A stretch of DNA of 64,000 nt from Candidatus Saccharicenans sp. (GTDB lineage Bacteria; Acidobacteriota; Aminicenantia; Aminicenantales; Saccharicenantaceae): the NCBI GenBank assembly GCA_030017715.1, contig JASEIU010000001.1:1079845-1143844 (forward strand). The letters run 5' to 3'. The notes below the pieces were generated by a model. It was given only the letters and a program-made list of their open reading frames with translations, ran no database searches and was not told the DNA's origin. Shown here one piece after another: positions 1 to 64,000 of the stretch (the stretch's first letter is position 1; every line of letters begins with the position of its first letter). The position numbers and the translations under genes were made by a program.

Positions 1-2
1 TC

Positions 3-371
3 TGCAACACCAGGAGCTCGGTTTACTCGGCTCTGGAAGCTATCCGACTGGCCATTCGGGCCTGCTGCCAGCTGGCCGGAGCTAAGGTCAACCAGCCGCA
101 GAGCTATCCGGCCTGGACCCCCAACCTCGATTCCAGACTGCTGCAAAAAATGGTCGACATCTACCGGAACCTGTTTCAGAAAGAACCGGAGGTCAAAGCC
201 GTTCATGCCGGTCTGGAATGCGGAATAATAGGCGAGAAATACGCCGGAATGGATATGATTTCATTCGGTCCGACCATCAAGTATCCTCATTCTCCGGACG
301 AAAAAGTTAGCCTCGGTTCGGTGGAAAAATTCTGGCAATTCCTGCTGGAGGCTCTGGAAAAATTAACCTGA
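3..371 (+). CDS. pepD: Aminoacyl-histidine dipeptidase (M20 family), C-terminal part, truncated by the window edge
   Basis: Frame is open from base 3. Contains YPAWTPN, VHAGLECG and DMISFGPTIKYPHSPDEKV, typical of the PepD C-terminus. Confidence 0.9.
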   Translation, partial: CNTRSSVYSALEAIRLAIRACCQLAGAKVNQPQSYPAWTPNLDSRLLQKMVDIYRNLFQKEPEVKAVHAGLECGIIGEKYAGMDMISFGPTIKYPHSPDEKVSLGSVEKFWQFLLEALEKLT

Positions 372-479
372 AAATAAAGGGGATTGGAAATGAGGAGAAG
401 AAAATTTCTTCTGTTTCTGGGAATATTTTCTTCTCTGCCGGCCAGATTAGCGGCCCGTTTCAAATCAGGGAGGACAACC

Positions 480-884
480 ATGAAGAAAGCCATTCAGACT
501 GACCGGGCTCCCAAAGCCATTGGTCCCTACTCTCAGGCTATCAAAGCCAACGGTTTTATTTTTGTCTCGGGACAGATTCCTCTTGACCCGGTCAAGGGAG
601 AAATTGTGGGCACGACCATAGAAGAACAGGCTCACCAGGTTCTGAAAAACATCCAGGCCATTCTGGAAGCAGCCGGAAGCTCCATGTCCGAGGTGGTCAA
701 GACCACCGTCTATCTGGCTGACCTGAACGACTTTTCCAGAATGAACGCCGTCTACGCCCAGTATTTCCCGGAACCCTACCCGGCCCGGGCTGCCTTTCAG
801 GTGGTCAGATTGCCCCGCGATGTTAAAATCGAAATCGAAGCCATAGCCGCGACCGGCCCGGAAGTTGTTCCGCTGGTCAAGTAG
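480..884 (+). CDS. ridA: RidA/YjgF/UK114 family enamine/imine deaminase (possible alternative start at 390)
   Basis: [37 protein letters not shown]....IEIEAIA. SD GGGAGGA precedes ATG 480. Confidence 0.92.
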
Positions 885-961
885 ACCCGGAAGCGGATCT
901 GTCCCGGACAGACTTAAATATTCCGGGATCTGTAGTATAATTTTTATGGAGAGAATCGGAA

Positions 962-1180
962 ATGCCTATTTATGAATATATCTGTCAGGACTGCGGGAAG
1001 AAGTTTGAGGTCCTGGTCGGACTCAACAGCGCCTCAAAAATAACCTGTCCCGGCTGCCGGAGCGAGCGGGTGAAAAGACTCATTTCATCTTTTGGAATCG
1101 GCGGCGGCAGCAACCGGGTCAAGGGCGGCACGGGCAGCTGTTCCAGCTGCTCCTCTCACAGTTGTTCTACCTGCAAGTAA
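962..1180 (+). CDS. FmdB family zinc-ribbon protein
   Basis: MPIYEYxCxxCG..FE and CPxC, with a Cys/Ser-rich tail CSSCSSHSCSTC. Confidence 0.88.
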   Translation: MPIYEYICQDCGKKFEVLVGLNSASKITCPGCRSERVKRLISSFGIGGGSNRVKGGTGSCSSCSSHSCSTCK

Positions 1181-1266
1181 ACCTTTGTCTTGACATCCCT
1201 GGCCCTGTTCCTGTAAATCTATTCATTCACTAAATTTAAAGCAGCCGAGAGAGGAGTTACAGGCCT

Positions 1267-3282
1267 TTGGCAGACGGCAGAAAAACTGATTTAAGAATTG
1301 GAGTGGATTCAGGCGGAACCTTTACCGACCTGGTGATACATTCTGGCGGACAACTTACGGTCAGGAAGGTTCCTTCTACTCCGGCCAATCCTTCTCAGGC
1401 CATTCTTCAGGGACTGGCCGATTTCCTTCCGGCCGAACAGGCTCTGGTAATCCACGGCACCACCGTCGGCACCAACGCTCTGCTGGAAAAAAAGGGCGGT
1501 CGTATCGCCTTTATCACCACCGCCGGATTTGAAGATATCATTTTTATCGGCCGTCAGACCCGAAAAAATCTCTACAGCCTCAAGGGAGAAGAACGCAGTT
1601 TTATCATCTCGCCCCGCCTTTGCTTTGGTCTGGAGGAAAGAATTCAGGCCGGGGGCCGGGTGGAAAAACCGCTTCAAAAAAGCGACCTGGAGCGGATCAT
1701 AACCGTTTTAAGGAAGGAACGGGTTGAGGCCGTCGCCGTCTGCCTGCTGCACTCTTATGTCAATCCCGTTCACGAACAACTCGTGGCCGAGAGGTTGCAA
1801 CAGGCCGGATTCAGGGTTTCCTGCTCTTCCAGCCTGCTGCCTGAATATCGCGAATTTGAGAGAGCATCGACCACGGTTATCAATGCCTATCTGCTGCCGG
1901 TGATGGACCGTTATCTGGCTGAACTTCAGGGCCGGCTGTCGGGTGCCCGGCTCAAGATAATGCAGTCGAACGAAGGTTATATCTCGACTGAAAAAGCCAG
2001 ACAGGAGCCCATCAAGACTATCCTTTCGGGCCCGACCGGCGGTGTGGTCGGAGCCTTGCATCTGGCCAGGGCGGCCGGTTTTCGCAAAGTCATCAGTTTC
2101 GATATGGGCGGAACCTCAACCGACGTATCGCTCATCGACGGTCGGATTAAAAGGTCCACTGAAAACCTGGTCGGCGATTTTCCGGTGCGCCTGCCGATGG
2201 TGGACGTGCACTCGGTCGGAGCCGGCGGGGGCTCAGTCGTCTATGTGGATAAAGGAGGTCTGCTGCGAGTGGGGCCGCAGAGCGTCGGAGCCAATCCCGG
2301 GCCGGCCTGCTATGGACTGGGCGACATTCCGGCGGTTACCGATGCCAACCTCTGCCTGGGCCGACTGGACCCCGAGTTTTTCCTGGGCGGCAGGATGAGA
2401 ATATATCCGGAGAGAAGCCGTAAGGCTCTGGAAGCCGTGGCCAGGAAAATCGGGCGGAGTTTGATTGAGACCGCGCTCGGTGTGGTGGCCATAGCCAACG
2501 CCAGCATGGAGAAAGCCATCAGAGTGATTTCGGTTGAGAGGGGCTATGACCCGCGCCAGTTTTCGCTGGTGTCTTTTGGCGGCGCCGGCGGCCTGCACGC
2601 GGTAGAAATGGCTGACCACCTGAGAATTCCTCGGGTTATCATCCCCCGATTCGCCGGAGTGCTGTCAGCCCTCGGGCTTCTGCTGGCTGATTCGGTCAAG
2701 GATTATTCCCGGTCTTTCATCAGGCTGGCTCAGAAAACCGACCCCGAAGAACTGGAAAAATCATTTGCCGAAATGACCGACCGGGCCGTGGAGGAGATGG
2801 TTGAAGACGGGTTCAGACCGGACGAGGTTCTGGTCGAAAGACAGCTTGACCTCCGGTATCTCGGTCAATCTCATGAACTGACCATCCCCTATCGCTCCGG
2901 CGCCTTTCATAAGTTCAGCTATCTTAACGAATTCCATCGCCAGCACCGGCGACTGTTTTCTTATTATCATCAGCACCGGCCGGTGGAGATCGTTAATTTG
3001 AGGGTCAGGGCGGTGGCCAGGGCTCCAAAAATCAAGCTTAAACCTTACCCCCACAGCCCGGAAATTCCGGCCGCGGCCAGAATAAAAAAGCAGTGGCTGT
3101 ATCATGGAAAAGAAAAACGCCGGGTCGAGGTTTTCGACCGGTCTCAGTTGCTGGCTGGAAATCAAATTCCCGGTCCGGCCCTGGTGGTCGATGCCGAGTC
3201 AACAACTTTCATTCCTCCGGGATATACAGCCGTCACCGACCGCTTCCTGAATTTAATAATAGAAAAGGCGGGCTCAGCATGA
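1267..3282 (+). CDS. Hydantoinase/5-oxoprolinase subunit A (ATP-binding)
   Basis: IGVDSGGTFTD, HGTTVGTNALLE, FDMGGTSTDVS, GAGGGS, FGGAGGLHA. TTG start after GAGGAG. Confidence 0.92.
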   Translation: MADGRKTDLRIGVDSGGTFTDLVIHSGGQLTVRKVPSTPANPSQAILQGLADFLPAEQALVIHGTTVGTNALLEKKGGRIAFITTAGFEDIIFIGRQTRKNLYSLKGEERSFIISPRLCFGLEERIQAGGRVEKPLQKSDLERIITVLRKERVEAVAVCLLHSYVNPVHEQLVAERLQQAGFRVSCSSSLLPEYREFERASTTVINAYLLPVMDRYLAELQGRLSGARLKIMQSNEGYISTEKARQEPIKTILSGPTGGVVGALHLARAAGFRKVISFDMGGTSTDVSLIDGRIKRSTENLVGDFPVRLPMVDVHSVGAGGGSVVYVDKGGLLRVGPQSVGANPGPACYGLGDIPAVTDANLCLGRLDPEFFLGGRMRIYPERSRKALEAVARKIGRSLIETALGVVAIANASMEKAIRVISVERGYDPRQFSLVSFGGAGGLHAVEMADHLRIPRVIIPRFAGVLSALGLLLADSVKDYSRSFIRLAQKTDPEELEKSFAEMTDRAVEEMVEDGFRPDEVLVERQLDLRYLGQSHELTIPYRSGAFHKFSYLNEFHRQHRRLFSYYHQHRPVEIVNLRVRAVARAPKIKLKPYPHSPEIPAAARIKKQWLYHGKEKRRVEVFDRSQLLAGNQIPGPALVVDAESTTFIPPGYTAVTDRFLNLIIEKAGSA

Positions 3283-4847
3283 AGCAGTTTGACCCGATAG
3301 AACTCGAGCTGTTCAAGAATTTATTTACTTCCATAACCGAAGAGATGGCCGCTGTCCTGCAGAGGACCGCCCTGTCGCCCAACATTAAAGAAAGAAGGGA
3401 TTTTTCCTGCGCCCTGTTCACCAGGCTGGGCGAGACCTTTGCTCAGGGGTCCCACATTCCGGTGCATCTGGGAGCGATGCCGCTTTCGGTTCAGGCTGCC
3501 CTTCAGGCGGTGGAGTTTGAGCCGGGCGATGTGGTTATTCTCAACGATCCCTATAAGGGCGGAACCCATCTTCCGGATATCACCTGTATTCAGCCCTATT
3601 TTGTCGGCCAAAACCTCTGTTTTCTGATAGCCAACCGGGCCCACCATTCGGATGTCGGCGGCATTACTCCCGGTTCGATGCCACTGGCCACTGAAATTTT
3701 TCAGGAAGGGGTAATTATCCCGCCGTTAAAACTTTACCGTCGCGGTCGACTGAACGAAGAGGTTCTCAGCCTGTTTCTGGCTAATGTCCGGACACCCGAG
3801 GAAAGACGGGGAGATATCCTGGCTCAGGTGGCGGCCAATTCCCGGGGAGCCAGACGGCTGGCTGAAATGCTGGCTGGCTACGGCCTGGAAAAGCTGACCC
3901 TGTATGCTGACCAGATCCAGAATTATACCGAGAAAATTCTCAGGGCAACAATCAAGTCGATCCCGGACGGCCTCTATGAGTTCGAAGACTTTCTGGACGA
4001 CGACGGCCTCAATCAGCAACCGGTGAAAATCAGGGTGGCCCTGACCATAAAAGGCGACGAAGCCTGGGTCGATTTCAGCGGTTCTTCCGACCAGGTGGCC
4101 GGCTCCATAAACGCTAATTTTGCCGTCACCTATTCTGCCGTTCTTTATGTCTTTCGGTCGCTGGTTGAAGAAGACATACCCTTCAATACGGGTCTGATGA
4201 AACCGATCAAGATCATCGCTCCCGAAGGCTCGGTGGTCAAGGCCACTTTTCCCTCGGCTCTGGCCGGTGGCAATGTGGAGACTTCTCAGAGAATAGTTGA
4301 TGTCCTGCTGGGCGCCCTGGCCCGGGCTCTGCCCGGGAAAATTCCGGCGGCCAGCCAGGGAACCATGAACAACCTGGCTTTCGGGGGTTTTAATCCCAGA
4401 ACCAGAGCCAATTTTGCCTATTATGAAACCATCGGCGGCGGACTCGGAGCATCCCCCTCCAGGCCAGGCTTGAGCGGAGTCCACTGTCATATGACCAATT
4501 CCTTGAACACTCCGATCGAAGCCCTGGAAAACTATCTGCCGCTTAAGATCAGGAAATACGCCCTCAGGAAAAACTCGGGCGGCGCGGGGCGGCAGCCCGG
4601 GGGCGACGGCCTGATAAGGGAATATCAGTTTCTGGTTCCGGTCAACCTGACCATAATTTCCGACCGGAGAAAACTCCGCCCTTACGGACTGGAAGGAGGG
4701 CAGCCGGGCCGGGCCGGAGTCAACCTGCTGATCAGGAAGGGAAAAAAGAAAACTCTGGGTTCCAAGGTCAACCTGAAGCTCGAAGCCGGAGACATTCTCA
4801 GGATTGAGACCCCGGGCGGCGGCGGATACGGGCGGCCTGAGGAATAA
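3279..4847 (+). CDS. Hydantoinase B/5-oxoprolinase subunit B
   Basis: DPIELE, SPNIKERRDFSCALF, HIPVHLG, NDPYKGGTHLPD, HHSDVGG, ETPGGGGYG. ATGA overlap with the subunit A stop, so the real start is 3279 rather than 3093. Confidence 0.92.
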   Translation: MKQFDPIELELFKNLFTSITEEMAAVLQRTALSPNIKERRDFSCALFTRLGETFAQGSHIPVHLGAMPLSVQAALQAVEFEPGDVVILNDPYKGGTHLPDITCIQPYFVGQNLCFLIANRAHHSDVGGITPGSMPLATEIFQEGVIIPPLKLYRRGRLNEEVLSLFLANVRTPEERRGDILAQVAANSRGARRLAEMLAGYGLEKLTLYADQIQNYTEKILRATIKSIPDGLYEFEDFLDDDGLNQQPVKIRVALTIKGDEAWVDFSGSSDQVAGSINANFAVTYSAVLYVFRSLVEEDIPFNTGLMKPIKIIAPEGSVVKATFPSALAGGNVETSQRIVDVLLGALARALPGKIPAASQGTMNNLAFGGFNPRTRANFAYYETIGGGLGASPSRPGLSGVHCHMTNSLNTPIEALENYLPLKIRKYALRKNSGGAGRQPGGDGLIREYQFLVPVNLTIISDRRKLRPYGLEGGQPGRAGVNLLIRKGKKKTLGSKVNLKLEAGDILRIETPGGGGYGRPEE

Positions 4848-4855
4848 GCACCTTA

Positions 4856-6670
4856 TCAGTCAACGGTCAGGGTCTTGCTGATGTTTCTTGGCTGGTCGGG
4901 GTCAAGACCGAGTTCCTGGCTGACATAATAGGCCAGAAGCTGGGCCACAACCACACTGAGAATCGGGCAGAAATAATAATTATCCGAGACCAGGGGGACC
5001 AGAAAATGAGCGTTAAGCCGCAGGGCCGGTTCATCCGGTCCGATCAGGGCAATCTTCCCGTAACGACAGCTGACCTCATTCATATGTGAAATGCTCATTC
5101 TGGCATCTTCGGCCGTGCTGATAAACACCACCCAGTCGTCGGGAGAGATTATGGCCAGCGGCCCATGCTTAAATTCGGAAGAATATATGGCTTCACAGGG
5201 AATGTAAGAAACCTCCTTCAGCTTCAGGGCCCCCTCCAGGCAGGCTCCGAATGACAGACCATAGCCGAGGTAATAAAGGTATTTTTTTCCCTTCAGGACT
5301 CTGGCCAGTTCTTTAACCGGGCCGGCCGTCTGGCTCAGGGTTTCAGCCAGCAGGCCCGGCAGCGACCTCAGCTTCTGCCGGGAAAGCGGTGACTTCAACC
5401 CCCTGGCCCTGGCCAGCTGGCAGGCCAGCACCAGAAAAGTCAAGACCTGGTTGAGAAAGGTCTTGGTGGCCGGGACCGAAATTTCAACTCCGGTCAGCAA
5501 CGGCAGAAAATGCTTAACCCGGAGTTGCAAAGAAGAACCCAGAACATTGACCAGGGTGATTATATTTCTGGCCTTCTTTTTCTCCAGAAGGTTAAGAACA
5601 TTGATGACATCCTTGGTTTCGCCGCTCTGGGAAACTAAAATGAAGGCTTCCCGCTCCGGATTGAAGTTCTTATAGTGCTCGGCGAAGGCCCCGGCTACCA
5701 CCGGCGTGGCTTCCAGGCGGCCGATGGCATTCAGGTAACAGGCGCCTATGGTGCAGGCGTTATAAGATGAACCTGAGCCTATCAGGAACACCCGGCTGGT
5801 TTTTTTTAACAGATTTAATATTTCCTGAGTATTTTCCTTATGTTCGAGGTAGTCGAGAAGGGCCCGGGCTTTATCCGGCTGTTCGTGTATTTCTTTCAGC
5901 ATGAAGTGAGGATAACTTCCCTTTTGAGCCTGCTCCAGGTCCAGGGTGCATTCATAGGGTTCTCGCTCGACTTCCCGGCCGGTGGCCAGGTTCTTAATCT
6001 GATAGGAGGCGGCCGAAAACTCCACGTATTCTCCATCTTTGATGCTGACGATTTTTCTGGTCAGCGGGAGTATCGAGGGCAGGTCGGATGAACAGCAAAT
6101 AAAGCCGTCTCCCACTCCGAGATAGAGCGAGGAATATTTCTTAACGCAGTACATCAAATCGCTGCCAACCTCAGTCAGGCAGAAGGCATAGTCGCCCTGG
6201 AGCATACGGTCGGCTATCTCCAGCGCCCGCCCCAGGTCCGGTGTCGTCTTCAGAGCTTCTTCGACCGCATGGACGCAGACCTCGCCGTCGTTTTCGCCCC
6301 TGAACCTGTGTCCGGAGGCGGTCAGAGAGAAAATCAACTCTCTGGTGTTGATGATGTTTCCGTTATGAGCTCCAACCAGCCTCTGCCGGCAATCAAAGTG
6401 GGGCTGGGCATTGCGCGGCAACGGCTGTCCGAAAGTGGCCCAGCGCAGCTGGACTATCCCCTTGTAACCCTGCAGTTCCTCAAAGTTAAGCTTCCGGTTA
6501 ACCTCTTCAATCTTGCCCACATCTTTTCTCAGCTCAACCCGGTTTCCGTCAAAAACGCCCATTCCCACCGAATCGTATCCGCGGTAGGTCAGGCGCCGCC
6601 CGGCTGACAGGAGAATGGTTCCCAGGTCCCGGCGCCTGTCCTGAAAGATGATGCCGAATATTCCACACAT
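4856..6670 (-). CDS. glmS: Glutamine--fructose-6-phosphate transaminase (isomerizing)
   Basis: N-terminal MCGI, RGYDS, RWAT, HNG, SQSGET, ALKLKE, EFKHGP, C-terminal PRNISKTLTVD. Confidence 0.92.
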   Translation of the reverse strand: MCGIFGIIFQDRRRDLGTILLSAGRRLTYRGYDSVGMGVFDGNRVELRKDVGKIEEVNRKLNFEELQGYKGIVQLRWATFGQPLPRNAQPHFDCRQRLVGAHNGNIINTRELIFSLTASGHRFRGENDGEVCVHAVEEALKTTPDLGRALEIADRMLQGDYAFCLTEVGSDLMYCVKKYSSLYLGVGDGFICCSSDLPSILPLTRKIVSIKDGEYVEFSAASYQIKNLATGREVEREPYECTLDLEQAQKGSYPHFMLKEIHEQPDKARALLDYLEHKENTQEILNLLKKTSRVFLIGSGSSYNACTIGACYLNAIGRLEATPVVAGAFAEHYKNFNPEREAFILVSQSGETKDVINVLNLLEKKKARNIITLVNVLGSSLQLRVKHFLPLLTGVEISVPATKTFLNQVLTFLVLACQLARARGLKSPLSRQKLRSLPGLLAETLSQTAGPVKELARVLKGKKYLYYLGYGLSFGACLEGALKLKEVSYIPCEAIYSSEFKHGPLAIISPDDWVVFISTAEDARMSISHMNEVSCRYGKIALIGPDEPALRLNAHFLVPLVSDNYYFCPILSVVVAQLLAYYVSQELGLDPDQPRNISKTLTVD

Positions 6671-6737
6671 AGCTTCCTCCTCAATGGCCCGGGATCAATT
6701 AACACGTTGTCGTCGGCCGGGTCTGACACGGTCGTCG

Positions 6738-7220
6738 TCAGGGGCAGACTTTTTTAATCCTTCTTTTTTCTATCATCAACGACCCTTGATAGGCTACATA
6801 ATTCAGAAGAATCATCACCCGCTGTCGGTCGCTGAGAGGCTTGAAGAACAGACCCCTTAAACCCTTTAGGGGGCCCTCCATAACCACAATTTCGTCTCCG
6901 GGCTGCGGCTCTTCACCGTATTTCATAAGCTCAATCAATCCGTTTTTCTCCCTGGATTTAAGACACTTTATGATCTCTGGTTGGACAGAAATCGGCCCTT
7001 CAGCGTTTCCGACCACTCGCTGCACACCCCGGGTATATATCACCGTCCTGTATTGTTCGGGGTACCTGAACTTAAGGAATAGGTAGCCTGGAAAAAATGG
7101 CCGGACGACCCCGTCCTGCCGGTACTTGGGGTTGTAAACTGTCAGCCTGGCCTGACTGAAAAGACTCTCCACCTGAAATTCCTTCTTCGGCTTGGTCCGG
7201 ACAACATACCAATTCATCAT
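6738..7220 (-). CDS. NusG paralog (RfaH/UpxY/LoaP-like) transcription antitermination factor
   Basis: WYVVRTKPKKE and PFFPGYLF (NGN domain), KOW-like PGDEIVVMEGPLKGLRG. Confidence 0.85.
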   Translation of the reverse strand: MMNWYVVRTKPKKEFQVESLFSQARLTVYNPKYRQDGVVRPFFPGYLFLKFRYPEQYRTVIYTRGVQRVVGNAEGPISVQPEIIKCLKSREKNGLIELMKYGEEPQPGDEIVVMEGPLKGLRGLFFKPLSDRQRVMILLNYVAYQGSLMIEKRRIKKVCP

Positions 7221-7275
7221 CCTGGCTGTTCACCCATCAGTAATAATTTATCCGGTTCTCTGCCGGTCGCCCTTT

Positions 7276-8661
7276 TTATGAAAAAAGATTTTCAATATCT
7301 TTAATCTTCCTGGGGATTTTCGGGCCCAGCACCCGACAGCCTTTTTCGGTGACCAGAACGTCGTCCTCGATTCTTATCCCGCCAAAATCAAGGAATTTTT
7401 CCACGGCCGCATAGTTTATGAAAGCCAGATGTTTCTTTTCCTTTTTCCAGGCAGCCACCAGGGCCGGGATGAAATAGAGTCCGGGTTCAACCGTCAGCAC
7501 AAAGCCCGGTTCTAACGTCCGGGCCAGCCTCAGGTAACCCAGACCGAATTGTTCGCTGCGCTTGACGGTCTGGTCATAACCGACATGATTTTCGCCGAGA
7601 TTTTCCATGTCATGGACATCCAGTCCCAGCATGTGTCCGAGCCCGTGCGGGAAAAACAGGGCCTGGGCTCCCTGTTCGACGGCCTCATCCAGGTTGCCGG
7701 TCATCAGACCCAGGTCCTTCAAGGCTTCAGCCATGACCCGGGCGGCCCGGAGATGAACCTCCCGGTATTTTATCCCGGGAGAGATAGCTTTGATGGCTTC
7801 TTCCTGGCCCTTGAGGACAATGGAGTAAATGTCCCTCTGACGCTGATTGAATTTGCCTCCCACCGGGACTGACCTGGTTATGTCGCAGGCATAATGCCGG
7901 GCCGATTCGGCTCCGGCATCCATGACCATCATCCGGCCTTTTTTCAATGTGTCACCGTAAGAGGTCTTATGGAATATCTGGCCGTTTATGGTGATAATGG
8001 GCGGAAAAGCAAAAGTCAGGCCGTTGGCCCTCAAAACCATTTCCATAAAGGCCAGGACTTCCTGTTCCCTGGCCCCCGGCTTAACCCTGGGAATGGCGGC
8101 CAGGTACATTTCCCTGGTGACTGACAGGGCTTTTTCGATCTCTCTGATTTCATCCGGGCTCTTGACCGAGCGCAGGGCTACCACGGCCCTGATCAGGTCC
8201 AGAGAAGCCGCTGATTTCAATTCAGCCGGTGCCATCCCCAGGTATCCGGCCAGCTGCAGGCTGGTTTCGGCTCTGTAAGGAGGCAGAAAGTGGATTGGAC
8301 GCCCCTGATTTCGAACCTTCTCCAGGTAATCCTGAAGGCCGGAGAATGGCTTCACCTGTCTGATCCCGACCGCGGCTGCCCGGTCCTTAAGCCTGGGCTG
8401 GGGGCCGACCCAGATAATATCTTCGAGAGTTACGTCATCGCCAAAGATTATATCCTGGCCTTCATCCAGGTCCATGACCGCGGCCAGGCCCGGAGAATCC
8501 AGTCCGAAAAAGTATAAGAAAGTGCTGTCCTGCCGGAAAGGATAGGCATTGGCTTTGTAATTCATAGGACTGTCGGTATTGCCCGGGAACAGGCACACTC
8601 CTTTCTTGACCAGGCTCTTAAGCTTCTTTCTTCTCTGCTGATAGGTTTCCGGTTTGAACAT
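7276..8661 (-). CDS. pepP: Xaa-Pro aminopeptidase (M24B)
   Basis: FRQDSTFLYFFG, DAGAE..YACDITR, PHGLGHMLGLDVHD, TVEPGLYF, GGIRIEDDVLVT. Confidence 0.92.
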   Translation of the reverse strand: MFKPETYQQRRKKLKSLVKKGVCLFPGNTDSPMNYKANAYPFRQDSTFLYFFGLDSPGLAAVMDLDEGQDIIFGDDVTLEDIIWVGPQPRLKDRAAAVGIRQVKPFSGLQDYLEKVRNQGRPIHFLPPYRAETSLQLAGYLGMAPAELKSAASLDLIRAVVALRSVKSPDEIREIEKALSVTREMYLAAIPRVKPGAREQEVLAFMEMVLRANGLTFAFPPIITINGQIFHKTSYGDTLKKGRMMVMDAGAESARHYACDITRSVPVGGKFNQRQRDIYSIVLKGQEEAIKAISPGIKYREVHLRAARVMAEALKDLGLMTGNLDEAVEQGAQALFFPHGLGHMLGLDVHDMENLGENHVGYDQTVKRSEQFGLGYLRLARTLEPGFVLTVEPGLYFIPALVAAWKKEKKHLAFINYAAVEKFLDFGGIRIEDDVLVTEKGCRVLGPKIPRKIKDIENLFS

Positions 8662-8767
8662 CGAGTCCTCCTTAATAATTAAGTGTTAAAACATCTATAC
8701 CAGATTTCGGACCTTAAATCAAAAAGGAATTGAGTTATAGAATTAAAAACCTCTAGCCGCGGGCTGC

Positions 8768-8797
8768 AAAAAATCCGGCCCCGGCCGGGCCGGATTT
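8768..8797 (-). terminator. Probable intrinsic terminator downstream of tRNA-fMet
   Basis: 11-bp inverted repeat AAATCCGGCCC/GGGCCGGATTT ending in a T6 run on the minus strand. Confidence 0.6.
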
Positions 8798-8965
8798 CGG
8801 CCACAGTTGGCTTCTGATTTCGGGAATGGCGACTGTTTTCTGAGTTACCGGGGTAAACAATTTTCGGCCAAACGGTCGGACGGTTGAAGGTCCGGGAACC
8901 AGTGCGGACATGAAGAAAAAAATGAAACAGGCGAAACTCGAGTTGGTTGGAGAGGCAAAAAAAAA

Positions 8966-9042
<77 letters not shown>

Positions 9043-9052
9043 ATCATTTTCA

Positions 9053-9080
9053 ATTATAACAGAAAAATGCTTTTTGTCAA
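9053..9080 (-). promoter_or_regulatory. Sigma70 promoter for tRNA-fMet
   Basis: TTGACA (9080-9075), 16-nt spacer, TATAAT (9058-9053) with extended -10 TG. Confidence 0.8.
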
Positions 9081-9085
9081 AAAAC

Positions 9086-9456
9086 GGCCGGAGCAGGACA
9101 TAAGCCGAATTCAGTTACTGCCTGAGGCAGCGGCGGTCATTTGTCTGACCGGCTGATTGCTCAGCCGGTTTAGCGACCTACCCACCCCTCGGACGGGCCA
9201 TCCTCAAACGGGGCTAATTTGGTCTTGCTCCGGATGGGGTTTGCCCTGCCTCCGTCGTCGCCGACGGAGCGGTGAGCTCTTACCTCGCCTTTTCACCCTT
9301 ACCCGCTTCCGGAAGAAGCCGGCGGTATGTTTTCTGTGGCACTTTCCTCCGGTCGCCCGGAGTCGCTGTTAACGACCATCCTGCCCTGTGGAGTTCGGAC
9401 TTTCCTCCTCTTCTTCCTCATCGGAAGAAGAAGCGACCGCCTCGCCTGCTCCAGCC
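9086..9456 (-). ncRNA. rnpB: RNase P RNA (bacterial type A)
   Basis: GAGGAAAGTCCGAACTCC, AGTGCCACAGAAAA, GGTAAGGGTGAAAAGG, GGCAAACCCC..GGAGCAAG, GAATTCGGCTTA. P1 formed by GGCTGGAGCAGG/CCTGCTCCGGCC. Confidence 0.95.
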
Positions 9457-10826
9457 TTTAATTTTATACCATATTGTTCCAGTTTTTTGTAGAGGTTGCT
9501 GCGGGGGGTGTCGATTTCTCTGGCCGTCCGGGAGACATTCCAGTTGTTGCTTTTCAGCTTGAACAGTATGAAATTTTTCTCCGCCTCCTCACGGAAATCT
9601 TTCAGGGTTTTGACCTGGCGCAGGTCGGGCATCAGCAATTCCCTGTCCTGCAACAGGTAATCAGGCAGGTCTTCTGGCCCGATTACCTCTTTATCCGTCA
9701 GGATGATCAGCCTCTCCACCAGATTCCTCAACTCTCGAACGTTCCCCTTCCAGGGGTACTTGATCATGATTTCCAGGGCTTGGGGCGAAAATTTTTTGCG
9801 ACGAAAATTATTCTCTTCTGAATAAATGGCGCAAAAATAATCCACCAGAAGAGGAATATCTTCCTTTCTTTCCCTGAGCGGCGGAACGTAAATCGGGACA
9901 ACGTTCAATCTGAAAAACAGGTCGTCCCGGAAGCGTCCCTCTTTCATTTCTTTTTTAAGGTCTTTGTTGGTGGCGGCTATGATTCGGACATCAACTTTGA
10001 TGATTTTGCTGGAGCCGACTCTCTGAACCTCGCCTTCCTCCAGCACTCGAAGAACCTTCGATTGGGTTTTTAAGCTCATGTCCCCTATTTCGTCCAGAAA
10101 GATGGTCCCGCCGTCGGCCAGTTCAAACTTGCCCGGCTTGCGTTCGGTGGCTCCGGTGAAAGCTCCCTTTTCATGGCCGAAAAGTTCGCTTTCGATCAGT
10201 TCCTCGGGAATGGCGGCGCAGTTGACCTGGACGAAATTTTCCTCTGCCCGGGGACTATTATCGTGTATGGCCCTGGCCACCAGTTCTTTTCCGGTGCCGC
10301 TTTCTCCCTGAATCAGGACAGTGGCATTGGTCGGCGCGATTTTTTGCACCTCCTGCCAGAGTTCAAGCATCGATGGGTGCTGGCCGATAATCCGGTACTT
10401 TTTTTCCGCTCTTTTTTTTATGTCCTGGACAGTCGACTTCAACCTTCTGGCTTCCAGGGCATGGCGGACACTCAGCAGCACCCGGTCCCGATGGAGGGGT
10501 TTTTCCAGAAAATCGAAGGCGCCCAGCTTGGTAGCATCGACGGCCATGGCAATCGTTCCATGACCGGAAATCATGATAACCTCCGGCGCCGGCAGCCGTT
10601 TCCTGACTTCAGCCAGCAAACTCAGGCCGTCGGCGTCGGGCAATCTGATATCGAGCAGGACGAGGTCGATTTCGGGGTGGCTGTCCAGAACCTCCCTGGC
10701 CGTCACTCCGTCGGCAGCCTCAAAAAAGGCGTAGCCTTCATACTCCAGTATCATTTTCAGGGTTTTGCGGATGTTATCCTCGTCATCCACCACCAGAATC
10801 CGATGTTTTCTCTCCTTGGTATTCAT
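9369..10826 (-). CDS. Sigma54-dependent two-component response regulator (NtrC/NtrX family)
   Basis: Receiver domain (ILVVDDE, LLDIRLP, EKP), AAA+ domain (GESGTGKE, GAFTGA, FLDEI), Fis-type HTH (NVSRTA..RSNLYKKL). Confidence 0.93.
   Translation of the reverse strand: MNTKERKHRILVVDDEDNIRKTLKMILEYEGYAFFEAADGVTAREVLDSHPEIDLVLLDIRLPDADGLSLLAEVRKRLPAPEVIMISGHGTIAMAVDATKLGAFDFLEKPLHRDRVLLSVRHALEARRLKSTVQDIKKRAEKKYRIIGQHPSMLELWQEVQKIAPTNATVLIQGESGTGKELVARAIHDNSPRAEENFVQVNCAAIPEELIESELFGHEKGAFTGATERKPGKFELADGGTIFLDEIGDMSLKTQSKVLRVLEEGEVQRVGSSKIIKVDVRIIAATNKDLKKEMKEGRFRDDLFFRLNVVPIYVPPLRERKEDIPLLVDYFCAIYSEENNFRRKKFSPQALEIMIKYPWKGNVRELRNLVERLIILTDKEVIGPEDLPDYLLQDRELLMPDLRQVKTLKDFREEAEKNFILFKLKSNNWNVSRTAREIDTPRSNLYKKLEQYGIKLKAGAGEAVASSSDEEEEEESPNSTGQDGR
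9461..9471 (-). promoter_or_regulatory. Candidate extended -10 promoter for rnpB, lying inside the upstream CDS
   Basis: TGGTATAAAAT. The TATAAA hexamer (9468-9463) lies 6 nt upstream of the predicted rnpB 5' end. Confidence 0.55.
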
Positions 10827-10915
10827 GTTTTGATTTTAACACACCCGGGCCAGGACGCGAAAATAGATGTTGATTAATTTCTTCTCAACCCTTATATTTT
10901 TTAAGGGAGGACAAA

Positions 10916-12304
10916 ATTTCCGGTTTTAAAAAAACTGCGGTTGCCTGCTTTTTCCTCTGGCTGGCCTGTCTTCCGGTCCTGGCCTCAACTCCGGTCGGAG
11001 CGCTCAGGTCGGCGCCGCAGTCCGGCCGGGCCGAAACAGAATTCAGCCTGGATAACGGGCTCAGGGTGTATCTACTCCCCTATTCCGGGTCCGCTCTGGC
11101 CTCAGTCGTCCTGGCAGTCAAGGTCGGAACGGCCGATGAAACTCCGGAAACCAGCGGTCTGCTCCACCTGCTGGAACACTGCCTGCTTTTCCGCCAAGCT
11201 CATCTTACGGCCGGGGGGAGGCTTTTCCGGACAATCAGTCAGCACGGGCTTTATTATAATGCCCGGACCGAGCAGGACCTGATGTTGTTTGAAGTCGGTC
11301 TGTCGGGCGAGCAGCTGGAGCCGGTGCTGGGCTTATTGAGGGAGGCTGTTTTCTCATTTAATCTGACTGAAGAAGCGCTGGAGATGGAAAAAACAGTCCT
11401 GCTAAAAGAGCTGGCCGATAATTACCGTCAGCCGGAAAAAATTGGGCTGGCCACGGTCTATGAACTGGCCTTTCCTGAGACCGGTTACGCCCTTCCGGTT
11501 TACGGCAAAAAAGAAGCTATCAGTCGGGCCGGTCTGGCCAACTTGAAGAAACTTCATCAAAGGTTTTTCAGGCCTGACAACTCGGCTCTGGTGGTGATTG
11601 GAGATTTTGAACCGGACAGGCTCAGTGAAATCATAAAGGCGATTTTTTCTGACCTCAAGGGCGGCGAAGGACTTTTCAGGCGGCCCGGTCTGTCGGCCAA
11701 ATTCCCCACCTCGGGTCCGACGGTTGAACTCAGAATGAAGGTCTCCGATACCTATCTCATGGCCGGCCTGCCGGCGCCTGAGTACAGCAGCCCCGACCGC
11801 CTGTCCATGGACATGCTCAGCGAGCTGGCCGGGCAGGGCTTGAGTCCTCTGATCTATCAGGCTTTTTCCGGCCAGCCTGACCTTGTTTCTTCAGCCCGAT
11901 TTCATTACCTGAGTCATGAACAGGCGGGACTGATTTTTATCTCAGTTACTTCCGCCGAAGACCGGGTAGCGACCGTCAAACGACTCATACAGAACTTTCT
12001 GCCACGTCTGGCCGAGATAAATTATTCGCTTCAGGACTACCCGCCGGACCAGCAATTTCTGGTGTTCGACTTTCTCCGGGGCGGTAAAAACCGCTTTCAG
12101 TGGCTGTCCGAAAAAATGACCGAGAGCCCGCCTCTTCTGGCCATGTCTCTGGCCAAGCATCTGCTGCTCCGGGACGACCGACCGCAAAAAAATTATCTCC
12201 GGTCAATCGCCGGTCTGAATTCATCCGACCTCAGAAAGACAGCTCGCAAGTACCTGAGCGGGGCCAGACCTGTCTGGGTGGTTATAAAACCAGAAAAAAA
12301 ATGA
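10916..12304 (+). CDS. Secreted M16 zinc peptidase, catalytic subunit; start probably ATT at 10916
   Basis: LDNGLRV, HLLEH (inverted zincin), downstream E in MEKTVLLKE. A signal peptide lies in frame upstream of the called GTG at 11066. Confidence 0.85.
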   Translation: MSGFKKTAVACFFLWLACLPVLASTPVGALRSAPQSGRAETEFSLDNGLRVYLLPYSGSALASVVLAVKVGTADETPETSGLLHLLEHCLLFRQAHLTAGGRLFRTISQHGLYYNARTEQDLMLFEVGLSGEQLEPVLGLLREAVFSFNLTEEALEMEKTVLLKELADNYRQPEKIGLATVYELAFPETGYALPVYGKKEAISRAGLANLKKLHQRFFRPDNSALVVIGDFEPDRLSEIIKAIFSDLKGGEGLFRRPGLSAKFPTSGPTVELRMKVSDTYLMAGLPAPEYSSPDRLSMDMLSELAGQGLSPLIYQAFSGQPDLVSSARFHYLSHEQAGLIFISVTSAEDRVATVKRLIQNFLPRLAEINYSLQDYPPDQQFLVFDFLRGGKNRFQWLSEKMTESPPLLAMSLAKHLLLRDDRPQKNYLRSIAGLNSSDLRKTARKYLSGARPVWVVIKPEKK

Positions 12305-13620
12305 ACTATCAGCGATATATTATCAGACGGCTTTTATCGACTCTGGTCCTGACCGGTTTATTCTGGGCCCGGTCATTACCGGCCCAGCCTTTAAGATTTG
12401 AAGTCTTCAGCCTGGAGAACGGACTTAAGGTTTATTATCAATTTCAGCCGGAAACAAAATTGACTTCAGCGGTTTTTCACTTCAAGGGCGGTCAGTCTCT
12501 GGAAATACCCGGGCGGCGCGGCCTGGCTTACCTGACGACCAGACTGATGGCTGAAATTGCCGACGAAGACCGGCTGGCCCAACTACTGGCTTCCGGAGCC
12601 AGCCTGACGGCCGGAAGCCGGCCTGATTTTTCGGTCATTCAGTTCGAAGGTTTAACCGGGGATTTTGAGGCCATCCTGGAAATTGTGGCTGCCGGCCTCA
12701 AGAATCCGCTTATTTCTGGCCCCAGAATAGACCGGGTCAGAAAGGCCTTAAAACTCGAAGCCGGCCAGGAAGCCTGTCGGCTGGTGGATTCAGCTCTGGT
12801 CTGCCTGCGCCGTCAGGTATTTCCGGATGGCCCCTACGGCTATTCTCTTTACGGGCAGGAACCAGACCTCAAGTCGGTGACCAGGAAAGATATCCGCCAG
12901 TTTTATGATTCAATAATGAACAGCGGTTCGTTGAGCCTGCTTATTATAACCGACCTGGAAAGAAAGGCCCTGCAGGAGATCCTGACCAGGCACCTGTCCT
13001 GGATTAAGAACAAGGTTCCGCCGGTCGGAGATAAGTTTCTGCCGCTGGACAGACCTCCAGGCCAGACCCGGGGCGGGGACTGCGAGGTTTATCAGGGGCC
13101 CCCTGGTGCCTCGGTCGCTCTGGGATACCTTTTCCCGGGAGAGCTGGCTGAGACCTATGCGGCCGCTTATTTGTTGGAAAAAATAATCGGGCAGGGACCG
13201 GGCTCCCTGCTCTGGAAGCTCCGCCAGGAGAGCGGTCTGGCCTATAACTTAAACAGCCGGCTGGAAATTCTGGCCGGAAGGATTCTTTTCATCTGTTACC
13301 TGGAAACGGAAAAAGAACAGGCAAACATTTCTCTTTCCCAATTAAAGGAGGCTTTTTCACGACTGGGCCAGCAGGGCCTTGACCCGGAAACCCTGGCCTC
13401 GGCCCGGGTCCTGGCCGCAACCAGCTACCGGCGCGAATCTTTCGACCGCGATAGCCGCCTCGGCTTCCTGTCGCTGACCCTGGCCGCGGGACTGCCGCTG
13501 GACTTTTATAACGGTTTTCTGGATTCTCTGGAAGAAAAAAACCCTGACCAGCTCAGTGAGCTGGTCAGGGCAACTTTCTTACCTGACCGGGCCTGGGAAG
13601 TGATAATAATCAGGGATTGA
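12301..13620 (+). CDS. Secreted M16 family peptidase-like partner subunit lacking HXXEH
   Basis: Signal peptide, LENGLKV, GLAYLTTRLM in place of the zinc motif, SLLWKLRQESGLAY. ATGA overlap with the upstream gene. Confidence 0.82.
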   Translation: MNYQRYIIRRLLSTLVLTGLFWARSLPAQPLRFEVFSLENGLKVYYQFQPETKLTSAVFHFKGGQSLEIPGRRGLAYLTTRLMAEIADEDRLAQLLASGASLTAGSRPDFSVIQFEGLTGDFEAILEIVAAGLKNPLISGPRIDRVRKALKLEAGQEACRLVDSALVCLRRQVFPDGPYGYSLYGQEPDLKSVTRKDIRQFYDSIMNSGSLSLLIITDLERKALQEILTRHLSWIKNKVPPVGDKFLPLDRPPGQTRGGDCEVYQGPPGASVALGYLFPGELAETYAAAYLLEKIIGQGPGSLLWKLRQESGLAYNLNSRLEILAGRILFICYLETEKEQANISLSQLKEAFSRLGQQGLDPETLASARVLAATSYRRESFDRDSRLGFLSLTLAAGLPLDFYNGFLDSLEEKNPDQLSELVRATFLPDRAWEVIIIRD

Positions 13621-16600
13621 TCAACCCTCGGCCAGTTTCTTGTAATATTCAAATCTCTTTTTGGCTTCCTGAGCAGCCTGGGTAAACAGCTGGCGGGCTA
13701 TTTCCGGATAGTCCTGAAGTACCGACCGGTAGCGGATTTCATTCTTCAGGAAGGCTTCGTATTCCATCTTCGGCTCTTTGGAATCCAGGATCAGGGGATT
13801 CTTCCCTTCTCTGGCCAGCATCGGGTTGTACCGATAGAGTATCCAGTATCCGGTATCCACGGCCAGTTTCTCTTCCAGCTGGGATTTGCTCATATCGATT
13901 CCATGGTTGATACACGGCGAGTAAGCGATGATGAGCGACGGTCCGTCGTAGGCTTCAGCTTCCAGGAAAGCTTTCAGACACTGATTCATGTTGGCGCCCA
14001 TGGCCACTGAAGCCACGTAAACATAGCCATAGCTCATAACCATTCGGCCAAGGTCTTTCTTGACGGTTTTTTTGCCGGAGGAGGCAAACTTGGCTCGGGA
14101 GCCGGTGGGGGTGGCCTTGGAAGCTTGACCGCCGGTGTTGGAATAAACTTCGGTATCCAGAACAAGCAGGTTGACGTTGCGATTCATGGCCACCACATGG
14201 TCAAGTCCGCCATAGCCGATGTCATAGGCCCAGCCGTCGCCGCCGATGCACCAGACGCTCTTGTCCACCAGATAATCCTGAAGCTCGGCAATTCTGGTTA
14301 AATAGGGCTTGGCGGCATCGTTTCTGGCCAGGGCTTTGGGCAGCAGTTCCTGTATCCTTCTGGCTGTGGATTTGGCCTGGTCGCCTTTATCGGTCCACAG
14401 CTCTTTCATCTTCTGCATAGCTTCCATGAGTTCCGGCAGGGTGCCGGCATCGAGGGCCGCATTCAGGCTGGCCCAGAGCTGGCGCCTGATGGTGTCCACC
14501 GCCAGCCTCATGCCGAACCCGTATTCGGCATTGTCCTCGAACAGAGAATTGGCCCAGGCCGGCCCTTTTCCTTCCTTATTTTTGGCATAAGGTGAAACAG
14601 GGAACGTGCCGCCGTAGATAGATGAACAACCGGTGGCATTGGCAATTATCATCCGGTCGCCGAACAGCTGGGTAGCCAGCTTGATGTACGGGGTTTCGCC
14701 GCAGCCGCCGCAAGCTCCGCTGAATTCAAAAAGCGGGGTCAGAAATTGTGAACCTTTAATGGTGTCGACCTTGACTCCATCCAGGTAGCTGTCGGGCAGG
14801 CTCTCAAAGAACTTTTCGTTGACGTTCTGACCGGCGGCTCTTTCTTCTTCTATCGGCACCATTACCAGAGCCTTCTCTTTGGCCGGGCAAGTTTCAACAC
14901 AAACACCGCAGCCGACGCAGTCTTCGATGTAAATCTGGAGGCGGTACTTAAGATTCTTATCGTTCTTGGTGTTGGAAACCAGGGTGGTAAAGGTCTCTGG
15001 TGAATTCTTCAGGTCCTCGGGCAGGATCTGCTTGGCTCTGACGGCGGCGTGAGGACAGACGAAGGCGCACTGATTGCACTGAATGCATTTTTCCGGCAGC
15101 CAGCGCGGGACGAGCTCGGCGATGCCTCTTTTTTCCAGCTTGGCGGTGTCGGTCGGGATCCGACCGTCATAGGGCATGCGGGAAACAGGAATGGTGTTTC
15201 CCTTAAAATGCATGATGGGCTCGATTACGCCGCGGGCGAACTCGTCGGCGTCCTCGGGAATCAATCGCGGCACCGGCGCCGATTTGGTAATCCGGGCGGG
15301 CACAGGAACTTCTTCCAGGGCTTCCAGAGTTCTGTCGACGGCGGCCAAGTTCATCCTGACCACGTCTTCGCCTTTCTTATGGTAGGTTTTATGAATTGCT
15401 TTTTTGATCAGCTCGATGGCCTGGGCCTCGGGCAGGACTCCGGATATCTTGAAGAAACAGACCTGCATGATGGTGTTGATTCTGTTCTTTAGCCCGACTT
15501 CCTGAGCGATTTTGAAGGCATCGATGTTGTAAACTTTAATCTTCTTCTGGATGATGGTTTTCTGCAGGTCCTCGGTCAGGTGTTCGAACACTTCTTCCTT
15601 TTTCCAGGGAGAATTCAACAGCAAGGTTCCTCCCTGGCGCAGTCCTTCGAGAATGTCATAGCGTCCGATGTAGGCCGGCTTGTGCAGGGCCACGAAATCA
15701 ACCGTGTTCAGCAGGTATTCGGATTTGATGGGATGCCGACCAAACCTCAGGTGAGAAATAGTCACCCCGCCTGATTTCTTGGAATCGTACTCAAAATAAC
15801 CCTGGGCATAGAGCTCGGTGTTGTCGCCGATGATGGTGATGGAGTTCTTGTTGGCTCCGACGGTGCCGTCCGAACCATAGCCCCAGAATTTGCAACGTAC
15901 GGTTCCGGCCGGCTCGGTTTCCAGGACCCCTCCCACCGGCAAGGAAGTGCCGGTTAGGTCGTCTTCAATCCCGACGGTGAAGCCATGGAAGCAGGCTCCG
16001 TTCAGGTGATCAAAAACGGCTTTCACCATGGCCGGGGTGAATTCCTTGGAAGACAGACCGTAACGGCCACCGATGATCTTGAGGTCGCGGCCGGCCAGAG
16101 CCGTCATCACATCAAGATAGAGCGGCTCGCCGATGGCTCCCGGCTCCTTGGTCCTGTCCAGGACGGCTATTTTCTTGGCCGTCGGAGGAATTACTGCCCG
16201 GAAAGCCTCGGCCTCGAAAGGACGATAGAGGCGGACTTTAACCAGCCCGACCCTGTAGCCGTTCTTATTAAGATAATCAATGGTTTCTTCGGCGGTTTCG
16301 GCTCCGGAACCCATAATCACGATTACCCGGTCGGCATCGGGAGCGCCGAAATAGTCGAATAGATGGTACTGACGGCCGGTTACCCTGGCCACCTTGTCCA
16401 TATATTCCTGGACTATGCCCGGAGTGTCGGCGTAGTATTTATTGACCGTTTCCCGACCCTGAAAATAGACGTCGGGGTTCTCAGCGCCAACCTTCATCAT
16501 CGGTTTTTCGGGGTTGAGAGCCCTCTGTCTGAAATCCTGCAGGTACCGGGGTTCAAATAGTTCGGCCAGTGTTTCGTAAGGCACTATTTCTATCTTCTGA

Positions 16601-17139
16601 ACTTCGCTGGAAGTCCGGAAGCCGTCAAAAAAATGCAGGAACGGCACTTTGCTCTTCAGGCTGGCCAGATGACAGACAATGGCCAGATCCATGATTTCCT
16701 GGACTGAACCTGAACACATAAGGGCAAAGCCGGTGTTTCTGGCGGCCATAACGTCTGAATGGTCGCCGAAAATCGACAGCGACTGACAGGCCAGAGAACG
16801 GGCGGAAACGTGGAAAACGGTGGGCAGCAGCTCACCGGCAATCTTGTGCATATTAGGCAACATCAGCATCAAGCCCTGGGAAGCCGTAAAGGTGGTGGTA
16901 AGGCAGCCGGCGCTCAGAGAACCATGGACGGCTCCGGCTGCTCCGGCTTCGGACTGCATCTCTACCACTTCCACCGGCTGTCCGAAGATGTTCTTTCGGC
17001 CCTGGGCTGACCACTCGTCGGCCATTTCGCCCATGGTGGAAGAAGGAGTAATCGGGTAAATGGCAGCCACTTCCGAATAAGCATAAGCGACATGAGTGGC
17101 CGCGGTGTTACCGTCGATTGCCTTAAATGTTTTTGCCAT
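13621..17139 (-). CDS. nifJ: Pyruvate:ferredoxin (flavodoxin) oxidoreductase, single-chain
   Basis: YPITPSS, EMQSEAGAAG, two CxxCxxCxxxCP ferredoxin motifs, GACGGCGE, ATGCSSIYGG, GGDGWAYDIG. Confidence 0.96.
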   Translation of the reverse strand: MAKTFKAIDGNTAATHVAYAYSEVAAIYPITPSSTMGEMADEWSAQGRKNIFGQPVEVVEMQSEAGAAGAVHGSLSAGCLTTTFTASQGLMLMLPNMHKIAGELLPTVFHVSARSLACQSLSIFGDHSDVMAARNTGFALMCSGSVQEIMDLAIVCHLASLKSKVPFLHFFDGFRTSSEVQKIEIVPYETLAELFEPRYLQDFRQRALNPEKPMMKVGAENPDVYFQGRETVNKYYADTPGIVQEYMDKVARVTGRQYHLFDYFGAPDADRVIVIMGSGAETAEETIDYLNKNGYRVGLVKVRLYRPFEAEAFRAVIPPTAKKIAVLDRTKEPGAIGEPLYLDVMTALAGRDLKIIGGRYGLSSKEFTPAMVKAVFDHLNGACFHGFTVGIEDDLTGTSLPVGGVLETEPAGTVRCKFWGYGSDGTVGANKNSITIIGDNTELYAQGYFEYDSKKSGGVTISHLRFGRHPIKSEYLLNTVDFVALHKPAYIGRYDILEGLRQGGTLLLNSPWKKEEVFEHLTEDLQKTIIQKKIKVYNIDAFKIAQEVGLKNRINTIMQVCFFKISGVLPEAQAIELIKKAIHKTYHKKGEDVVRMNLAAVDRTLEALEEVPVPARITKSAPVPRLIPEDADEFARGVIEPIMHFKGNTIPVSRMPYDGRIPTDTAKLEKRGIAELVPRWLPEKCIQCNQCAFVCPHAAVRAKQILPEDLKNSPETFTTLVSNTKNDKNLKYRLQIYIEDCVGCGVCVETCPAKEKALVMVPIEEERAAGQNVNEKFFESLPDSYLDGVKVDTIKGSQFLTPLFEFSGACGGCGETPYIKLATQLFGDRMIIANATGCSSIYGGTFPVSPYAKNKEGKGPAWANSLFEDNAEYGFGMRLAVDTIRRQLWASLNAALDAGTLPELMEAMQKMKELWTDKGDQAKSTARRIQELLPKALARNDAAKPYLTRIAELQDYLVDKSVWCIGGDGWAYDIGYGGLDHVVAMNRNVNLLVLDTEVYSNTGGQASKATPTGSRAKFASSGKKTVKKDLGRMVMSYGYVYVASVAMGANMNQCLKAFLEAEAYDGPSLIIAYSPCINHGIDMSKSQLEEKLAVDTGYWILYRYNPMLAREGKNPLILDSKEPKMEYEAFLKNEIRYRSVLQDYPEIARQLFTQAAQEAKKRFEYYKKLAEG

Positions 17140-17213
17140 CATAAATCTCCTTATAAAATTAAACAGATTATTATATCAAAAAGCCCTTAAATTTCTAAGG
17201 CCGGGCTTAAATT

Positions 17214-17819
17214 TTATCCTTTGAGTTCAGTCCGCCCCTCCAGCGCTTTTTTTATCGTCAGCTGGTCGGCAAAATCCAGGTCAGCTCCCACCGGCAATCC
17301 CATGGCCAGCCTGGTTATTTTTACCGGCATTTCTCTCAGAACCTGACAGATGAGGGAAGCGGTGGCTTCTCCCTCGACCGTGGGATTGGTGGCAATAATC
17401 ACTTCCTTGAACTGGCCACCCTTGAGACGGCCGATTAACTTTTCCAGTCTGAGTTCGTCGGGCCCTATTCCCTTGATAGGCGACAGTGAACCAAGCAAAA
17501 CATGATAGCGACCGTTGAAGATGCCGGTTTTTTCGATCGAAGCCACATTGAACGGCTCTTCCACCAGACAGAGTTGCTCATCGTTGCGTCCGGGGTCCGT
17601 GCAGAGCCGGCAGGGGTCGACATCGGTGATATTGTTACACTGCGAACAGTAAAATATCTTGTTTTTGACTTCGACAATGGCCCTGACCAGTTCGGCCACT
17701 TCTTCGGCCGGGAGTCCCAGCAGATAGAACGCCATGCGCTGGGCCGACTTCAGGCCGACACCGGGAAATTTCCTAAGCTGTTCAATCAGGTCATGCAACG
17801 GTCGGGCATACTCAAACAT
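17214..17819 (-). CDS. recR: Recombination mediator RecR
   Basis: PGVGLKSAQR, C4 zinc finger, TOPRIM ATNPTVEGEATA. Confidence 0.96.
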   Translation of the reverse strand: MFEYARPLHDLIEQLRKFPGVGLKSAQRMAFYLLGLPAEEVAELVRAIVEVKNKIFYCSQCNNITDVDPCRLCTDPGRNDEQLCLVEEPFNVASIEKTGIFNGRYHVLLGSLSPIKGIGPDELRLEKLIGRLKGGQFKEVIIATNPTVEGEATASLICQVLREMPVKITRLAMGLPVGADLDFADQLTIKKALEGRTELKG

Positions 17820-17831
17820 CGGCCGGCTCCG

Positions 17832-18143
17832 TCAGAACAGTCCCGGAATTTTCAGGCCGCCGGCCAGCCCGGACATTTTGGTCTGGATTTCAGCTTCCAC
17901 CCTGGCGGTCGCTTCCCGGAAGGCTGAAACGATCAGGTCCTGAAGCATTTCCACGTCATCGCGGTTGACCACTTCCGGGTCCAGTTTTACTTCCAGGCAA
18001 TTCTTCTGACCGTCCAGGACCACAGTCACCATGCCGCCGCCGCTTGAGCCTTCAATTCTCATTTCGGCCAGCTCCTTCTGCAGTCTTTCCTGCATTTCCT
18101 GGGCAGCCTTCATCATCTTTTGCAGGTCGGCTAAATTTTTCAT
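17832..18143 (-). CDS. ybaB: YbaB/EbfC nucleoid-associated protein
   Basis: AQEMQ..LQ, GSSGGGMV, EMLQDLI; lies between dnaX and recR. Confidence 0.95.
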   Translation of the reverse strand: MKNLADLQKMMKAAQEMQERLQKELAEMRIEGSSGGGMVTVVLDGQKNCLEVKLDPEVVNRDDVEMLQDLIVSAFREATARVEAEIQTKMSGLAGGLKIPGLF

Positions 18144-18171
18144 TGTCTTTCCTCAGCCTCGATTGGACCGG

Positions 18172-19914
18172 TTAAGGTCTTTCCGGCCCGCTCTTTTTTC
18201 TTACCGCCACCACCTGCCCCTTAAGACTTTTCAGCAGGGCCCTGGCTTTAGGGTCATCGAGCAGAGCCCGGGTTTCCTGACTGACAGTATTCCTGCGGGC
18301 CGGTTCAGGTTTTTCTTTGACCGAAGAAGCCTGAGGCTTCAGGCCGGAAACCCCGCCGGCTGACCCGGTGTCCTCCAGGATTAATTCCAGGTTCTGACCT
18401 CCCATTTCGGCCCAGATGCGGTTCAGGTAGGGCAGATTCTGTTCTATCAACTCGGCAAAATGTTTTCTGTCTCGGGCATATACCAGACGGATCCTCCCCT
18501 CGACCACTTCTACCCGATTGACCATTTTCATGATCGGGGCCAGGAGGGGTTTGTCTCTCATCAACCGAAAATAGAGTTCATCGGCTTTTTCTTGATTGAA
18601 AACCGAGACTCCGTTTTTTCTGACCGGATTCAGATTATTTTTATTTCGGTCGGCGGGCGGAACCCTGACCGCATTCCCGCCTCCGGCCCGGTTGCCGGCA
18701 GAAGCCGTTGAATATCCTGACTCGACCGGTTTTCTTTCCACCGGCCCTGATTTAAGAGCGGCCAGCTCTTCCAGCGCCTGTTCCAGGGGTTTAAGGTTTG
18801 GAAGATAGCAGAGTTTAATCAACCAGGCTTCGAGGAAAATCCGCGGCTGAGAAGAATAGCGAAGGCCTGACTCTCCATCCTGCAACAGGAGGATAAAACG
18901 CAGCAGCTCTTCCGGCTGAAATCCACGGGCCATCTCCTTCAGGGTCTGAATTTCCTCATCTGATAAGAGCAGCAGTTCCGAGGGGCTGGAAGAGACCCTG
19001 ACCACCAGCAGCTGGCGGAAGTAATCAATCAGACCGCTGTAAAAATGCCGGAGGTCGGTTCCAGCCGAGACCAGGGATTCAACCAGAGGAAATATTTCTT
19101 CGCTCTTTCCTGACAGAACGGCCCGGGCCAGATTTTCGTACAGGTTGCGGTTGATCACCCCCAGCACTTCCTCGGTTTCCCTGTCCTGAACCTGAGGGCC
19201 GCTGAAAGAAACCACCATGTCCAGAAGAGTTTCGGCGTCGCGCAGACTGCCGTCAGCCGACCCGGCAATCAACTTGAGGCTGTAAGGACTGATGACAATT
19301 TTTTCCTGCCCGGCAATAAACTGCAGGTGGTCAATTATCTGCTGGCTGGACAGCCTCTTAAAAACGAAATGCTGGCAGCGGGAAGCGATGGTCCGGGGCA
19401 CCTTGTGAAACTCGGTGGTGGCAAAAATAAAGACCGTCCGGCTGGGAGGCTCTTCCAGAGTCTTGAGCAGAGCGTTGAAGGCGTCCCGGCTGAGCTGATG
19501 AACTTCATCGATAATGATTACCCGATAACGGCTGTGCATGGGCTCATACTGAACACTTTCCCGTAAAGCCTTGACGTCTTCTATCCCCCGGTTGGAGGCT
19601 CCGTCGATTTCTATGAAATCAAGCAGCGATTCTTCGTTGATCGCCCGGCAGACCGAACACTGATTGCAGGGTTCGGGGGTCGGCCCCTGTTCGCAGTTCA
19701 GGGCCTTAGCCAGAATTCTGGCCACGGTGGTCTTGCCCACTCCCCTCATGCCGGAGAACAGGTAGGCATGGCCAATGCGATTTTCTTTGATGGCATTCTG
19801 AATGGTTCTGACCACCGCCTCCTGACCGACGACTTCGCCAAATTGACGGGGGCGGTATTTTCTGGCCAGAACCAGATAGCCGGACTTGCTGGTTTCTTCA
19901 GGTCTGGATGACAT
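18172..19914 (-). CDS. dnaX: DNA polymerase III subunit gamma/tau
   Basis: LARKYRP, GMRGVGKTT, zinc module, IIDEVH, NALLKTLEEPP, SRC. Confidence 0.96.
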   Translation of the reverse strand: MSSRPEETSKSGYLVLARKYRPRQFGEVVGQEAVVRTIQNAIKENRIGHAYLFSGMRGVGKTTVARILAKALNCEQGPTPEPCNQCSVCRAINEESLLDFIEIDGASNRGIEDVKALRESVQYEPMHSRYRVIIIDEVHQLSRDAFNALLKTLEEPPSRTVFIFATTEFHKVPRTIASRCQHFVFKRLSSQQIIDHLQFIAGQEKIVISPYSLKLIAGSADGSLRDAETLLDMVVSFSGPQVQDRETEEVLGVINRNLYENLARAVLSGKSEEIFPLVESLVSAGTDLRHFYSGLIDYFRQLLVVRVSSSPSELLLLSDEEIQTLKEMARGFQPEELLRFILLLQDGESGLRYSSQPRIFLEAWLIKLCYLPNLKPLEQALEELAALKSGPVERKPVESGYSTASAGNRAGGGNAVRVPPADRNKNNLNPVRKNGVSVFNQEKADELYFRLMRDKPLLAPIMKMVNRVEVVEGRIRLVYARDRKHFAELIEQNLPYLNRIWAEMGGQNLELILEDTGSAGGVSGLKPQASSVKEKPEPARRNTVSQETRALLDDPKARALLKSLKGQVVAVRKKSGPERP

Positions 19915-20038
19915 GGTTTTCGAATTAAAAAAGATCAGCCGTTATCTTACCACAACCGGCCTAAAATTCAAACCGACCTTCGGTCCTGATTAAAACCTCT
20001 GGCAATTTTTTCCTGTCTGGCGTATAAGATTTCTGAGA

Positions 20039-20908
20039 ATGAAGCCCCGAACTCACGGTTTGCTGCTGGTCCACCTGGCTGTTCTGTTCTTCGGATTTCC
20101 CGGAGTCATCGGCAAAGTCCTGCCGCTGAGTCCGGTCCAGTTGACCTGGCTACGTGTTTTTCTGGCCAGCCTGGGGCTGCTGGGAATTCTTTTTATCCAG
20201 AAAGTTAAACCGCTGGTTTTCAGGGCCGGGCCGCTGTTGCTACTTCTGGCCGCAGGTTTGTTGCTGGCCTTTCACTGGACCGCTTTCTTCCAGTCCGTGC
20301 AAATTTCTACCGTGGCCGTGGGTCTGTTATCTTACTCCACCTTCCCCGTCTTCACCGCTTTCCTGGAACCCTGGGTCCTAAGAACAAGATTCAGAAAATC
20401 ATATTTGTTTCTGGCCCTGACCTGTTTTCTGGGCGTGGCACTTATGGTTCCGCAATTCAGCTTCGGCAATCGAATCTTTCTGGGGGCGGGCTGGGGAATC
20501 CTGTCGGGCCTGTCATTTGCTCTGCTAACGATAATCAACCGGATTCTTTCGCCCCGGCATTCCAGCCTGGTGCTGGCCTTCTACCAGGACGGCCTGGCGG
20601 CGATTTTCCTGCTCCCCTTTCTGTCCAGGGAGTCGTTGCCTCTGCCTCTCGGGGCAAGGGAGGCGGGATTGATTCTTTTTCTGGGCCTGGTTTGCACCGC
20701 CGGGGCGCACACCATTTTCATCAGAGGTTTGCGGTTTCTGGAAGCCAGGCCTTCCAGCCTGATAAGCTCGCTGGAGCCGGTTTACGGAATTATCTTTGGT
20801 TATCTATTCCTGGATGAACTTCCCGATCTCAGAACCGTGGCCGGAGGACTATTGATTCTGGTCTCGGTAGCTTTGATATCCTGGAAAAATCCCGACCTCA
20901 GCTCCTGA
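20039..20908 (+). CDS. EamA/DMT family transporter
   Basis: About ten hydrophobic helices in two repeats; LEPVYG motif. Confidence 0.85.
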   Translation: MKPRTHGLLLVHLAVLFFGFPGVIGKVLPLSPVQLTWLRVFLASLGLLGILFIQKVKPLVFRAGPLLLLLAAGLLLAFHWTAFFQSVQISTVAVGLLSYSTFPVFTAFLEPWVLRTRFRKSYLFLALTCFLGVALMVPQFSFGNRIFLGAGWGILSGLSFALLTIINRILSPRHSSLVLAFYQDGLAAIFLLPFLSRESLPLPLGAREAGLILFLGLVCTAGAHTIFIRGLRFLEARPSSLISSLEPVYGIIFGYLFLDELPDLRTVAGGLLILVSVALISWKNPDLSS

Positions 20909-20919
20909 TCTTCTCCGGG

Positions 20920-22071
20920 TTATCTTTTTTCTTCATCCGCTTTGCGCTTCAGGTTTTCTTTCCGGATAACCTTTTTTTCTTCGGCCTGCCTCTTCTGCAA
21001 TTCCTGCTTCTCCTGTTCGTGCTTTTTCTTCAGCTCTTCCAGCCTGGACTGAATTTCGGACAGCTTTTTCTGCCTTTCCTCAGGCGGAGCGTTTCTGGCC
21101 TCTTCTTCGGCCTGTCTTTTGAGGCGTTCTATTTCCAGTTTTTGGGTTCTCTCCAGCAGGCTGCCCTCCTGGCGGTGAATAACCTCAACATTTTCCCTCC
21201 GGTTTTCTTCAAGCCGGTTTATTTTCTGTTCTGCTTCCTCTCTTTTCAGCACTGTTTTTGGGGCAGTTGACTCCTGTTTTATCTGGGGGCGGTAAATTCT
21301 GACTTCGTCAATCCCTCCGCCGGCCTCTTCGGGCTTCTTGACTTCTCTAACGCTGACTTTGGTTACCGGTCTTCTGGTCAACCTTTCAATTTCCTGAGGG
21401 GAAAGGGCATCGTTGATAACCACATTCCGGTCTCTGACGGTGTATCTGTCCCTGACCACGGTGTAATTTATAATCGTGATGTTTCTCTCCGGAGGCAAAA
21501 TCCAGGCCCGCAGCTGGTTGGAATGAAAGCGATGGCTTTCGATAAATATCCAGTAATGATGAGGCAGGTCGCGTCTTCCCCATCTTAAACCATATCCGGG
21601 GACAAAATCGACGCCTGGCGGCAACGGCGCCCAGCCCAGATAGAGATCTCCGAATCTCCAGATTACCCAGGCCGGAGCCCAGACCACGTCGGGTACCCAG
21701 AACCAGCCCAGCCTGTTATCCCAGCCCCAGCGTCCGTAATGAAAAGGAATCCAGCCCCACGGGTCGTGAGAAATCCAGGTCCAGCCGTAATCAGTCCAGG
21801 CCCAGCGCCCGTGAGTGTAGGGGCGCCAGTGCCGGCCGACTCCCCTCGGAATCCAAACATAACCATAAGGGTTGTAATAAATCCAGTAGCCGTAATGACC
21901 GAGGTAATCGTAAATATAGGAAATTGAAATTTCTCCGTAGGCCGGGGCAACCGGAGCCGGTGGCGGTTCGTATGTTCTCGCTCCCCGGTTCCTGGATTCG
22001 TCGTAAGGGATATACATTATGCAGCTTGTGGCCAGAAGAATTAAAAACAGGACTAAACCAAGTTTTTTCAT
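20920..22071 (-). CDS. Lipoprotein with a Trp-rich DUF6600-like domain and a charged helical tail
   Basis: Lipobox LATSC; WRPYTHGRWAWTDYGWTW..DPWGWIPFHYGRW..WAPAWV..GWAPLPP. Confidence 0.75.
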   Translation of the reverse strand: MKKLGLVLFLILLATSCIMYIPYDESRNRGARTYEPPPAPVAPAYGEISISYIYDYLGHYGYWIYYNPYGYVWIPRGVGRHWRPYTHGRWAWTDYGWTWISHDPWGWIPFHYGRWGWDNRLGWFWVPDVVWAPAWVIWRFGDLYLGWAPLPPGVDFVPGYGLRWGRRDLPHHYWIFIESHRFHSNQLRAWILPPERNITIINYTVVRDRYTVRDRNVVINDALSPQEIERLTRRPVTKVSVREVKKPEEAGGGIDEVRIYRPQIKQESTAPKTVLKREEAEQKINRLEENRRENVEVIHRQEGSLLERTQKLEIERLKRQAEEEARNAPPEERQKKLSEIQSRLEELKKKHEQEKQELQKRQAEEKKVIRKENLKRKADEEKR

Positions 22072-22093
22072 CGCTTCCTCCTGCCATTAATAT

Positions 22094-22110
22094 AGCAAGA
22101 AATATGCCGG
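22094..22110 (-). promoter_or_regulatory. Candidate sigma54 (-24/-12) promoter
   Basis: CCGGCATATTTCTTGCT has GG-N10-GC spacing. Predicted +1 at about 22083, just before AGGAGG. Confidence 0.55.
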
Positions 22111-22190
22111 ACACGGGCCCTGACCGGCCGGACTGAACTGTCCGCGACCCGGTTATCAGGAGTCCCTTTTTGGGGACACCCCGGTGAAAA

Positions 22191-23405
22191 TCAGGCCTTT
22201 TCCAGCCTCTTGAAAACCCTTTTAATCCTCCTGAAGGCCCAGTCCAGTTCTCTTTTGCTTATGATGAGTGGAGGAGCGAACCTGATGACATGCTCATGGG
22301 TTTCTTTACACAGCAGGCCTTCTTTCATCAATTCTTCGCAGTAGCGGCGGGCTCCGCCGGCTTCAGGGCGGAGTTCAATGCCGATCAACAGCCCGCGACC
22401 CCGGACTTCTCTTATCTTGCGGCTCTTGATGGTTTTAAGTTTCTCCAGGAAATAGGCGCCTTTCTCGCTGGCATTCTGAACCAGATTTTCTTCCTGAATA
22501 ACCTTCAGAGCCTCGCGGGCCACCGCACAGGCCAGAGGGTTGCCGCCGAAAGTCGAACCATGCTGTCCGGGTTTGATAACTTCCATAATGTCGTTGGTCG
22601 AAAGAACGGCCGATATGGCATAGCAACCGCCGCCCAGTGACTTGCCGATAACCAGCAGGTCAGGCTTTATTCCGTCATATTCGCAGGCAAATAACCGCCC
22701 CACCCGGCCCAGGCCGGTCTGAATTTCGTCGGCAATGAACAGCACATTATTTTTCTTGCAGATTTCCCAGGCCTTTTTCAGAAAATCCTCGGGCGGTATC
22801 AGGATCCCGGCCTCGGCCTGAATCGGTTCCACCAGGAAAGCGGCCGTGTTGGGAGTAATGGCTGACTCCAGGGCTGCCCCGTCTCCAAAAGGAATAATCT
22901 TAAAACCGGGAGTAAAAGGCCCGAAATCCTGGCGGTAAAGAGGCTCGGTTGAAAAGCTGATTACGGTAACGGTGCGGCCGTGGAAATTGTTGGCGCAGGC
23001 GATGATCTCCGCCTGGTCCTGAGGGATACCCTTTTTCAGATAAGCCCATTTGCGGGCAATCTTGATGGCTGTTTCCACCGCTTCGGCTCCCGAGTTCATC
23101 GGCAGCACTTTATCGAAACCGGTCAGGTCGCAGAGTTCCTTGGCCAGCAGAGGCCACTGGTCATTCCTGAAAGCCCGGGAGGTCAGGGTCAGTTTTTTAG
23201 CCTGCTTCTGCAGGGTCTTCACCAGGCGAGGATGGCAGTGCCCCTGGTTGACGGCCGAGTAGGCACTTAAAAAATCCAGATATTTTTTCCCTTCGACATC
23301 CCACATCCAGATTCCCCTGGCTCTGGTGATGACCACATCCAGCGGATGGTAGTTATGGGCTCCGTACATATCCTCCAGCACAATGTAATCCCTGTTTTCC
23401 ATCAT
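22191..23405 (-). CDS. rocD: Ornithine--oxo-acid transaminase
   Basis: [54 protein letters not shown] precedes ATG 23405; the longer ORF call runs into the tRNA. Confidence 0.94.
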
Positions 23406-23428
23406 ATTATTACTCCCTCTAAGATTTA

Positions 23429-23521
<93 letters not shown>

Positions 23522-23593
23522 GCTGGTTAAAATTCTTCATTAGATTATCAGAATAAGATTCTTAAATCAATTCCGGCCGCGCCGCCTTCGGTC

Positions 23594-24625
23594 CTAAAAA
23601 TCACGCCAGTAGATGGAAATAATATCCTTGATTAAAGCTGCGGCCGCTCCCCGCGGGTCTGACTTGCCCCCGCTGAGAACTATATAACCCATGCAATCGG
23701 TGTAAAAGATTATTCCTTTGTTGCTTCCGTCCACGGCGGCCAGAGGATGGTCTGGGTTGAGCAGGGCCAGTCCCACTTCAACTTTCCAGGGCTCCCCCGG
23801 GGTTTCCCGGCTGCAGCGTCCGATTAGTTTTATAGTCTTACCAATCCGGGCGGCTCTGGTCATTATTTCTTCGGTCAGCCCGTTTATTCCGTGAACCCGG
23901 GCTTCAGACAGTTTTATGGCCGTCCCCAGCACCTTGTTGGCAATGATGACCATCTTGGCCGCAGTATCCCAGCCCTCAATGTCCTGAACCGGGTTGGGTT
24001 CGGCGATTCCCTTTTCGCTGGCTTCCATCAGAGCTCGCGAGAAACTAAGGCCGTCGGCCATCCGGGTCAGGATGTAATTGGTAGTTCCGTTTAGAATACC
24101 CTCTATGGCCATGATTTCAGCCCCGGCCAGAGAATGCAGGCCAAGGTCCAGGGTCGGAAGAGCGGCAGCGGTGGCTCCGCTGGCCTTCAGGGCCACCTGA
24201 TTCCGGCGGGCTTCGGCTTCCAGTTCCGAGGGATGAACCACCAGGGCCCCCTTGCTGGCCGTGACCGCATGCCAGCCTCTGGACAGGGCCGTCTTGATCA
24301 AGCTGTAACCCGGTTCTCCGGTGACCAGGTCGGAGGGTGTGCAATCGACCAGCACTCCGGATTTAAACTCATCGAGCAGGTCAACCAGACTGAAGGTCTG
24401 AACCCAGCTTGACAATTCGGCTTTTTCTTCGCCGGCTGCTCCGGCTTCGGAAACCATCTTCCTTGTCCCGGACAGGAGAACTGCACCCGATTTTCTTATT
24501 ATTCCTTTCAATTCCAGGAATAAACCGTAGCGTTCCCGGCAGTAATCGTATTTTTCTTTGAGCAGTTCATAAAAAGCCTGCCCCACCCGGCCAAATCCGA
24601 CCAGAATGATATTAATTTTTTGCAT
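23594..24625 (-). CDS. hom: Homoserine dehydrogenase (no ACT domain); alternative TTG start at 24640
   Basis: GFGRVG, HAVTASKG, IEGILNGTTNYIL, GIAEPNP..DIEGWDTAAK. Confidence 0.9.
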   Translation of the reverse strand: MQKINIILVGFGRVGQAFYELLKEKYDYCRERYGLFLELKGIIRKSGAVLLSGTRKMVSEAGAAGEEKAELSSWVQTFSLVDLLDEFKSGVLVDCTPSDLVTGEPGYSLIKTALSRGWHAVTASKGALVVHPSELEAEARRNQVALKASGATAAALPTLDLGLHSLAGAEIMAIEGILNGTTNYILTRMADGLSFSRALMEASEKGIAEPNPVQDIEGWDTAAKMVIIANKVLGTAIKLSEARVHGINGLTEEIMTRAARIGKTIKLIGRCSRETPGEPWKVEVGLALLNPDHPLAAVDGSNKGIIFYTDCMGYIVLSGGKSDPRGAAAALIKDIISIYWRDF

Positions 24626-24656
24626 CCTGCCACCAGCCAATCTCTAATTATATAAA

Positions 24657-24751
24657 TGGCGGAGAGGGCGGGATTCGAACCCGCGATTCCGGTTATTACC
24701 CGGAATAACGGTTTTCGAGACCGTCGCCTTCAACCACTCGGCCACCTCTCC
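24657..24751 (-). tRNA. tRNA-Ser (CGA)
   Basis: GGAGAGGTGGCCGAGTGG..ACGGTCTCGAAAACCGT, long variable arm, GGTTCGAATCC, GCCA end. Confidence 0.96.
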
Positions 24752-24764
24752 GCTTCCCTGTAAT

Positions 24765-25274
24765 TTACTTTAAGCCGGCCAGGTTTTCAACCACCCGGGA
24801 TTTTTTCCCGACCTGTCGTCTGGCCCGAAAGAAATCTTTCAACAGCCGACCGCCTTCTTCCCGGCAAAGTCCGCCGCTGACACGGGGACGATGGTTGGCC
24901 CGAGCCAGATCGAATTTCAGACCAGAAACTATTGCTCCCGCCTTGGGATCTTCGGCTCCATAAACTATTCTCCCAACACGAGCCTGAATAATAGCCCCCA
25001 GACACATCGGACAGGGCTCGACAGTTACATAGAGAGTGGAACCCGGCAGCCGATAGTTGCCTACCTTTCTGGCGGCTTTCCTGAGGGCGACAATCTCGGC
25101 GTGAGCTGTGGGGTCAGAGCCGGACAGCGAACGGTTGTATCCCCTGGCCAGCACCTGCCCTTCTTTTACCAGCACCGCTCCAACCGGCACCTCTCCCCTG
25201 ACCGCAGCTTTTCTGGCTTCGGACAGAGCCAGCCGCATATAATACAAATCCTGGTCCTCAGACTTCTTTTTCAC
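24765..25274 (-). CDS. tadA: tRNA adenosine(34) deaminase
   Basis: GEVPVGAV, DPTAHAE, NYRL, TVEPCPMC, FFRARR. Confidence 0.94.
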   Translation of the reverse strand: MKKKSEDQDLYYMRLALSEARKAAVRGEVPVGAVLVKEGQVLARGYNRSLSGSDPTAHAEIVALRKAARKVGNYRLPGSTLYVTVEPCPMCLGAIIQARVGRIVYGAEDPKAGAIVSGLKFDLARANHRPRVSGGLCREEGGRLLKDFFRARRQVGKKSRVVENLAGLK

Positions 25275-25434
25275 CGCTTTATAATTTTAGAATTAACTCC
25301 GGCCTGAGGCAAATGCCTTTTTGAATCGGGAGCCGATTTGTTAATCAGGTAGCTAAAGGCCCCGGCCAGCCGCGCAACTCGACTTTACTTGTTCCGGGCC
25401 TTCAGGTAGACTAAACTCAGAGAATAAATTGTTG

Positions 25435-26625
25435 ATGACCGACTGCTTAAAATGTCTGGTATGCGGGCGGGAATTTGACTTCCGGCCCAACGATATTTTT
25501 TGTCCCGGCTGCCAGCAACCAGGACTGTTTCTGAATTCAATTTCCGGCCAGATAAAAATAAACCGTCGGGCCGGAACCCCGCTGGAAAAATTTGCCTCTT
25601 TTCTGCCCCTGGAGAAGGTCCGTCCCGAGCTGAGCCTGGGAGAAGGGGAAACGCCCCTTCTATCCCTGGTCAACCTGGACCCGGAGGGGCGTCTTCTGGC
25701 CAAGCTGGAGTCAACCAACCCGACCCTGAGTTTTAAGGACCGGGGTTCGGTTCTGGTAGTACAAAAGGCTCTGGAACTGGGCTGGCCGGCCGTCGGGACA
25801 GTTTCGACCGGAAACATGGCTTCTTCCACTGCCGCCTACGCCGCCCGGGCCGGACTCGACTGTCTGCTGCTGGTAAAAAAGGGGACTTCCGCCGCGGCCC
25901 TCCTGTCCTCGTCCGTTTTTAATCCTCGAATTGTTGAGGTGGCCGGAGATTACGGGCAGCTTTTTCGGGAAAGTTATGAGCTGGGAAAAAGTCTCGGCAT
26001 CTATTTTGCCAATTCCGTCGACCCGATTCGACTCGAAGGTTATAAGCTCACAGCTTTTGAAATCTGTCTGCAACTGGGGAAGGCTCCGGATTTCGTTTAT
26101 GTGCCGGTCAGCTCCGGCGGTCACTTTGTCGGCCTCTGGAAAGGATTCCTGGAGATGAATCGGGCTGGCTTTATCCAGAAGATGCCGGTCATGGTCGGGG
26201 TCCAGGCAGCTGCCTGCGCCCCGATAGCTCAGGCTTTCACGGATCAGCGGGAGAGAGTCGACAAAATCCAGCCCTCAGAAACCATTGCCCATTCCATATC
26301 CAACGCCGACCCCCCGGCCGGAAACCTGGTTCTGAAATTAGCTGGCGCGAATAACGGCCGGCTGACCTCGGTGACAGACGAAGATATGCTCCGGGCCCAG
26401 AAAGAGCTGGCTATGAAAGAAGGGTTGTTTGTTCAGCCGGAATCGGCCTCCACTCTGGCCGCCTACCTGAAGCTGCCCACGGGCTCTGAAGGCACCTCGG
26501 TTCTGATTATGACCGGGCAGGGACTGAAGGCTGCCCATCAACCCGGGCTGGAAAGCATAGATTATCAGGCTGGAGACATCCCGGATTTGAAAAATTATCT
26601 TCGCTCTGTTTATCGCCAAAAATAA
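25435..26625 (+). CDS. thrC: Threonine synthase (PLP fold type II)
   Basis: N-terminal CxxC..CxxC, SLGEGETPL, NPTLSFKDRG, STGN, EGYK. Confidence 0.85.
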   Translation: MTDCLKCLVCGREFDFRPNDIFCPGCQQPGLFLNSISGQIKINRRAGTPLEKFASFLPLEKVRPELSLGEGETPLLSLVNLDPEGRLLAKLESTNPTLSFKDRGSVLVVQKALELGWPAVGTVSTGNMASSTAAYAARAGLDCLLLVKKGTSAAALLSSSVFNPRIVEVAGDYGQLFRESYELGKSLGIYFANSVDPIRLEGYKLTAFEICLQLGKAPDFVYVPVSSGGHFVGLWKGFLEMNRAGFIQKMPVMVGVQAAACAPIAQAFTDQRERVDKIQPSETIAHSISNADPPAGNLVLKLAGANNGRLTSVTDEDMLRAQKELAMKEGLFVQPESASTLAAYLKLPTGSEGTSVLIMTGQGLKAAHQPGLESIDYQAGDIPDLKNYLRSVYRQK

Positions 26626-26654
26626 AATACCAATAATCAATTAGAGGAGGGACA

Positions 26655-27638
26655 ATGCCAGGAGAATTCAAGTCCGGCTGGTCAGGCTACGACCTTCCCA
26701 GAATTCCGGCTCGCTGGCTGAAATACGCCGCGGCCGCCGTTCTGGTGATGATCCTGCTGGCCACATCCGTTTATCAGATCAAACCCGAGGAATTAGGAGT
26801 CATCCTGCGCTTCGGACGGTTCGTCAGAACCACTGAACCGGGGTTGCATTTAAGACTGCCGCTGGGGATTGAAAAGCTGACCAGGGTTCCGGTACAGCGC
26901 CAGCTCAAACTGGAATTCGGTTACCGCACCGCCCGCCCCGGGGTGAAATCCGAATATTACGTTAACGAAGAAACCAAGAGGGAATCCATGATGCTGACCG
27001 GAGACCTGAACGTGGTGGTGGCCGAGTGGATTGTCCAGTACAAGATCAAAGACCCATATAAGTTTCTATTCAAGGTGCGCGACCCGATTCAGACTTTCCG
27101 GGCGATGACCGAGGCCATCGTCAGGCAGGTGGTGGGAGACGCCTCGGTCGATGAGGTCATAACTTTCGGTCGGGCCGACCTGGCCGCAGAAGCCATGACC
27201 TCCCTTCAGAAGCTGGTGGATGTCTATGAACTCGGACTGGAAATAAACCAGCTCATTTTCCAGGATGTCAACCCCCCGGACCCGGTTAAGCCCTCGTTCA
27301 ATGAAGTCAACCAGGCCCTCCAGGAAAAAGAAAGAAAGATTAACGAAGCCTGGGCCGAATACAATCAGGAAATACCCAAAGCCCAGGGCGAGGCTGAACA
27401 GATGATAAGGGGAGCCGAAGGTTATGCGGCCGAACGGGTCAACAACGCCCGGGGAGACGCGGCCAGGTTTATTTCCATTTATCAGGAATATTCAAAAGCT
27501 CCGGCCGTAACCAGGAGGAGATTCTACCTGGAAACGCTGACTGAGGTGCTGGCCGGGATAGAGAAGAAAATAATAGTTGATGAGGCCCAGAAGAACCTGG
27601 TTCCGCTTCTGAACCTGGACCAGGAGGTGAAAAAATGA
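26655..27638 (+). CDS. hflK: FtsH modulator HflK (SPFH)
   Basis: N-terminal TM helix, GVILRFG, MLTGDLN, IPKAQGEA, VTRRRFYLET. Confidence 0.93.
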   Translation: MPGEFKSGWSGYDLPRIPARWLKYAAAAVLVMILLATSVYQIKPEELGVILRFGRFVRTTEPGLHLRLPLGIEKLTRVPVQRQLKLEFGYRTARPGVKSEYYVNEETKRESMMLTGDLNVVVAEWIVQYKIKDPYKFLFKVRDPIQTFRAMTEAIVRQVVGDASVDEVITFGRADLAAEAMTSLQKLVDVYELGLEINQLIFQDVNPPDPVKPSFNEVNQALQEKERKINEAWAEYNQEIPKAQGEAEQMIRGAEGYAAERVNNARGDAARFISIYQEYSKAPAVTRRRFYLETLTEVLAGIEKKIIVDEAQKNLVPLLNLDQEVKK

Positions 27639-28579
27639 AATCTTCCAGTCTGAAAATACTCGTAACCATCATTATAGTTTTTGTGCTGCTGGCTCTGGTA
27701 GACGGAGTTTACATAGTGTCCGAAACCAACCAGGTGATCATCACCCAGTTTGGCCAGCCGATCGGAACTGCGGTAACTTCTCCGGGAATGCATTTCAAGG
27801 TTCCCTTTATCCAGAAAGCCAACTACTTTGAGAAAAGGTGGCTGGAGTGGGACGGAGATGCCAATCAGATTCCCACCAGGGATAAGAAATACATCTGGGT
27901 CGATACTTACTGCCGCTGGCGCATCAGTGACCCGCTGGTTTTTTACCAGCGAGTTAAAGACGAACGGGGCGCCCACTCCCGGCTGGATGACGTGGTTGAC
28001 GGCGAAACCAGAAACGTTATCGCCAGTTTTGACCTGATAGAAATTGTCCGTTCGACCAATCGCGAGTTCAATCTGAGCGAAGAATCGACCCTGCTCGATT
28101 ATTCGGAAGTCATCGGGAAAATCCAGGTCGGCCGGGCCCGGATTGCCGAAATGATCCTGGAAAAAGCCTCGAAAATCACGCCGGAGTTCGGAGTCGAATT
28201 GAAAGATGTCCGGATAAAAAGAGTTAACTATGTAGACGAGGTGCAAAAAAAAGTTTTTGACCGGATGGTGGCCGAAAGACAGCGAATCGCTTCCAGGTAC
28301 CGCTCGGAAGGAGACGGACGCAGCGCTGAAATTCGTGGGCAGAAGGAAAGGGAGCTGAAGATTATAACTTCGGAAGCCTACCGCAAGGCTCAGGAAATAC
28401 GGGGCCGGGCGGAAGCCGAGGCTACTAAAATCTATGCTCAGGCCTATAACCTTGACCCGGAATTCTATCAGTTCCTGAAGACCCTGGAAACCTACCGCAG
28501 CACCCTGGCCAGAAATACCTGGCTGATACTGACCACTAATTCCGAATTTCTAAAATACCTGAAATCAACCTCGCGCTGA
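27635..28579 (+). CDS. hflC: FtsH modulator HflC (SPFH)
   Basis: TQFG.P, RWRISDP, RMVAERQRIA, DPEFYQF; ATGA overlap with hflK. Confidence 0.93.
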   Translation: MKSSSLKILVTIIIVFVLLALVDGVYIVSETNQVIITQFGQPIGTAVTSPGMHFKVPFIQKANYFEKRWLEWDGDANQIPTRDKKYIWVDTYCRWRISDPLVFYQRVKDERGAHSRLDDVVDGETRNVIASFDLIEIVRSTNREFNLSEESTLLDYSEVIGKIQVGRARIAEMILEKASKITPEFGVELKDVRIKRVNYVDEVQKKVFDRMVAERQRIASRYRSEGDGRSAEIRGQKERELKIITSEAYRKAQEIRGRAEAEATKIYAQAYNLDPEFYQFLKTLETYRSTLARNTWLILTTNSEFLKYLKSTSR

Positions 28580-28599
28580 TTAGCCCGGGTTGGCCGAGT

Positions 28600-29661
28600 T
28601 CAGGGCAGCAACCACTCGGAAAAGGCAAACAGGGCCGGCGTACCGCCGGTATGAAGAAAGACCACCCTGTCTGAAGGCTGAAAAAATTTCTTCCGGGCCA
28701 GATCCAGCAGGCCGATCATGGCTTTGGCGGTATAAACAGGGTCCAGAACCAGACCTTCTTTCTGCAGAACCATTCTTATTATGGTCGCGATTTCAGCTGA
28801 GACCCGACCATAGCCCTCTCCCAGGTAATCATCAAATAAAATTATGTCCCGGTCATCGAGATTTATTTTTAGCCCCAGAGCTTCTACCAGTTCCAGGGCG
28901 ATTTTTCTGACCCTGGGCAGAAATTCATCCTTTCTATCCGAAACGCAGATGCCGACTACCCTGGTGTTGAGCCCCAGGGCCCTGGCTCCGACTATCAACC
29001 CGGCCTGAGTGGCACCGGAACCCGTGGCCACGACCACATGGTCTGGAGGTTTAGAATCGGGCATCTGTCCGGACAGCTCTATCATGTTCAGCATATAAGC
29101 CAGGGCTCCCAGGGGTTTATCCATGCTTCCCCCGGTCATCGAGCCTCCGACCGACACCAGGTATGGTCTGTGCCCCTTTTTCATTTCTTCCCGGGCCACC
29201 TCAGCCAGAAATCTGAAGGCCTGATCCTGGTCGGGAGATTTTCCCCCGACTTCGGTCTCAGCTATCCTGATATCGGCTTCCAGCAATTTTTCAATTAATA
29301 GATTGCCCTGGTCGAGAGACGACAGTTGATAAGTCTTGAAGAGAACCAGGACCGGCTTCAGTCCGCACTTCCGGGCGGCCGCGGCGGTTTGCAGACACCA
29401 GTTTGATTGCAGGCTGCCCCAGGTAATGACGGTGTCGGCTTCCTGGCTGAGAGCGTCAGCCAGAATGAATTCCAGCTTGCGAGACTTGTTTCCCCCGAAA
29501 GCCAGCCCGGTCAGGTCATCCCGCTTGATGAGCAATTCTTGCAGGCCGAACTCTCCGGGCAGGTTCTTCAAACGATAAAGAGGCGTCGGCAGGCTGGTCA
29601 GTCTTACCCTTGGCCACCGGGCAATCATTTCTTCCAGCTGAACCGATGTGTAAACAGTCAT
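28600..29661 (-). CDS. D-cysteine desulfhydrase/ACC deaminase family PLP enzyme
   Basis: LPTPL, IKRDDLTGLAFGGNKSRKLE, GSGATQAGL, LDPVYTAK, FLHTGG. Confidence 0.9.
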   Translation of the reverse strand: MTVYTSVQLEEMIARWPRVRLTSLPTPLYRLKNLPGEFGLQELLIKRDDLTGLAFGGNKSRKLEFILADALSQEADTVITWGSLQSNWCLQTAAAARKCGLKPVLVLFKTYQLSSLDQGNLLIEKLLEADIRIAETEVGGKSPDQDQAFRFLAEVAREEMKKGHRPYLVSVGGSMTGGSMDKPLGALAYMLNMIELSGQMPDSKPPDHVVVATGSGATQAGLIVGARALGLNTRVVGICVSDRKDEFLPRVRKIALELVEALGLKINLDDRDIILFDDYLGEGYGRVSAEIATIIRMVLQKEGLVLDPVYTAKAMIGLLDLARKKFFQPSDRVVFLHTGGTPALFAFSEWLLP

Positions 29662-29763
29662 CAGCTCCTCCTGCCGTCAAATAAAACGGCCCCAGCCTCA
29701 ACCAGAAGCCGGAGCTCCGCTTGGCCGGACCGCTCTCGCTCGACTATTGATCAAAGCCTCCGT

Positions 29764-32493
29764 TCAATTCCATAAATCCGGAATAATTTTTATCTGTCCA
29801 GAAACCTGTCGCCCCCCGGCCTCGACCACCACCCGGTACTCCCCTTCCCGGACCGGGGTGTAAACATAGACCGGGTCGAGCTGAGGCTGGTAACCGGCCG
29901 AAGCCATCCTGGCCAGCATCTGCTGAGCCTGCTTTTTTTCTTCCGGGGTTCTTTCCCGGCGGGCGGTCAGGTTCCATAGAACCTGATTAAGGCCGGGCCT
30001 GGCCGGGCCCTTGAGCTCATTGATCAGCATCTGCCCCTGATAAATTTTGACCTTGACCTCGCCGCCCGGATCAGATTTCAGATAATAATTGATGACGGCC
30101 GCTTCCGGTTCGCTCTGGCCGGAGTAATTAAGAGAGCTGGAGTGGCCCATATCCTTATCCACCCACCTGATTTTCGGTTCCGGAGTGAACAGATGAAGGT
30201 CGCGGCTTAGAACCTCAGGAGTCATTTCCTGGAGCCAGGAAATATCGACAATGAAGATCCCCCGACCATGGGTAGCCACTACCAGGTCGTTTTCCCTCTG
30301 GTGAATTATAAGGTCGTGGACAGGCTGGGTCGGCATATTTCCTCTAAGCCTGGACCAATTTTTCCCCCCGTCCAGTGTGACAAACACCCCGAAATCGGTC
30401 CCGGCCAACAGCAGGTCCGGATTCTTATGGTCTTCCCGGATGACATTGACCGGGCCTTCCGGCAGGTTGCCCGAAATGGAGGTCCAGGTCTGTCCGAAAT
30501 CCTCTGTCTTGAAAATGAAGGGCCGGAAATCGTCGTGTCTGAAACCGGTAACCGTCAGGTAAGCCACCGCCGGGCTGAAATTGGAGGCTACCACCCGGCT
30601 TATCCAGTAGCCTGGATGGCCTTTAATCTTTTCAGTTAATCTTTCCCAGTTCTGGCCGCCATTTCTGGTCACCCAGACCTGACCGTCATCGGTTCCGACC
30701 CAGATCAGGCCTTCAACCAGAGGCGATTCATCGATGGTGGTTATGGTGCAATACTGGATGTTGCCGTCCCCTCCTTTACCCTGGGGGAGTTTCTTCCGGT
30801 CATTCGTCGTCAGGTCGGGACTGATTTCAACCCAGTATTCCCCGCGGTAGGGAGACTTGAGCAGAATGTTGGCCCCGTGATAGATGACGTCGCTGTTATG
30901 CCTGGAAACCATAATGGGCGCACACCAGTTCCAGCGCAGGTCTTCCCTCTGGTATCTGATTCCCTTTCTTTCACCGGTCTGGAGGTCAACCCTCTGGATA
31001 GCTCCAAACTGGGATTCGTTGTAAAGATAACGGTTGGTCTTCCAGTCAAAAACGTTATACATGCCGTCTCCGCCGCCCACAGTCGACCAGTGTTCCAGGC
31101 GAATCGGTTTCCCTCCCGGTCTGGTGCTCGGTCCAAGATGGGAACCGTTGTCCTGAGTTCCGCCGGCTACCCGGTAAGGATAGGAATTGTCAACCCCGGC
31201 TGCGTAGAATTGGGCCAGCGGCAGAAAATCGGGATGGTACCAGGTTTTTCCCCCATCATAAGTCACGCCCATCCCGTGATCATACCCCAGCAGCATGTGG
31301 TTGGAGTTTTCGGGATTTATCCACAGAGCATGGTTATCGCCCCCAAAATTAAAAACCCGTCGGTTCCAGGTCTTTCCGGCATCCCTGGTTCCCAGGACAC
31401 TCACGCTAAGAACATAGACAACTCTATCGTCGTTGGGGTCGACTATAATCTGGCCGTAATAGTAGCCCGGGGCTCCCCCGATGCTCTGGCCATCCGGACT
31501 GACTTTTCTCCAGCTCTGGCCGCCGTCATCGGATCTGTATATTTCTCCGTCAATCATGCCGGCGCTGGGCAACCCGGCGACAATTTCCCGGTATCTGTCT
31601 TCGGGACTCATTCCGGGCTTGTTAGCGTTCTCTATACAGGCGTAAACGATTTTCGGATTCCTCAGGTAGACGGCCAGGCCAATTCTGCCCAGAATTCCGC
31701 CCGGCAGGCCGTTTTCCAGCTTTTTCCAGGTTTTTCCGCCATCGGTGGTCTTGTAAATGCCGCTGCCAGGTCCGCCCAGTTGATAATTCCAGGGCTGGCG
31801 CAAACGGTCATAGGCTGCTGCGTACAGGGTGTCGGGATTTTCAGGGTCAATGGCTACATCGACCACGCCCACAACCCGGTTCTCAACCCTGACCTCCAGG
31901 ACCTTTTGCCAGGTCTGTCCGCCGTCGGTCGTTTTATAAAGTCCCCTCTCTTCGTTCTCTGAATAAAGATGCCCCAGAGCGGCCACATAGACCACGTCCG
32001 GATTTACCGGGTTGATCACGATTCGACCGATGTGGTGAGAATCTTTGAGCCCCATATTCTTCCAGGTTTGGCCGCCGTCTGTGCTTTTGTATACTCCGTC
32101 TCCCCAGTAGGTTGACCTGGAATTGTTGGCTTCGCCGGTTCCCACCCAGATAACCTCCGGGTTGGAAGGGGCAACTTCTATATCGCCTATCGAAAAAACT
32201 TTTTCCTGGTCAAAAATCGGCTCGAAGGTAATTCCGTTGTTGATGGTTTTCCAGAGACCGCCGGAGGCAGTGGCGGCATAGAAGGTGAATGGTTTTTGCC
32301 TGGGGACGGCAAAGTCCACAAAACGCCCGCTCTGTCTGGTCGGGCCTATAGCCCGGTAATTTATCCTCTGAAAAAAACTGTCGGCCAGATTGACAACCGC
32401 CGGCGATTTTTCTTTTTTAGGTTGAGCGGCCGCGGTCATTATTCCGGCTGACAGAATGGCTACCAGCATCAAGGCCAGAACTTTCTTGGTCAT
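29764..32493 (-). CDS. Secreted VPS10/sortilin-like BNR (Asp-box) beta-propeller protein
   Basis: Signal peptide, many S/TxDGGxTW Asp-boxes, GTQDNG, ATHGRGI. SD GAGGGAG precedes ATG 32493. Confidence 0.85.
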   Translation of the reverse strand: MTKKVLALMLVAILSAGIMTAAAQPKKEKSPAVVNLADSFFQRINYRAIGPTRQSGRFVDFAVPRQKPFTFYAATASGGLWKTINNGITFEPIFDQEKVFSIGDIEVAPSNPEVIWVGTGEANNSRSTYWGDGVYKSTDGGQTWKNMGLKDSHHIGRIVINPVNPDVVYVAALGHLYSENEERGLYKTTDGGQTWQKVLEVRVENRVVGVVDVAIDPENPDTLYAAAYDRLRQPWNYQLGGPGSGIYKTTDGGKTWKKLENGLPGGILGRIGLAVYLRNPKIVYACIENANKPGMSPEDRYREIVAGLPSAGMIDGEIYRSDDGGQSWRKVSPDGQSIGGAPGYYYGQIIVDPNDDRVVYVLSVSVLGTRDAGKTWNRRVFNFGGDNHALWINPENSNHMLLGYDHGMGVTYDGGKTWYHPDFLPLAQFYAAGVDNSYPYRVAGGTQDNGSHLGPSTRPGGKPIRLEHWSTVGGGDGMYNVFDWKTNRYLYNESQFGAIQRVDLQTGERKGIRYQREDLRWNWCAPIMVSRHNSDVIYHGANILLKSPYRGEYWVEISPDLTTNDRKKLPQGKGGDGNIQYCTITTIDESPLVEGLIWVGTDDGQVWVTRNGGQNWERLTEKIKGHPGYWISRVVASNFSPAVAYLTVTGFRHDDFRPFIFKTEDFGQTWTSISGNLPEGPVNVIREDHKNPDLLLAGTDFGVFVTLDGGKNWSRLRGNMPTQPVHDLIIHQRENDLVVATHGRGIFIVDISWLQEMTPEVLSRDLHLFTPEPKIRWVDKDMGHSSSLNYSGQSEPEAAVINYYLKSDPGGEVKVKIYQGQMLINELKGPARPGLNQVLWNLTARRERTPEEKKQAQQMLARMASAGYQPQLDPVYVYTPVREGEYRVVVEAGGRQVSGQIKIIPDLWN

Positions 32494-32540
32494 CGATGAT
32501 CTCCCTCTCATATAATTTTTAATTAAAGCCACAGACTGAA

Positions 32541-34145
32541 TCAGGCTTCCTCCACTACCGAATAATCCAGAATTGAAGCCAGTTCATAAGCGGCTTTTTT
32601 GAGGTCTCCATAAAAAGTTACCCGGTGCCAGCCCCACCGGTCCCACATGGTAAACAGCTTTTCGTAATCGCCCAGCGGCTCGGCCACCAGTTTGGTCCGG
32701 CAGGCCCGGTCATCAAAAGAATTGCCGACAGCTTTAGCCTGGTGCAGCAGAATGGCCTTCTGGCTCTGGTCGATTTCCAGGCTGGTAGTCAGGTAGCCGG
32801 CTGGCAGGAGTGAGCGTACCGAAGCTCCCTGACGGTCTTCGGAATGCGTCAGGATCTCGTAAGGATTGACCTGTCCAGCCGGGCCGAAAACCCGGTTGGA
32901 AGCTACACAATGAGCATATATAATTTGACGGCCGGCCATGTCCAGCACGGGGTCAGAAATATAGCCCGGGCGGCCTTCGGTCATCAAACCTAAGGCCACC
33001 ATAGTGGCCGTTGACCTGAGGTCGGCCTCACAGGCTCCGACCAATCCCTGGTTGTTGAGCTCAAAAAAGCCCAGACAGGGATAGGCGTGGATATGACCGC
33101 CGTAAAATCCCCCCAGGCAATTTATGGTAATAGCCCTGGCCTGGTGCTGCCGCAGAAGTTGCTTCATTCCCAGGTACATGGCCGCCGAATTAACCAGCTC
33201 TGAAAACCTGACATTCTGAACGAGAGCTGCCCGCCGCCACCAGCCCCGGGCCACGGTTGCGGCTTCTTCTCGGTCGGCCTTTTCCCAGGCCGAGTTCAAT
33301 TCTGAAAATGGAAGGTTGACCACCGGAATGCCCGCCATTTCCAGATTTTCCCCGCCCCTCGGGTCACGGAAAAGAAGAATTGGAGAATGTTTCATCCGGT
33401 AAGCAGTTTCTTCCGGGGAGATAATTTTCAGGGGGTCGGGATAACAGGTTAGATAACCCGGAGCTGGAGTCAGGTCTTTCCTGATTTCTGTGATTATTTC
33501 AGAAAAATTGCTTGCTTCCCCGGTTGCCTGAACCGTCTTAAAAGCTCTGACCGCGGCTACCAGGTGTTCAGGGTTGGAAGAACAAATGAAACCAAAATTT
33601 TTCCTGTTCTGGCGGATCTGCTCTGCCGTATAAACCAGAAAGCCGCCGCTCCCCCCGTACTGAAAATCGACGTACAGCACCGGCTTGCCGGTTTCGACCG
33701 CCGCCGGCATGATCCGGTTCCAGCAGTTTAACTGAAAGACCAGGTAGCCGTCGATCCAGTTATCCCGATCAGCAGCCAGAATGGCGGTCGCTTCTTCCGG
33801 GCCGCTGACTGTTGAGACCAGAAAAGAGAATTCGGGCAAGCGTTTTTCCAGAATCGTCAGGTAATTCTCCATGACCGGCCTGAAATCAAAACCGAGATTC
33901 GGCCAATCCGGACGGTCCTGGACCGGACGATGCAGGGAGAAAAGAAGCCGCAGCCTGACTGATTTCTTAACCGGCAAAGAAGACAGGTCGAGCAGGGCCA
34001 CATTCTGAGCTGTCCCGGATCTTGAGCTGGAATAACAAAAGCCTGCGGCCAGCAAGGCACAGCGTCCGCAGGCACTGAAAAACTCTCTCCTTCTCATTAA
34101 AGTGCGGTTAGAAATAGATTCTCTGTCGGGTTTCTTTCGGCTCAT
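32541..34145 (-). CDS. Tat-exported protein with an L-fucose/L-arabinose isomerase-like C-terminal region
   Basis: RRREFF twin-arginine signal; AITINC..PCLG..GACEADL, ISDP, YAHC, CRTK, GWHRV. Confidence 0.65.
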   Translation of the reverse strand: MSRKKPDRESISNRTLMRRREFFSACGRCALLAAGFCYSSSRSGTAQNVALLDLSSLPVKKSVRLRLLFSLHRPVQDRPDWPNLGFDFRPVMENYLTILEKRLPEFSFLVSTVSGPEEATAILAADRDNWIDGYLVFQLNCWNRIMPAAVETGKPVLYVDFQYGGSGGFLVYTAEQIRQNRKNFGFICSSNPEHLVAAVRAFKTVQATGEASNFSEIITEIRKDLTPAPGYLTCYPDPLKIISPEETAYRMKHSPILLFRDPRGGENLEMAGIPVVNLPFSELNSAWEKADREEAATVARGWWRRAALVQNVRFSELVNSAAMYLGMKQLLRQHQARAITINCLGGFYGGHIHAYPCLGFFELNNQGLVGACEADLRSTATMVALGLMTEGRPGYISDPVLDMAGRQIIYAHCVASNRVFGPAGQVNPYEILTHSEDRQGASVRSLLPAGYLTTSLEIDQSQKAILLHQAKAVGNSFDDRACRTKLVAEPLGDYEKLFTMWDRWGWHRVTFYGDLKKAAYELASILDYSVVEEA

Positions 34146-34316
34146 CAAATTATCCTTTCCCGGTCTCCAAATTTAACGTTATTCATTAATTATCATCTGT
34201 TAAATTAGCCCGAGCCATAAGATGACAATACTTTCAGTCAGGAGTTAATGTCAAGATAAAAATGCGCCCAAAATGACATTTTTGGGTAGCAATTGACTCA
34301 AATCCGACTAAAAATA

Positions 34317-34345
34317 TTGACAGATCGGCAATTAGGGCTTAATAT
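34317..34345 (+). promoter_or_regulatory. Sigma70 promoter
   Basis: TTGACA, 17-nt spacer, TAATAT upstream of the Omp85-family gene. Confidence 0.6.
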
Positions 34346-34354
34346 TTGGTGAAT

Positions 34355-35524
34355 ATGCGTTTGTTGGCTGAAAACAAAAGAATTGTGAATGCTTCTGCAG
34401 CCCGGCTGTTTTTTTTCTGTCTGATTCTATTCAGCCTCGTGGTTTCTCTTTTTCCTCAGCAGGCGGCTGCGACAAAAGACGGCCAGCAGATCGTTATCAG
34501 CGAACAGTCAGAGCCTGACCGGATGGGGCTGACACTTTTGCCCATAATTTATTATACCCCCGAAACCAAGATAGCCTTCGGCCTGGGCAGCCTGATTACC
34601 TACCGTTTTGGCTTGATCTTCAAAACAGCCCGTCCCAGCACCCTGTTTATCGGGGCTATCTACACCCAGCTCAAGCAATTTACTTTTCAGATTAAGCCGG
34701 AAATTTATCTTAATGATAATTCTTTTTTTCTGGCGGGCAACTTCATGGCCGAGCGCTTCCCGACCAAACTCTGGGGAATAGGTGCCGATACTGCTGACGA
34801 CATGGAAGAAGTTTATACTCCTCAGAGGTTTCTGATGGAACTGGGGCTGCAAAAGAAACTCAGCCAAAACTTTCCCCTTTATCTCGGTCTTAAATACCGC
34901 CTGGAAAACACCAAAATAGTCGAGACCGAACCCGGAAAACTGATCGACCAGGGCCTGGTTTCCGGGAGCCGGGGCGGATTATTGTCCGGTCCGGGACTGG
35001 TGGCCAGCTACGATAACCGCGATAATATTTTTTATCCAAATAACGGTCTTTATTTCCAGGGCACGATGAACTGGAATGACCATTTTTTCGGCAGCGATTA
35101 TGATTTCTTAAGCTTCCAGCTGGACCTGCGCAGCTATCATCAGGTCGGCGAAGATCAGATCCTGGCCCTTCAAGCTCTGGCTGAAACCAGCACCGGCGAT
35201 GTCCCCTTCTACCGGCTGCCGCGCCTGGGGGGAGATTCTCTGCTGCGGGGTTTTTATAACGGCCGGTTCAGGGATATGAACCTGGTGGCCTTTCAAGCCG
35301 AGTATCGCTTCCCGGTCTGGAAAAGGCTGGGAGCAGTCGTTTTCGGGGCCATGGGCAGCCTGGCTCAACGCTTCCGGGAAATATCTTTTGATAATTTAAA
35401 ATATGCGGCCGGCATCGGGCTGCGGTTCAAGATTATACCTAAGGAAAATGCCAACCTCCGGGTGGACCTGGCTTTTGGGCCGGGAACTTACGGAATTTAT
35501 TTTAAGGCCGGCGAATCATTCTGA
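34355..35524 (+). CDS. BamA/TamA (Omp85) family outer-membrane beta-barrel without POTRA domains
   Basis: Signal peptide, YDNRDNIFYP, LGGDSLLRGF..GRF, GIGLRF, terminal GESF. Confidence 0.82.
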   Translation: MRLLAENKRIVNASAARLFFFCLILFSLVVSLFPQQAAATKDGQQIVISEQSEPDRMGLTLLPIIYYTPETKIAFGLGSLITYRFGLIFKTARPSTLFIGAIYTQLKQFTFQIKPEIYLNDNSFFLAGNFMAERFPTKLWGIGADTADDMEEVYTPQRFLMELGLQKKLSQNFPLYLGLKYRLENTKIVETEPGKLIDQGLVSGSRGGLLSGPGLVASYDNRDNIFYPNNGLYFQGTMNWNDHFFGSDYDFLSFQLDLRSYHQVGEDQILALQALAETSTGDVPFYRLPRLGGDSLLRGFYNGRFRDMNLVAFQAEYRFPVWKRLGAVVFGAMGSLAQRFREISFDNLKYAAGIGLRFKIIPKENANLRVDLAFGPGTYGIYFKAGESF

Positions 35525-35590
35525 AGTCTGTTTTACGGCTTAAAGCCTGATCCGATTTACCCTGGAGCTACGATCGCACCAAAACTGATC

Positions 35591-36499
35591 TCAGGCCCCG
35601 GCTCTGGCCGGATATTCCGCTTTTTTCTCCGCCAGACGGAAGCCGTGAGAAATGCAGTTCGTCGGACAGACCTGTTCGCATTTAAGACATCTCAGGCACT
35701 GCGAGCTGTCGGGATTCTTATAAATTTTTATATTCACCGGACAGGCTTTCTGGCAGGCATCGCAGACTATGCATTGCTCCAGGTCCACCGTCATTCTGAA
35801 GGCGCTAACCCGGTTAAAAAATCCCAGGATCGTTCCCAGAGGGCAGACTGTCCGGCAAAAAGGCCTCATCGACAAGGCCATCCAGACCAGAAAAATAATC
35901 AGCAGCGCAAATTTCCAGGCGAACAGGAAACCCAGCTGGCTCCTTATGGCCGGATTCAAGAGGGAGAGTACCACTCCGGCCTCAAGCGTTCCGGCCGGGC
36001 AGACCCACTTGCAGAACCAGGGCCAACCCAGTCCGGAAGCATCCAGCGCCAGCAGCGGCAGCAACAAGACCAGAAAAACAAGAATCGCATATCTCAGGTA
36101 AGTCAGGAAAGCCGGAATTTGAATCTTGGGCAAAGGAAGCTTGTAGATAAGTTCCTGCAGCAAACCAAAAGGACACAGCCAGCCGCAGGGCAGACGACCG
36201 GCCAGCGTTCCCATCAGGCCGAGGCTGCCGATTACGTACAGACCGAGTTTTTTCTGACCGGCCCCCAGGTTGTACCTGAAAGAGTTAAGAGCGTTTTGCA
36301 GGGCGCCGACGGGACAGGCGCCCACGGCTGCCGGGCAAGAATAACAATTCAGGGCCGGCAGACACAGTCCCTTGGTAGGAACCTGGCTAACCCTTCCTTT
36401 GAGAAGAGAAACAACATCCAGATTGAATCCCAGGGCCGCCGCCAGCTGATATATTTTTCTCCTGGTTTCAGTTTTGATTCCCCTGGTTTTCATGGCCAT
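35591..36499 (-). CDS. Membrane 4Fe-4S binding protein (NapH/MauN-like)
   Basis: LNCYSCP..ACPVG, CGWLCPFG, FCKWVCPAG, FCRTVCPLG, two C-terminal ferredoxin motifs. Confidence 0.88.
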   Translation of the reverse strand: MAMKTRGIKTETRRKIYQLAAALGFNLDVVSLLKGRVSQVPTKGLCLPALNCYSCPAAVGACPVGALQNALNSFRYNLGAGQKKLGLYVIGSLGLMGTLAGRLPCGWLCPFGLLQELIYKLPLPKIQIPAFLTYLRYAILVFLVLLLPLLALDASGLGWPWFCKWVCPAGTLEAGVVLSLLNPAIRSQLGFLFAWKFALLIIFLVWMALSMRPFCRTVCPLGTILGFFNRVSAFRMTVDLEQCIVCDACQKACPVNIKIYKNPDSSQCLRCLKCEQVCPTNCISHGFRLAEKKAEYPARAGA

Positions 36500-36504
36500 G
36501 ATTC

Positions 36505-36645
36505 CTAACCGATGCCGATACATTCCAGACAGACGGTGACAGCCTTCTGCCAGACTACCCGAAATTCCCCGCCCAATAATCCCAGGGTTATTAATATCAG
36601 CGACAGAAACAAAAAGCCGAAAAACAATAGTCTTCTTTTATTCAT
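36505..36645 (-). CDS. Small CXXC membrane protein (CD1871A-like), 46 aa, missing from the ORF track
   Basis: MNKRRLLFFGFLFLSLILITLGLLGGEFRVVWQKAVTVCLECIGIG*. Fills the gap between the rhodanese and 4Fe-4S genes with 5-nt spacers on each side. Confidence 0.88.
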   Translation of the reverse strand: MNKRRLLFFGFLFLSLILITLGLLGGEFRVVWQKAVTVCLECIGIG

Positions 36646-36650
36646 CGTCG

Positions 36651-37556
36651 TTAACTCTTGCCGGTTTCAACCGGCAGCTCGTCCCTGTTGCTCCATTCAT
36701 TAAAACTTCCGTCGTAAAGCTGCACTTTCGGATAATGGAGAAGATACTTGAGAGTTAGATAAGTGTGAGAAGCCATCAGACCCTGGCCGCAGGAAACTAT
36801 AATAGTCTTATCCGGAGTAATACCCATTTCTCTTAGATTTTCGGCTATCATCTTGAGGTCTTTCCAGCTCCCGTCTTCCTTCAGAAAAGAAGCCCAGAAA
36901 ATGTTAATCGCGCCCGGGATATGACCGTTTCTTTTCCAGTTGCCGCGTTCTCCCGAAAAAAGCTCGGCCGACCTGACGTCCAGCAAGACCGTATTCCTCG
37001 AGTCCCTGTTCTTGACCTGTTCCAGGCGGGCCCTGACTGATTCGTCGGGATTGACTTTCTGGCCGTAGCCGGTGCGGCTCAGCCCGGGATAGTCACTGGA
37101 GACTGGTCTGTTTTCGTTCTTCCAGCGGTTAAAACCACCGTCAAGAATTGCCCAGCCCGGGTGTCTGATGTAATCAAGGGCCCAGCCCAGATAGGTGGCC
37201 CGATAATTATTTATTTCGGTATAAATGATGATGGTCGTTTTGTGATTTATTCCCATCTCTTCCAGCAATCGGACCAGGACTTCAACCGGAATAAGACGGC
37301 CGGGGACTCCGCTCTGTGGCCAGCGCAGGGCAGTCTCGTCCAGGTAAACAGCCCCCGGTATATGCCCGGACCAGTAATCCCTGATGTCAGCCCTCATGTC
37401 TATGATCCTGAGGCCGGGCAGATTAAGGTTGGCCTGAAGCCAGTCTCCAGAAACTAATCGCCGCTCGGGGGTCTGAGCCTGAAGTCCGGAAAACAGGGCC
37501 AGACTCAGCATGAGCAAGACTGTTCCCCGAATGAAGTTTACTGAGGTCCTTTTCAT
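36651..37556 (-). CDS. Exported tandem-domain sulfurtransferase (rhodanese)
   Basis: Signal peptide (..GLQA/Q), GHIPGA twice, LDGGF, active site CGQGLMA, YDGSFNEW. Confidence 0.9.
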   Translation of the reverse strand: MKRTSVNFIRGTVLLMLSLALFSGLQAQTPERRLVSGDWLQANLNLPGLRIIDMRADIRDYWSGHIPGAVYLDETALRWPQSGVPGRLIPVEVLVRLLEEMGINHKTTIIIYTEINNYRATYLGWALDYIRHPGWAILDGGFNRWKNENRPVSSDYPGLSRTGYGQKVNPDESVRARLEQVKNRDSRNTVLLDVRSAELFSGERGNWKRNGHIPGAINIFWASFLKEDGSWKDLKMIAENLREMGITPDKTIIVSCGQGLMASHTYLTLKYLLHYPKVQLYDGSFNEWSNRDELPVETGKS

Positions 37557-37608
37557 TTTAGCCTTTCCTGTTCATCAAAATTTGTTTATTCAGGCCTTCC
37601 CTTTCCCA

Positions 37609-39633
37609 TCAATCAACCTTAGTCCAGGGAAAGCAGGTTATCCTCAACCTGGCGCAACCCATCGGAACCAACCTGATTCTGGTCTCAGGTTGTCTGGACA
37701 CGACCGGACTGGCCGGAACCTTACCGACCAGGCGGCCTTCTTCTTTCCAGTCGGGCAGCCTTCTGACCCTGGCCTCAAGAATCAGCGGGGCCGAATTAAG
37801 GGAAAAAGGCTGGTATTCTATCGGTCTCTTCTCGATAAGTTTAATGTCTGCGGCCGGAGACCCCGGGTTTAACAGCAGGGCATAATTCCAGGCTGAGGCC
37901 GGCAGAACTTCCCAGGCCGGCCAGTCATCTGTGCCCCCGGCTCTTTTCCATTCTTCTTTTATTTCCAGTGAGTACCAGAGAGGCCCCCGCCGGATCGAAG
38001 CCGCCTGGCCCAGGCCCGGCCAGAATTGAACCCTGACCTGCTCTTCCAATTCCAGCAAAATCCGGTCGCCGTATTTCCAGTCCCGGTCGATGACCGCAAA
38101 TTCTCCGGCTGCCCGGATTTCGCGGGAAGGGCCGCCGTTAACGGAAATGGAAGCCTTCTCCGTCCAGCCCGGAATTCTCAAGTAAAGCGGAAAAGAAACC
38201 GGTCGGTCGACATAAACTGTCAGCTCAATCCGACCGTCAAAGGGATAATCGGTATCCTGGATAATCCTGACCGTATTTCCCTGGTCGCCGGCCTTAAAAT
38301 TTACGGCTGAAGGCCCATAAAAAATTGCCGCTACTCCCTGATCGGAAGTGGCCAGCCAGAGATGTTCGATATAATACGGCCAGCCAAAGGCCACGTTATG
38401 CTGGCAGCAGCGATACTTCCAGGGATCAAACGAAAGCAGCTGGCCGGAGTTCTGGAAGTCATGTTCACCGGAACTGTCACAGGAAATCAGATTGGCGGCC
38501 GTCAGATAATGCAGAGCTTTCAGGTCGGGAGTCATGGCGGCCGGCAGGGAATTAACCGCGACCTCTTCAGCCCGGTCGGCGTAAATCACCTGTCCGGTTA
38601 TCTTGAGCAGTGATTCGAAACTGTTCATGAATTCCACCATGGTGCAGGTTTCTGCCCCCTGTCTGGGGTCGTTGTAGCCCGGCCTGATATTTTCATCGGC
38701 CGCGAACATGCCGCCCGGCTGCTGTCCGTAGGCTTCCCTGAGCTGGATATAATTTTTTTCCACAGCTTCCAGCAGCCGCCGGTCTCCCGTCTGCTGAAAA
38801 TAAACTCCGGGATATCTGAGGCCCATGGCAATATTGACCCCGTGATAGAAGGAGCTCTCTTCCCAGTCGCGGTCGCGCTCGGGAGTGAGCAGCGGAGAGG
38901 CCCAGTCGGCTGTACGCCGGTATAACCTGTGTCCAAGGTCCAGAAGCCATTTTTCTCCGGTCCGGTTATAAAGCCAGTAGACACTTTCCAGGTTTTCTCC
39001 GCCCCGGAGCTTCTGCCAGCTTCCCGGCAAAAGCTTTTCCTCCGGCAGATTTAGCTGGTAGCGAAAATAGGCCAGCATGAAATCGAGCACCCTCCTGTCG
39101 CCGCTGAATTCATAGTAACTCTGGAGACAGGCCAGGGCTACCATATTGGGCCAGAGGTCGTTATTCTCTTTATTTTCCACCGGACCGAAGTAACCATCAG
39201 GCTGCTGACTGTTTAATATGGCTTCCACCCATTTCCGGGCGGCGGCGATCATTTCCCGGTCTCCAAGAAGATAGGCCAGGTTGCCGTAACCTTTAAGCCA
39301 GTACGGCATTTCTTCCCAGCCGCGACCCTTGAGGGTAAGCCAGCCTGAATCAGACTGCAAATACCGGGATATTTCGGGCAGGCGTCCGGTCAGGCCTGTG
39401 GCCATCAGCCGGAGCTGACTCAGAAGCCAGCCCCTGGCTTCAATCCGGCCAAAGGGTAGTTTCAGCAGAGGATTGGCCTGCAGGGGCGGCCTGGAGCCCG
39501 GGTAATTAGGATTAGTCCTTTCCAGTGGCGGTGTCTTGGCAATCCTGATTTCGCTCACGGTCTGCCCTCCAGAAATACTTGGTACCGTTAATAGAACCAG
39601 AAGCAAGAGTGAAAGCCAGAATCTCCTGTTCAT
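37609..39633 (-). CDS. Secreted GH127/GH146 beta-L-arabinofuranosidase-like glycosidase
   Basis: GWEEMPYW, HGVN, GAETC..VE, YRCCQHN, TDYPF, LRIPGW, RGPL. Confidence 0.85.
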   Translation of the reverse strand: MNRRFWLSLLLLVLLTVPSISGGQTVSEIRIAKTPPLERTNPNYPGSRPPLQANPLLKLPFGRIEARGWLLSQLRLMATGLTGRLPEISRYLQSDSGWLTLKGRGWEEMPYWLKGYGNLAYLLGDREMIAAARKWVEAILNSQQPDGYFGPVENKENNDLWPNMVALACLQSYYEFSGDRRVLDFMLAYFRYQLNLPEEKLLPGSWQKLRGGENLESVYWLYNRTGEKWLLDLGHRLYRRTADWASPLLTPERDRDWEESSFYHGVNIAMGLRYPGVYFQQTGDRRLLEAVEKNYIQLREAYGQQPGGMFAADENIRPGYNDPRQGAETCTMVEFMNSFESLLKITGQVIYADRAEEVAVNSLPAAMTPDLKALHYLTAANLISCDSSGEHDFQNSGQLLSFDPWKYRCCQHNVAFGWPYYIEHLWLATSDQGVAAIFYGPSAVNFKAGDQGNTVRIIQDTDYPFDGRIELTVYVDRPVSFPLYLRIPGWTEKASISVNGGPSREIRAAGEFAVIDRDWKYGDRILLELEEQVRVQFWPGLGQAASIRRGPLWYSLEIKEEWKRAGGTDDWPAWEVLPASAWNYALLLNPGSPAADIKLIEKRPIEYQPFSLNSAPLILEARVRRLPDWKEEGRLVGKVPASPVVSRQPETRIRLVPMGCARLRITCFPWTKVD

Positions 39634-39729
39634 TGCTTACTCCTGCTTTCCATTTAACCACAATTTAGTCATCTTTCCTATGGTCGCCGGGGAGTTCAAG
39701 CCACCTGGCCGGATTCGGATATCTTAAAC

Positions 39730-40815
39730 TCAAATCTGAACTTCATATATTTTTTTCATTTTTCCTAAACGCAGGCCGGGATTGAAGACCCAGGCATAGA
39801 GATTAACGCTCCGGAAATAAGGAAAAAATCTGCTGCCGATAAGGCAGGCCTGGGAATAATAACCCTTGTTCCATTCAATTACTCCGACCATTCCCTGCCC
39901 GGCCAGATAATTCAGGAGGGAATTAATAACTTCTCTTTTTTCTTTTGAATTCAACCGCTCCAGGTAGAGGTGGTTTAGCCAGGCCCAGCGTTCGACACTC
40001 TTCCCGAGATGTTCATGTTCCAGATAATTGATCAGCCCGGCCAGACGTCCCTCTTTTTTTATGGCCAGGACCGAAGAGACGCCAGGGCATAATATTTCCC
40101 TTTTCAATTCTTCGGGTCCGGTCCAGACCCTGGCCAGGTCGGCCCGGCCGCGGTAAGAATTGAGCAGGTCAACGGCTTCCGGCAGGTCAGTCAGGCTGAA
40201 TGGTTCAAGGCTCAGCCCCTCCGGCAGGCGAGGGGCCGGAAGCTTATGGGCACCCCAGATTCTTATGGCCCTTTCTTCCCAGCTCTTGAGGTTTTCGGAA
40301 TAACTGACCTTTTTCAGGTCCAGGACCCGTCCCAGGACATACATCTTTTTTAGGTATTGCAGGGGCTGCCCCTCTTTTTTAAATTTTTCTATCAATTGTG
40401 AAGAACGATGACCGGACTCAAGATAAAGCAGAGCGAAATCATAGCGGGTAATTTCCTGGTTGATTCTGACCGCCTCCCTGATCAGGGCTTGAGCCAGGCC
40501 CTTCCTGGCCAGTTCCCGCCGGCTGACCAGGAGACAGCTGAGGATGGCCCGATAGTGCTGACCGCGATAGTAAAAAGTGCGAGGAATGTTGCCCAGAAAA
40601 GCCAGGATTTCCCCGTTCTTATAGGCGGCCATAAAATGTCGGGGGTCAGAGGCCAGCCCCATCAGATAACGGACAAATTCCGGCCGATAGAGATTGGGAA
40701 AGGATGAAATTCCGTACTCGTCCCGCCAGGCGTGGTGAGCCATGTTTTCCAGGGCCTCCAGGTTTCCGCGAAAAGGTTCGATGGTAACGCCATTCAGGTC
40801 GGCTAATTCCGGCAT
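39730..40815 (-). CDS. Tandem-GNAT acyltransferase resembling N-myristoyltransferase
   Basis: GNAT acyl-CoA motif ([16 protein letters not shown]) and a second GNAT-like half. SD AGGAGG precedes ATG 40815. Confidence 0.7.
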   Translation of the reverse strand: [361 protein letters not shown]

Positions 40816-41032
40816 CCGGGCCTCCTGTAAATTCAGATTTGAGTTAAAAACCAATAATATCCGAACATGTCCGGCTTCTGCCCCGTCCTCAAAGGGGCGA
40901 AATTTCTCAGGCGGGCTAAATTATAATAAATTCCTTGACCGGCCTGAATATATTTTTTATAGAGACCTGTTGTCAAGGGCGTGGCGGAAAGCAAAAATTC
41001 TGTTGCCGGTATTTTTTTCTTAAAATCTGTTG

Positions 41033-41041
41033 TGCTATAAT
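41033..41041 (+). promoter_or_regulatory. Extended -10 promoter
   Basis: TGCTATAAT about 67 nt upstream of the TTG at 41109. Confidence 0.55.
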
Positions 41042-41108
41042 GCCTGTCTTAAATTTCGGCGACCTGAAGGATTCTGGTTCTGGTCATTCTTGATTAAAGG
41101 AGTCTCCT

Positions 41109-43223
41109 TTGATCGACAACCGCCTTTATAAACATCCTATTCTACCGGTTGAGGACAGGCCTCTTTTCAGTTTTTATTTCCGTGATCGAGAGCTCAAGGC
41201 TCGACCCGGCGAAACCATCGCCTCTGCCCTGTTCGCCAACGGCATCAGAATTTTCAGCTACCACCACAAGGATGGAGCGCCCCAGGGGATTTTCTGCGCC
41301 AACGGCCAATGCGCACAGTGTCTGGTTCTGGCCGACGGCTTCCCGGTGAAATCCTGTATGGAATTGATAAAACCCGGAATGAAGATCGAACCTGTGGTGG
41401 GTTGGCCCGAACTCCCTCCGGTTGACCCGGAAGCGACGGTCGACTTTAAGCCGGTGGAAGAAATTGAAGTCTCGGTGCTGATTATAGGCGGAGGTCCAGC
41501 CGGGCTATCGGCCGCCATCGAACTCGGCCAGCGGGGTGTGGACTGCCTGCTGGTGGACGACAAACACCGTCTGGGAGGAAAACTGGTGCTTCAAACCCAC
41601 CGTTTCTTCGGCTCGGTGGAAGCGGTCTATGCCGGCACCAGGGGCATCGACATTGCCACCAGGCTGGAAAACGAGCTGCGACAGTACCCCCGGGTGGCAA
41701 TCTGGCTTCAGAGCACGGCTCTGGCGGTTTTCAGCGATAAGAAAGTCGGGATACTCAAAGAAAACAGGAAATACGCTCTGGTCAAGCCGAGGGTTTTGCT
41801 GGTGGCGGCCGGAGCGCGCGAAAAATCGCTGGCTTTCCCGGGAAATGACCTGCCCGGAGTTTATGGGGCCGGAGCCTTCCAGACTCTGGTCAATCGCGAC
41901 CTGGTCAAACCCACCGAAAAATTATTTATCGTCGGCGGCGGTAACGTCGGGTTAATCGCCGGATACCACGCACTTCAGGCCGGCATCAAGGTGGTCGGAC
42001 TGGTGGAAGTGATGCCCGAAGTCGGCGGCTATAAAGTTCACAAAGATAAACTGGCCAGGCTGGGAGTGCCCATTCTTACTTCCCATACCATACTGAGCGC
42101 CAACGGAAAGGATAATGTGGAATCGGTGACCATAGCCAGGGTGGATGAAAAATTCCGTCCTGTCCCGGGCAGCGAAAGAACCCTCAGCTGCGACACCGTT
42201 CTGATAGCAGTCGGGCTTGACCCGGTCAACGAGTTTTATCTTAAAGCCAGAGAATTCGGACTTCCGGTTTATGCGGCCGGAGATGCCGAGGAAATAGCCG
42301 AGGCTTCGGCGGCCATCTTTTCCGGCAAGATTCGCGGGCTGGAGATTGCCCGAGAGCTGGGCGCGGTTCAGGCTGAAGTTCCGGAAGACTGGTACCGGAC
42401 GGCCGAGATACTGAAATCCAGACCGGGCCGGACTTATCCCGAATATTATCCGGAAAAGGAAGAAGGGGTGTTTCCGGTCATTCACTGTCTTCAGGAGATC
42501 CCCTGCGACCCCTGCTCGGCCGTCTGCCCGAGGAAATTGATTGAGGTTGACCGCCGGGATGTCCGCAAGCTGCCTGTATATTATGAAGAAAAAGAAGGCA
42601 AGGGCTGCAGCGGCTGCGAGAGGTGCGTGGTTTTTTGCCCGGGTCTGGCGATAACTCTGGTTGATTACCGCCGCAATCCGGAATTTCCTGAAGTCACCAT
42701 TCCCTTTGAATTCTTAAAAGAAATCATCAATCCCGGAGATGAGGTTTCAGTGGTTGATATTTCCGGACAGGAACTGGCCAGGAGCAGGGTGATTTCAATC
42801 AAATCCATCAAGGGCAACGACCGGACGATTCTGGTCAAGGTTCAGGTACCCGGAGCAGTAGCCAAGAAGGTCAGCGGACTCAGGCTGCAACCTGAAATTA
42901 TCGAAACTGAAGAAAAATATCTGGAAAGAATTCCTGACGAAGCCATAATCTGTCGCTGTGAAAGAGTCACGGCCGGAGAAATCCGGAAATTGATCAGAGA
43001 AGGCGTCAGAGATATAAACGAGATCAAGACCATAACCAGAGCCGGCATGGGGCCCTGCGGGGCCAAGACCTGCACTCCGCTGGTTCATCGCCTGTTCCGC
43101 GAGGAGGGCGTTCCCGAAAGCGAAATCATCGACCAGCCCAAACGTCCGCTGTTCATAGAAGTGCCGCTGGGATTGTTTGCCGGTCTGGAAAAAGGAAAGG
43201 AGCCCGGGAATGAGTCGCGCTGA
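41109..43223 (+). CDS. Multidomain FAD/Fe-S oxidoreductase (sarcosine oxidase alpha / dye-linked proline dehydrogenase-like)
   Basis: 2Fe-2S motif FCANGQCAQC..SC, GGGPAG and GGGNVG, two 4Fe-4S motifs, BFD-like CRCE..GMGPC..TC. Confidence 0.85.
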   Translation: MIDNRLYKHPILPVEDRPLFSFYFRDRELKARPGETIASALFANGIRIFSYHHKDGAPQGIFCANGQCAQCLVLADGFPVKSCMELIKPGMKIEPVVGWPELPPVDPEATVDFKPVEEIEVSVLIIGGGPAGLSAAIELGQRGVDCLLVDDKHRLGGKLVLQTHRFFGSVEAVYAGTRGIDIATRLENELRQYPRVAIWLQSTALAVFSDKKVGILKENRKYALVKPRVLLVAAGAREKSLAFPGNDLPGVYGAGAFQTLVNRDLVKPTEKLFIVGGGNVGLIAGYHALQAGIKVVGLVEVMPEVGGYKVHKDKLARLGVPILTSHTILSANGKDNVESVTIARVDEKFRPVPGSERTLSCDTVLIAVGLDPVNEFYLKAREFGLPVYAAGDAEEIAEASAAIFSGKIRGLEIARELGAVQAEVPEDWYRTAEILKSRPGRTYPEYYPEKEEGVFPVIHCLQEIPCDPCSAVCPRKLIEVDRRDVRKLPVYYEEKEGKGCSGCERCVVFCPGLAITLVDYRRNPEFPEVTIPFEFLKEIINPGDEVSVVDISGQELARSRVISIKSIKGNDRTILVKVQVPGAVAKKVSGLRLQPEIIETEEKYLERIPDEAIICRCERVTAGEIRKLIREGVRDINEIKTITRAGMGPCGAKTCTPLVHRLFREEGVPESEIIDQPKRPLFIEVPLGLFAGLEKGKEPGNESR

Positions 43224-44367
43224 ATACGATGTCATCATAATCGGAGCCGGCAGCATCGGCACTCCGACTGCCCTGTTTCTGGCCCGGAAGGGATTCAGAG
43301 TCCTGGTGCTTGACCGCAATCCCAGTCCCGGGCAGAGTTCCAACAAAAGAGCCATCGGCGGCCTGAGGGCTACCCACTCCGACCCGGCCAAGATCAAGCT
43401 GGGTTTGCGCAGCCTGAAGATTTTTTCCACCTGGAAAGAGACTTACGGCGACGAAATTGAATGGCATCAGGGCGGTTATTGCTTTGTCGCTTACCGGGAA
43501 GAAGAAGAAAAGACGCTGAAGGAAGTTTTGCCCCTTCAAAAAAGACACGGACTGAAGATTGACTGGTTGGAGGCTGAGGAACTGAGAAAATTGCTTCCCG
43601 ACCTTAATCCCCGCGGCCTGAGAGGCGGGGCTTTTTCTCCTGAAGACGGAAATGCTTCTCCCCTGCTGGCGGTTGAGGCTTTCTACCGCCGGGCCCGGCA
43701 GGCCGGAGCTCAATTCCGATTTAGAGAAAATGTTAAAAATCTGGTGATTGAAAACGGTAAGGTCAAAGGAGTTGTCACCGATATCGGAAGCTATCAGGCC
43801 GGAGTGGTCATCAATGCGGCCGGAGCCTGGGCGGCTGAAGTGGCCGGGCTGGCCGGAATGAAAATTCCGGTAACTCCTGATTCTCACGAGGCGGCAGTTA
43901 CCGAACCGGTCCAGAGATTTTTTGAACCCATGGTGGTCGACATCCGACCGGTCAAAGGCTCAGCCAACTATTATTTCTATCAGCACGCCACCGGCCAGAT
44001 CATTTTCTGCATCACTCCCAGCCCAAGTCTCTGGGGTTTTGACGAGAGAGAGACCAGCGACTTCCTGCCAATGGTTTCCCGGAGGATGATTGAACTGATG
44101 CCCAGGCTTCAGAATATTCGGGTCAGAAGAACCTGGCGCGGGCTTTACCCCATGACGCCGGACGGCTTTCCCATCGTCGGCTGGTCAAAGGAAATTCAGG
44201 GCTTTTTGCTGGCCGTGGGCATGTGCGGCCAGGGCTTCATGCTTGGCCCGGGAGTGGCTGAGCTCCTGACCAGACTGGTTTCCGGCCAGCCCGGACCCGA
44301 CGACGAAGAAATCCTGTCTTACCTTTCGCCATACAGAAATTTCGTCAGCGAAGAAAAGCTTAAATAG
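43210..44367 (+). CDS. FAD-dependent amine/amino-acid oxidoreductase (DAO / sarcosine oxidase beta-like)
   Basis: DVIIIGAGSIG, NAAGAW, RTWRGLYPMTPDGFPIVG, GQGFMLGP. Confidence 0.88.
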   Translation: MSRAEYDVIIIGAGSIGTPTALFLARKGFRVLVLDRNPSPGQSSNKRAIGGLRATHSDPAKIKLGLRSLKIFSTWKETYGDEIEWHQGGYCFVAYREEEEKTLKEVLPLQKRHGLKIDWLEAEELRKLLPDLNPRGLRGGAFSPEDGNASPLLAVEAFYRRARQAGAQFRFRENVKNLVIENGKVKGVVTDIGSYQAGVVINAAGAWAAEVAGLAGMKIPVTPDSHEAAVTEPVQRFFEPMVVDIRPVKGSANYYFYQHATGQIIFCITPSPSLWGFDERETSDFLPMVSRRMIELMPRLQNIRVRRTWRGLYPMTPDGFPIVGWSKEIQGFLLAVGMCGQGFMLGPGVAELLTRLVSGQPGPDDEEILSYLSPYRNFVSEEKLK

Positions 44368-44384
44368 GTCGGCCGGTTAACCGT

Positions 44385-45143
44385 CTATCTCAAAATTAAC
44401 TGTCGGCCCTCGGCTTCCACCACCCGGAGCGGGTAGTCAAACAGCGTTCCCAGCAATTCTGCCCTGAATATTTCCGCGGTGGGCCCGGCAGCCAGAATTC
44501 GTCCTTTCTGGATCATGACCATAAAATCTGCCAGCCGGGGTATCAGGTCGATGCTGTGAATCGAAGTAATTATCATCTTGGCCCTGTCTTCAGCCAGTTT
44601 TTTCAGCAGACCGATTATTTCCATCTCGTGCTTGAGGTCGAGAAAGGTGGTCGGCTCATCCAGGAGAATTACTTTCGAATCCTGGGCCAGAGCTCTGGCT
44701 ATAAACACTATTCTTCTTTCTCCGCTGCTGAGCTCCTGACATTTACGTTGGGCCAGTTTCTCCAGTCCCAGGTAAGAAATAACCTCTTCTGTTTTTTCGT
44801 AATCTGCCCTGGCCGGGGGTGTGAAAATGTTAAGATAACCGCTCCGGCCCATAAGAATGAAATCGAAGACTCTGAAATTAAGGCTGGCGCTGTATTCCTG
44901 GGGAACGTAACTGACCAGTCTGGCCCTTTCCGGCCCTCTGAGCCCGGCCAGCTCTCGGCCGTCGATAAAAATAGCGCCCGCGACCGGCCTGACCAGTCCG
45001 GCCAGCGCCCGGAGCAACGTTGATTTGCCGGCCCCGTTGGGTCCTACCAGAACCGAGACCCGGTTGGGCGAAAAGGTCAGGTTTTCCACGCGCAGTTCGA
45101 AGTCTTCATACCTGACCTGAAGCTGTTCCACCCTGATCTGCAT
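44385..45143 (-). CDS. Iron-chelate/cobalamin ABC transporter ATPase
   Basis: GPNGAGKST, LSSGE, LLDEPT. Confidence 0.9.
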   Translation of the reverse strand: MQIRVEQLQVRYEDFELRVENLTFSPNRVSVLVGPNGAGKSTLLRALAGLVRPVAGAIFIDGRELAGLRGPERARLVSYVPQEYSASLNFRVFDFILMGRSGYLNIFTPPARADYEKTEEVISYLGLEKLAQRKCQELSSGERRIVFIARALAQDSKVILLDEPTTFLDLKHEMEIIGLLKKLAEDRAKMIITSIHSIDLIPRLADFMVMIQKGRILAAGPTAEIFRAELLGTLFDYPLRVVEAEGRQLILR

Positions 45144-45145
45144 GT

Positions 45146-46168
45146 TTAACTCCAGCTGGACCTGGCCCTTTTAATTAAAAATAGAAAGAAGGGAATTCCG
45201 ACCAGGTTGGTCAGAATGCCAACCGGGAATTCGAACGGAGACAGAACTCTAATCAGGTCGTCGGCCAGCAGCATCAGACTGGCTCCCAGACCGGCCGAGA
45301 CCGGCAGAACCAGGCGGTTGTCCGCCCCGACCAGTCCCCTGACGGCGTGTGGTACGATGAGCCCAACCCAGCCTATTATGCCAGCAATGGAAACCACGGC
45401 CGAGGTGATCAGGGCGGCCAGACAGATTATCAAAATTCTTTCTCTCTTAACGGCCAGCCCCAGAGACCTGGCTTCATCATCGCTCAGGCTCAGGGCATTT
45501 ATCCGCCAGCCCATTTTTATCAGCAAGGTCAGCCCTGCCAGAATCAACGGGCCGGACCACAGCAGGTCGGTCCAGGTAGCCTGAGAAAAGCTGCCCAGCA
45601 ACCAGAAAAATAGGGACTGGAGAGCATAGGGACTGGCCACAAATTCCAGAGCTGACAGCAGAGCCTGGAAAAGCGCCGATACGATTATTCCCGTGAGCAG
45701 GACGGCCACCAGGGTGTTTCTGGCCCCTTCTGAGATAACCAGCACCAGAACTACGGCCAGCAGCCCGCAGGCAAAGGCCAGCACCTGGGGCGGAAAGCTC
45801 CTGCTAAAGAGAATCAGCGAGGCTGCGGCTCCGAAACCGGCTCCGAAGGAAACACCCAGGACGTATTCATTAACCAGCGGGTTTCTAAAAAGAGATTGAA
45901 GTGAAGCTCCCGAAACCGAAAAAGCGGCCCCGGCCAGAAGAGCCAAAAGCACCCGGGGCAGTCTGATGTTCAAGACAATATTGGCCGCGGGACTGGATAA
46001 CAGAACCTGATTGACGCCTGATATCCTGGCCGCCAGAATTTCCAGCGCTTCCCGCACGGATACTTTTAAGGTGCCGAGACTTAAAGAGATTAACAGCAGG
46101 AGCAGCGGAAGCAAGAGGGACAGGAAAAGAATGGTTCTTTTTTTATTTTTTCTTATCGAACCAGTCAT
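45146..46168 (-). CDS. FecCD/BtuC family ABC permease
   Basis: IRLPR, FRNPL, GIIGWVGLIVPH, PVGILT..G.PFF. Confidence 0.92.
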   Translation of the reverse strand: MTGSIRKNKKRTILFLSLLLPLLLLLISLSLGTLKVSVREALEILAARISGVNQVLLSSPAANIVLNIRLPRVLLALLAGAAFSVSGASLQSLFRNPLVNEYVLGVSFGAGFGAAASLILFSRSFPPQVLAFACGLLAVVLVLVISEGARNTLVAVLLTGIIVSALFQALLSALEFVASPYALQSLFFWLLGSFSQATWTDLLWSGPLILAGLTLLIKMGWRINALSLSDDEARSLGLAVKRERILIICLAALITSAVVSIAGIIGWVGLIVPHAVRGLVGADNRLVLPVSAGLGASLMLLADDLIRVLSPFEFPVGILTNLVGIPFFLFLIKRARSSWS

Positions 46169-47219
46169 AAGCTTTTATTTTAGCACACAGCTCCCGGAAT
46201 AGCCCCGACCGGCGGTAAAAAAAAGAGAAAATTTCATCGCCAGCCTGTAACATGGTCTGGCTGTCCGGCGGTCCGCCCGACAGCAGGTCGGCCAGATAAA
46301 GACATTCTATCAGCACCAGGGCCGGGTCCCACCAGTACCAGAAACCGAAGGTGTAATACACCCTCTTTGCTCGAACCGCCCTTACGGTCTGCAGTCTCGG
46401 GTCTGACAATACCGTTTCCACGGTCACCGTCCTTTCTTCCGGAAGATAATTGCCGTGGATAAGGATTATCTCGGGGTCAAGAGACAGCAGGGTTTCCAGG
46501 TTGAGCACTGCGGTGTCCGACCCCGCGTGGATTCTCCGGAAACGACCGGCCAGGTTGCGCCCCCCGGCCAGGTCAACCGGCTCATAATCAACGGGCGACC
46601 GCAGCAGCGAACCCCAGAAACAGAGATAAACTCCGGGTCTTTTCTCTGGCTGAATATGAGAAGTTTTTTTCTTGATTTCAGCCAGCCTGAACCGCAGGTA
46701 ATCGGTCAGAAGCCGACCCCTTTTTTCGCTGCCGGTAATTCTGGACATGGCCTCAATTTCAGTCAGCAGGTCATCAACCTTCCCGACCGCGCTGAGACTG
46801 ACCACCGGACAGTTTAATTTACGGCTGAGGTTTCTGGAGAGCATTAGTTCAGAGGGAGAGATCAGCACCAGGTCGGGTTTCAGCTCAAGTATTTTTTCAA
46901 CATTGGCATCCTCGCCGGTAATCGACACTACCGGTAGATTAGCCACTTCCGGGAAAACTATCGGCAGTATATGGTCATAGCGGGAGGGAAAGCGGTCAAC
47001 CGCCACCACCTTTTCCTGCTGCTCCAGGGCCACCAGTATTCTGAGCAATTCCGGCTGCAGGCAAACTATTCTCTCCACTCTGGCCGGGATCTTCACCTGC
47101 CGGCCCAGACTGTCTTTAATGGTAATCCGGGTCGAGTCCGAACCTTTAACTTCGGCTATGGAGACCAGCAGGAACAGCAGAAACACAATGCTCTTTTTCC
47201 AGGTTGTTATCCGGTTCAT
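46143..47219 (-). CDS. ABC substrate-binding protein (FecB/BtuF class)
   Basis: Signal peptide, DSLGRQV..P..VERIV, NVEKILELKPDLV, AVRAKRVY. Confidence 0.88.
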   Translation of the reverse strand: MNRITTWKKSIVFLLFLLVSIAEVKGSDSTRITIKDSLGRQVKIPARVERIVCLQPELLRILVALEQQEKVVAVDRFPSRYDHILPIVFPEVANLPVVSITGEDANVEKILELKPDLVLISPSELMLSRNLSRKLNCPVVSLSAVGKVDDLLTEIEAMSRITGSEKRGRLLTDYLRFRLAEIKKKTSHIQPEKRPGVYLCFWGSLLRSPVDYEPVDLAGGRNLAGRFRRIHAGSDTAVLNLETLLSLDPEIILIHGNYLPEERTVTVETVLSDPRLQTVRAVRAKRVYYTFGFWYWWDPALVLIECLYLADLLSGGPPDSQTMLQAGDEIFSFFYRRSGLFRELCAKIKAYDWFDKKK

Positions 47220-47254
47220 TCAATATTATGGTTTTTTATCAATGAATTATGCTC

Positions 47255-49369
47255 TCAGTTCGGCTTATCTTCCAGAGCGGCCAGCAATTTTTCCACCGCC
47301 GGAATTACGGCCAGCTGGCATTCGGCCCGGGGTTTTTTAATCTCCTCCAGCCGATTTTTCTGGTTCTTCAGCCATCCCGGACCGGGTTTTGTTTTCGAGG
47401 CCAGGTGGGAAAGAGACCTGGAGCCTATGGAAACCAGCTCCTTCAGGTTATCAGCCAGAGGCCCGACTTCTCTTAAAACCGGAATTCTGCCGCTCAAAGA
47501 CGAAACCAGAAGGGAGGCCGCCGCCAGCTCATCAAAGGTAGCCTTCAGTTTTTTCCAGTCCTGGTGTGTCCGGCCGGAAACATAAGCCTCGGCCAGTCTG
47601 TTTATCTCTCTGGCCTCAAGCGATTCCGGGAAGCAGCTGTCCACAAATCTGGTCAGGGGAGCAAGAGAAGTATATTTTCGTCCCTGGCTATGGCGAGCAT
47701 ATCCCTTGACTGGCTCGGATATTCTGACCAGAGTCTTGAGAGCGGCCATTTCGGCCGGATTGACCGGACTGTTCCCCGCCAGCCGCCTTAACATCAGGTC
47801 CTGATTCCTCAGGTGCTGAACTCCGTTTTCTTCCAGCTGAACGCTGATAACGGACAGTCGGCGATACATATCATTCACCTCTCTGACCTCCTGAGGAGAC
47901 CAGAGTCTTTCGGCAATGGCTGCGGTCCGCGGCCAGATTCTGGAATCGACGGTTTCCGGCGAAACCAGCTCGGCCCACATGGTGGCTTCTCCGCCCAGAA
48001 TAAGTTTCTTCTCTTCCTCGGTCAGCTGAGAATCGGGCGGGATGGGGTCGTTGAGATAGTGTCTCTCAGCGGTTTCGCAGAGGTCTATATAATACCCGTT
48101 GGACAGAAGGCCCTGATACCCCCTTCTGGCTCCGTCAATCAGGGCCTGGGTGCCGCGCCAGGATTGAATGACGATGTCCTTCGGAAGTCCGGGCTGATAA
48201 ATCTCGTCCCAGCCTACCATTTTCTTTTTATATTTAGTCAGGATTCTGAGGATTTCCTTATTAAAATAGGCTTGAAGGGCATGATTATCGGCCAGGTTGT
48301 GTTTTTTCATAAAGGCCTGAATCCGGGGGTTTTCCTTCCAGTGAACGGCCTCGACTTCATCTCCTCCTATGTGCAGGTACGGGTCTGGAAAGAGAGAGGA
48401 CATCTCTCTGAAGAACCTGTCAAAAAATTTGTAGGTCCCGGGATGGGCAGGGTTGAATACCGGGTGAAATACTCCGAAACCGCGCTCGAGGCGATAAGGT
48501 CCGGGCGCGCTGGCATATTCCGGATAGCCGACAAACCAGCTGGTTGAATGACCCGGAATATCGAATTCAGGCATCACCCGAATACCGAGGTCGGAAGCAA
48601 ACTGAATGATTTCGCGGATCTGGTCCTGAGTATAGTACAGGCCGTCCGAGCCCAGGCGATGAAGTTCGGGGAAAGTCCGGCTTTCAACCCGAAAGCCCTG
48701 GTCTTCGCTTAGATGCCAGTGGAGGACATTGAGCTTGACTGCGGCCATGGCCAGCAGGTTTCTTTTTATTACTTCCAGGGGCATAAAATGCCGGCAGGAA
48801 TCTATGAGCAGGCCTCGCCAGGTAAACCGCGGACGGTCTTCAATCCGGCCGCAGGGAAAATAATATCCCCGGTCATCGGCCGACAGCAGCTGCAGGAGCG
48901 TTTCCAGGCCCCTCAGAATTCCCAGGTCGGTTGGAGCCCGCAGCTCGATTCTGTTGTCGCTGATTTCAAGAATATATGATTCGTCCTCGTTGGGAATCAG
49001 GCGGCCGGTTTTTTCATATTGATAGGATAGACTTCTCTTCGGCCCGGGAGCCTGGTCGGCCAGAAAGTCCTGTTCCAGAAATAAGCCTGTCCTGCCGCTC
49101 AGTCTGAACATGAACCTGGCCACCGCCTTAAAAACCCGGCCTCCGGGTTGCTCCTGCCCGCCGGCGGAAAATTTTTCATCGATTCTAAATTTGTCCTGAG
49201 TTAGCTCGATGCTGGCCGGGAAAGGCATCAAAGCCGGAACCTGGGAGTCAGCCCCGGAGGGGCTGTTAATCATCGCTCCTCCAACCAGAGGCAGCAACAT
49301 AACCTGGGCCAGAATGACCACCAGTAACCAGGCCGGGTTTAAGAATTTTGTCTTGAAACAGGCCAACAT
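47255..49369 (-). CDS. GH20 beta-N-acetylhexosaminidase, secreted
   Basis: RGLLIDSCRHF, HWHLSEDQGFR, PEFDIPGH, HIGGDE, GGEATMWAE. Confidence 0.93.
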   Translation of the reverse strand: MLACFKTKFLNPAWLLVVILAQVMLLPLVGGAMINSPSGADSQVPALMPFPASIELTQDKFRIDEKFSAGGQEQPGGRVFKAVARFMFRLSGRTGLFLEQDFLADQAPGPKRSLSYQYEKTGRLIPNEDESYILEISDNRIELRAPTDLGILRGLETLLQLLSADDRGYYFPCGRIEDRPRFTWRGLLIDSCRHFMPLEVIKRNLLAMAAVKLNVLHWHLSEDQGFRVESRTFPELHRLGSDGLYYTQDQIREIIQFASDLGIRVMPEFDIPGHSTSWFVGYPEYASAPGPYRLERGFGVFHPVFNPAHPGTYKFFDRFFREMSSLFPDPYLHIGGDEVEAVHWKENPRIQAFMKKHNLADNHALQAYFNKEILRILTKYKKKMVGWDEIYQPGLPKDIVIQSWRGTQALIDGARRGYQGLLSNGYYIDLCETAERHYLNDPIPPDSQLTEEEKKLILGGEATMWAELVSPETVDSRIWPRTAAIAERLWSPQEVREVNDMYRRLSVISVQLEENGVQHLRNQDLMLRRLAGNSPVNPAEMAALKTLVRISEPVKGYARHSQGRKYTSLAPLTRFVDSCFPESLEAREINRLAEAYVSGRTHQDWKKLKATFDELAAASLLVSSLSGRIPVLREVGPLADNLKELVSIGSRSLSHLASKTKPGPGWLKNQKNRLEEIKKPRAECQLAVIPAVEKLLAALEDKPN

Positions 49370-49417
49370 GTTTTCTTCTCCTGAAATATCTAATTTTCCC
49401 TGGCTGCGAATAAGCCC

Positions 49418-49454
49418 TCCGGCGGCGGGAGCTTAACCAACCCCCGCCGCCGGA
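49418..49454. other. Strong GC-rich intergenic hairpin
   Basis: 12-bp inverted repeat TCCGGCGGCGGG / CCCGCCGCCGGA. Confidence 0.7.
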
Positions 49455-49481
49455 TTTTGGACCGGCACGGTTATAGATTTA

Positions 49482-52400
49482 TTATTTATAAAGCGGGTCC
49501 GGATCGACTTTGACCGTCCGGCTCATAACCTCCTGGCCGTCAACCTCCAGGCTGACTTTATAAAGACCGGGCTCAACCAGCCTGGCCCCCATGCGGCCGA
49601 AACCGAACTGACCCTGGGTCTGGGTGCTTCTGCGGTTCAAGCCCCAGAAGACTCTTTGCAAACCCGGAGAGACAGAGCCGTTAATCTCCTGCACCACCTC
49701 ACCCTCAAAATCCTTTATAACCAGAGTCAACCTGGATGCTTTATTTTTGAGGTAATAATAAATGTTGACCCCGACCGGGGGGTTGGGTGAACTGGCAAAT
49801 TCTCCGTACGACTGACCGCGGCGGTCGAGCATCTGCCACAGAATGCCCTTCTGAATTTCAAATAGGTAGGCATTCTTACTCAGATTTTCTTCCTTAAATT
49901 CCTTGAAAGGATAAATATCGGTCACATAAATCCCCCGGCCGTAGGTAGCAATTACCATTTCCCGGTCCCGCTTCTGAATGGCCAGGTCATTGATGACCAC
50001 GTCCGGCACCTGCGGTCCGGTCATTCTCATCCAGTTTTTACCCCGGTTGAAAGTGACATAGAGTCCATAATCGGTAGCCAGGTATAGAACCTCGGGATTA
50101 TTCGGGTCCTCTTCAATATCGTTAGCCGGGCAGTTCATTCCGCCCGATATATCTTCCCAGGTCTGCCCGAGGTCTCTGGTCATATAGACATATGTCCTGT
50201 CCTCGTTATGGGTGCGGTAGCCGGAATAGACTACATAACAGGTCTCGGCCTCATGCTGGCTGGGCTGAACTCGCATCACCCAGCGGTCATAAGGAATAAG
50301 AGCGCCTTTCTGACCCGGTTTTGTTTTCCCCCTGGAATCGTAAAAATTGGCTGTAATGTTAGTCCAGGTCTGGCCGTAATTGGTGCTTAATTGTAGATTG
50401 CCGTCGTCGGTTCCGGCCCAGTACAGACCCGGCTTCTTGGGCGACTCGGCAAAGGTGTAGATGGTGGCATACTGCAGGTTGGTCTTTTTGGAAAGGTCGA
50501 TCCGGGCCTTGTCCTGCTTGCTCAGGTCAGGAGAAATAGTCTCCCAGGATTCCGGGTCCCCGTGTCGGAGCGACCGGTGGACAAACTGAGAGCAGACAAA
50601 GACAATTCCAGGGTTGTGTGGCGACAGGTAAATGGGAGCATCCCACTGGTAGCGCTGGGCCGGGGCCCCGGCTGCCTCTTCCTCGGGAGTGTTGCGTCGG
50701 GCCAGCGAGATACTTTCTCCGGTTTTGAAATTCATCCGCCGGGAAGCTCCGAACTGGCTTTCCCAGTAAATATATTCGGGGTTCCACCAGTCGCGCACCA
50801 CATAAAAACCGTCGCCCGAAGGCAGGTATAACCAGTCTGAGGGATAGACGCCGTTGGGGTTGCGGTTGCGGGATGGCCCGAACCAGCAGCCGTTATCCTG
50901 AGTCCCGCCCATAACGTTATAAGGCAATTCGTTGTCAACCGAAACGTCATAAAATTGCTGGGCCGGGATGGTTTCTTTCTGGGACCAGTGCAGGCCTCCG
51001 TCCCAGGTCTCGCTGACTCCGCCGTCATTGGCGTTCAGGATATGCCGGGAATTTAGCGGGTCTATCCATACCGCCCGGGAGTCCACATGGCATTTCTTGT
51101 TGGCTTCCCAGTTGGCAAACTGGAAGGTCCGGCCGGCATCCCGGGAAATGACGGTTCTAGTTTCAGGGGCGATCAGCACCCGGTCATCGCTGGGGTCAAC
51201 GGTAAGCCGTCCGTAATAGCCGGCTTCGACCTGGTTTACGATTTCACTGCCGCCGCTCATCTTGTACTCGGTCATGCGCTTCCAGGTCTCTCCCTGATCC
51301 TCAGAACGATAGATCACGCCTGCTTTTTTAACCGGCTCCAGCGGCAGCAGGGCTTCGGCATAAATCATGTCCAGCAGACAGCGGTTAAGGGTCTGGTAGA
51401 GCCCTCTGGCCTGGTCATAGTCTCTGGACAGAGCCTCTCCGTCTTTCAACAGGTCGAGAATATCTTTTCTGTCCTTGTAAACAGTTCTGGCTTTGCCCAG
51501 AAGTCCGGAGGGATTTATCTTGAGCTTGGTCAGCAGGTTCCGGTCCGCGGCCAGGACTGACAGGTTATCCAGAAGATAGGCTTCATCCTTAATATATTTA
51601 TCATCAAAGGTCAGACTGTCCTTGAAGTCCTGTTTAATAGCCGTCCGACTGCGGTCTTTTATGGCAAAGGAGGCCGGGTCAAAGCCGGGAGCGTCTGCCA
51701 GCAGAGCCGTCAGCACCAGGCGGTTTAGCCGGAGCAAATCCTTCTCCCCGGCCTCAGCTTTTTTAAGAATTTTTTCGGTTTCCTCGACCGCCTGGAAAGC
51801 CACCTCGTCCCTGGCGTAGGCTTTCCTGGCCGCGGCCAGTAAACCCTTCCAGTCGACCCCTGTTTTCTTCAAGAAATCGGGGTCGCGGACAAGGTCATTG
51901 AGCTTATTAACCAGGTCTTCAACCTTTTCGGCTTTCAGGTGCTCGAATTTGACGTACTTCATGAACTCCGGTTTTATCTTGAATGTCTTGAATTTGTTCA
52001 AATAATAGCCGGCCCGGAACAGGGACCTCTGGTTATAGACAGCCGCCCCTTCCCTCTCGCTCAAACCCAGGTTGACTTCTTCGTCCAGGCGCAAATAGAT
52101 GATGTTGGGATTCTTAGGGTAAATGGCCAATCCATTGCGACCGGTCTTCATCAGACCCAGGTCGGGTAGTCCGGCTGTAAGCTTCTTCCAGCTCTGACCG
52201 CCGTCGGTGCTCTTCCAGAGGTAATTGCCGGCCTGCCTGTCCAGAAAAGTCCAGGTTCGGCGGTAGATCTTGTAGCCGGCGGCGATGACGACCTCCGAGT
52301 TGCCTGGGTCGATGACGAAATCGCCGACCACCCGGTCCTTGAGGTCCAGAACCCTTTTCCAGGTCTGGCCGCCGTCGGTCGATTTATAAAGTCCTCGTTC

Positions 52401-52991
52401 ACAGTCCTGGTCGGTATCGTCATAAAGCTTGCCCTCGGCCGCCACATAGACGATATCGGGATTTTTTGAATCGACTTCGATCTTGTTTATAAAATAGCTT
52501 TTTTCAAGGCCGATATGGCTCCAGGTCTTTCCGGCATCGGTTGATTTCCAGACCCCGTTGCCGTGATAGGCAGCCCGGCTGTGGATCGGCTCTCCCGTCC
52601 CCAGATAAAGAATATTCGGGTTGGAAGGGGCTATGGCCAGGTAGCCCATGCTCTGGTTGCCGTATTTTTCGAAAATCGGCTCAAAATGTATCCCGCCGTC
52701 AACAGTTTTCCAGACACCGCCCGAGGCCGTAAGCACATAATAGGTCTGACTCTGACCGGGGGGAACAGCAAAGTTGGTTATGCGGCCGGAAAACGGCCAG
52801 GGACCTATGTGACGCCAGGTGAAGAGTTCCAGGTCCCTGGCGGTCAGGGGGATTTTATCAGAAAAGACGGTCGTTTTTTGAGCCTCGTCTTTCTGACCTC
52901 CCCCGCTTAAAACCAGAGGAAACAGAAAAATGATCAAAAGCCAGAAAAACAGACTGGACCTGTTTCCAAAAAACTTAAGTTTGTTGATCAT
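49482..52991 (-). CDS. Secreted VPS10/BNR beta-propeller protein with a large helical insertion
   Basis: Signal peptide, Asp-boxes, GGTQDNG, ATYGRGI; about 250 aa longer than its paralogs at one loop. Confidence 0.85.
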   Translation of the reverse strand: MINKLKFFGNRSSLFFWLLIIFLFPLVLSGGGQKDEAQKTTVFSDKIPLTARDLELFTWRHIGPWPFSGRITNFAVPPGQSQTYYVLTASGGVWKTVDGGIHFEPIFEKYGNQSMGYLAIAPSNPNILYLGTGEPIHSRAAYHGNGVWKSTDAGKTWSHIGLEKSYFINKIEVDSKNPDIVYVAAEGKLYDDTDQDCERGLYKSTDGGQTWKRVLDLKDRVVGDFVIDPGNSEVVIAAGYKIYRRTWTFLDRQAGNYLWKSTDGGQSWKKLTAGLPDLGLMKTGRNGLAIYPKNPNIIYLRLDEEVNLGLSEREGAAVYNQRSLFRAGYYLNKFKTFKIKPEFMKYVKFEHLKAEKVEDLVNKLNDLVRDPDFLKKTGVDWKGLLAAARKAYARDEVAFQAVEETEKILKKAEAGEKDLLRLNRLVLTALLADAPGFDPASFAIKDRSRTAIKQDFKDSLTFDDKYIKDEAYLLDNLSVLAADRNLLTKLKINPSGLLGKARTVYKDRKDILDLLKDGEALSRDYDQARGLYQTLNRCLLDMIYAEALLPLEPVKKAGVIYRSEDQGETWKRMTEYKMSGGSEIVNQVEAGYYGRLTVDPSDDRVLIAPETRTVISRDAGRTFQFANWEANKKCHVDSRAVWIDPLNSRHILNANDGGVSETWDGGLHWSQKETIPAQQFYDVSVDNELPYNVMGGTQDNGCWFGPSRNRNPNGVYPSDWLYLPSGDGFYVVRDWWNPEYIYWESQFGASRRMNFKTGESISLARRNTPEEEAAGAPAQRYQWDAPIYLSPHNPGIVFVCSQFVHRSLRHGDPESWETISPDLSKQDKARIDLSKKTNLQYATIYTFAESPKKPGLYWAGTDDGNLQLSTNYGQTWTNITANFYDSRGKTKPGQKGALIPYDRWVMRVQPSQHEAETCYVVYSGYRTHNEDRTYVYMTRDLGQTWEDISGGMNCPANDIEEDPNNPEVLYLATDYGLYVTFNRGKNWMRMTGPQVPDVVINDLAIQKRDREMVIATYGRGIYVTDIYPFKEFKEENLSKNAYLFEIQKGILWQMLDRRGQSYGEFASSPNPPVGVNIYYYLKNKASRLTLVIKDFEGEVVQEINGSVSPGLQRVFWGLNRRSTQTQGQFGFGRMGARLVEPGLYKVSLEVDGQEVMSRTVKVDPDPLYK

Positions 52992-53766
52992 AATGCCTCC
53001 TGGAAAGATTTATTTTCGTTATTTTCATAAGATGTTCACGCCTCCGCCCGGAAAACTTTTCCAGGGCATACCTGACCGTAACCCGTGGTAGCTGTCTTCC
53101 ATAAGTCAATAAAAACTTTTCCAGACGCCCGGGGTCGCTTTTCCCGGCTTCCCGCAATAACCAGCCGGCGGCCTTGGCCACCAGATCCCCGGAGATATCT
53201 TTCCCGACCGCAAACCTTATCGTCCTGAATATCAAAGACAGATTCTTCTTGTCCCGAGCTAATTTGACCAATGACACCAGAGCCGTCCTTCTCAGGTAAG
53301 GGCTGTCATCAAGAGCCCAGGAACTTATGATTTTCAGTTCGCCCGGATTTCTCAGAAAATAGGGCCCGAGCACTTCCAGCGACAGCGTATCGATCAGAGC
53401 CCAGTTATCCAGATAGCCTTTCTTCAACCAGGATTTGATTTTATCAAGATGCGGCCGGCTTAAGCCTGACTGAAAAAAACCGAGTACCAGGAGACCGCAG
53501 GTCCTGGTCTCAAGCTCCTGACGGTCAAACAGGCCTTCGGCCAGCTCCAGCGCCTGCCCGGTTGACCATTCCGACTCGACCCTTCTGAAAATTTCCCGGC
53601 TTAGCGACCGAAGGTCCGCCGCCCGGACGCCAAAGCAGTCAATTTTTTTTGGGAAAAAACGCTGGGCGGTTCGGGCCGTCTCCGGGTCGGCCATTTCCTG
53701 CAGCCGACTGATAATCTGCTGCCGGATTATCGGCACATTATTCCGGTTATCTTTAACGACCAACAT
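52975..53766 (-). CDS. DNA alkylation repair protein (AlkD-like HEAT repeat)
   Basis: LDNWALIDTL, W..DDSPYLRR, VAKAAGWLLREAGK, RYALEK. Confidence 0.85.
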   Translation of the reverse strand: MLVVKDNRNNVPIIRQQIISRLQEMADPETARTAQRFFPKKIDCFGVRAADLRSLSREIFRRVESEWSTGQALELAEGLFDRQELETRTCGLLVLGFFQSGLSRPHLDKIKSWLKKGYLDNWALIDTLSLEVLGPYFLRNPGELKIISSWALDDSPYLRRTALVSLVKLARDKKNLSLIFRTIRFAVGKDISGDLVAKAAGWLLREAGKSDPGRLEKFLLTYGRQLPRVTVRYALEKFSGRRREHLMKITKINLSRRHYDQQT

Positions 53767-53880
53767 GAAAATTCAAGCTTTTCCATTTTAGAGATTTATT
53801 CTGATGCTGGCAATAAAAATTTTAGGTCGCTGCCGCCCCAACCCATCCGGCTCCATCTTTAGTTGAGTCTGTCGGCCGGC

Positions 53881-54096
53881 TTACTGCTCTGATTTTTTCC
53901 GGCCCAGGGTAGAAATTCCCAGCGGAACATAGAGCGGACAGAAACCAAAAAGACTGGTAGCCAGAAAAACAAAGGCTACAATCGCCAGAATATAGCCGAC
54001 CGTTCCTTTGACCGCGCCGGTCAGGACCAGGACAGCCATAATGACCGCCAGGATGGTTCGTATTGTCCGGTCTACAGCCCCCATGTTTTTTTTCAT
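53881..54096 (-). CDS. DUF2892 (YgaP-like) small membrane protein
   Basis: NMGAVDR..R, FCPLY..LGIST. Confidence 0.88.
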   Translation of the reverse strand: MKKNMGAVDRTIRTILAVIMAVLVLTGAVKGTVGYILAIVAFVFLATSLFGFCPLYVPLGISTLGRKKSEQ

Positions 54097-54215
54097 TCTG
54101 TCCTCCTCGTCTTATTGGATTTAATTCATATCATAATAAAAATTTAATTTTATTGCCAACGTCGTCAAAAGATGAGAAAATTAGCTTGTTCAGAACAGCC
54201 GCCGGGTGAAAAGCC

Positions 54216-54659
54216 ATGGAAAAGATAAAAGTGCTTTTGGTGTGCGATGACAACAGCCTCAGAAGCCCGATGGCTGAAGCCTGGCTTAATCATCTGGGAA
54301 AGGGAGATTTTCTGGCCAGAAGCGCTGGCTTCGAGCCGGGCCTTCTCAACCCCCTGGCCGTAGCCGTGATGCAGGAAGTCGGCCTGGATATTTCCAGACA
54401 CCCTGCCCGGAGCGTTTTCGAACTGTATACCGCCGGCGAGCTTTTTTCCTATGTCATCACGCTTTGCGACCCGGAAACCGCCGAGCGCTGCCCCATTTTT
54501 CCCGGGGTGGCACGGGTGGCCAACTGGCCTTTTTCCGACCCGACGCGAGAACAAATTTCTGAAGCAGAAAAGATTCAGAAGCTGAGAGATCTCCGCGACC
54601 GAATACGGGAGCGGATAGAAAAATTCATAGAGATGACCAGGCCCGATTCTCAGGCTTGA
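54216..54659 (+). CDS. arsC: Thioredoxin-type arsenate reductase / LMW-PTP family
   Basis: P-loop CDDNSLRS, SAG, ITLCD...ERCPIFPG (resolving Cys pair), W.FSDP. Confidence 0.8.
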   Translation: MEKIKVLLVCDDNSLRSPMAEAWLNHLGKGDFLARSAGFEPGLLNPLAVAVMQEVGLDISRHPARSVFELYTAGELFSYVITLCDPETAERCPIFPGVARVANWPFSDPTREQISEAEKIQKLRDLRDRIRERIEKFIEMTRPDSQA

Positions 54660-55726
54660 GGCCTGCCCTGGCCCAGTAGATCTCGCCGCGCGGCTTCCAT
54701 CAGCAGGAAGAAGGCCTGACCTTCTGTAGCCACTCCGGCCGACTGAAATAGCGGCGAGCCGCAGACTTCATTCACGTAGCCGAGAGAATCCACTTTTTTA
54801 TGAACTGCCTGTCTCATCTCTTCAGCCTTTTTCAGATACCCCTGGTCAAGCCAGCCCAGCTGGATGTTTCGATAGATGGTATAGGCAAGCATCTGGGCCA
54901 GATTGGTTTCGACAAAAGTTTCGGGTTTGTCCAGGACATCATGGAAAAGACCGTCTTTTCTCTGATGCTTCAAGCAACCCTCGAGAAGGTCCTTGAGATA
55001 GCCCTGTAGACTTCGTTTTTCCTTCCTGAGATTCTCGGGCAGGGCGCGCAGCACCCTGGTCAGACCGGCCGCGGCCCAGCCGTTGCCAACGCCCCAGAAA
55101 TCCTGCCTTTCAAGTTTCCGGAGACCATAATCGAAGATGTGAGAAAACAGTTTCTTTTTAGGATTCCAGAGATATTTTCTCAAGCCTTCGACTTGAAAGA
55201 TCGCTTCCTGATAGTAACCCATGACGGCCAGAAAAGGCGGGCACATATACATAGAATCGATCCAGAGCTGCGGTTTGTTATCAATATGGAAAATAACCCC
55301 ATCATCGGTTCTGGGGGCAACCTTAAGGAAGTATTCCGCCTGCTTCCGGGCGGCCTGGAGCAAACGCTCATCAGAAAGGACCTTACCGGCATAAAGAACG
55401 GCTTCTCCGTTAGCCCCGGGGTCGGTTACCCCGTGATTGTCGCAGACCTGTCCCAGGCGCCCGTCATCCCACTGTCGCAGGACGGCTTCCCTGGCCATCA
55501 TAATCACCAGCTTTTCTTCACCCAGCTCCAGCAGAGCCTGGGCCGCCACTCCCTGTTCCCAGGCCTGGCGCTGCATGGTCAGCATGGCGGTTATGACTCT
55601 GTCTATCAATTCTTTTTCGTTGCCGGCTTCCGTTGCCGCCCTGGTGTTCCAGCCCGGAGCTCCGACCAGCCTCCCCCCGAGCATCCCGACCATAGCCGCG
55701 GTCGACAGAAAGTTCCTCCGCTTCAT
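54650..55726 (-). CDS. Tat-exported GH88/GH105 unsaturated glycuronyl hydrolase family protein
   Basis: MKRRNFL signal; LWIDSMYM.PPFL, FWGVGNGW, DGLFHDVLD, ETN. Confidence 0.82.
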   Translation of the reverse strand: MKRRNFLSTAAMVGMLGGRLVGAPGWNTRAATEAGNEKELIDRVITAMLTMQRQAWEQGVAAQALLELGEEKLVIMMAREAVLRQWDDGRLGQVCDNHGVTDPGANGEAVLYAGKVLSDERLLQAARKQAEYFLKVAPRTDDGVIFHIDNKPQLWIDSMYMCPPFLAVMGYYQEAIFQVEGLRKYLWNPKKKLFSHIFDYGLRKLERQDFWGVGNGWAAAGLTRVLRALPENLRKEKRSLQGYLKDLLEGCLKHQRKDGLFHDVLDKPETFVETNLAQMLAYTIYRNIQLGWLDQGYLKKAEEMRQAVHKKVDSLGYVNEVCGSPLFQSAGVATEGQAFFLLMEAARRDLLGQGRPQA

Positions 55727-55900
55727 CGACCTCAGCCTCCTTTGTTTGAAGATTTAAGCATGTCTAATTTTAGCCTTTCAAACTTCTAAATAGAAATTTA
55801 TAAAATTCCCTGCCGGGTCTCCTCATCATAACCTGACCATAAACTATCAAATAGAATCCGCATTCTATTTATCTTTTTCGCCCGGCTGTCATTTCGTATT

Positions 55901-56314
55901 CTAAAAATACTCTTTGTGCACCTTCTGAATGCGTTCCTGAATCAGTTTCTCCAGACGTCGCTTGTTATCGGAGGTCAGGCTCCGTCGGTAGCGGTCATAA
56001 TCCTGAAAAGTGATACCGTATTTTTGATAAACCAGGTCCATCTGACGGTGGGCTTCATCCAGATCCTCTTTATATTTATCGAAGATCACGGCTGCCCTGG
56101 CGGTTATATCCACGTAAATCTCTTCGCTGATTTTAGGCACAGGCGCCGTGACCGGCCTGGTTTCCTCCTGGACTTCTGGCTGCGGCCAGGACCAGGCCTG
56201 TTCTTTGTCTTCCGGCCGGTCGCAGGAGACTGAACCCGTGACCAGAAAAATCAGCATGAGTCCGGGCAGCAGCCGGGCTCGGCGGGCGTTTTTCCGGAAG
56301 AAAGAAATGGCCAT
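55901..56314 (-). CDS. Hypothetical lipoprotein
   Basis: Basic N-region, hydrophobic core, lipobox-like SVSC; SD present. Confidence 0.65.
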   Translation of the reverse strand: MAISFFRKNARRARLLPGLMLIFLVTGSVSCDRPEDKEQAWSWPQPEVQEETRPVTAPVPKISEEIYVDITARAAVIFDKYKEDLDEAHRQMDLVYQKYGITFQDYDRYRRSLTSDNKRRLEKLIQERIQKVHKEYF

Positions 56315-56373
56315 AATTCCTTACCCTCACCAGTTTAAATAGCCAGGCAACTTTATCGGAAATCTTTCAGGGG

Positions 56374-58764
56374 TCAGTCTTCATAATATCGCCGCCTGAT
56401 TCTCTTTGGCCTGTCGTTAATCGGGTCGGCATCCAGAACCCACATTCCGCGACCGTGGGTGGCAATGACGATGACGTTGTCTCTGGGATGAACAATAAGG
56501 TCATGGACATAAACTGAGGGCAGATTGCCTCCCAGCACCTGCCAGGTTTGTCCCCGGTCTCTGGAAGCATACACCCCGAGGTCTGTGCCCACATAGAGAA
56601 TATTGCGGTCTACCGGGTCTTCCCGGATCACGTTAACCGGTCCCAGGGGCAGCCCCCTGGAAATATCTTTCCAGGTCCGTCCGAAATCGTTGGACATCCA
56701 GACATAGGGCGCAAAATCATCATCAAATCTTCCCTGCTGGGTCAGAAAGACCGTGCCCAGATCGTACTGGCTGGCCACAATTCTGGATACCCACTTCTGG
56801 TAAGGCAATCCGGCCGTGATTTCCTGCCAGTTTTTGCCCCCGTCCCTGGTTACCGAAACCCGCCCGCAATCAGTGCCCACATAAATCAGGCCGTATTTCA
56901 GCGGAGATTCCGAAATGGCTGTAATGGTGTGGTAAGGAATATCGCCAGCTTCGGCCGGAGTAAAATAGGTCAGGTCGGGGCTGATCCTTTCCCAGGTATC
57001 CCCGCGGTCAAGAGACCTGAAAAGATACTGCATTCCATGATAAACGATGTTCGGATTGTGGGGCGAAAGTATAAAATGGGCCAGCCACTGGCCGCGAAGT
57101 TTCGGTTCTTCGGGGAAAACTCGAGGGACTATCAGTTTGGTTCTTTCCGGTCCGCGCAGGCTCAGATCCGTTCTGGTCAGATTCCCGTAAAATCCGCATG
57201 AATATACCAGGTTGGGGTTGGTGGGGTCGATGGCATGATGGGAGCCCTCTCCGCCCGGGGCTCTTTCAAAGGCCACCGGACGTATTGAATTTCGGCCGCG
57301 GCTGAGGTCGACCGTCGCCCGGTAACTGCCGTGGTCCTGCATTGAGCCATAGACATGAAACGGGGTATCCAGATCATAATTTATGTTAAAAAACTGGCAG
57401 ACCGGAAGAGTGGAACTGGTATTCTTCCAGTTCTTCCCCCCGTCATAGGAAATTTCCAGGCCGCCATCGTTGACGTTGACCAGATAGTTTGGATTCTCAG
57501 GGTCAATCCACAGTCCGTGGTTATCAACATGGTACATATTCGGAACTTCTGTAAAGGTCCGGCCGCCGTCATGCGAAACGCTCATCGGAACGCCCATGAT
57601 ATAGACGGTATCAGGATCGCTCGGGTCAACCCTTATCTGCCCGAAGACCCAGCCGTAAGTTCCGGAGTGGCTTTCTAAATATTTTTTCATTTCCTCAGTT
57701 GTCGGGGCGGTTAGCCGCCAATTTTCTCCCCCATCGTCCGAGCGGAAAACGGTGGCTCCCTTAATCAGGCCGGTGCTTGGCAGGCCATAGGCATCGTTCT
57801 TTTCTTCGTCGCTTGGCTGTCTCGAGACTTCATAGTTATCCACCAGGGCATAGAGAATTCTGGGGTTCTTCAGACAGACATCGATTCCTATTCTACCCCG
57901 GAACCTGGCCTCCGGCAGACCGTTGTTGATTTCTTTCCAGGTCTTCCCGCCGTCGGTGGATTTCCAGATGCCGCTGCCGTTATAGTGAGGCTCGTTGCGA
58001 GGGTCATTCCATTTTTTCCTGATTCTCTGCCAGGTTACCGCATACAGGGTATCAGGATCGGCCGGGTCCATGGCCAGGTCAATGGCTCCGGTCCGGTCAT
58101 CGATATAAAGTACCCGGGACCAGCTTTTTCCGCCGTCAGTTGTCTTATAGACGCCCCTTTCCTGATTATATGTCCATTCATGGCCGGAGGCAGCCACGTA
58201 GACCAGGTTCGGGTTTTTGGGGTGGATGAGAATCCTGGAGATGGTGTTGGTGTCGGTCAGGCCCATATGTTCCCAGGTTTTTCCTCCATCGGTCGATTTG
58301 TAAACACCGCAGCCGGGATGAGAGCTTCTAAAAATATTGGCTTCCCCGGTGCCGACCCAGATAATCCTGTCATCGGAAGGAGCCAGGGCGATATCTCCGA
58401 TCGAGCTGGAAAGTTCATGCTCAAAAATCGGTTCCCAGGTTGTGCCCTCATTTTCAGTCTTCCAGACCCCTCCCGAGGCGGTGCCAACATAAATGGTATA
58501 ATTCTTTCCCCTCGGTGTCACCACGGCCACATCGGTGCAGCGACCGCTGACGTTGGTCGGACCCAGAAACTGCCATTTGAGTCCGGCCAGAGAAGAAGCG
58601 GCCCGCATCTGAAGGTGCTGTTCAAAACCCTTAAGCCTGACCTCCGGCGGGGTATTCTGAATTCTAACCGGTTTTTTCCGGGCCTGAGACAAACCCTGAA
58701 AGCCCGTAAAGCAAACCAGAATCATCAGCAAAACAATAAACAGACAATTGATGTTTTTTTTCAT
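56374..58764 (-). CDS. Secreted VPS10/BNR beta-propeller protein (lacks the C-terminal extra domain)
   Basis: Signal peptide, Asp-boxes, GSMQDHG, ATHGRGMW. Confidence 0.85.
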   Translation of the reverse strand: MKKNINCLFIVLLMILVCFTGFQGLSQARKKPVRIQNTPPEVRLKGFEQHLQMRAASSLAGLKWQFLGPTNVSGRCTDVAVVTPRGKNYTIYVGTASGGVWKTENEGTTWEPIFEHELSSSIGDIALAPSDDRIIWVGTGEANIFRSSHPGCGVYKSTDGGKTWEHMGLTDTNTISRILIHPKNPNLVYVAASGHEWTYNQERGVYKTTDGGKSWSRVLYIDDRTGAIDLAMDPADPDTLYAVTWQRIRKKWNDPRNEPHYNGSGIWKSTDGGKTWKEINNGLPEARFRGRIGIDVCLKNPRILYALVDNYEVSRQPSDEEKNDAYGLPSTGLIKGATVFRSDDGGENWRLTAPTTEEMKKYLESHSGTYGWVFGQIRVDPSDPDTVYIMGVPMSVSHDGGRTFTEVPNMYHVDNHGLWIDPENPNYLVNVNDGGLEISYDGGKNWKNTSSTLPVCQFFNINYDLDTPFHVYGSMQDHGSYRATVDLSRGRNSIRPVAFERAPGGEGSHHAIDPTNPNLVYSCGFYGNLTRTDLSLRGPERTKLIVPRVFPEEPKLRGQWLAHFILSPHNPNIVYHGMQYLFRSLDRGDTWERISPDLTYFTPAEAGDIPYHTITAISESPLKYGLIYVGTDCGRVSVTRDGGKNWQEITAGLPYQKWVSRIVASQYDLGTVFLTQQGRFDDDFAPYVWMSNDFGRTWKDISRGLPLGPVNVIREDPVDRNILYVGTDLGVYASRDRGQTWQVLGGNLPSVYVHDLIVHPRDNVIVIATHGRGMWVLDADPINDRPKRIRRRYYED

Positions 58765-58844
58765 CGGGAACTCCGTTTAACTAATTGACAGGTTCTTTTT
58801 ACCGAAAAAATCGGTCCATATCAAGGAAAAACCGTCGATCTCGA

Positions 58845-59108
58845 TTAAGGTTTGTCGGGCATTTCTTTTTCCACCACGATGGTCAGGTTTGAGGCCAGAG
58901 CGGCCACCGCCCCGATGGCCGCCCAGACCGGAGCAATCAGCGTGCCCACAATGCCTACGGTTAGAGGGATTTCCATAAAAGTGCGTCCGTCTTCGGTCTT
59001 GAAAATTATCCGACGGGCATTCCCTTCCCTGATAATTTCCTTGATTTTTTCCAGGATTTCCGAGCCGGTAACCTTGAATTCTTCAAACCGGGCCTTTTTT
59101 TCTTCCAT
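58845..59108 (-). CDS. DUF4342 family protein
   Basis: EKIKEIIREGNARRII..EIPLTVG..AP..AAIG..AAL. Confidence 0.85.
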   Translation of the reverse strand: MEEKKARFEEFKVTGSEILEKIKEIIREGNARRIIFKTEDGRTFMEIPLTVGIVGTLIAPVWAAIGAVAALASNLTIVVEKEMPDKP

Positions 59109-59132
59109 CTCACTCTCCTTTAATATTAAGAA

Positions 59133-59675
59133 TCATAAATATTTCTTCAGTATAAGCCTGGAACCGGGCAGCAAGGAATTTTCGTCCACCTCTCTCCAGG
59201 CAGCATAGCTTATCTTCCATCTGTTTTCTTTTTTTTCCAGCTGAAAATCAAATCGATAATAAACTCCCACCAGGCCGACCAGCTTTCTCAGGTTCTCCAG
59301 CGGGCCGGAAGACAGCAGCACATCGGCCTCCACCTCCGCCCGATTCTCATTAATATCTACGTAAATATCAAGGAGATGGATGACAATCCCGCGATAATTC
59401 TTAAAATAATATTCCAGCAGACTGAGGGTCTGCCGGCGGTCACGCCCCTCAAAATCGCGGTATTCATCTCCCAGATGCTCAATGATTTTAACCGGGTCTT
59501 TCTTTTCGGCCAGGCCGGCTACAGAGCGCAACAGGTCCCTGATAACTTCCGTCTGACTGGTCTGCCGGCAGCTTTGAGCCCAGGGCAGCAAACCGCCAAC
59601 TAACAGCAACAGGGCTACCAGACTAGGAGAACGGCGGGAAGATTTTAGGCTGACATTTTCTTGACTGTTTTTCAT
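59133..59675 (-). CDS. Hypothetical lipoprotein, probable NTF2-like fold
   Basis: Lipobox-like AQSC; YRDFEG, Y.F.FQLEKKENRWKI. The ORF extension to 59813 overlaps the upstream gene. Confidence 0.65.
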   Translation of the reverse strand: MKNSQENVSLKSSRRSPSLVALLLLVGGLLPWAQSCRQTSQTEVIRDLLRSVAGLAEKKDPVKIIEHLGDEYRDFEGRDRRQTLSLLEYYFKNYRGIVIHLLDIYVDINENRAEVEADVLLSSGPLENLRKLVGLVGVYYRFDFQLEKKENRWKISYAAWREVDENSLLPGSRLILKKYL

Positions 59676-59772
59676 CAATATGGACTGCCCATCTTGAATT
59701 TCAGGCCGACCCGGCTTGATTTGCTGGCCCGGATCAGTATTTAATTCTGGCCGAACCGGAAGGCGTCCCGGC

Positions 59773-61620
59773 TTATCCGGCCGAAACTCCTCCACCTCCG
59801 CCGCCTCCGCCACCTCCGCCGCTGAAGCCCCCTCCGCTTCCCGACGAGTAATGGGCTGCCTGGGTGCTGGCCTGGCTCAGAGCCGAAGCTGCCCGCTCTA
59901 TCGAGGCGATAGTAGATGAAATGGCATCCAGCTGGCGGCCGAGACCGGCTGCTCCGTAAACTCCGCCTATCCAGGCGGCCGGGACAGCCTGCTCTCCCTC
60001 AAGGATCCTGGGCAGCATCTTGACCAGCTTTTTAGCGTTCCCAAAGAGAATGCCGAAAACCAGATATTTATCCCAGAGGCGGTAAGCTTCGGCCGGGATT
60101 TCTGTGAATTCCGAAAAATCATCCAGGAACCTGTCGAGAGCTTTCCACAATTCATTTTCCCGGGCCCAGTCCCGCCGGCGCCTTTTAAGTTTAGGGGCCA
60201 GGATTAAGTTCATTATGAACATAACCGGAGAAAACGTCAGGCTGGCCACGACCAGGCTGATGATCAGAAAAACCTGGCTCAGCCGACGGCTTTCCGGTTC
60301 CAAAAAGCCCAGCTTCCTGCTTTCCTGCTGCACTTCCTTCTGCCACTGTCTGAACCACACCTGGTATTCGGCCGGATGTTTTTTGAGATAGCTGATCAGT
60401 TCATCCAGGGCTACCCGGCCTCCCGGCTGGTTGGTTTCACCGGCCCGGTCAAAAACGACCTCCAGGACCGACTTTTCCCAGTCTCTCAGGCTGTCATCCT
60501 GCCGGTAATTTTTATTCAGCTCAAAAAATGTTTTCTCCTTTATTTTTGAACCCAGAAGGGTTTTCTTCTCAACCTTCTCGTCTTCTATCGTCAGATAACC
60601 TCTGGTGGCCAGGTCGAAAATAGTGGCGGTAAAGGCAACCGGCAACGGTTTCTCGCCTTCCCGCCGCAGAACCTGAACCAGGGCCGGTGGCAGGTCGGAT
60701 GGCAATTCCCGGTAATATTCGGGAATATCTTCGAAGCGATAGTCCCGTCCGATTCTTTTCCAGTAATATAAATAAATCATGAGCCATAAAATCGGACCGA
60801 TTATCTGCCATATTACCCAGGCCAGCCCGATTTTCTTAATAATGGTCATCTGACGTGCTTCTCTCTCCCGGGCCTGTCTCGCTCTGGCTATGGTTTCCTG
60901 AACGAACCGGGCTTCTTCTTCCTTTATCTTTTCCAGTGTGTAACCGGTTGCCGGCTGTCCGTCTACCATTCCAGCGGGCCAGACCGCCCTGATTTCCATA
61001 AACTGTCGTGAGGCGATACTGGTAGCCTCAAAGCGCAGCGTTTTTTCGTCAATAATTTCAGACCGACCGGAAAGCGGACCATGTCCGTAGACCAGAAGCT
61101 GATCGCGGCCGGGCACGGGTTCGGGCAGATGGACAGTCACTTCGGCCCTGGCCGTAGGCCGGTCAACTTCCGGACCGATAATTTGCCAGTAAAGCTCGCT
61201 TACCTCCGGATAATTCAGTATGCCGTTAACCACCCGGTAGGAAAGGTTAAAGGTGCGCCTCTCATTCCTGGCCGAAAAATGCCATCTGGCCTGAAATTTC
61301 CCGGCCTCAACTTTTGTTTCCAGCGGCAGGTCTAAACCGCGTTCGTCCCGGACGCGAAACTCCTGTATTTTCACCTCCAGGCTGGAATTCTTTCTGGCCC
61401 GGAGCGGAATCCAGAGCGAAGCCCATGAAAATTGCCCCTGAAATTCGAAGGTCAGGAATTCTTCAACGATAAAAGAACCGTCTTTTTGAACGTATAGGTC
61501 TGCCCTGAGCTCCGGAATAAAATAATTCTTGGTTTCAGCAGCCAGCCGGCCTTTAACAGGGGCTAACAACGCTAAAAACAAGAAGCAGGTCGATAAAACC
61601 AGCCTGAGAGAACGATGCAT
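59773..61620 (-). CDS. DUF2207 family membrane protein
   Basis: Signal peptide, VQKDGS..VEE, ELYWQ, ATIFDLA.RGYL, LWDKYLVFG, Gly-rich C-terminus. Confidence 0.85.
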   Translation of the reverse strand: MHRSLRLVLSTCFLFLALLAPVKGRLAAETKNYFIPELRADLYVQKDGSFIVEEFLTFEFQGQFSWASLWIPLRARKNSSLEVKIQEFRVRDERGLDLPLETKVEAGKFQARWHFSARNERRTFNLSYRVVNGILNYPEVSELYWQIIGPEVDRPTARAEVTVHLPEPVPGRDQLLVYGHGPLSGRSEIIDEKTLRFEATSIASRQFMEIRAVWPAGMVDGQPATGYTLEKIKEEEARFVQETIARARQAREREARQMTIIKKIGLAWVIWQIIGPILWLMIYLYYWKRIGRDYRFEDIPEYYRELPSDLPPALVQVLRREGEKPLPVAFTATIFDLATRGYLTIEDEKVEKKTLLGSKIKEKTFFELNKNYRQDDSLRDWEKSVLEVVFDRAGETNQPGGRVALDELISYLKKHPAEYQVWFRQWQKEVQQESRKLGFLEPESRRLSQVFLIISLVVASLTFSPVMFIMNLILAPKLKRRRRDWARENELWKALDRFLDDFSEFTEIPAEAYRLWDKYLVFGILFGNAKKLVKMLPRILEGEQAVPAAWIGGVYGAAGLGRQLDAISSTIASIERAASALSQASTQAAHYSSGSGGGFSGGGGGGGGGGGVSAG

Positions 61621-61704
61621 CCTGAACCTCTTTCGGATTAAGGGCTTCTAACAGAAAAGGCCCGAAACGCTAATAGAATAGTTCGTGATTCCGGTGGCTG
61701 AGCT

Positions 61705-62067
61705 TCAGCGTGAGAGAACCTTTCGATAAACATGCTCCAACAGATGCACCCGACTCTGGGGATCGAGCTCCACAAATTCCAGTCCCATCTCAAAGACGTC
61801 ATCATCAAACAGGCTCTTGACCCAGCGGACCTCGGCAATGCCGGAGATCAGTTTCTGGGATTCAGCCAGAGCGATTTCCAGACGAATCCTGGTTTTGACA
61901 GGCAGGGGTGAATCGGTCATCAGGCGCAGGCCGCCCACCGAGATATCTCGCGTGAATGAATAGAACGATTTTTCTTCCTGCTGCTCGTTTTCCGGGAGAA
62001 TATGGAGAACGACTTTATTCTCGCCATCCAGTCTTTTTTCTCTTCTTTTTTCCATTGCCGTCGTAAT
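61705..62067 (-). CDS. Stand-alone PilZ domain (c-di-GMP receptor); start ATT 62067 or ATG 62055
   Basis: RxxxR (RREKR) and DxSxxG (DISVGG), AEVRWV, MGLEF. Confidence 0.85.
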   Translation of the reverse strand: MTTAMEKRREKRLDGENKVVLHILPENEQQEEKSFYSFTRDISVGGLRLMTDSPLPVKTRIRLEIALAESQKLISGIAEVRWVKSLFDDDVFEMGLEFVELDPQSRVHLLEHVYRKVLSR

Positions 62068-62164
62068 GGCTTTCCTCCTTTGCCTTTTTGTTTTAATTAT
62101 CATAGCTCAAGAAAAAATTCAACAAAAATATTTTGTCCACTTTATCTGCGGGCAGTTGATAAAT

Positions 62165-62193
62165 TTGACAAAAAATACGGAAAAAAATATTCT
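62165..62193 (+). promoter_or_regulatory. Sigma70 promoter
   Basis: TTGACA, 17-nt spacer, TATTCT upstream of the MFS gene. Confidence 0.65.
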
Positions 62194-62236
62194 TCTTCTT
62201 AAATCGGTTAAGATTTTCGAAGAAAGGAGCGAGCTG

Positions 62237-63466
62237 ATGAGTGTTAAATTCCGACTGAGCGCCATGATGTTTCTTGAGTACGCCATCTGGGGTTCCTGGG
62301 CCCCGGTGCTTTCCGCTTATCTTCAGAACAACCTGGGATTCAGCGGCGGTCAGCTGGGCATCATCTTCAGCCTGCTGCCGCTGGCCACGATCATTTCTCC
62401 CTTTCTGGGAGGGCAGCTGGCCGATCGCTATTTCGCCAGCGAAAAAGTAATAGGTGTTCTTCAGCTGGCCGGAGGCCTGCTGCTGATCCTGATAGCCAGC
62501 ATTACCGATTTTCAACCGATGATGTGGTTGATGCTGGTCTACTGCCTGGTCTACGCCCCGACACTGGCTCTGACCAACTCCATCGCTTTTGTCAACCTAA
62601 AGAGTTCGGAGAAAGAATTCGGAGCCATCAGGGTCTGGGGAACCATCGGCTGGATAGCCGCCGGCTGGGCTCTGGCCGGCTGGCGCTGGCTGGTTAAATC
62701 GCCGGAAGGAATCGCCTTAAGGGGAGACACCCTGATTCTGGCCGGAATCTTTTCTATAATTATGGGCTTATACTCCTTCAGCCTGCCCCATACTCCTCCG
62801 CAGAAAGATGCTGCCAAGCCCTGGGCCTTCCTGGAGGCGCTGAAAATGCTGAAGGATAAGAATTTCCTTGTTTTCGCCGTCATTTCCTTTGTGGTGGCCA
62901 CTGAGCTTCAATTCTACTATGTCCTGACCTCGCCCTTCCTGACCCAGAAAGTGGGTGTGAATCAACAATCGGTCTCCTTCGTCATGACCATTGCCCAGAT
63001 TGCTGAAATCTTTGTCATGGCTTTCATGCTGAGCTGGGCCTTGAAGAAATTCGGGATGCGGATGACCCTGACCCTGGGCATCCTGGCCTGGCCCATCCGT
63101 TACATCATTTTTGTCATCGGACAGCCTTCCTGGCTGGTTATTGCTTCTCTGGCCCTGCATGGCTTCTGTTACGTCTTCTTTTTCACCGCGGCCTATATCT
63201 ATGTCGACAACATTGCTCCCAAGGATATTCGTCATTCGGCCCAGAGCCTGATTGCCGTGATCATTCTCGGGTTTGGTAATTTTGTCGGCAGCCTGTTCTG
63301 CGGCTGGATTCAGGACGTTTTCACCCGGGAGGGAGTGGTCAACTGGCGCGGTACTTTCCTGGTGCCCACGGTGCTGACCCTGCTCTGCCTGGTAATTTTC
63401 CTGGCTTTCTTCAGAGAAAGCCGCAACAGGTCAGCGGAATCGGGACAGGCCGCAACGACAGATTAA
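62237..63466 (+). CDS. MFS nucleoside:H+ symporter family (NupG/XapB-like)
   Basis: RLSAMMFLEYAIWGSW, GQLADRYF, PTLALTNSI, IRVWGTIGWI, LPHTPP. SD AAGGAG precedes ATG 62237. Confidence 0.88.
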   Translation: MSVKFRLSAMMFLEYAIWGSWAPVLSAYLQNNLGFSGGQLGIIFSLLPLATIISPFLGGQLADRYFASEKVIGVLQLAGGLLLILIASITDFQPMMWLMLVYCLVYAPTLALTNSIAFVNLKSSEKEFGAIRVWGTIGWIAAGWALAGWRWLVKSPEGIALRGDTLILAGIFSIIMGLYSFSLPHTPPQKDAAKPWAFLEALKMLKDKNFLVFAVISFVVATELQFYYVLTSPFLTQKVGVNQQSVSFVMTIAQIAEIFVMAFMLSWALKKFGMRMTLTLGILAWPIRYIIFVIGQPSWLVIASLALHGFCYVFFFTAAYIYVDNIAPKDIRHSAQSLIAVIILGFGNFVGSLFCGWIQDVFTREGVVNWRGTFLVPTVLTLLCLVIFLAFFRESRNRSAESGQAATTD

Positions 63467-63555
63467 TTCAATTTAAGAGGAGAGGTTTATTCATTCGGTT
63501 CAAAAATTGCCTTCATTTTTAACAAGACTAAAAAATTGGAAAAAGGAGAGTTAAT

Positions 63556-64000
63556 ATGAAAACAAATAAGAAAACATTGGGAATAGGCTTTATCGGCGGT
63601 GGTTTCATCACCAGATTTCATATCAGGTCCTGGGTGGGCGTTCGCAATGCCGACATTCTGGGCATCTATGACCCCGACCTGAAAAGAGCCGGAGAAGCGG
63701 CCGCCCTGGCCCGGCAGCTTAGAGTCGGAGACGCCAGACTGTATAAATCAATAACCGAGATGGTGGCCGATCCGGCCATAGACGCCATCTGGATCTGCTC
63801 CCCCAATTATACCAGGACCGAGGTCATGGAAGAAATTGCCGAAGCGGTGATAAAAGGCAAAGGCGAGCTGATAGGGGTCAGCTGCGAAAAGCCTCTGGGA
63901 CGCAATGTCCGGGAAGCCCGGCGGATGCTGCAACTGGTCCAGAAAGCCGGTTTGCTTGATGGCTACCTGGAAAACCAGGTTTTTGCTCCGGCCGTGGTCA
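63556..64000 (+). CDS. Gfo/Idh/MocA family oxidoreductase, N-terminal part, runs off the window
   Basis: Read by hand: MKTNKKTLGIGFIGGGFITRFH...IDAIWICSPN...CEKPLGRN; SD AAGGAG. Confidence 0.88.
   Translation, partial: MKTNKKTLGIGFIGGGFITRFHIRSWVGVRNADILGIYDPDLKRAGEAAALARQLRVGDARLYKSITEMVADPAIDAIWICSPNYTRTEVMEEIAEAVIKGKGELIGVSCEKPLGRNVREARRMLQLVQKAGLLDGYLENQVFAPAVV

Follow-up and report, generated by a model that had tools for sequence, protein, structure and literature searches.

A bacterial double-GNAT protein of Candidatus Saccharicenans is a distant relative of eukaryotic N-myristoyltransferase

Textbooks treat N-myristoyltransferase (NMT) as "eukaryote-only", and the enzyme is also a drug target. 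The eukaryotic enzyme, glycylpeptide N-tetradecanoyltransferase (EC 2.3.1.97; PF01233 and PF02799), is represented by human NMT1/2, yeast Nmt1p and the Plasmodium and Leishmania proteins. Does a gene of the acidobacterium Candidatus Saccharicenans sp. encode a relative of this enzyme, and what might such a protein do? The gene lies in a 64,000-nucleotide stretch of contig JASEIU010000001.1 (the window; all coordinates refer to it). The original prediction, made from the letters of the window, described a 361-aa cytoplasmic two-GNAT protein collinear with human NMT1.

The coding sequence of this NMT-like double-GNAT protein (P0001) occupies 39730..40815 on the minus strand, with an ATG start at 40815 and the stop codon at 39732-39730 (361 aa + stop). 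We found the reading frame as it had been placed, no hydrophobic or membrane segment in the protein (Kyte-Doolittle maximum 1.02, mean over 19 residues) and two GNAT-like alpha/beta halves in its AlphaFold2 model, in agreement with the description. A longer frame that begins at a TTG (374 aa) is disfavoured because homologues begin at the ATG position. In all, 180 homologues were found at E<=1e-3. A Shine-Dalgarno sequence, AGGAGG (40821..40826, minus strand), is located 5 nt upstream of the ATG. About 130 nt upstream of the ATG is a promoter-like TTGACA-18-TATATT (40947..40976, minus strand) that matches the consensus at 11/12 positions; since the consensus scan returned 2 sites where 1.5 are expected in shuffles, this promoter candidate is a weak one. 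The dN/dS ratio of the gene against same-genus orthologues is 0.09-0.12 and, together with its own Shine-Dalgarno sequence and the promoter-like site, points to a live gene under purifying selection. One locus was found when genome contigs were searched with a single protein.

On P0001 alone, Pfam names only Acetyltransf_1 (residues 37-118, E 2.2e-5) and Acetyltransf_9, and the Pfam NMT and NMT_C families gave no match at E<=10, nor did they in the genome-wide scan. A PDB search with the single sequence returned nothing relevant, and NCBIfam gave nothing meaningful, whether queried with P0001 or with 10 of the more distant family members. Profiles were built from 48 close homologues (A1) and from 109 members of the wider family, whose mean column identity is 22% (A2). 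With A1, NMTs accounted for 44 of the 49 PDB matches at E<=10 (best E 1.1e-5, in two collinear stretches). With A2, the best 44 distinct PDB sequences were all NMT (E 5.7e-24 to 8e-17), and the first other proteins were AAC(2') (8e-8), Eis2 (1.4e-7) and Eis (1.9e-6), which places NMT ~16 orders of magnitude above Eis and AAC(2'). The A2 alignments to NMT span both domains of P0001 and those to Eis and AAC a single GNAT domain. FemABX was not found among the PDB and Foldseek matches listed.

Single members of the family reach the NMT models of Pfam to different degrees (gathering cut-offs 25 bits for NMT and 27.9 bits for NMT_C). NMT_C is matched by 26 of the 48 A1 members at E<=1, the best of these close homologues (P0045) scoring 26.1 bits, below the 27.9 cut-off. 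At E<=0.01, 39/109 A2 members match PF01233 and 31/109 match PF02799, none with a canonical-NMT-like score. The cut-offs are passed by two distant members, P0146 (NMT_C, 30.7 bits) and P0260 (NMT, 30.8 bits). Acetyltransf_9 matches the N-terminal GNAT domain in 48/48 close homologues.

The HMMER alignments join residues 17-126 and 155-269 of P0001 to NMT, and extend to residue 314 with Leishmania NMT. In human NMT1, residues 167-277 align with the N-terminal domain and residues 291-405 with P0001 155-269. The alignment begins at residue 17 of P0001 and residue 53 of the 382-residue crystallised human core chain, and P0001 has nothing that corresponds to ~36-40 residues at the N-terminal side of the NMT core; this part of the core contributes to myristoyl-CoA binding in NMT. 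Six blocks had been matched to NMT1 by eye. Alignment of the family profiles with PDB NMT chains reproduced five of them, namely the pairs running from YRPEFVRY to HRSLNPRKL and the pair HKLP...DLLNSY...LARVW and YRLP...QLLTRY...LTPVM, and the sixth, at the C-terminus, falls outside every alignment. The absence of the EINFLC motif, also predicted, is evident: the motif is visible in the aligned NMT chains, the P0001 segment opposite it reads L92-S-C-L-L-V97, and its asparagine aligns with C94. The hydrophobic pair L95 and L96 occupies the F/L positions of EINFLC, the oxyanion-hole pair of NMT. Because the oxyanion hole is built of backbone amides, the LSCLLV segment is compatible with this function.

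The fold of P0001 leads to the same family. In a Foldseek search of the PDB with the AlphaFold2 model (pLDDT 93.2, pTM 0.90), the matches listed, ranks 1-50, were all NMT (best E 1.4e-21, TM 0.74-0.78). The alignments run to 364-412 columns for the 361-residue protein, that is, over its full length, at 14-17% identity to the NMT structures. The NMT relationship claimed in the original prediction is borne out, as NMT comes out far ahead of Eis and generic GNATs in the profile and the fold searches alike. We conclude that P0001 is a true but distant relative of NMT, beyond chance by profile and fold E-values. As in NMT, two GNAT-like domains are fused, and they agree with those of NMT in order and topology, but P0001 does not qualify as a canonical NMT. 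It is only 14-17% identical, scores below the Pfam cut-offs, does not keep EINFLC, and is missing ~40 residues at the N-terminal side of the core as well as the entire N-terminal extension of the eukaryotic enzyme.

The N-terminal GNAT domain (~residues 10-164; 40324..40788, minus strand), delimited by Pfam, the NMT1 alignment and the secondary structure of the model, is presumed to be the acyl-CoA-binding and catalytic half. It contains a predicted CoA loop at residues 99-108 (40492..40521, minus strand), located by A1 conservation and by alignment to KLRSKRVA of NMT; within it RKGLA of P0001 aligns with KRVAP of NMT. In GNATs the beta4-alpha3 loop binds the CoA pyrophosphate. R104 and G106 of this loop show no variation, and the conservation of A108 is 90% or higher (A1, n = 48). 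The C-terminal GNAT-like domain (~residues 200-343; 39787..40218, minus strand), delimited by A1 conservation, the NMT1 alignment and NMT_C matches, lacks a G-x-G/A CoA loop. Invariant residues of this domain in A1 are W231, E240, H269, W277-A-W279, H282, F330-F-P-Y333 and R335.

The remaining 18 residues (344-361; 39733..39786, minus strand) form a C-terminal tail with an invariant E358 and a chain end of fixed position. The end lies exactly 31 residues after F330 in 48/48 A1 sequences, all ending in [YN]E[VI][QL][IV]. Among 121 close homologues the endings are YEVQI (75), NEILV (20) and YEIQV (12). In the wider A2 set, 107/109 sequences end in one column while their N-terminal lengths vary by 0-27 residues, and the end is exactly 31 residues from the F330 column in 68/109 (range 28-37). 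The invariant endings are specific to subfamilies, with E-x-x-[IVL] in that of P0001 and W-R in 24/24 sequences of a WR type. In the model the tail has a pLDDT of ~89 over residues 351-360 and a beta-bridge at 356-357. Human NMT1 ends in GLVLQ, which differs from the [YN]-E-[VI]-[QL]-[IV] tail with its invariant Glu at position -4. The original prediction had the chain stop at the position equivalent to the end of NMT. Indirect support for this comes from the number of residues beyond the last aligned column, which agrees within 1-3 between P0001 and NMT (92/91 for human NMT1, 77/76 for P. vivax and 47/44 for L. major), and from the 364-412 columns of the Foldseek alignments, but the HMMER alignments do not reach the last 47-92 residues of P0001. 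The chain end of P0001 is strictly conserved and, counted in residues, coincides with that of NMT, whose C-terminal carboxylate is described as its catalytic base in PMC12219266.

Double-GNAT models of NMT type in bacteria and archaea were presented, with function unassigned, in the paper on HisAT/NAT16 (PMC12219266, Nat Commun 2025). The term denotes there a double-GNAT with its C-terminal end placed at the active site, as NMT1 has it, and the paper cautions that, in distant organisms, NMT activity does not follow from an NMT-type fold. The system had been predicted to be undescribed, which holds only in part, since such folds were already reported in bacteria in 2025. The text of that paper on these models contains no sequence profiles, distribution, C-terminal motif analysis or neighbourhoods, and the models may overlap with the Aminicenantes subfamily studied here. 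P0001 shares the traits of a prokaryotic NMT-type superfamily, with a length of ~345-365 aa, a double-GNAT architecture, NMT as the nearest solved family and a fixed end.

[quoted passage not shown] In the HisAT type the chain stops directly after the last strand, and a tryptophan of the beta7-beta8 hairpin binds the substrate (PMC12219266), whereas in P0001 the last strand (E331-343) is followed by the 18-residue tail. NAT16 and GLYAT were not found among the 60 PDB matches listed for A2 or the Foldseek matches listed. Eis resembles P0001 in its N-terminal GNAT domain (Acetyltransf_9; PDB matches to Eis at 1.9e-6 and Eis2 at 1.4e-7, profile positions 50-128), but this is a single matching domain ~16 orders below NMT. 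The third domain of Eis, which is SCP2-like, is not seen in P0001.

Gene neighbourhoods were compared at 21 loci, in 4 of which a simple ORF picker left the target gene uncalled, and no conserved partner gene was found across the 17 loci where it was called. An operon conserved in the Aminicenantes subfamily was rejected because the neighbours are common only within the genus and vary outside it, where they include glycoside hydrolases, TonB, M28/M19 peptidases, an amino-acid permease and a GDSL lipase. As predicted, no Met-Gly small ORF lies beside the P0001 gene, and the flanking intergenic DNA contains no small ORF and no Rfam family or RNA element. In the WR sister subfamily of Planctomycetota, whose model also matches NMT in Foldseek (E 1.3e-21), a GH3 amido synthetase and an LPG_synthase_C-like aminoacyl transferase are conserved neighbours. 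This is the sole informative gene context in the wider family, and it hints at small-molecule or lipid acceptors. No LPG_synthase_C link was found in the order of P0001, as PF09924 occurs in 48/61 genomes with the gene and in 42/60 without it. The P0001 genome itself (G000, 92.6% complete) has no GH3 gene.

The gene is accessory and dispensable. It is present in 61 of the 121 genomes of its order, and of the 9 genomes sampled from its genus (G000 not counted) 3 show a clean deletion. NMT is regarded as essential in eukaryotes, another respect in which P0001, often lost, differs from it. Searches with A2 and A4 (20 N-terminal pieces) found no fused or longer forms among the homologues, which is weak evidence.

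Considering these results together, we think it probable that P0001 is a soluble enzyme of the NMT superfamily, with two GNAT-like domains fused and arranged as in NMT and, by homology, an NMT-like mechanism. Its dependence on CoA, the role of its tail and its acceptor are all inferred from this homology. The N-terminal domain would bind acyl-CoA through the R104-x-G106-x-A108 loop, and the backbone amides of L95 and L96, aligned with the oxyanion-hole pair of NMT, would polarise the thioester. The acceptor amine would be held in between the domains and rest against the C-terminal one, which is highly conserved. The tail of P0001 itself, ...YEVQI-COOH with the invariant E358, may enter the active site and assist deprotonation of the amine. 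The product would be an N-acylated primary amine, most likely acylated at an alpha-amino group.

The likeness to NMT could instead reflect no more than the shared GNAT fold, if P0001 were simply a GNAT acetyltransferase of an ordinary kind (Eis, aminoglycoside or Rim type). Such a reading would fit the single-sequence Pfam result and the public annotations of the homologues, which read "GNAT family N-acetyltransferase" or "hypothetical", but with A2 NMT stands those ~16 orders above Eis and AAC(2') and is aligned over both domains, and the Foldseek matches listed are all NMT, full length, at a TM of 0.77. The fixed C-terminus is, moreover, an NMT-type trait (PMC12219266). We consider this explanation very improbable. 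Still harder to credit is that a eukaryotic NMT gene passed recently into bacteria and then decayed, or that P0001 is a remnant without catalytic function. The distribution is indeed patchy, with the family in 8/201 genomes of a phylum sample and 3/151 of a Planctomycetota sample, and some copies are broken, by a TAA in G299, by a TGA in G214 and by a split in G274. The family is nevertheless deep and wide in bacteria, with 398 clusters at 50% identity (E<=1e-3), an A2 column identity of 22% and ~eight commonest phyla among the related clusters in the Atlas. Identity to eukaryotic NMT is merely 14-17%, and the gene shows purifying selection (dN/dS ~0.1), many invariant residues and an invariant tail.

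Within the preferred reading, that of an NMT-superfamily enzyme, the nature of the acceptor divides the possibilities. A small molecule, or the amine of an aminoacyl or lipid head group, has nearly an even chance of being the acceptor; a protein or peptide N-terminus is conceivable but rather unlikely, and something else takes up the rest. The N-terminal alternative in its specific form, a bacterial counterpart of N-myristoylation in which a long acyl group passes from acyl-CoA to a glycine or other N-terminus of one or more cytoplasmic proteins after removal of Met, is in line with the original prediction but in our view doubtful. NMT is the only solved family that P0001 resembles over its full length, and the C-terminal domain, from which NMT builds its peptide groove, shows high conservation here, W231, H269, WAW277-279, H282 and FFPY330-333 being invariant. 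The gene is also solitary, without biosynthetic neighbours, as is often the case with protein-modifying GNATs. Against such fatty-acylation are the absence of an adjoining Met-Gly small ORF and of a conserved partner at 17 loci, the absence of EINFLC with C94 opposite its asparagine, and the dispensability of the gene, which is missing from 60/121 genomes of the order and 3/9 of the genus. The GH3 and LPG_synthase_C-like neighbours of the WR sister subfamily also argue against it. Most characterised bacterial double-GNATs use small molecules.

P0001 bears on two questions, the origin of NMT and the reason why this enzyme uses its own C-terminus as catalytic base. Provided that it can be expressed well in a laboratory organism, a bacterial subfamily whose chain end differs but is just as invariant would be a simple test system, and could reveal whether catalysis by the C-terminal carboxylate goes back to the ancestor of the superfamily as a whole. 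The acceptor of P0001, once found, would define either a new bacterial modification of protein N-termini or a new class of N-acyl metabolite or lipid, and the Planctomycetota cassettes of an NMT-like gene, GH3 and LPG_synthase_C provide a concrete entry point. Perhaps, although we hold it unlikely, the bacterial NMT-like enzyme N-acylates the alpha-amine of specific proteins or aminoacyl-lipids with its own C-terminal carboxylate as base, a chemistry that would predate eukaryotes, with NMT derived from a mostly bacterial stock. If this alpha-amine acylation is true, the chemistry of N-myristoylation would be older than eukaryotes, and NMT would not be a eukaryotic invention.

The NMT-like protein P0001, with two GNAT domains, is encoded on the minus strand within an open frame at 39730-40854 of the window that encloses its coding sequence (39730-40815). 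An AGGAGG precedes the ATG at 40815 with a 5-nt spacer and the N-termini of homologues coincide with this ATG, so we take it as the start of a 361-aa protein, as originally predicted. No hydrophobic segment was found in P0001: Kyte-Doolittle averages over 19-residue stretches peak at 1.02. A promoter-like TTGACA-18-TATATT lies ∼130 nt upstream of the ATG, a weak signal, with 2 sites seen where 1.5 were expected. A dN/dS of 0.09-0.12 relative to three same-genus orthologues shows purifying selection on the gene.

As a single sequence P0001 matches only generic GNAT families in Pfam, over residues 37-118 (Acetyltransf_1, E = 2.2e-5), and the NCBIfam and single-sequence PDB searches returned nothing useful. 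A search of 5.8 billion proteins identified 180 relatives at E≤1e-3, with lengths of 327-370 aa among the 120 matches listed. The few named ones listed are annotated as "hypothetical protein" or "GNAT family N-acetyltransferase" and come from Candidatus Saccharicenans or Aminicenantes. Forty-eight close homologues were aligned (alignment A1; mean column identity 59%, 45 invariant residues). When the full set of 1.84 billion cluster representatives was scanned by HMMER with A1, 398 clusters matched at E≤1e-3, 249 of them at E≤1e-10. Among the 150 matches listed, 102 representatives are full-length, most of them ∼345-365 aa; together with 7 close sequences these form the wider-family alignment A2 (109 rows, 22% mean identity).

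The original prediction was that P0001 is related to N-myristoyltransferase (NMT), to be refuted if Eis, FemABX or generic GNAT families ranked above NMT. The opposite ranking was found, with NMT on top. When the A1 profile was searched against all PDB chains, 44 of the 49 matches at E≤10 were NMTs (best 1.1e-5), aligned as two collinear stretches, one per domain. With A2 the 44 best distinct PDB sequences were all NMTs, from human NMT1 at 5.7e-24 (88 bits) to the weakest at 8e-17. The first non-NMT matches, AAC(2') (8e-8), Eis2 (1.4e-7) and Eis (1.9e-6), are each confined to one GNAT domain. No A2 member scores like a canonical NMT, and the profile is thus not contaminated by true NMTs. At E≤0.01, 39/109 A2 members match PF01233 (best 3.9e-12) and 31/109 match PF02799 (best 3e-7), and two distant family members pass Pfam's own cut-offs. 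Within A1, 26/48 members match Pfam NMT_C and 7/48 match Pfam NMT at E≤1; none of the 48 reaches the curated cut-off (top score 26.1 bits against 27.9).

The AlphaFold2 model built from A1 (pLDDT 93.2, pTM 0.90) gave NMT in every row among the Foldseek PDB matches listed (ranks 1-50), with E values of 1.4e-21 and below, TM scores of 0.74-0.78 and 364-412 aligned columns. A model of the distant WR-type sister subfamily from Planctomycetota, which ends in W-R (alignment A3; pLDDT 93.4), likewise matched NMT among those listed (E = 1.3e-21, TM 0.76-0.80). By hmmalign, P0001 residues 17-126 correspond to human NMT1 167-277 and residues 155-269 to 291-405. Five of the six NMT1 blocks originally matched by eye are recovered residue for residue in HMMER alignments, while the C-terminal block lies outside every one of them. 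The CoA-loop segment R104-K-G106-L-A108 aligns with NMT K-R-V-A-P, and L95/L96 fall at the F/L pair of EINFLC, a motif rightly predicted not to be conserved (LSCLLV in P0001). P0001 differs from NMT in remaining below the Pfam cut-offs, in its low identity (14-17%), in lacking a counterpart to ∼40 residues of the NMT N-terminal core and in carrying an invariant Glu at position −4. Homology to NMT and an NMT-type architecture are well supported.

In human NMT1 the last residue, Gln496, reaches into the active site and acts there as catalytic base (PMC12219266). All 48 A1 sequences share an end column, ...[YN]E[VI][QL][IV], and in every one of them the stretch past the F330 column is 31 residues long; among 121 close sequences the endings include YEVQI (75), NEILV (20) and YEIQV (12). 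In A2, 107/109 sequences share one end column and 68/109 have 31 residues after F330 (range 28-37), a near-fixed chain end compared with N-terminal lengths that vary from 0 to 27. The invariant ending is subfamily-specific, E-x-x-[IVL] in the P0001 subfamily and W-R in 24/24 WR-type sequences, and Arg is the last residue in 67/102 wider-family representatives. The number of residues past the last HMMER-aligned column in P0001 and NMT is 92/91 for human, 77/76 for P. vivax and 47/44 for L. major. In the model the P0001 tail has a pLDDT of 89 over residues 351-360 and a beta-bridge at 356-357. The fixed chain end, the agreement in length and the modeled tail are consistent with Ile361 entering the active site.

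The gene is single-copy in its genome, G000 (2.89 Mb, 92.6% complete), and was found in 61/121 sampled genomes of the order (42/88 high-quality) from 8/9 families; 8/201 genomes in the phylum sample match at E≤1e-10. Broken copies carry an in-frame TAA (G299:C45:105280-106348) or TGA (G214:C14:2960-4150), one is split into two adjacent pieces (G274:C2:1170-2227), and fragments occur in G289 (a short remnant, G289:C15:41447-41749), G167 and G286. Three same-genus genomes without the gene (G272, G248 and G311; L073-L075) keep both flanking genes; the gap in G272 measures 241 bp and that in G248 446 bp. In G311 (L073, G311:C12:329300-332700) the gap is 2.9 kb and contains an opposite-strand gene for a 711-aa HEFGH (M3-like) peptidase; immediately ahead of the GH127 gene there, tblastn aligns 9 residues with the end of P0001, without significance (E = 1). 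The patchy presence, the broken copies and the gene-less loci with retained flanks indicate an accessory gene that was repeatedly lost.

Downstream of the P0001 gene in the window are genes for a secreted GH127-like hydrolase (beta-L-arabinofuranosidase-like, its start resembling a signal peptide), a rhodanese with two domains and a polyferredoxin. Upstream and divergent are a 2Fe-2S/FAD oxidoreductase and its DAO-family partner; the set also includes a FecCD-type ABC importer. These neighbours, at 37609-39633 (−), 36651-37556 (−), 35591-36523 (−), 41109-44367 (+) and 44385-47219 (−), look ordinary, and their order is retained only within the genus (21 loci compared, the gene being called in 17); outside it the adjacent genes differ from locus to locus. 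Neither an Rfam element nor a small Met-Gly ORF was found beside the gene, the latter in agreement with the original prediction.

By homology to NMT, P0001 would use an acyl-CoA to acylate the nitrogen of a primary amine, with help from its C-terminal tail. The acceptor might be a small-molecule or lipid amine, a reading we hold tentatively; a protein N-terminus seems somewhat less likely. For the WR-type subfamily, present in 49/201 genomes of one Planctomycetota order, 24 loci were examined (L056, L060-L062, L076-L095; genomes G319, G322, G437 and 16 others). Directly downstream on the same strand is a GH3-family amido-synthetase gene in 7/24, followed in 3 of those 7 by an LPG_synthase_C-like gene, and an LPG_synthase_C-like gene in 9/24; one locus has a convergent LPG_synthase_C-like gene and 7/24 have neither. 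Identity to the query copy is just 28-50% for twenty-two copies from other genomes and for the second one within the genome of the query, and 80% for one further copy. The linkage is thus old, although genomes of relatives do not count as independent cases. In G319 (Planctomycetaceae, CP051247.1) two paralogues of ∼30% mutual identity (L057, L058; G319:C1:3052993-3054051 and 4433106-4434161) have a GH3 gene beside one and an LPG_synthase_C gene beside the other. Because both partner families form bonds to amino acids, there are hints of an aminoacyl small molecule or lipid as the WR-type acceptor. This hint does not extend to the P0001 subfamily: no GH3 gene was found in G000 at its level of completeness, its single LPG_synthase_C gene is on a contig other than that of P0001, and the two genes do not co-vary in the order (48/61 genomes with the P0001 gene versus 42/60 without). 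LPG_synthase_C-like genes occur in 90/121 genomes of the order, G000 among them. The G000 gene (L096, G000:C12:151298-152092) stands alone, in an open frame of 327 aa, a length that cannot accommodate a complete MprF membrane domain.

In our literature search, prokaryotic NMT-type proteins were mentioned only in PMC12219266 (2025), which in the portion available assigns them no function and cautions against inferring activity from them. A table of PMC9879509, a paper on Borg tandem repeats, also gives PF01233 (NMT) as Pfam label for a single protein subfamily of the Borg elements found in methane-oxidising archaea. Since NMT-type prokaryotic proteins are already noted in PMC12219266, the P0001 subfamily is a new bacterial variant and not a new kind of system. 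It falls within an uncharacterised branch of the NMT superfamily that came to notice only recently.
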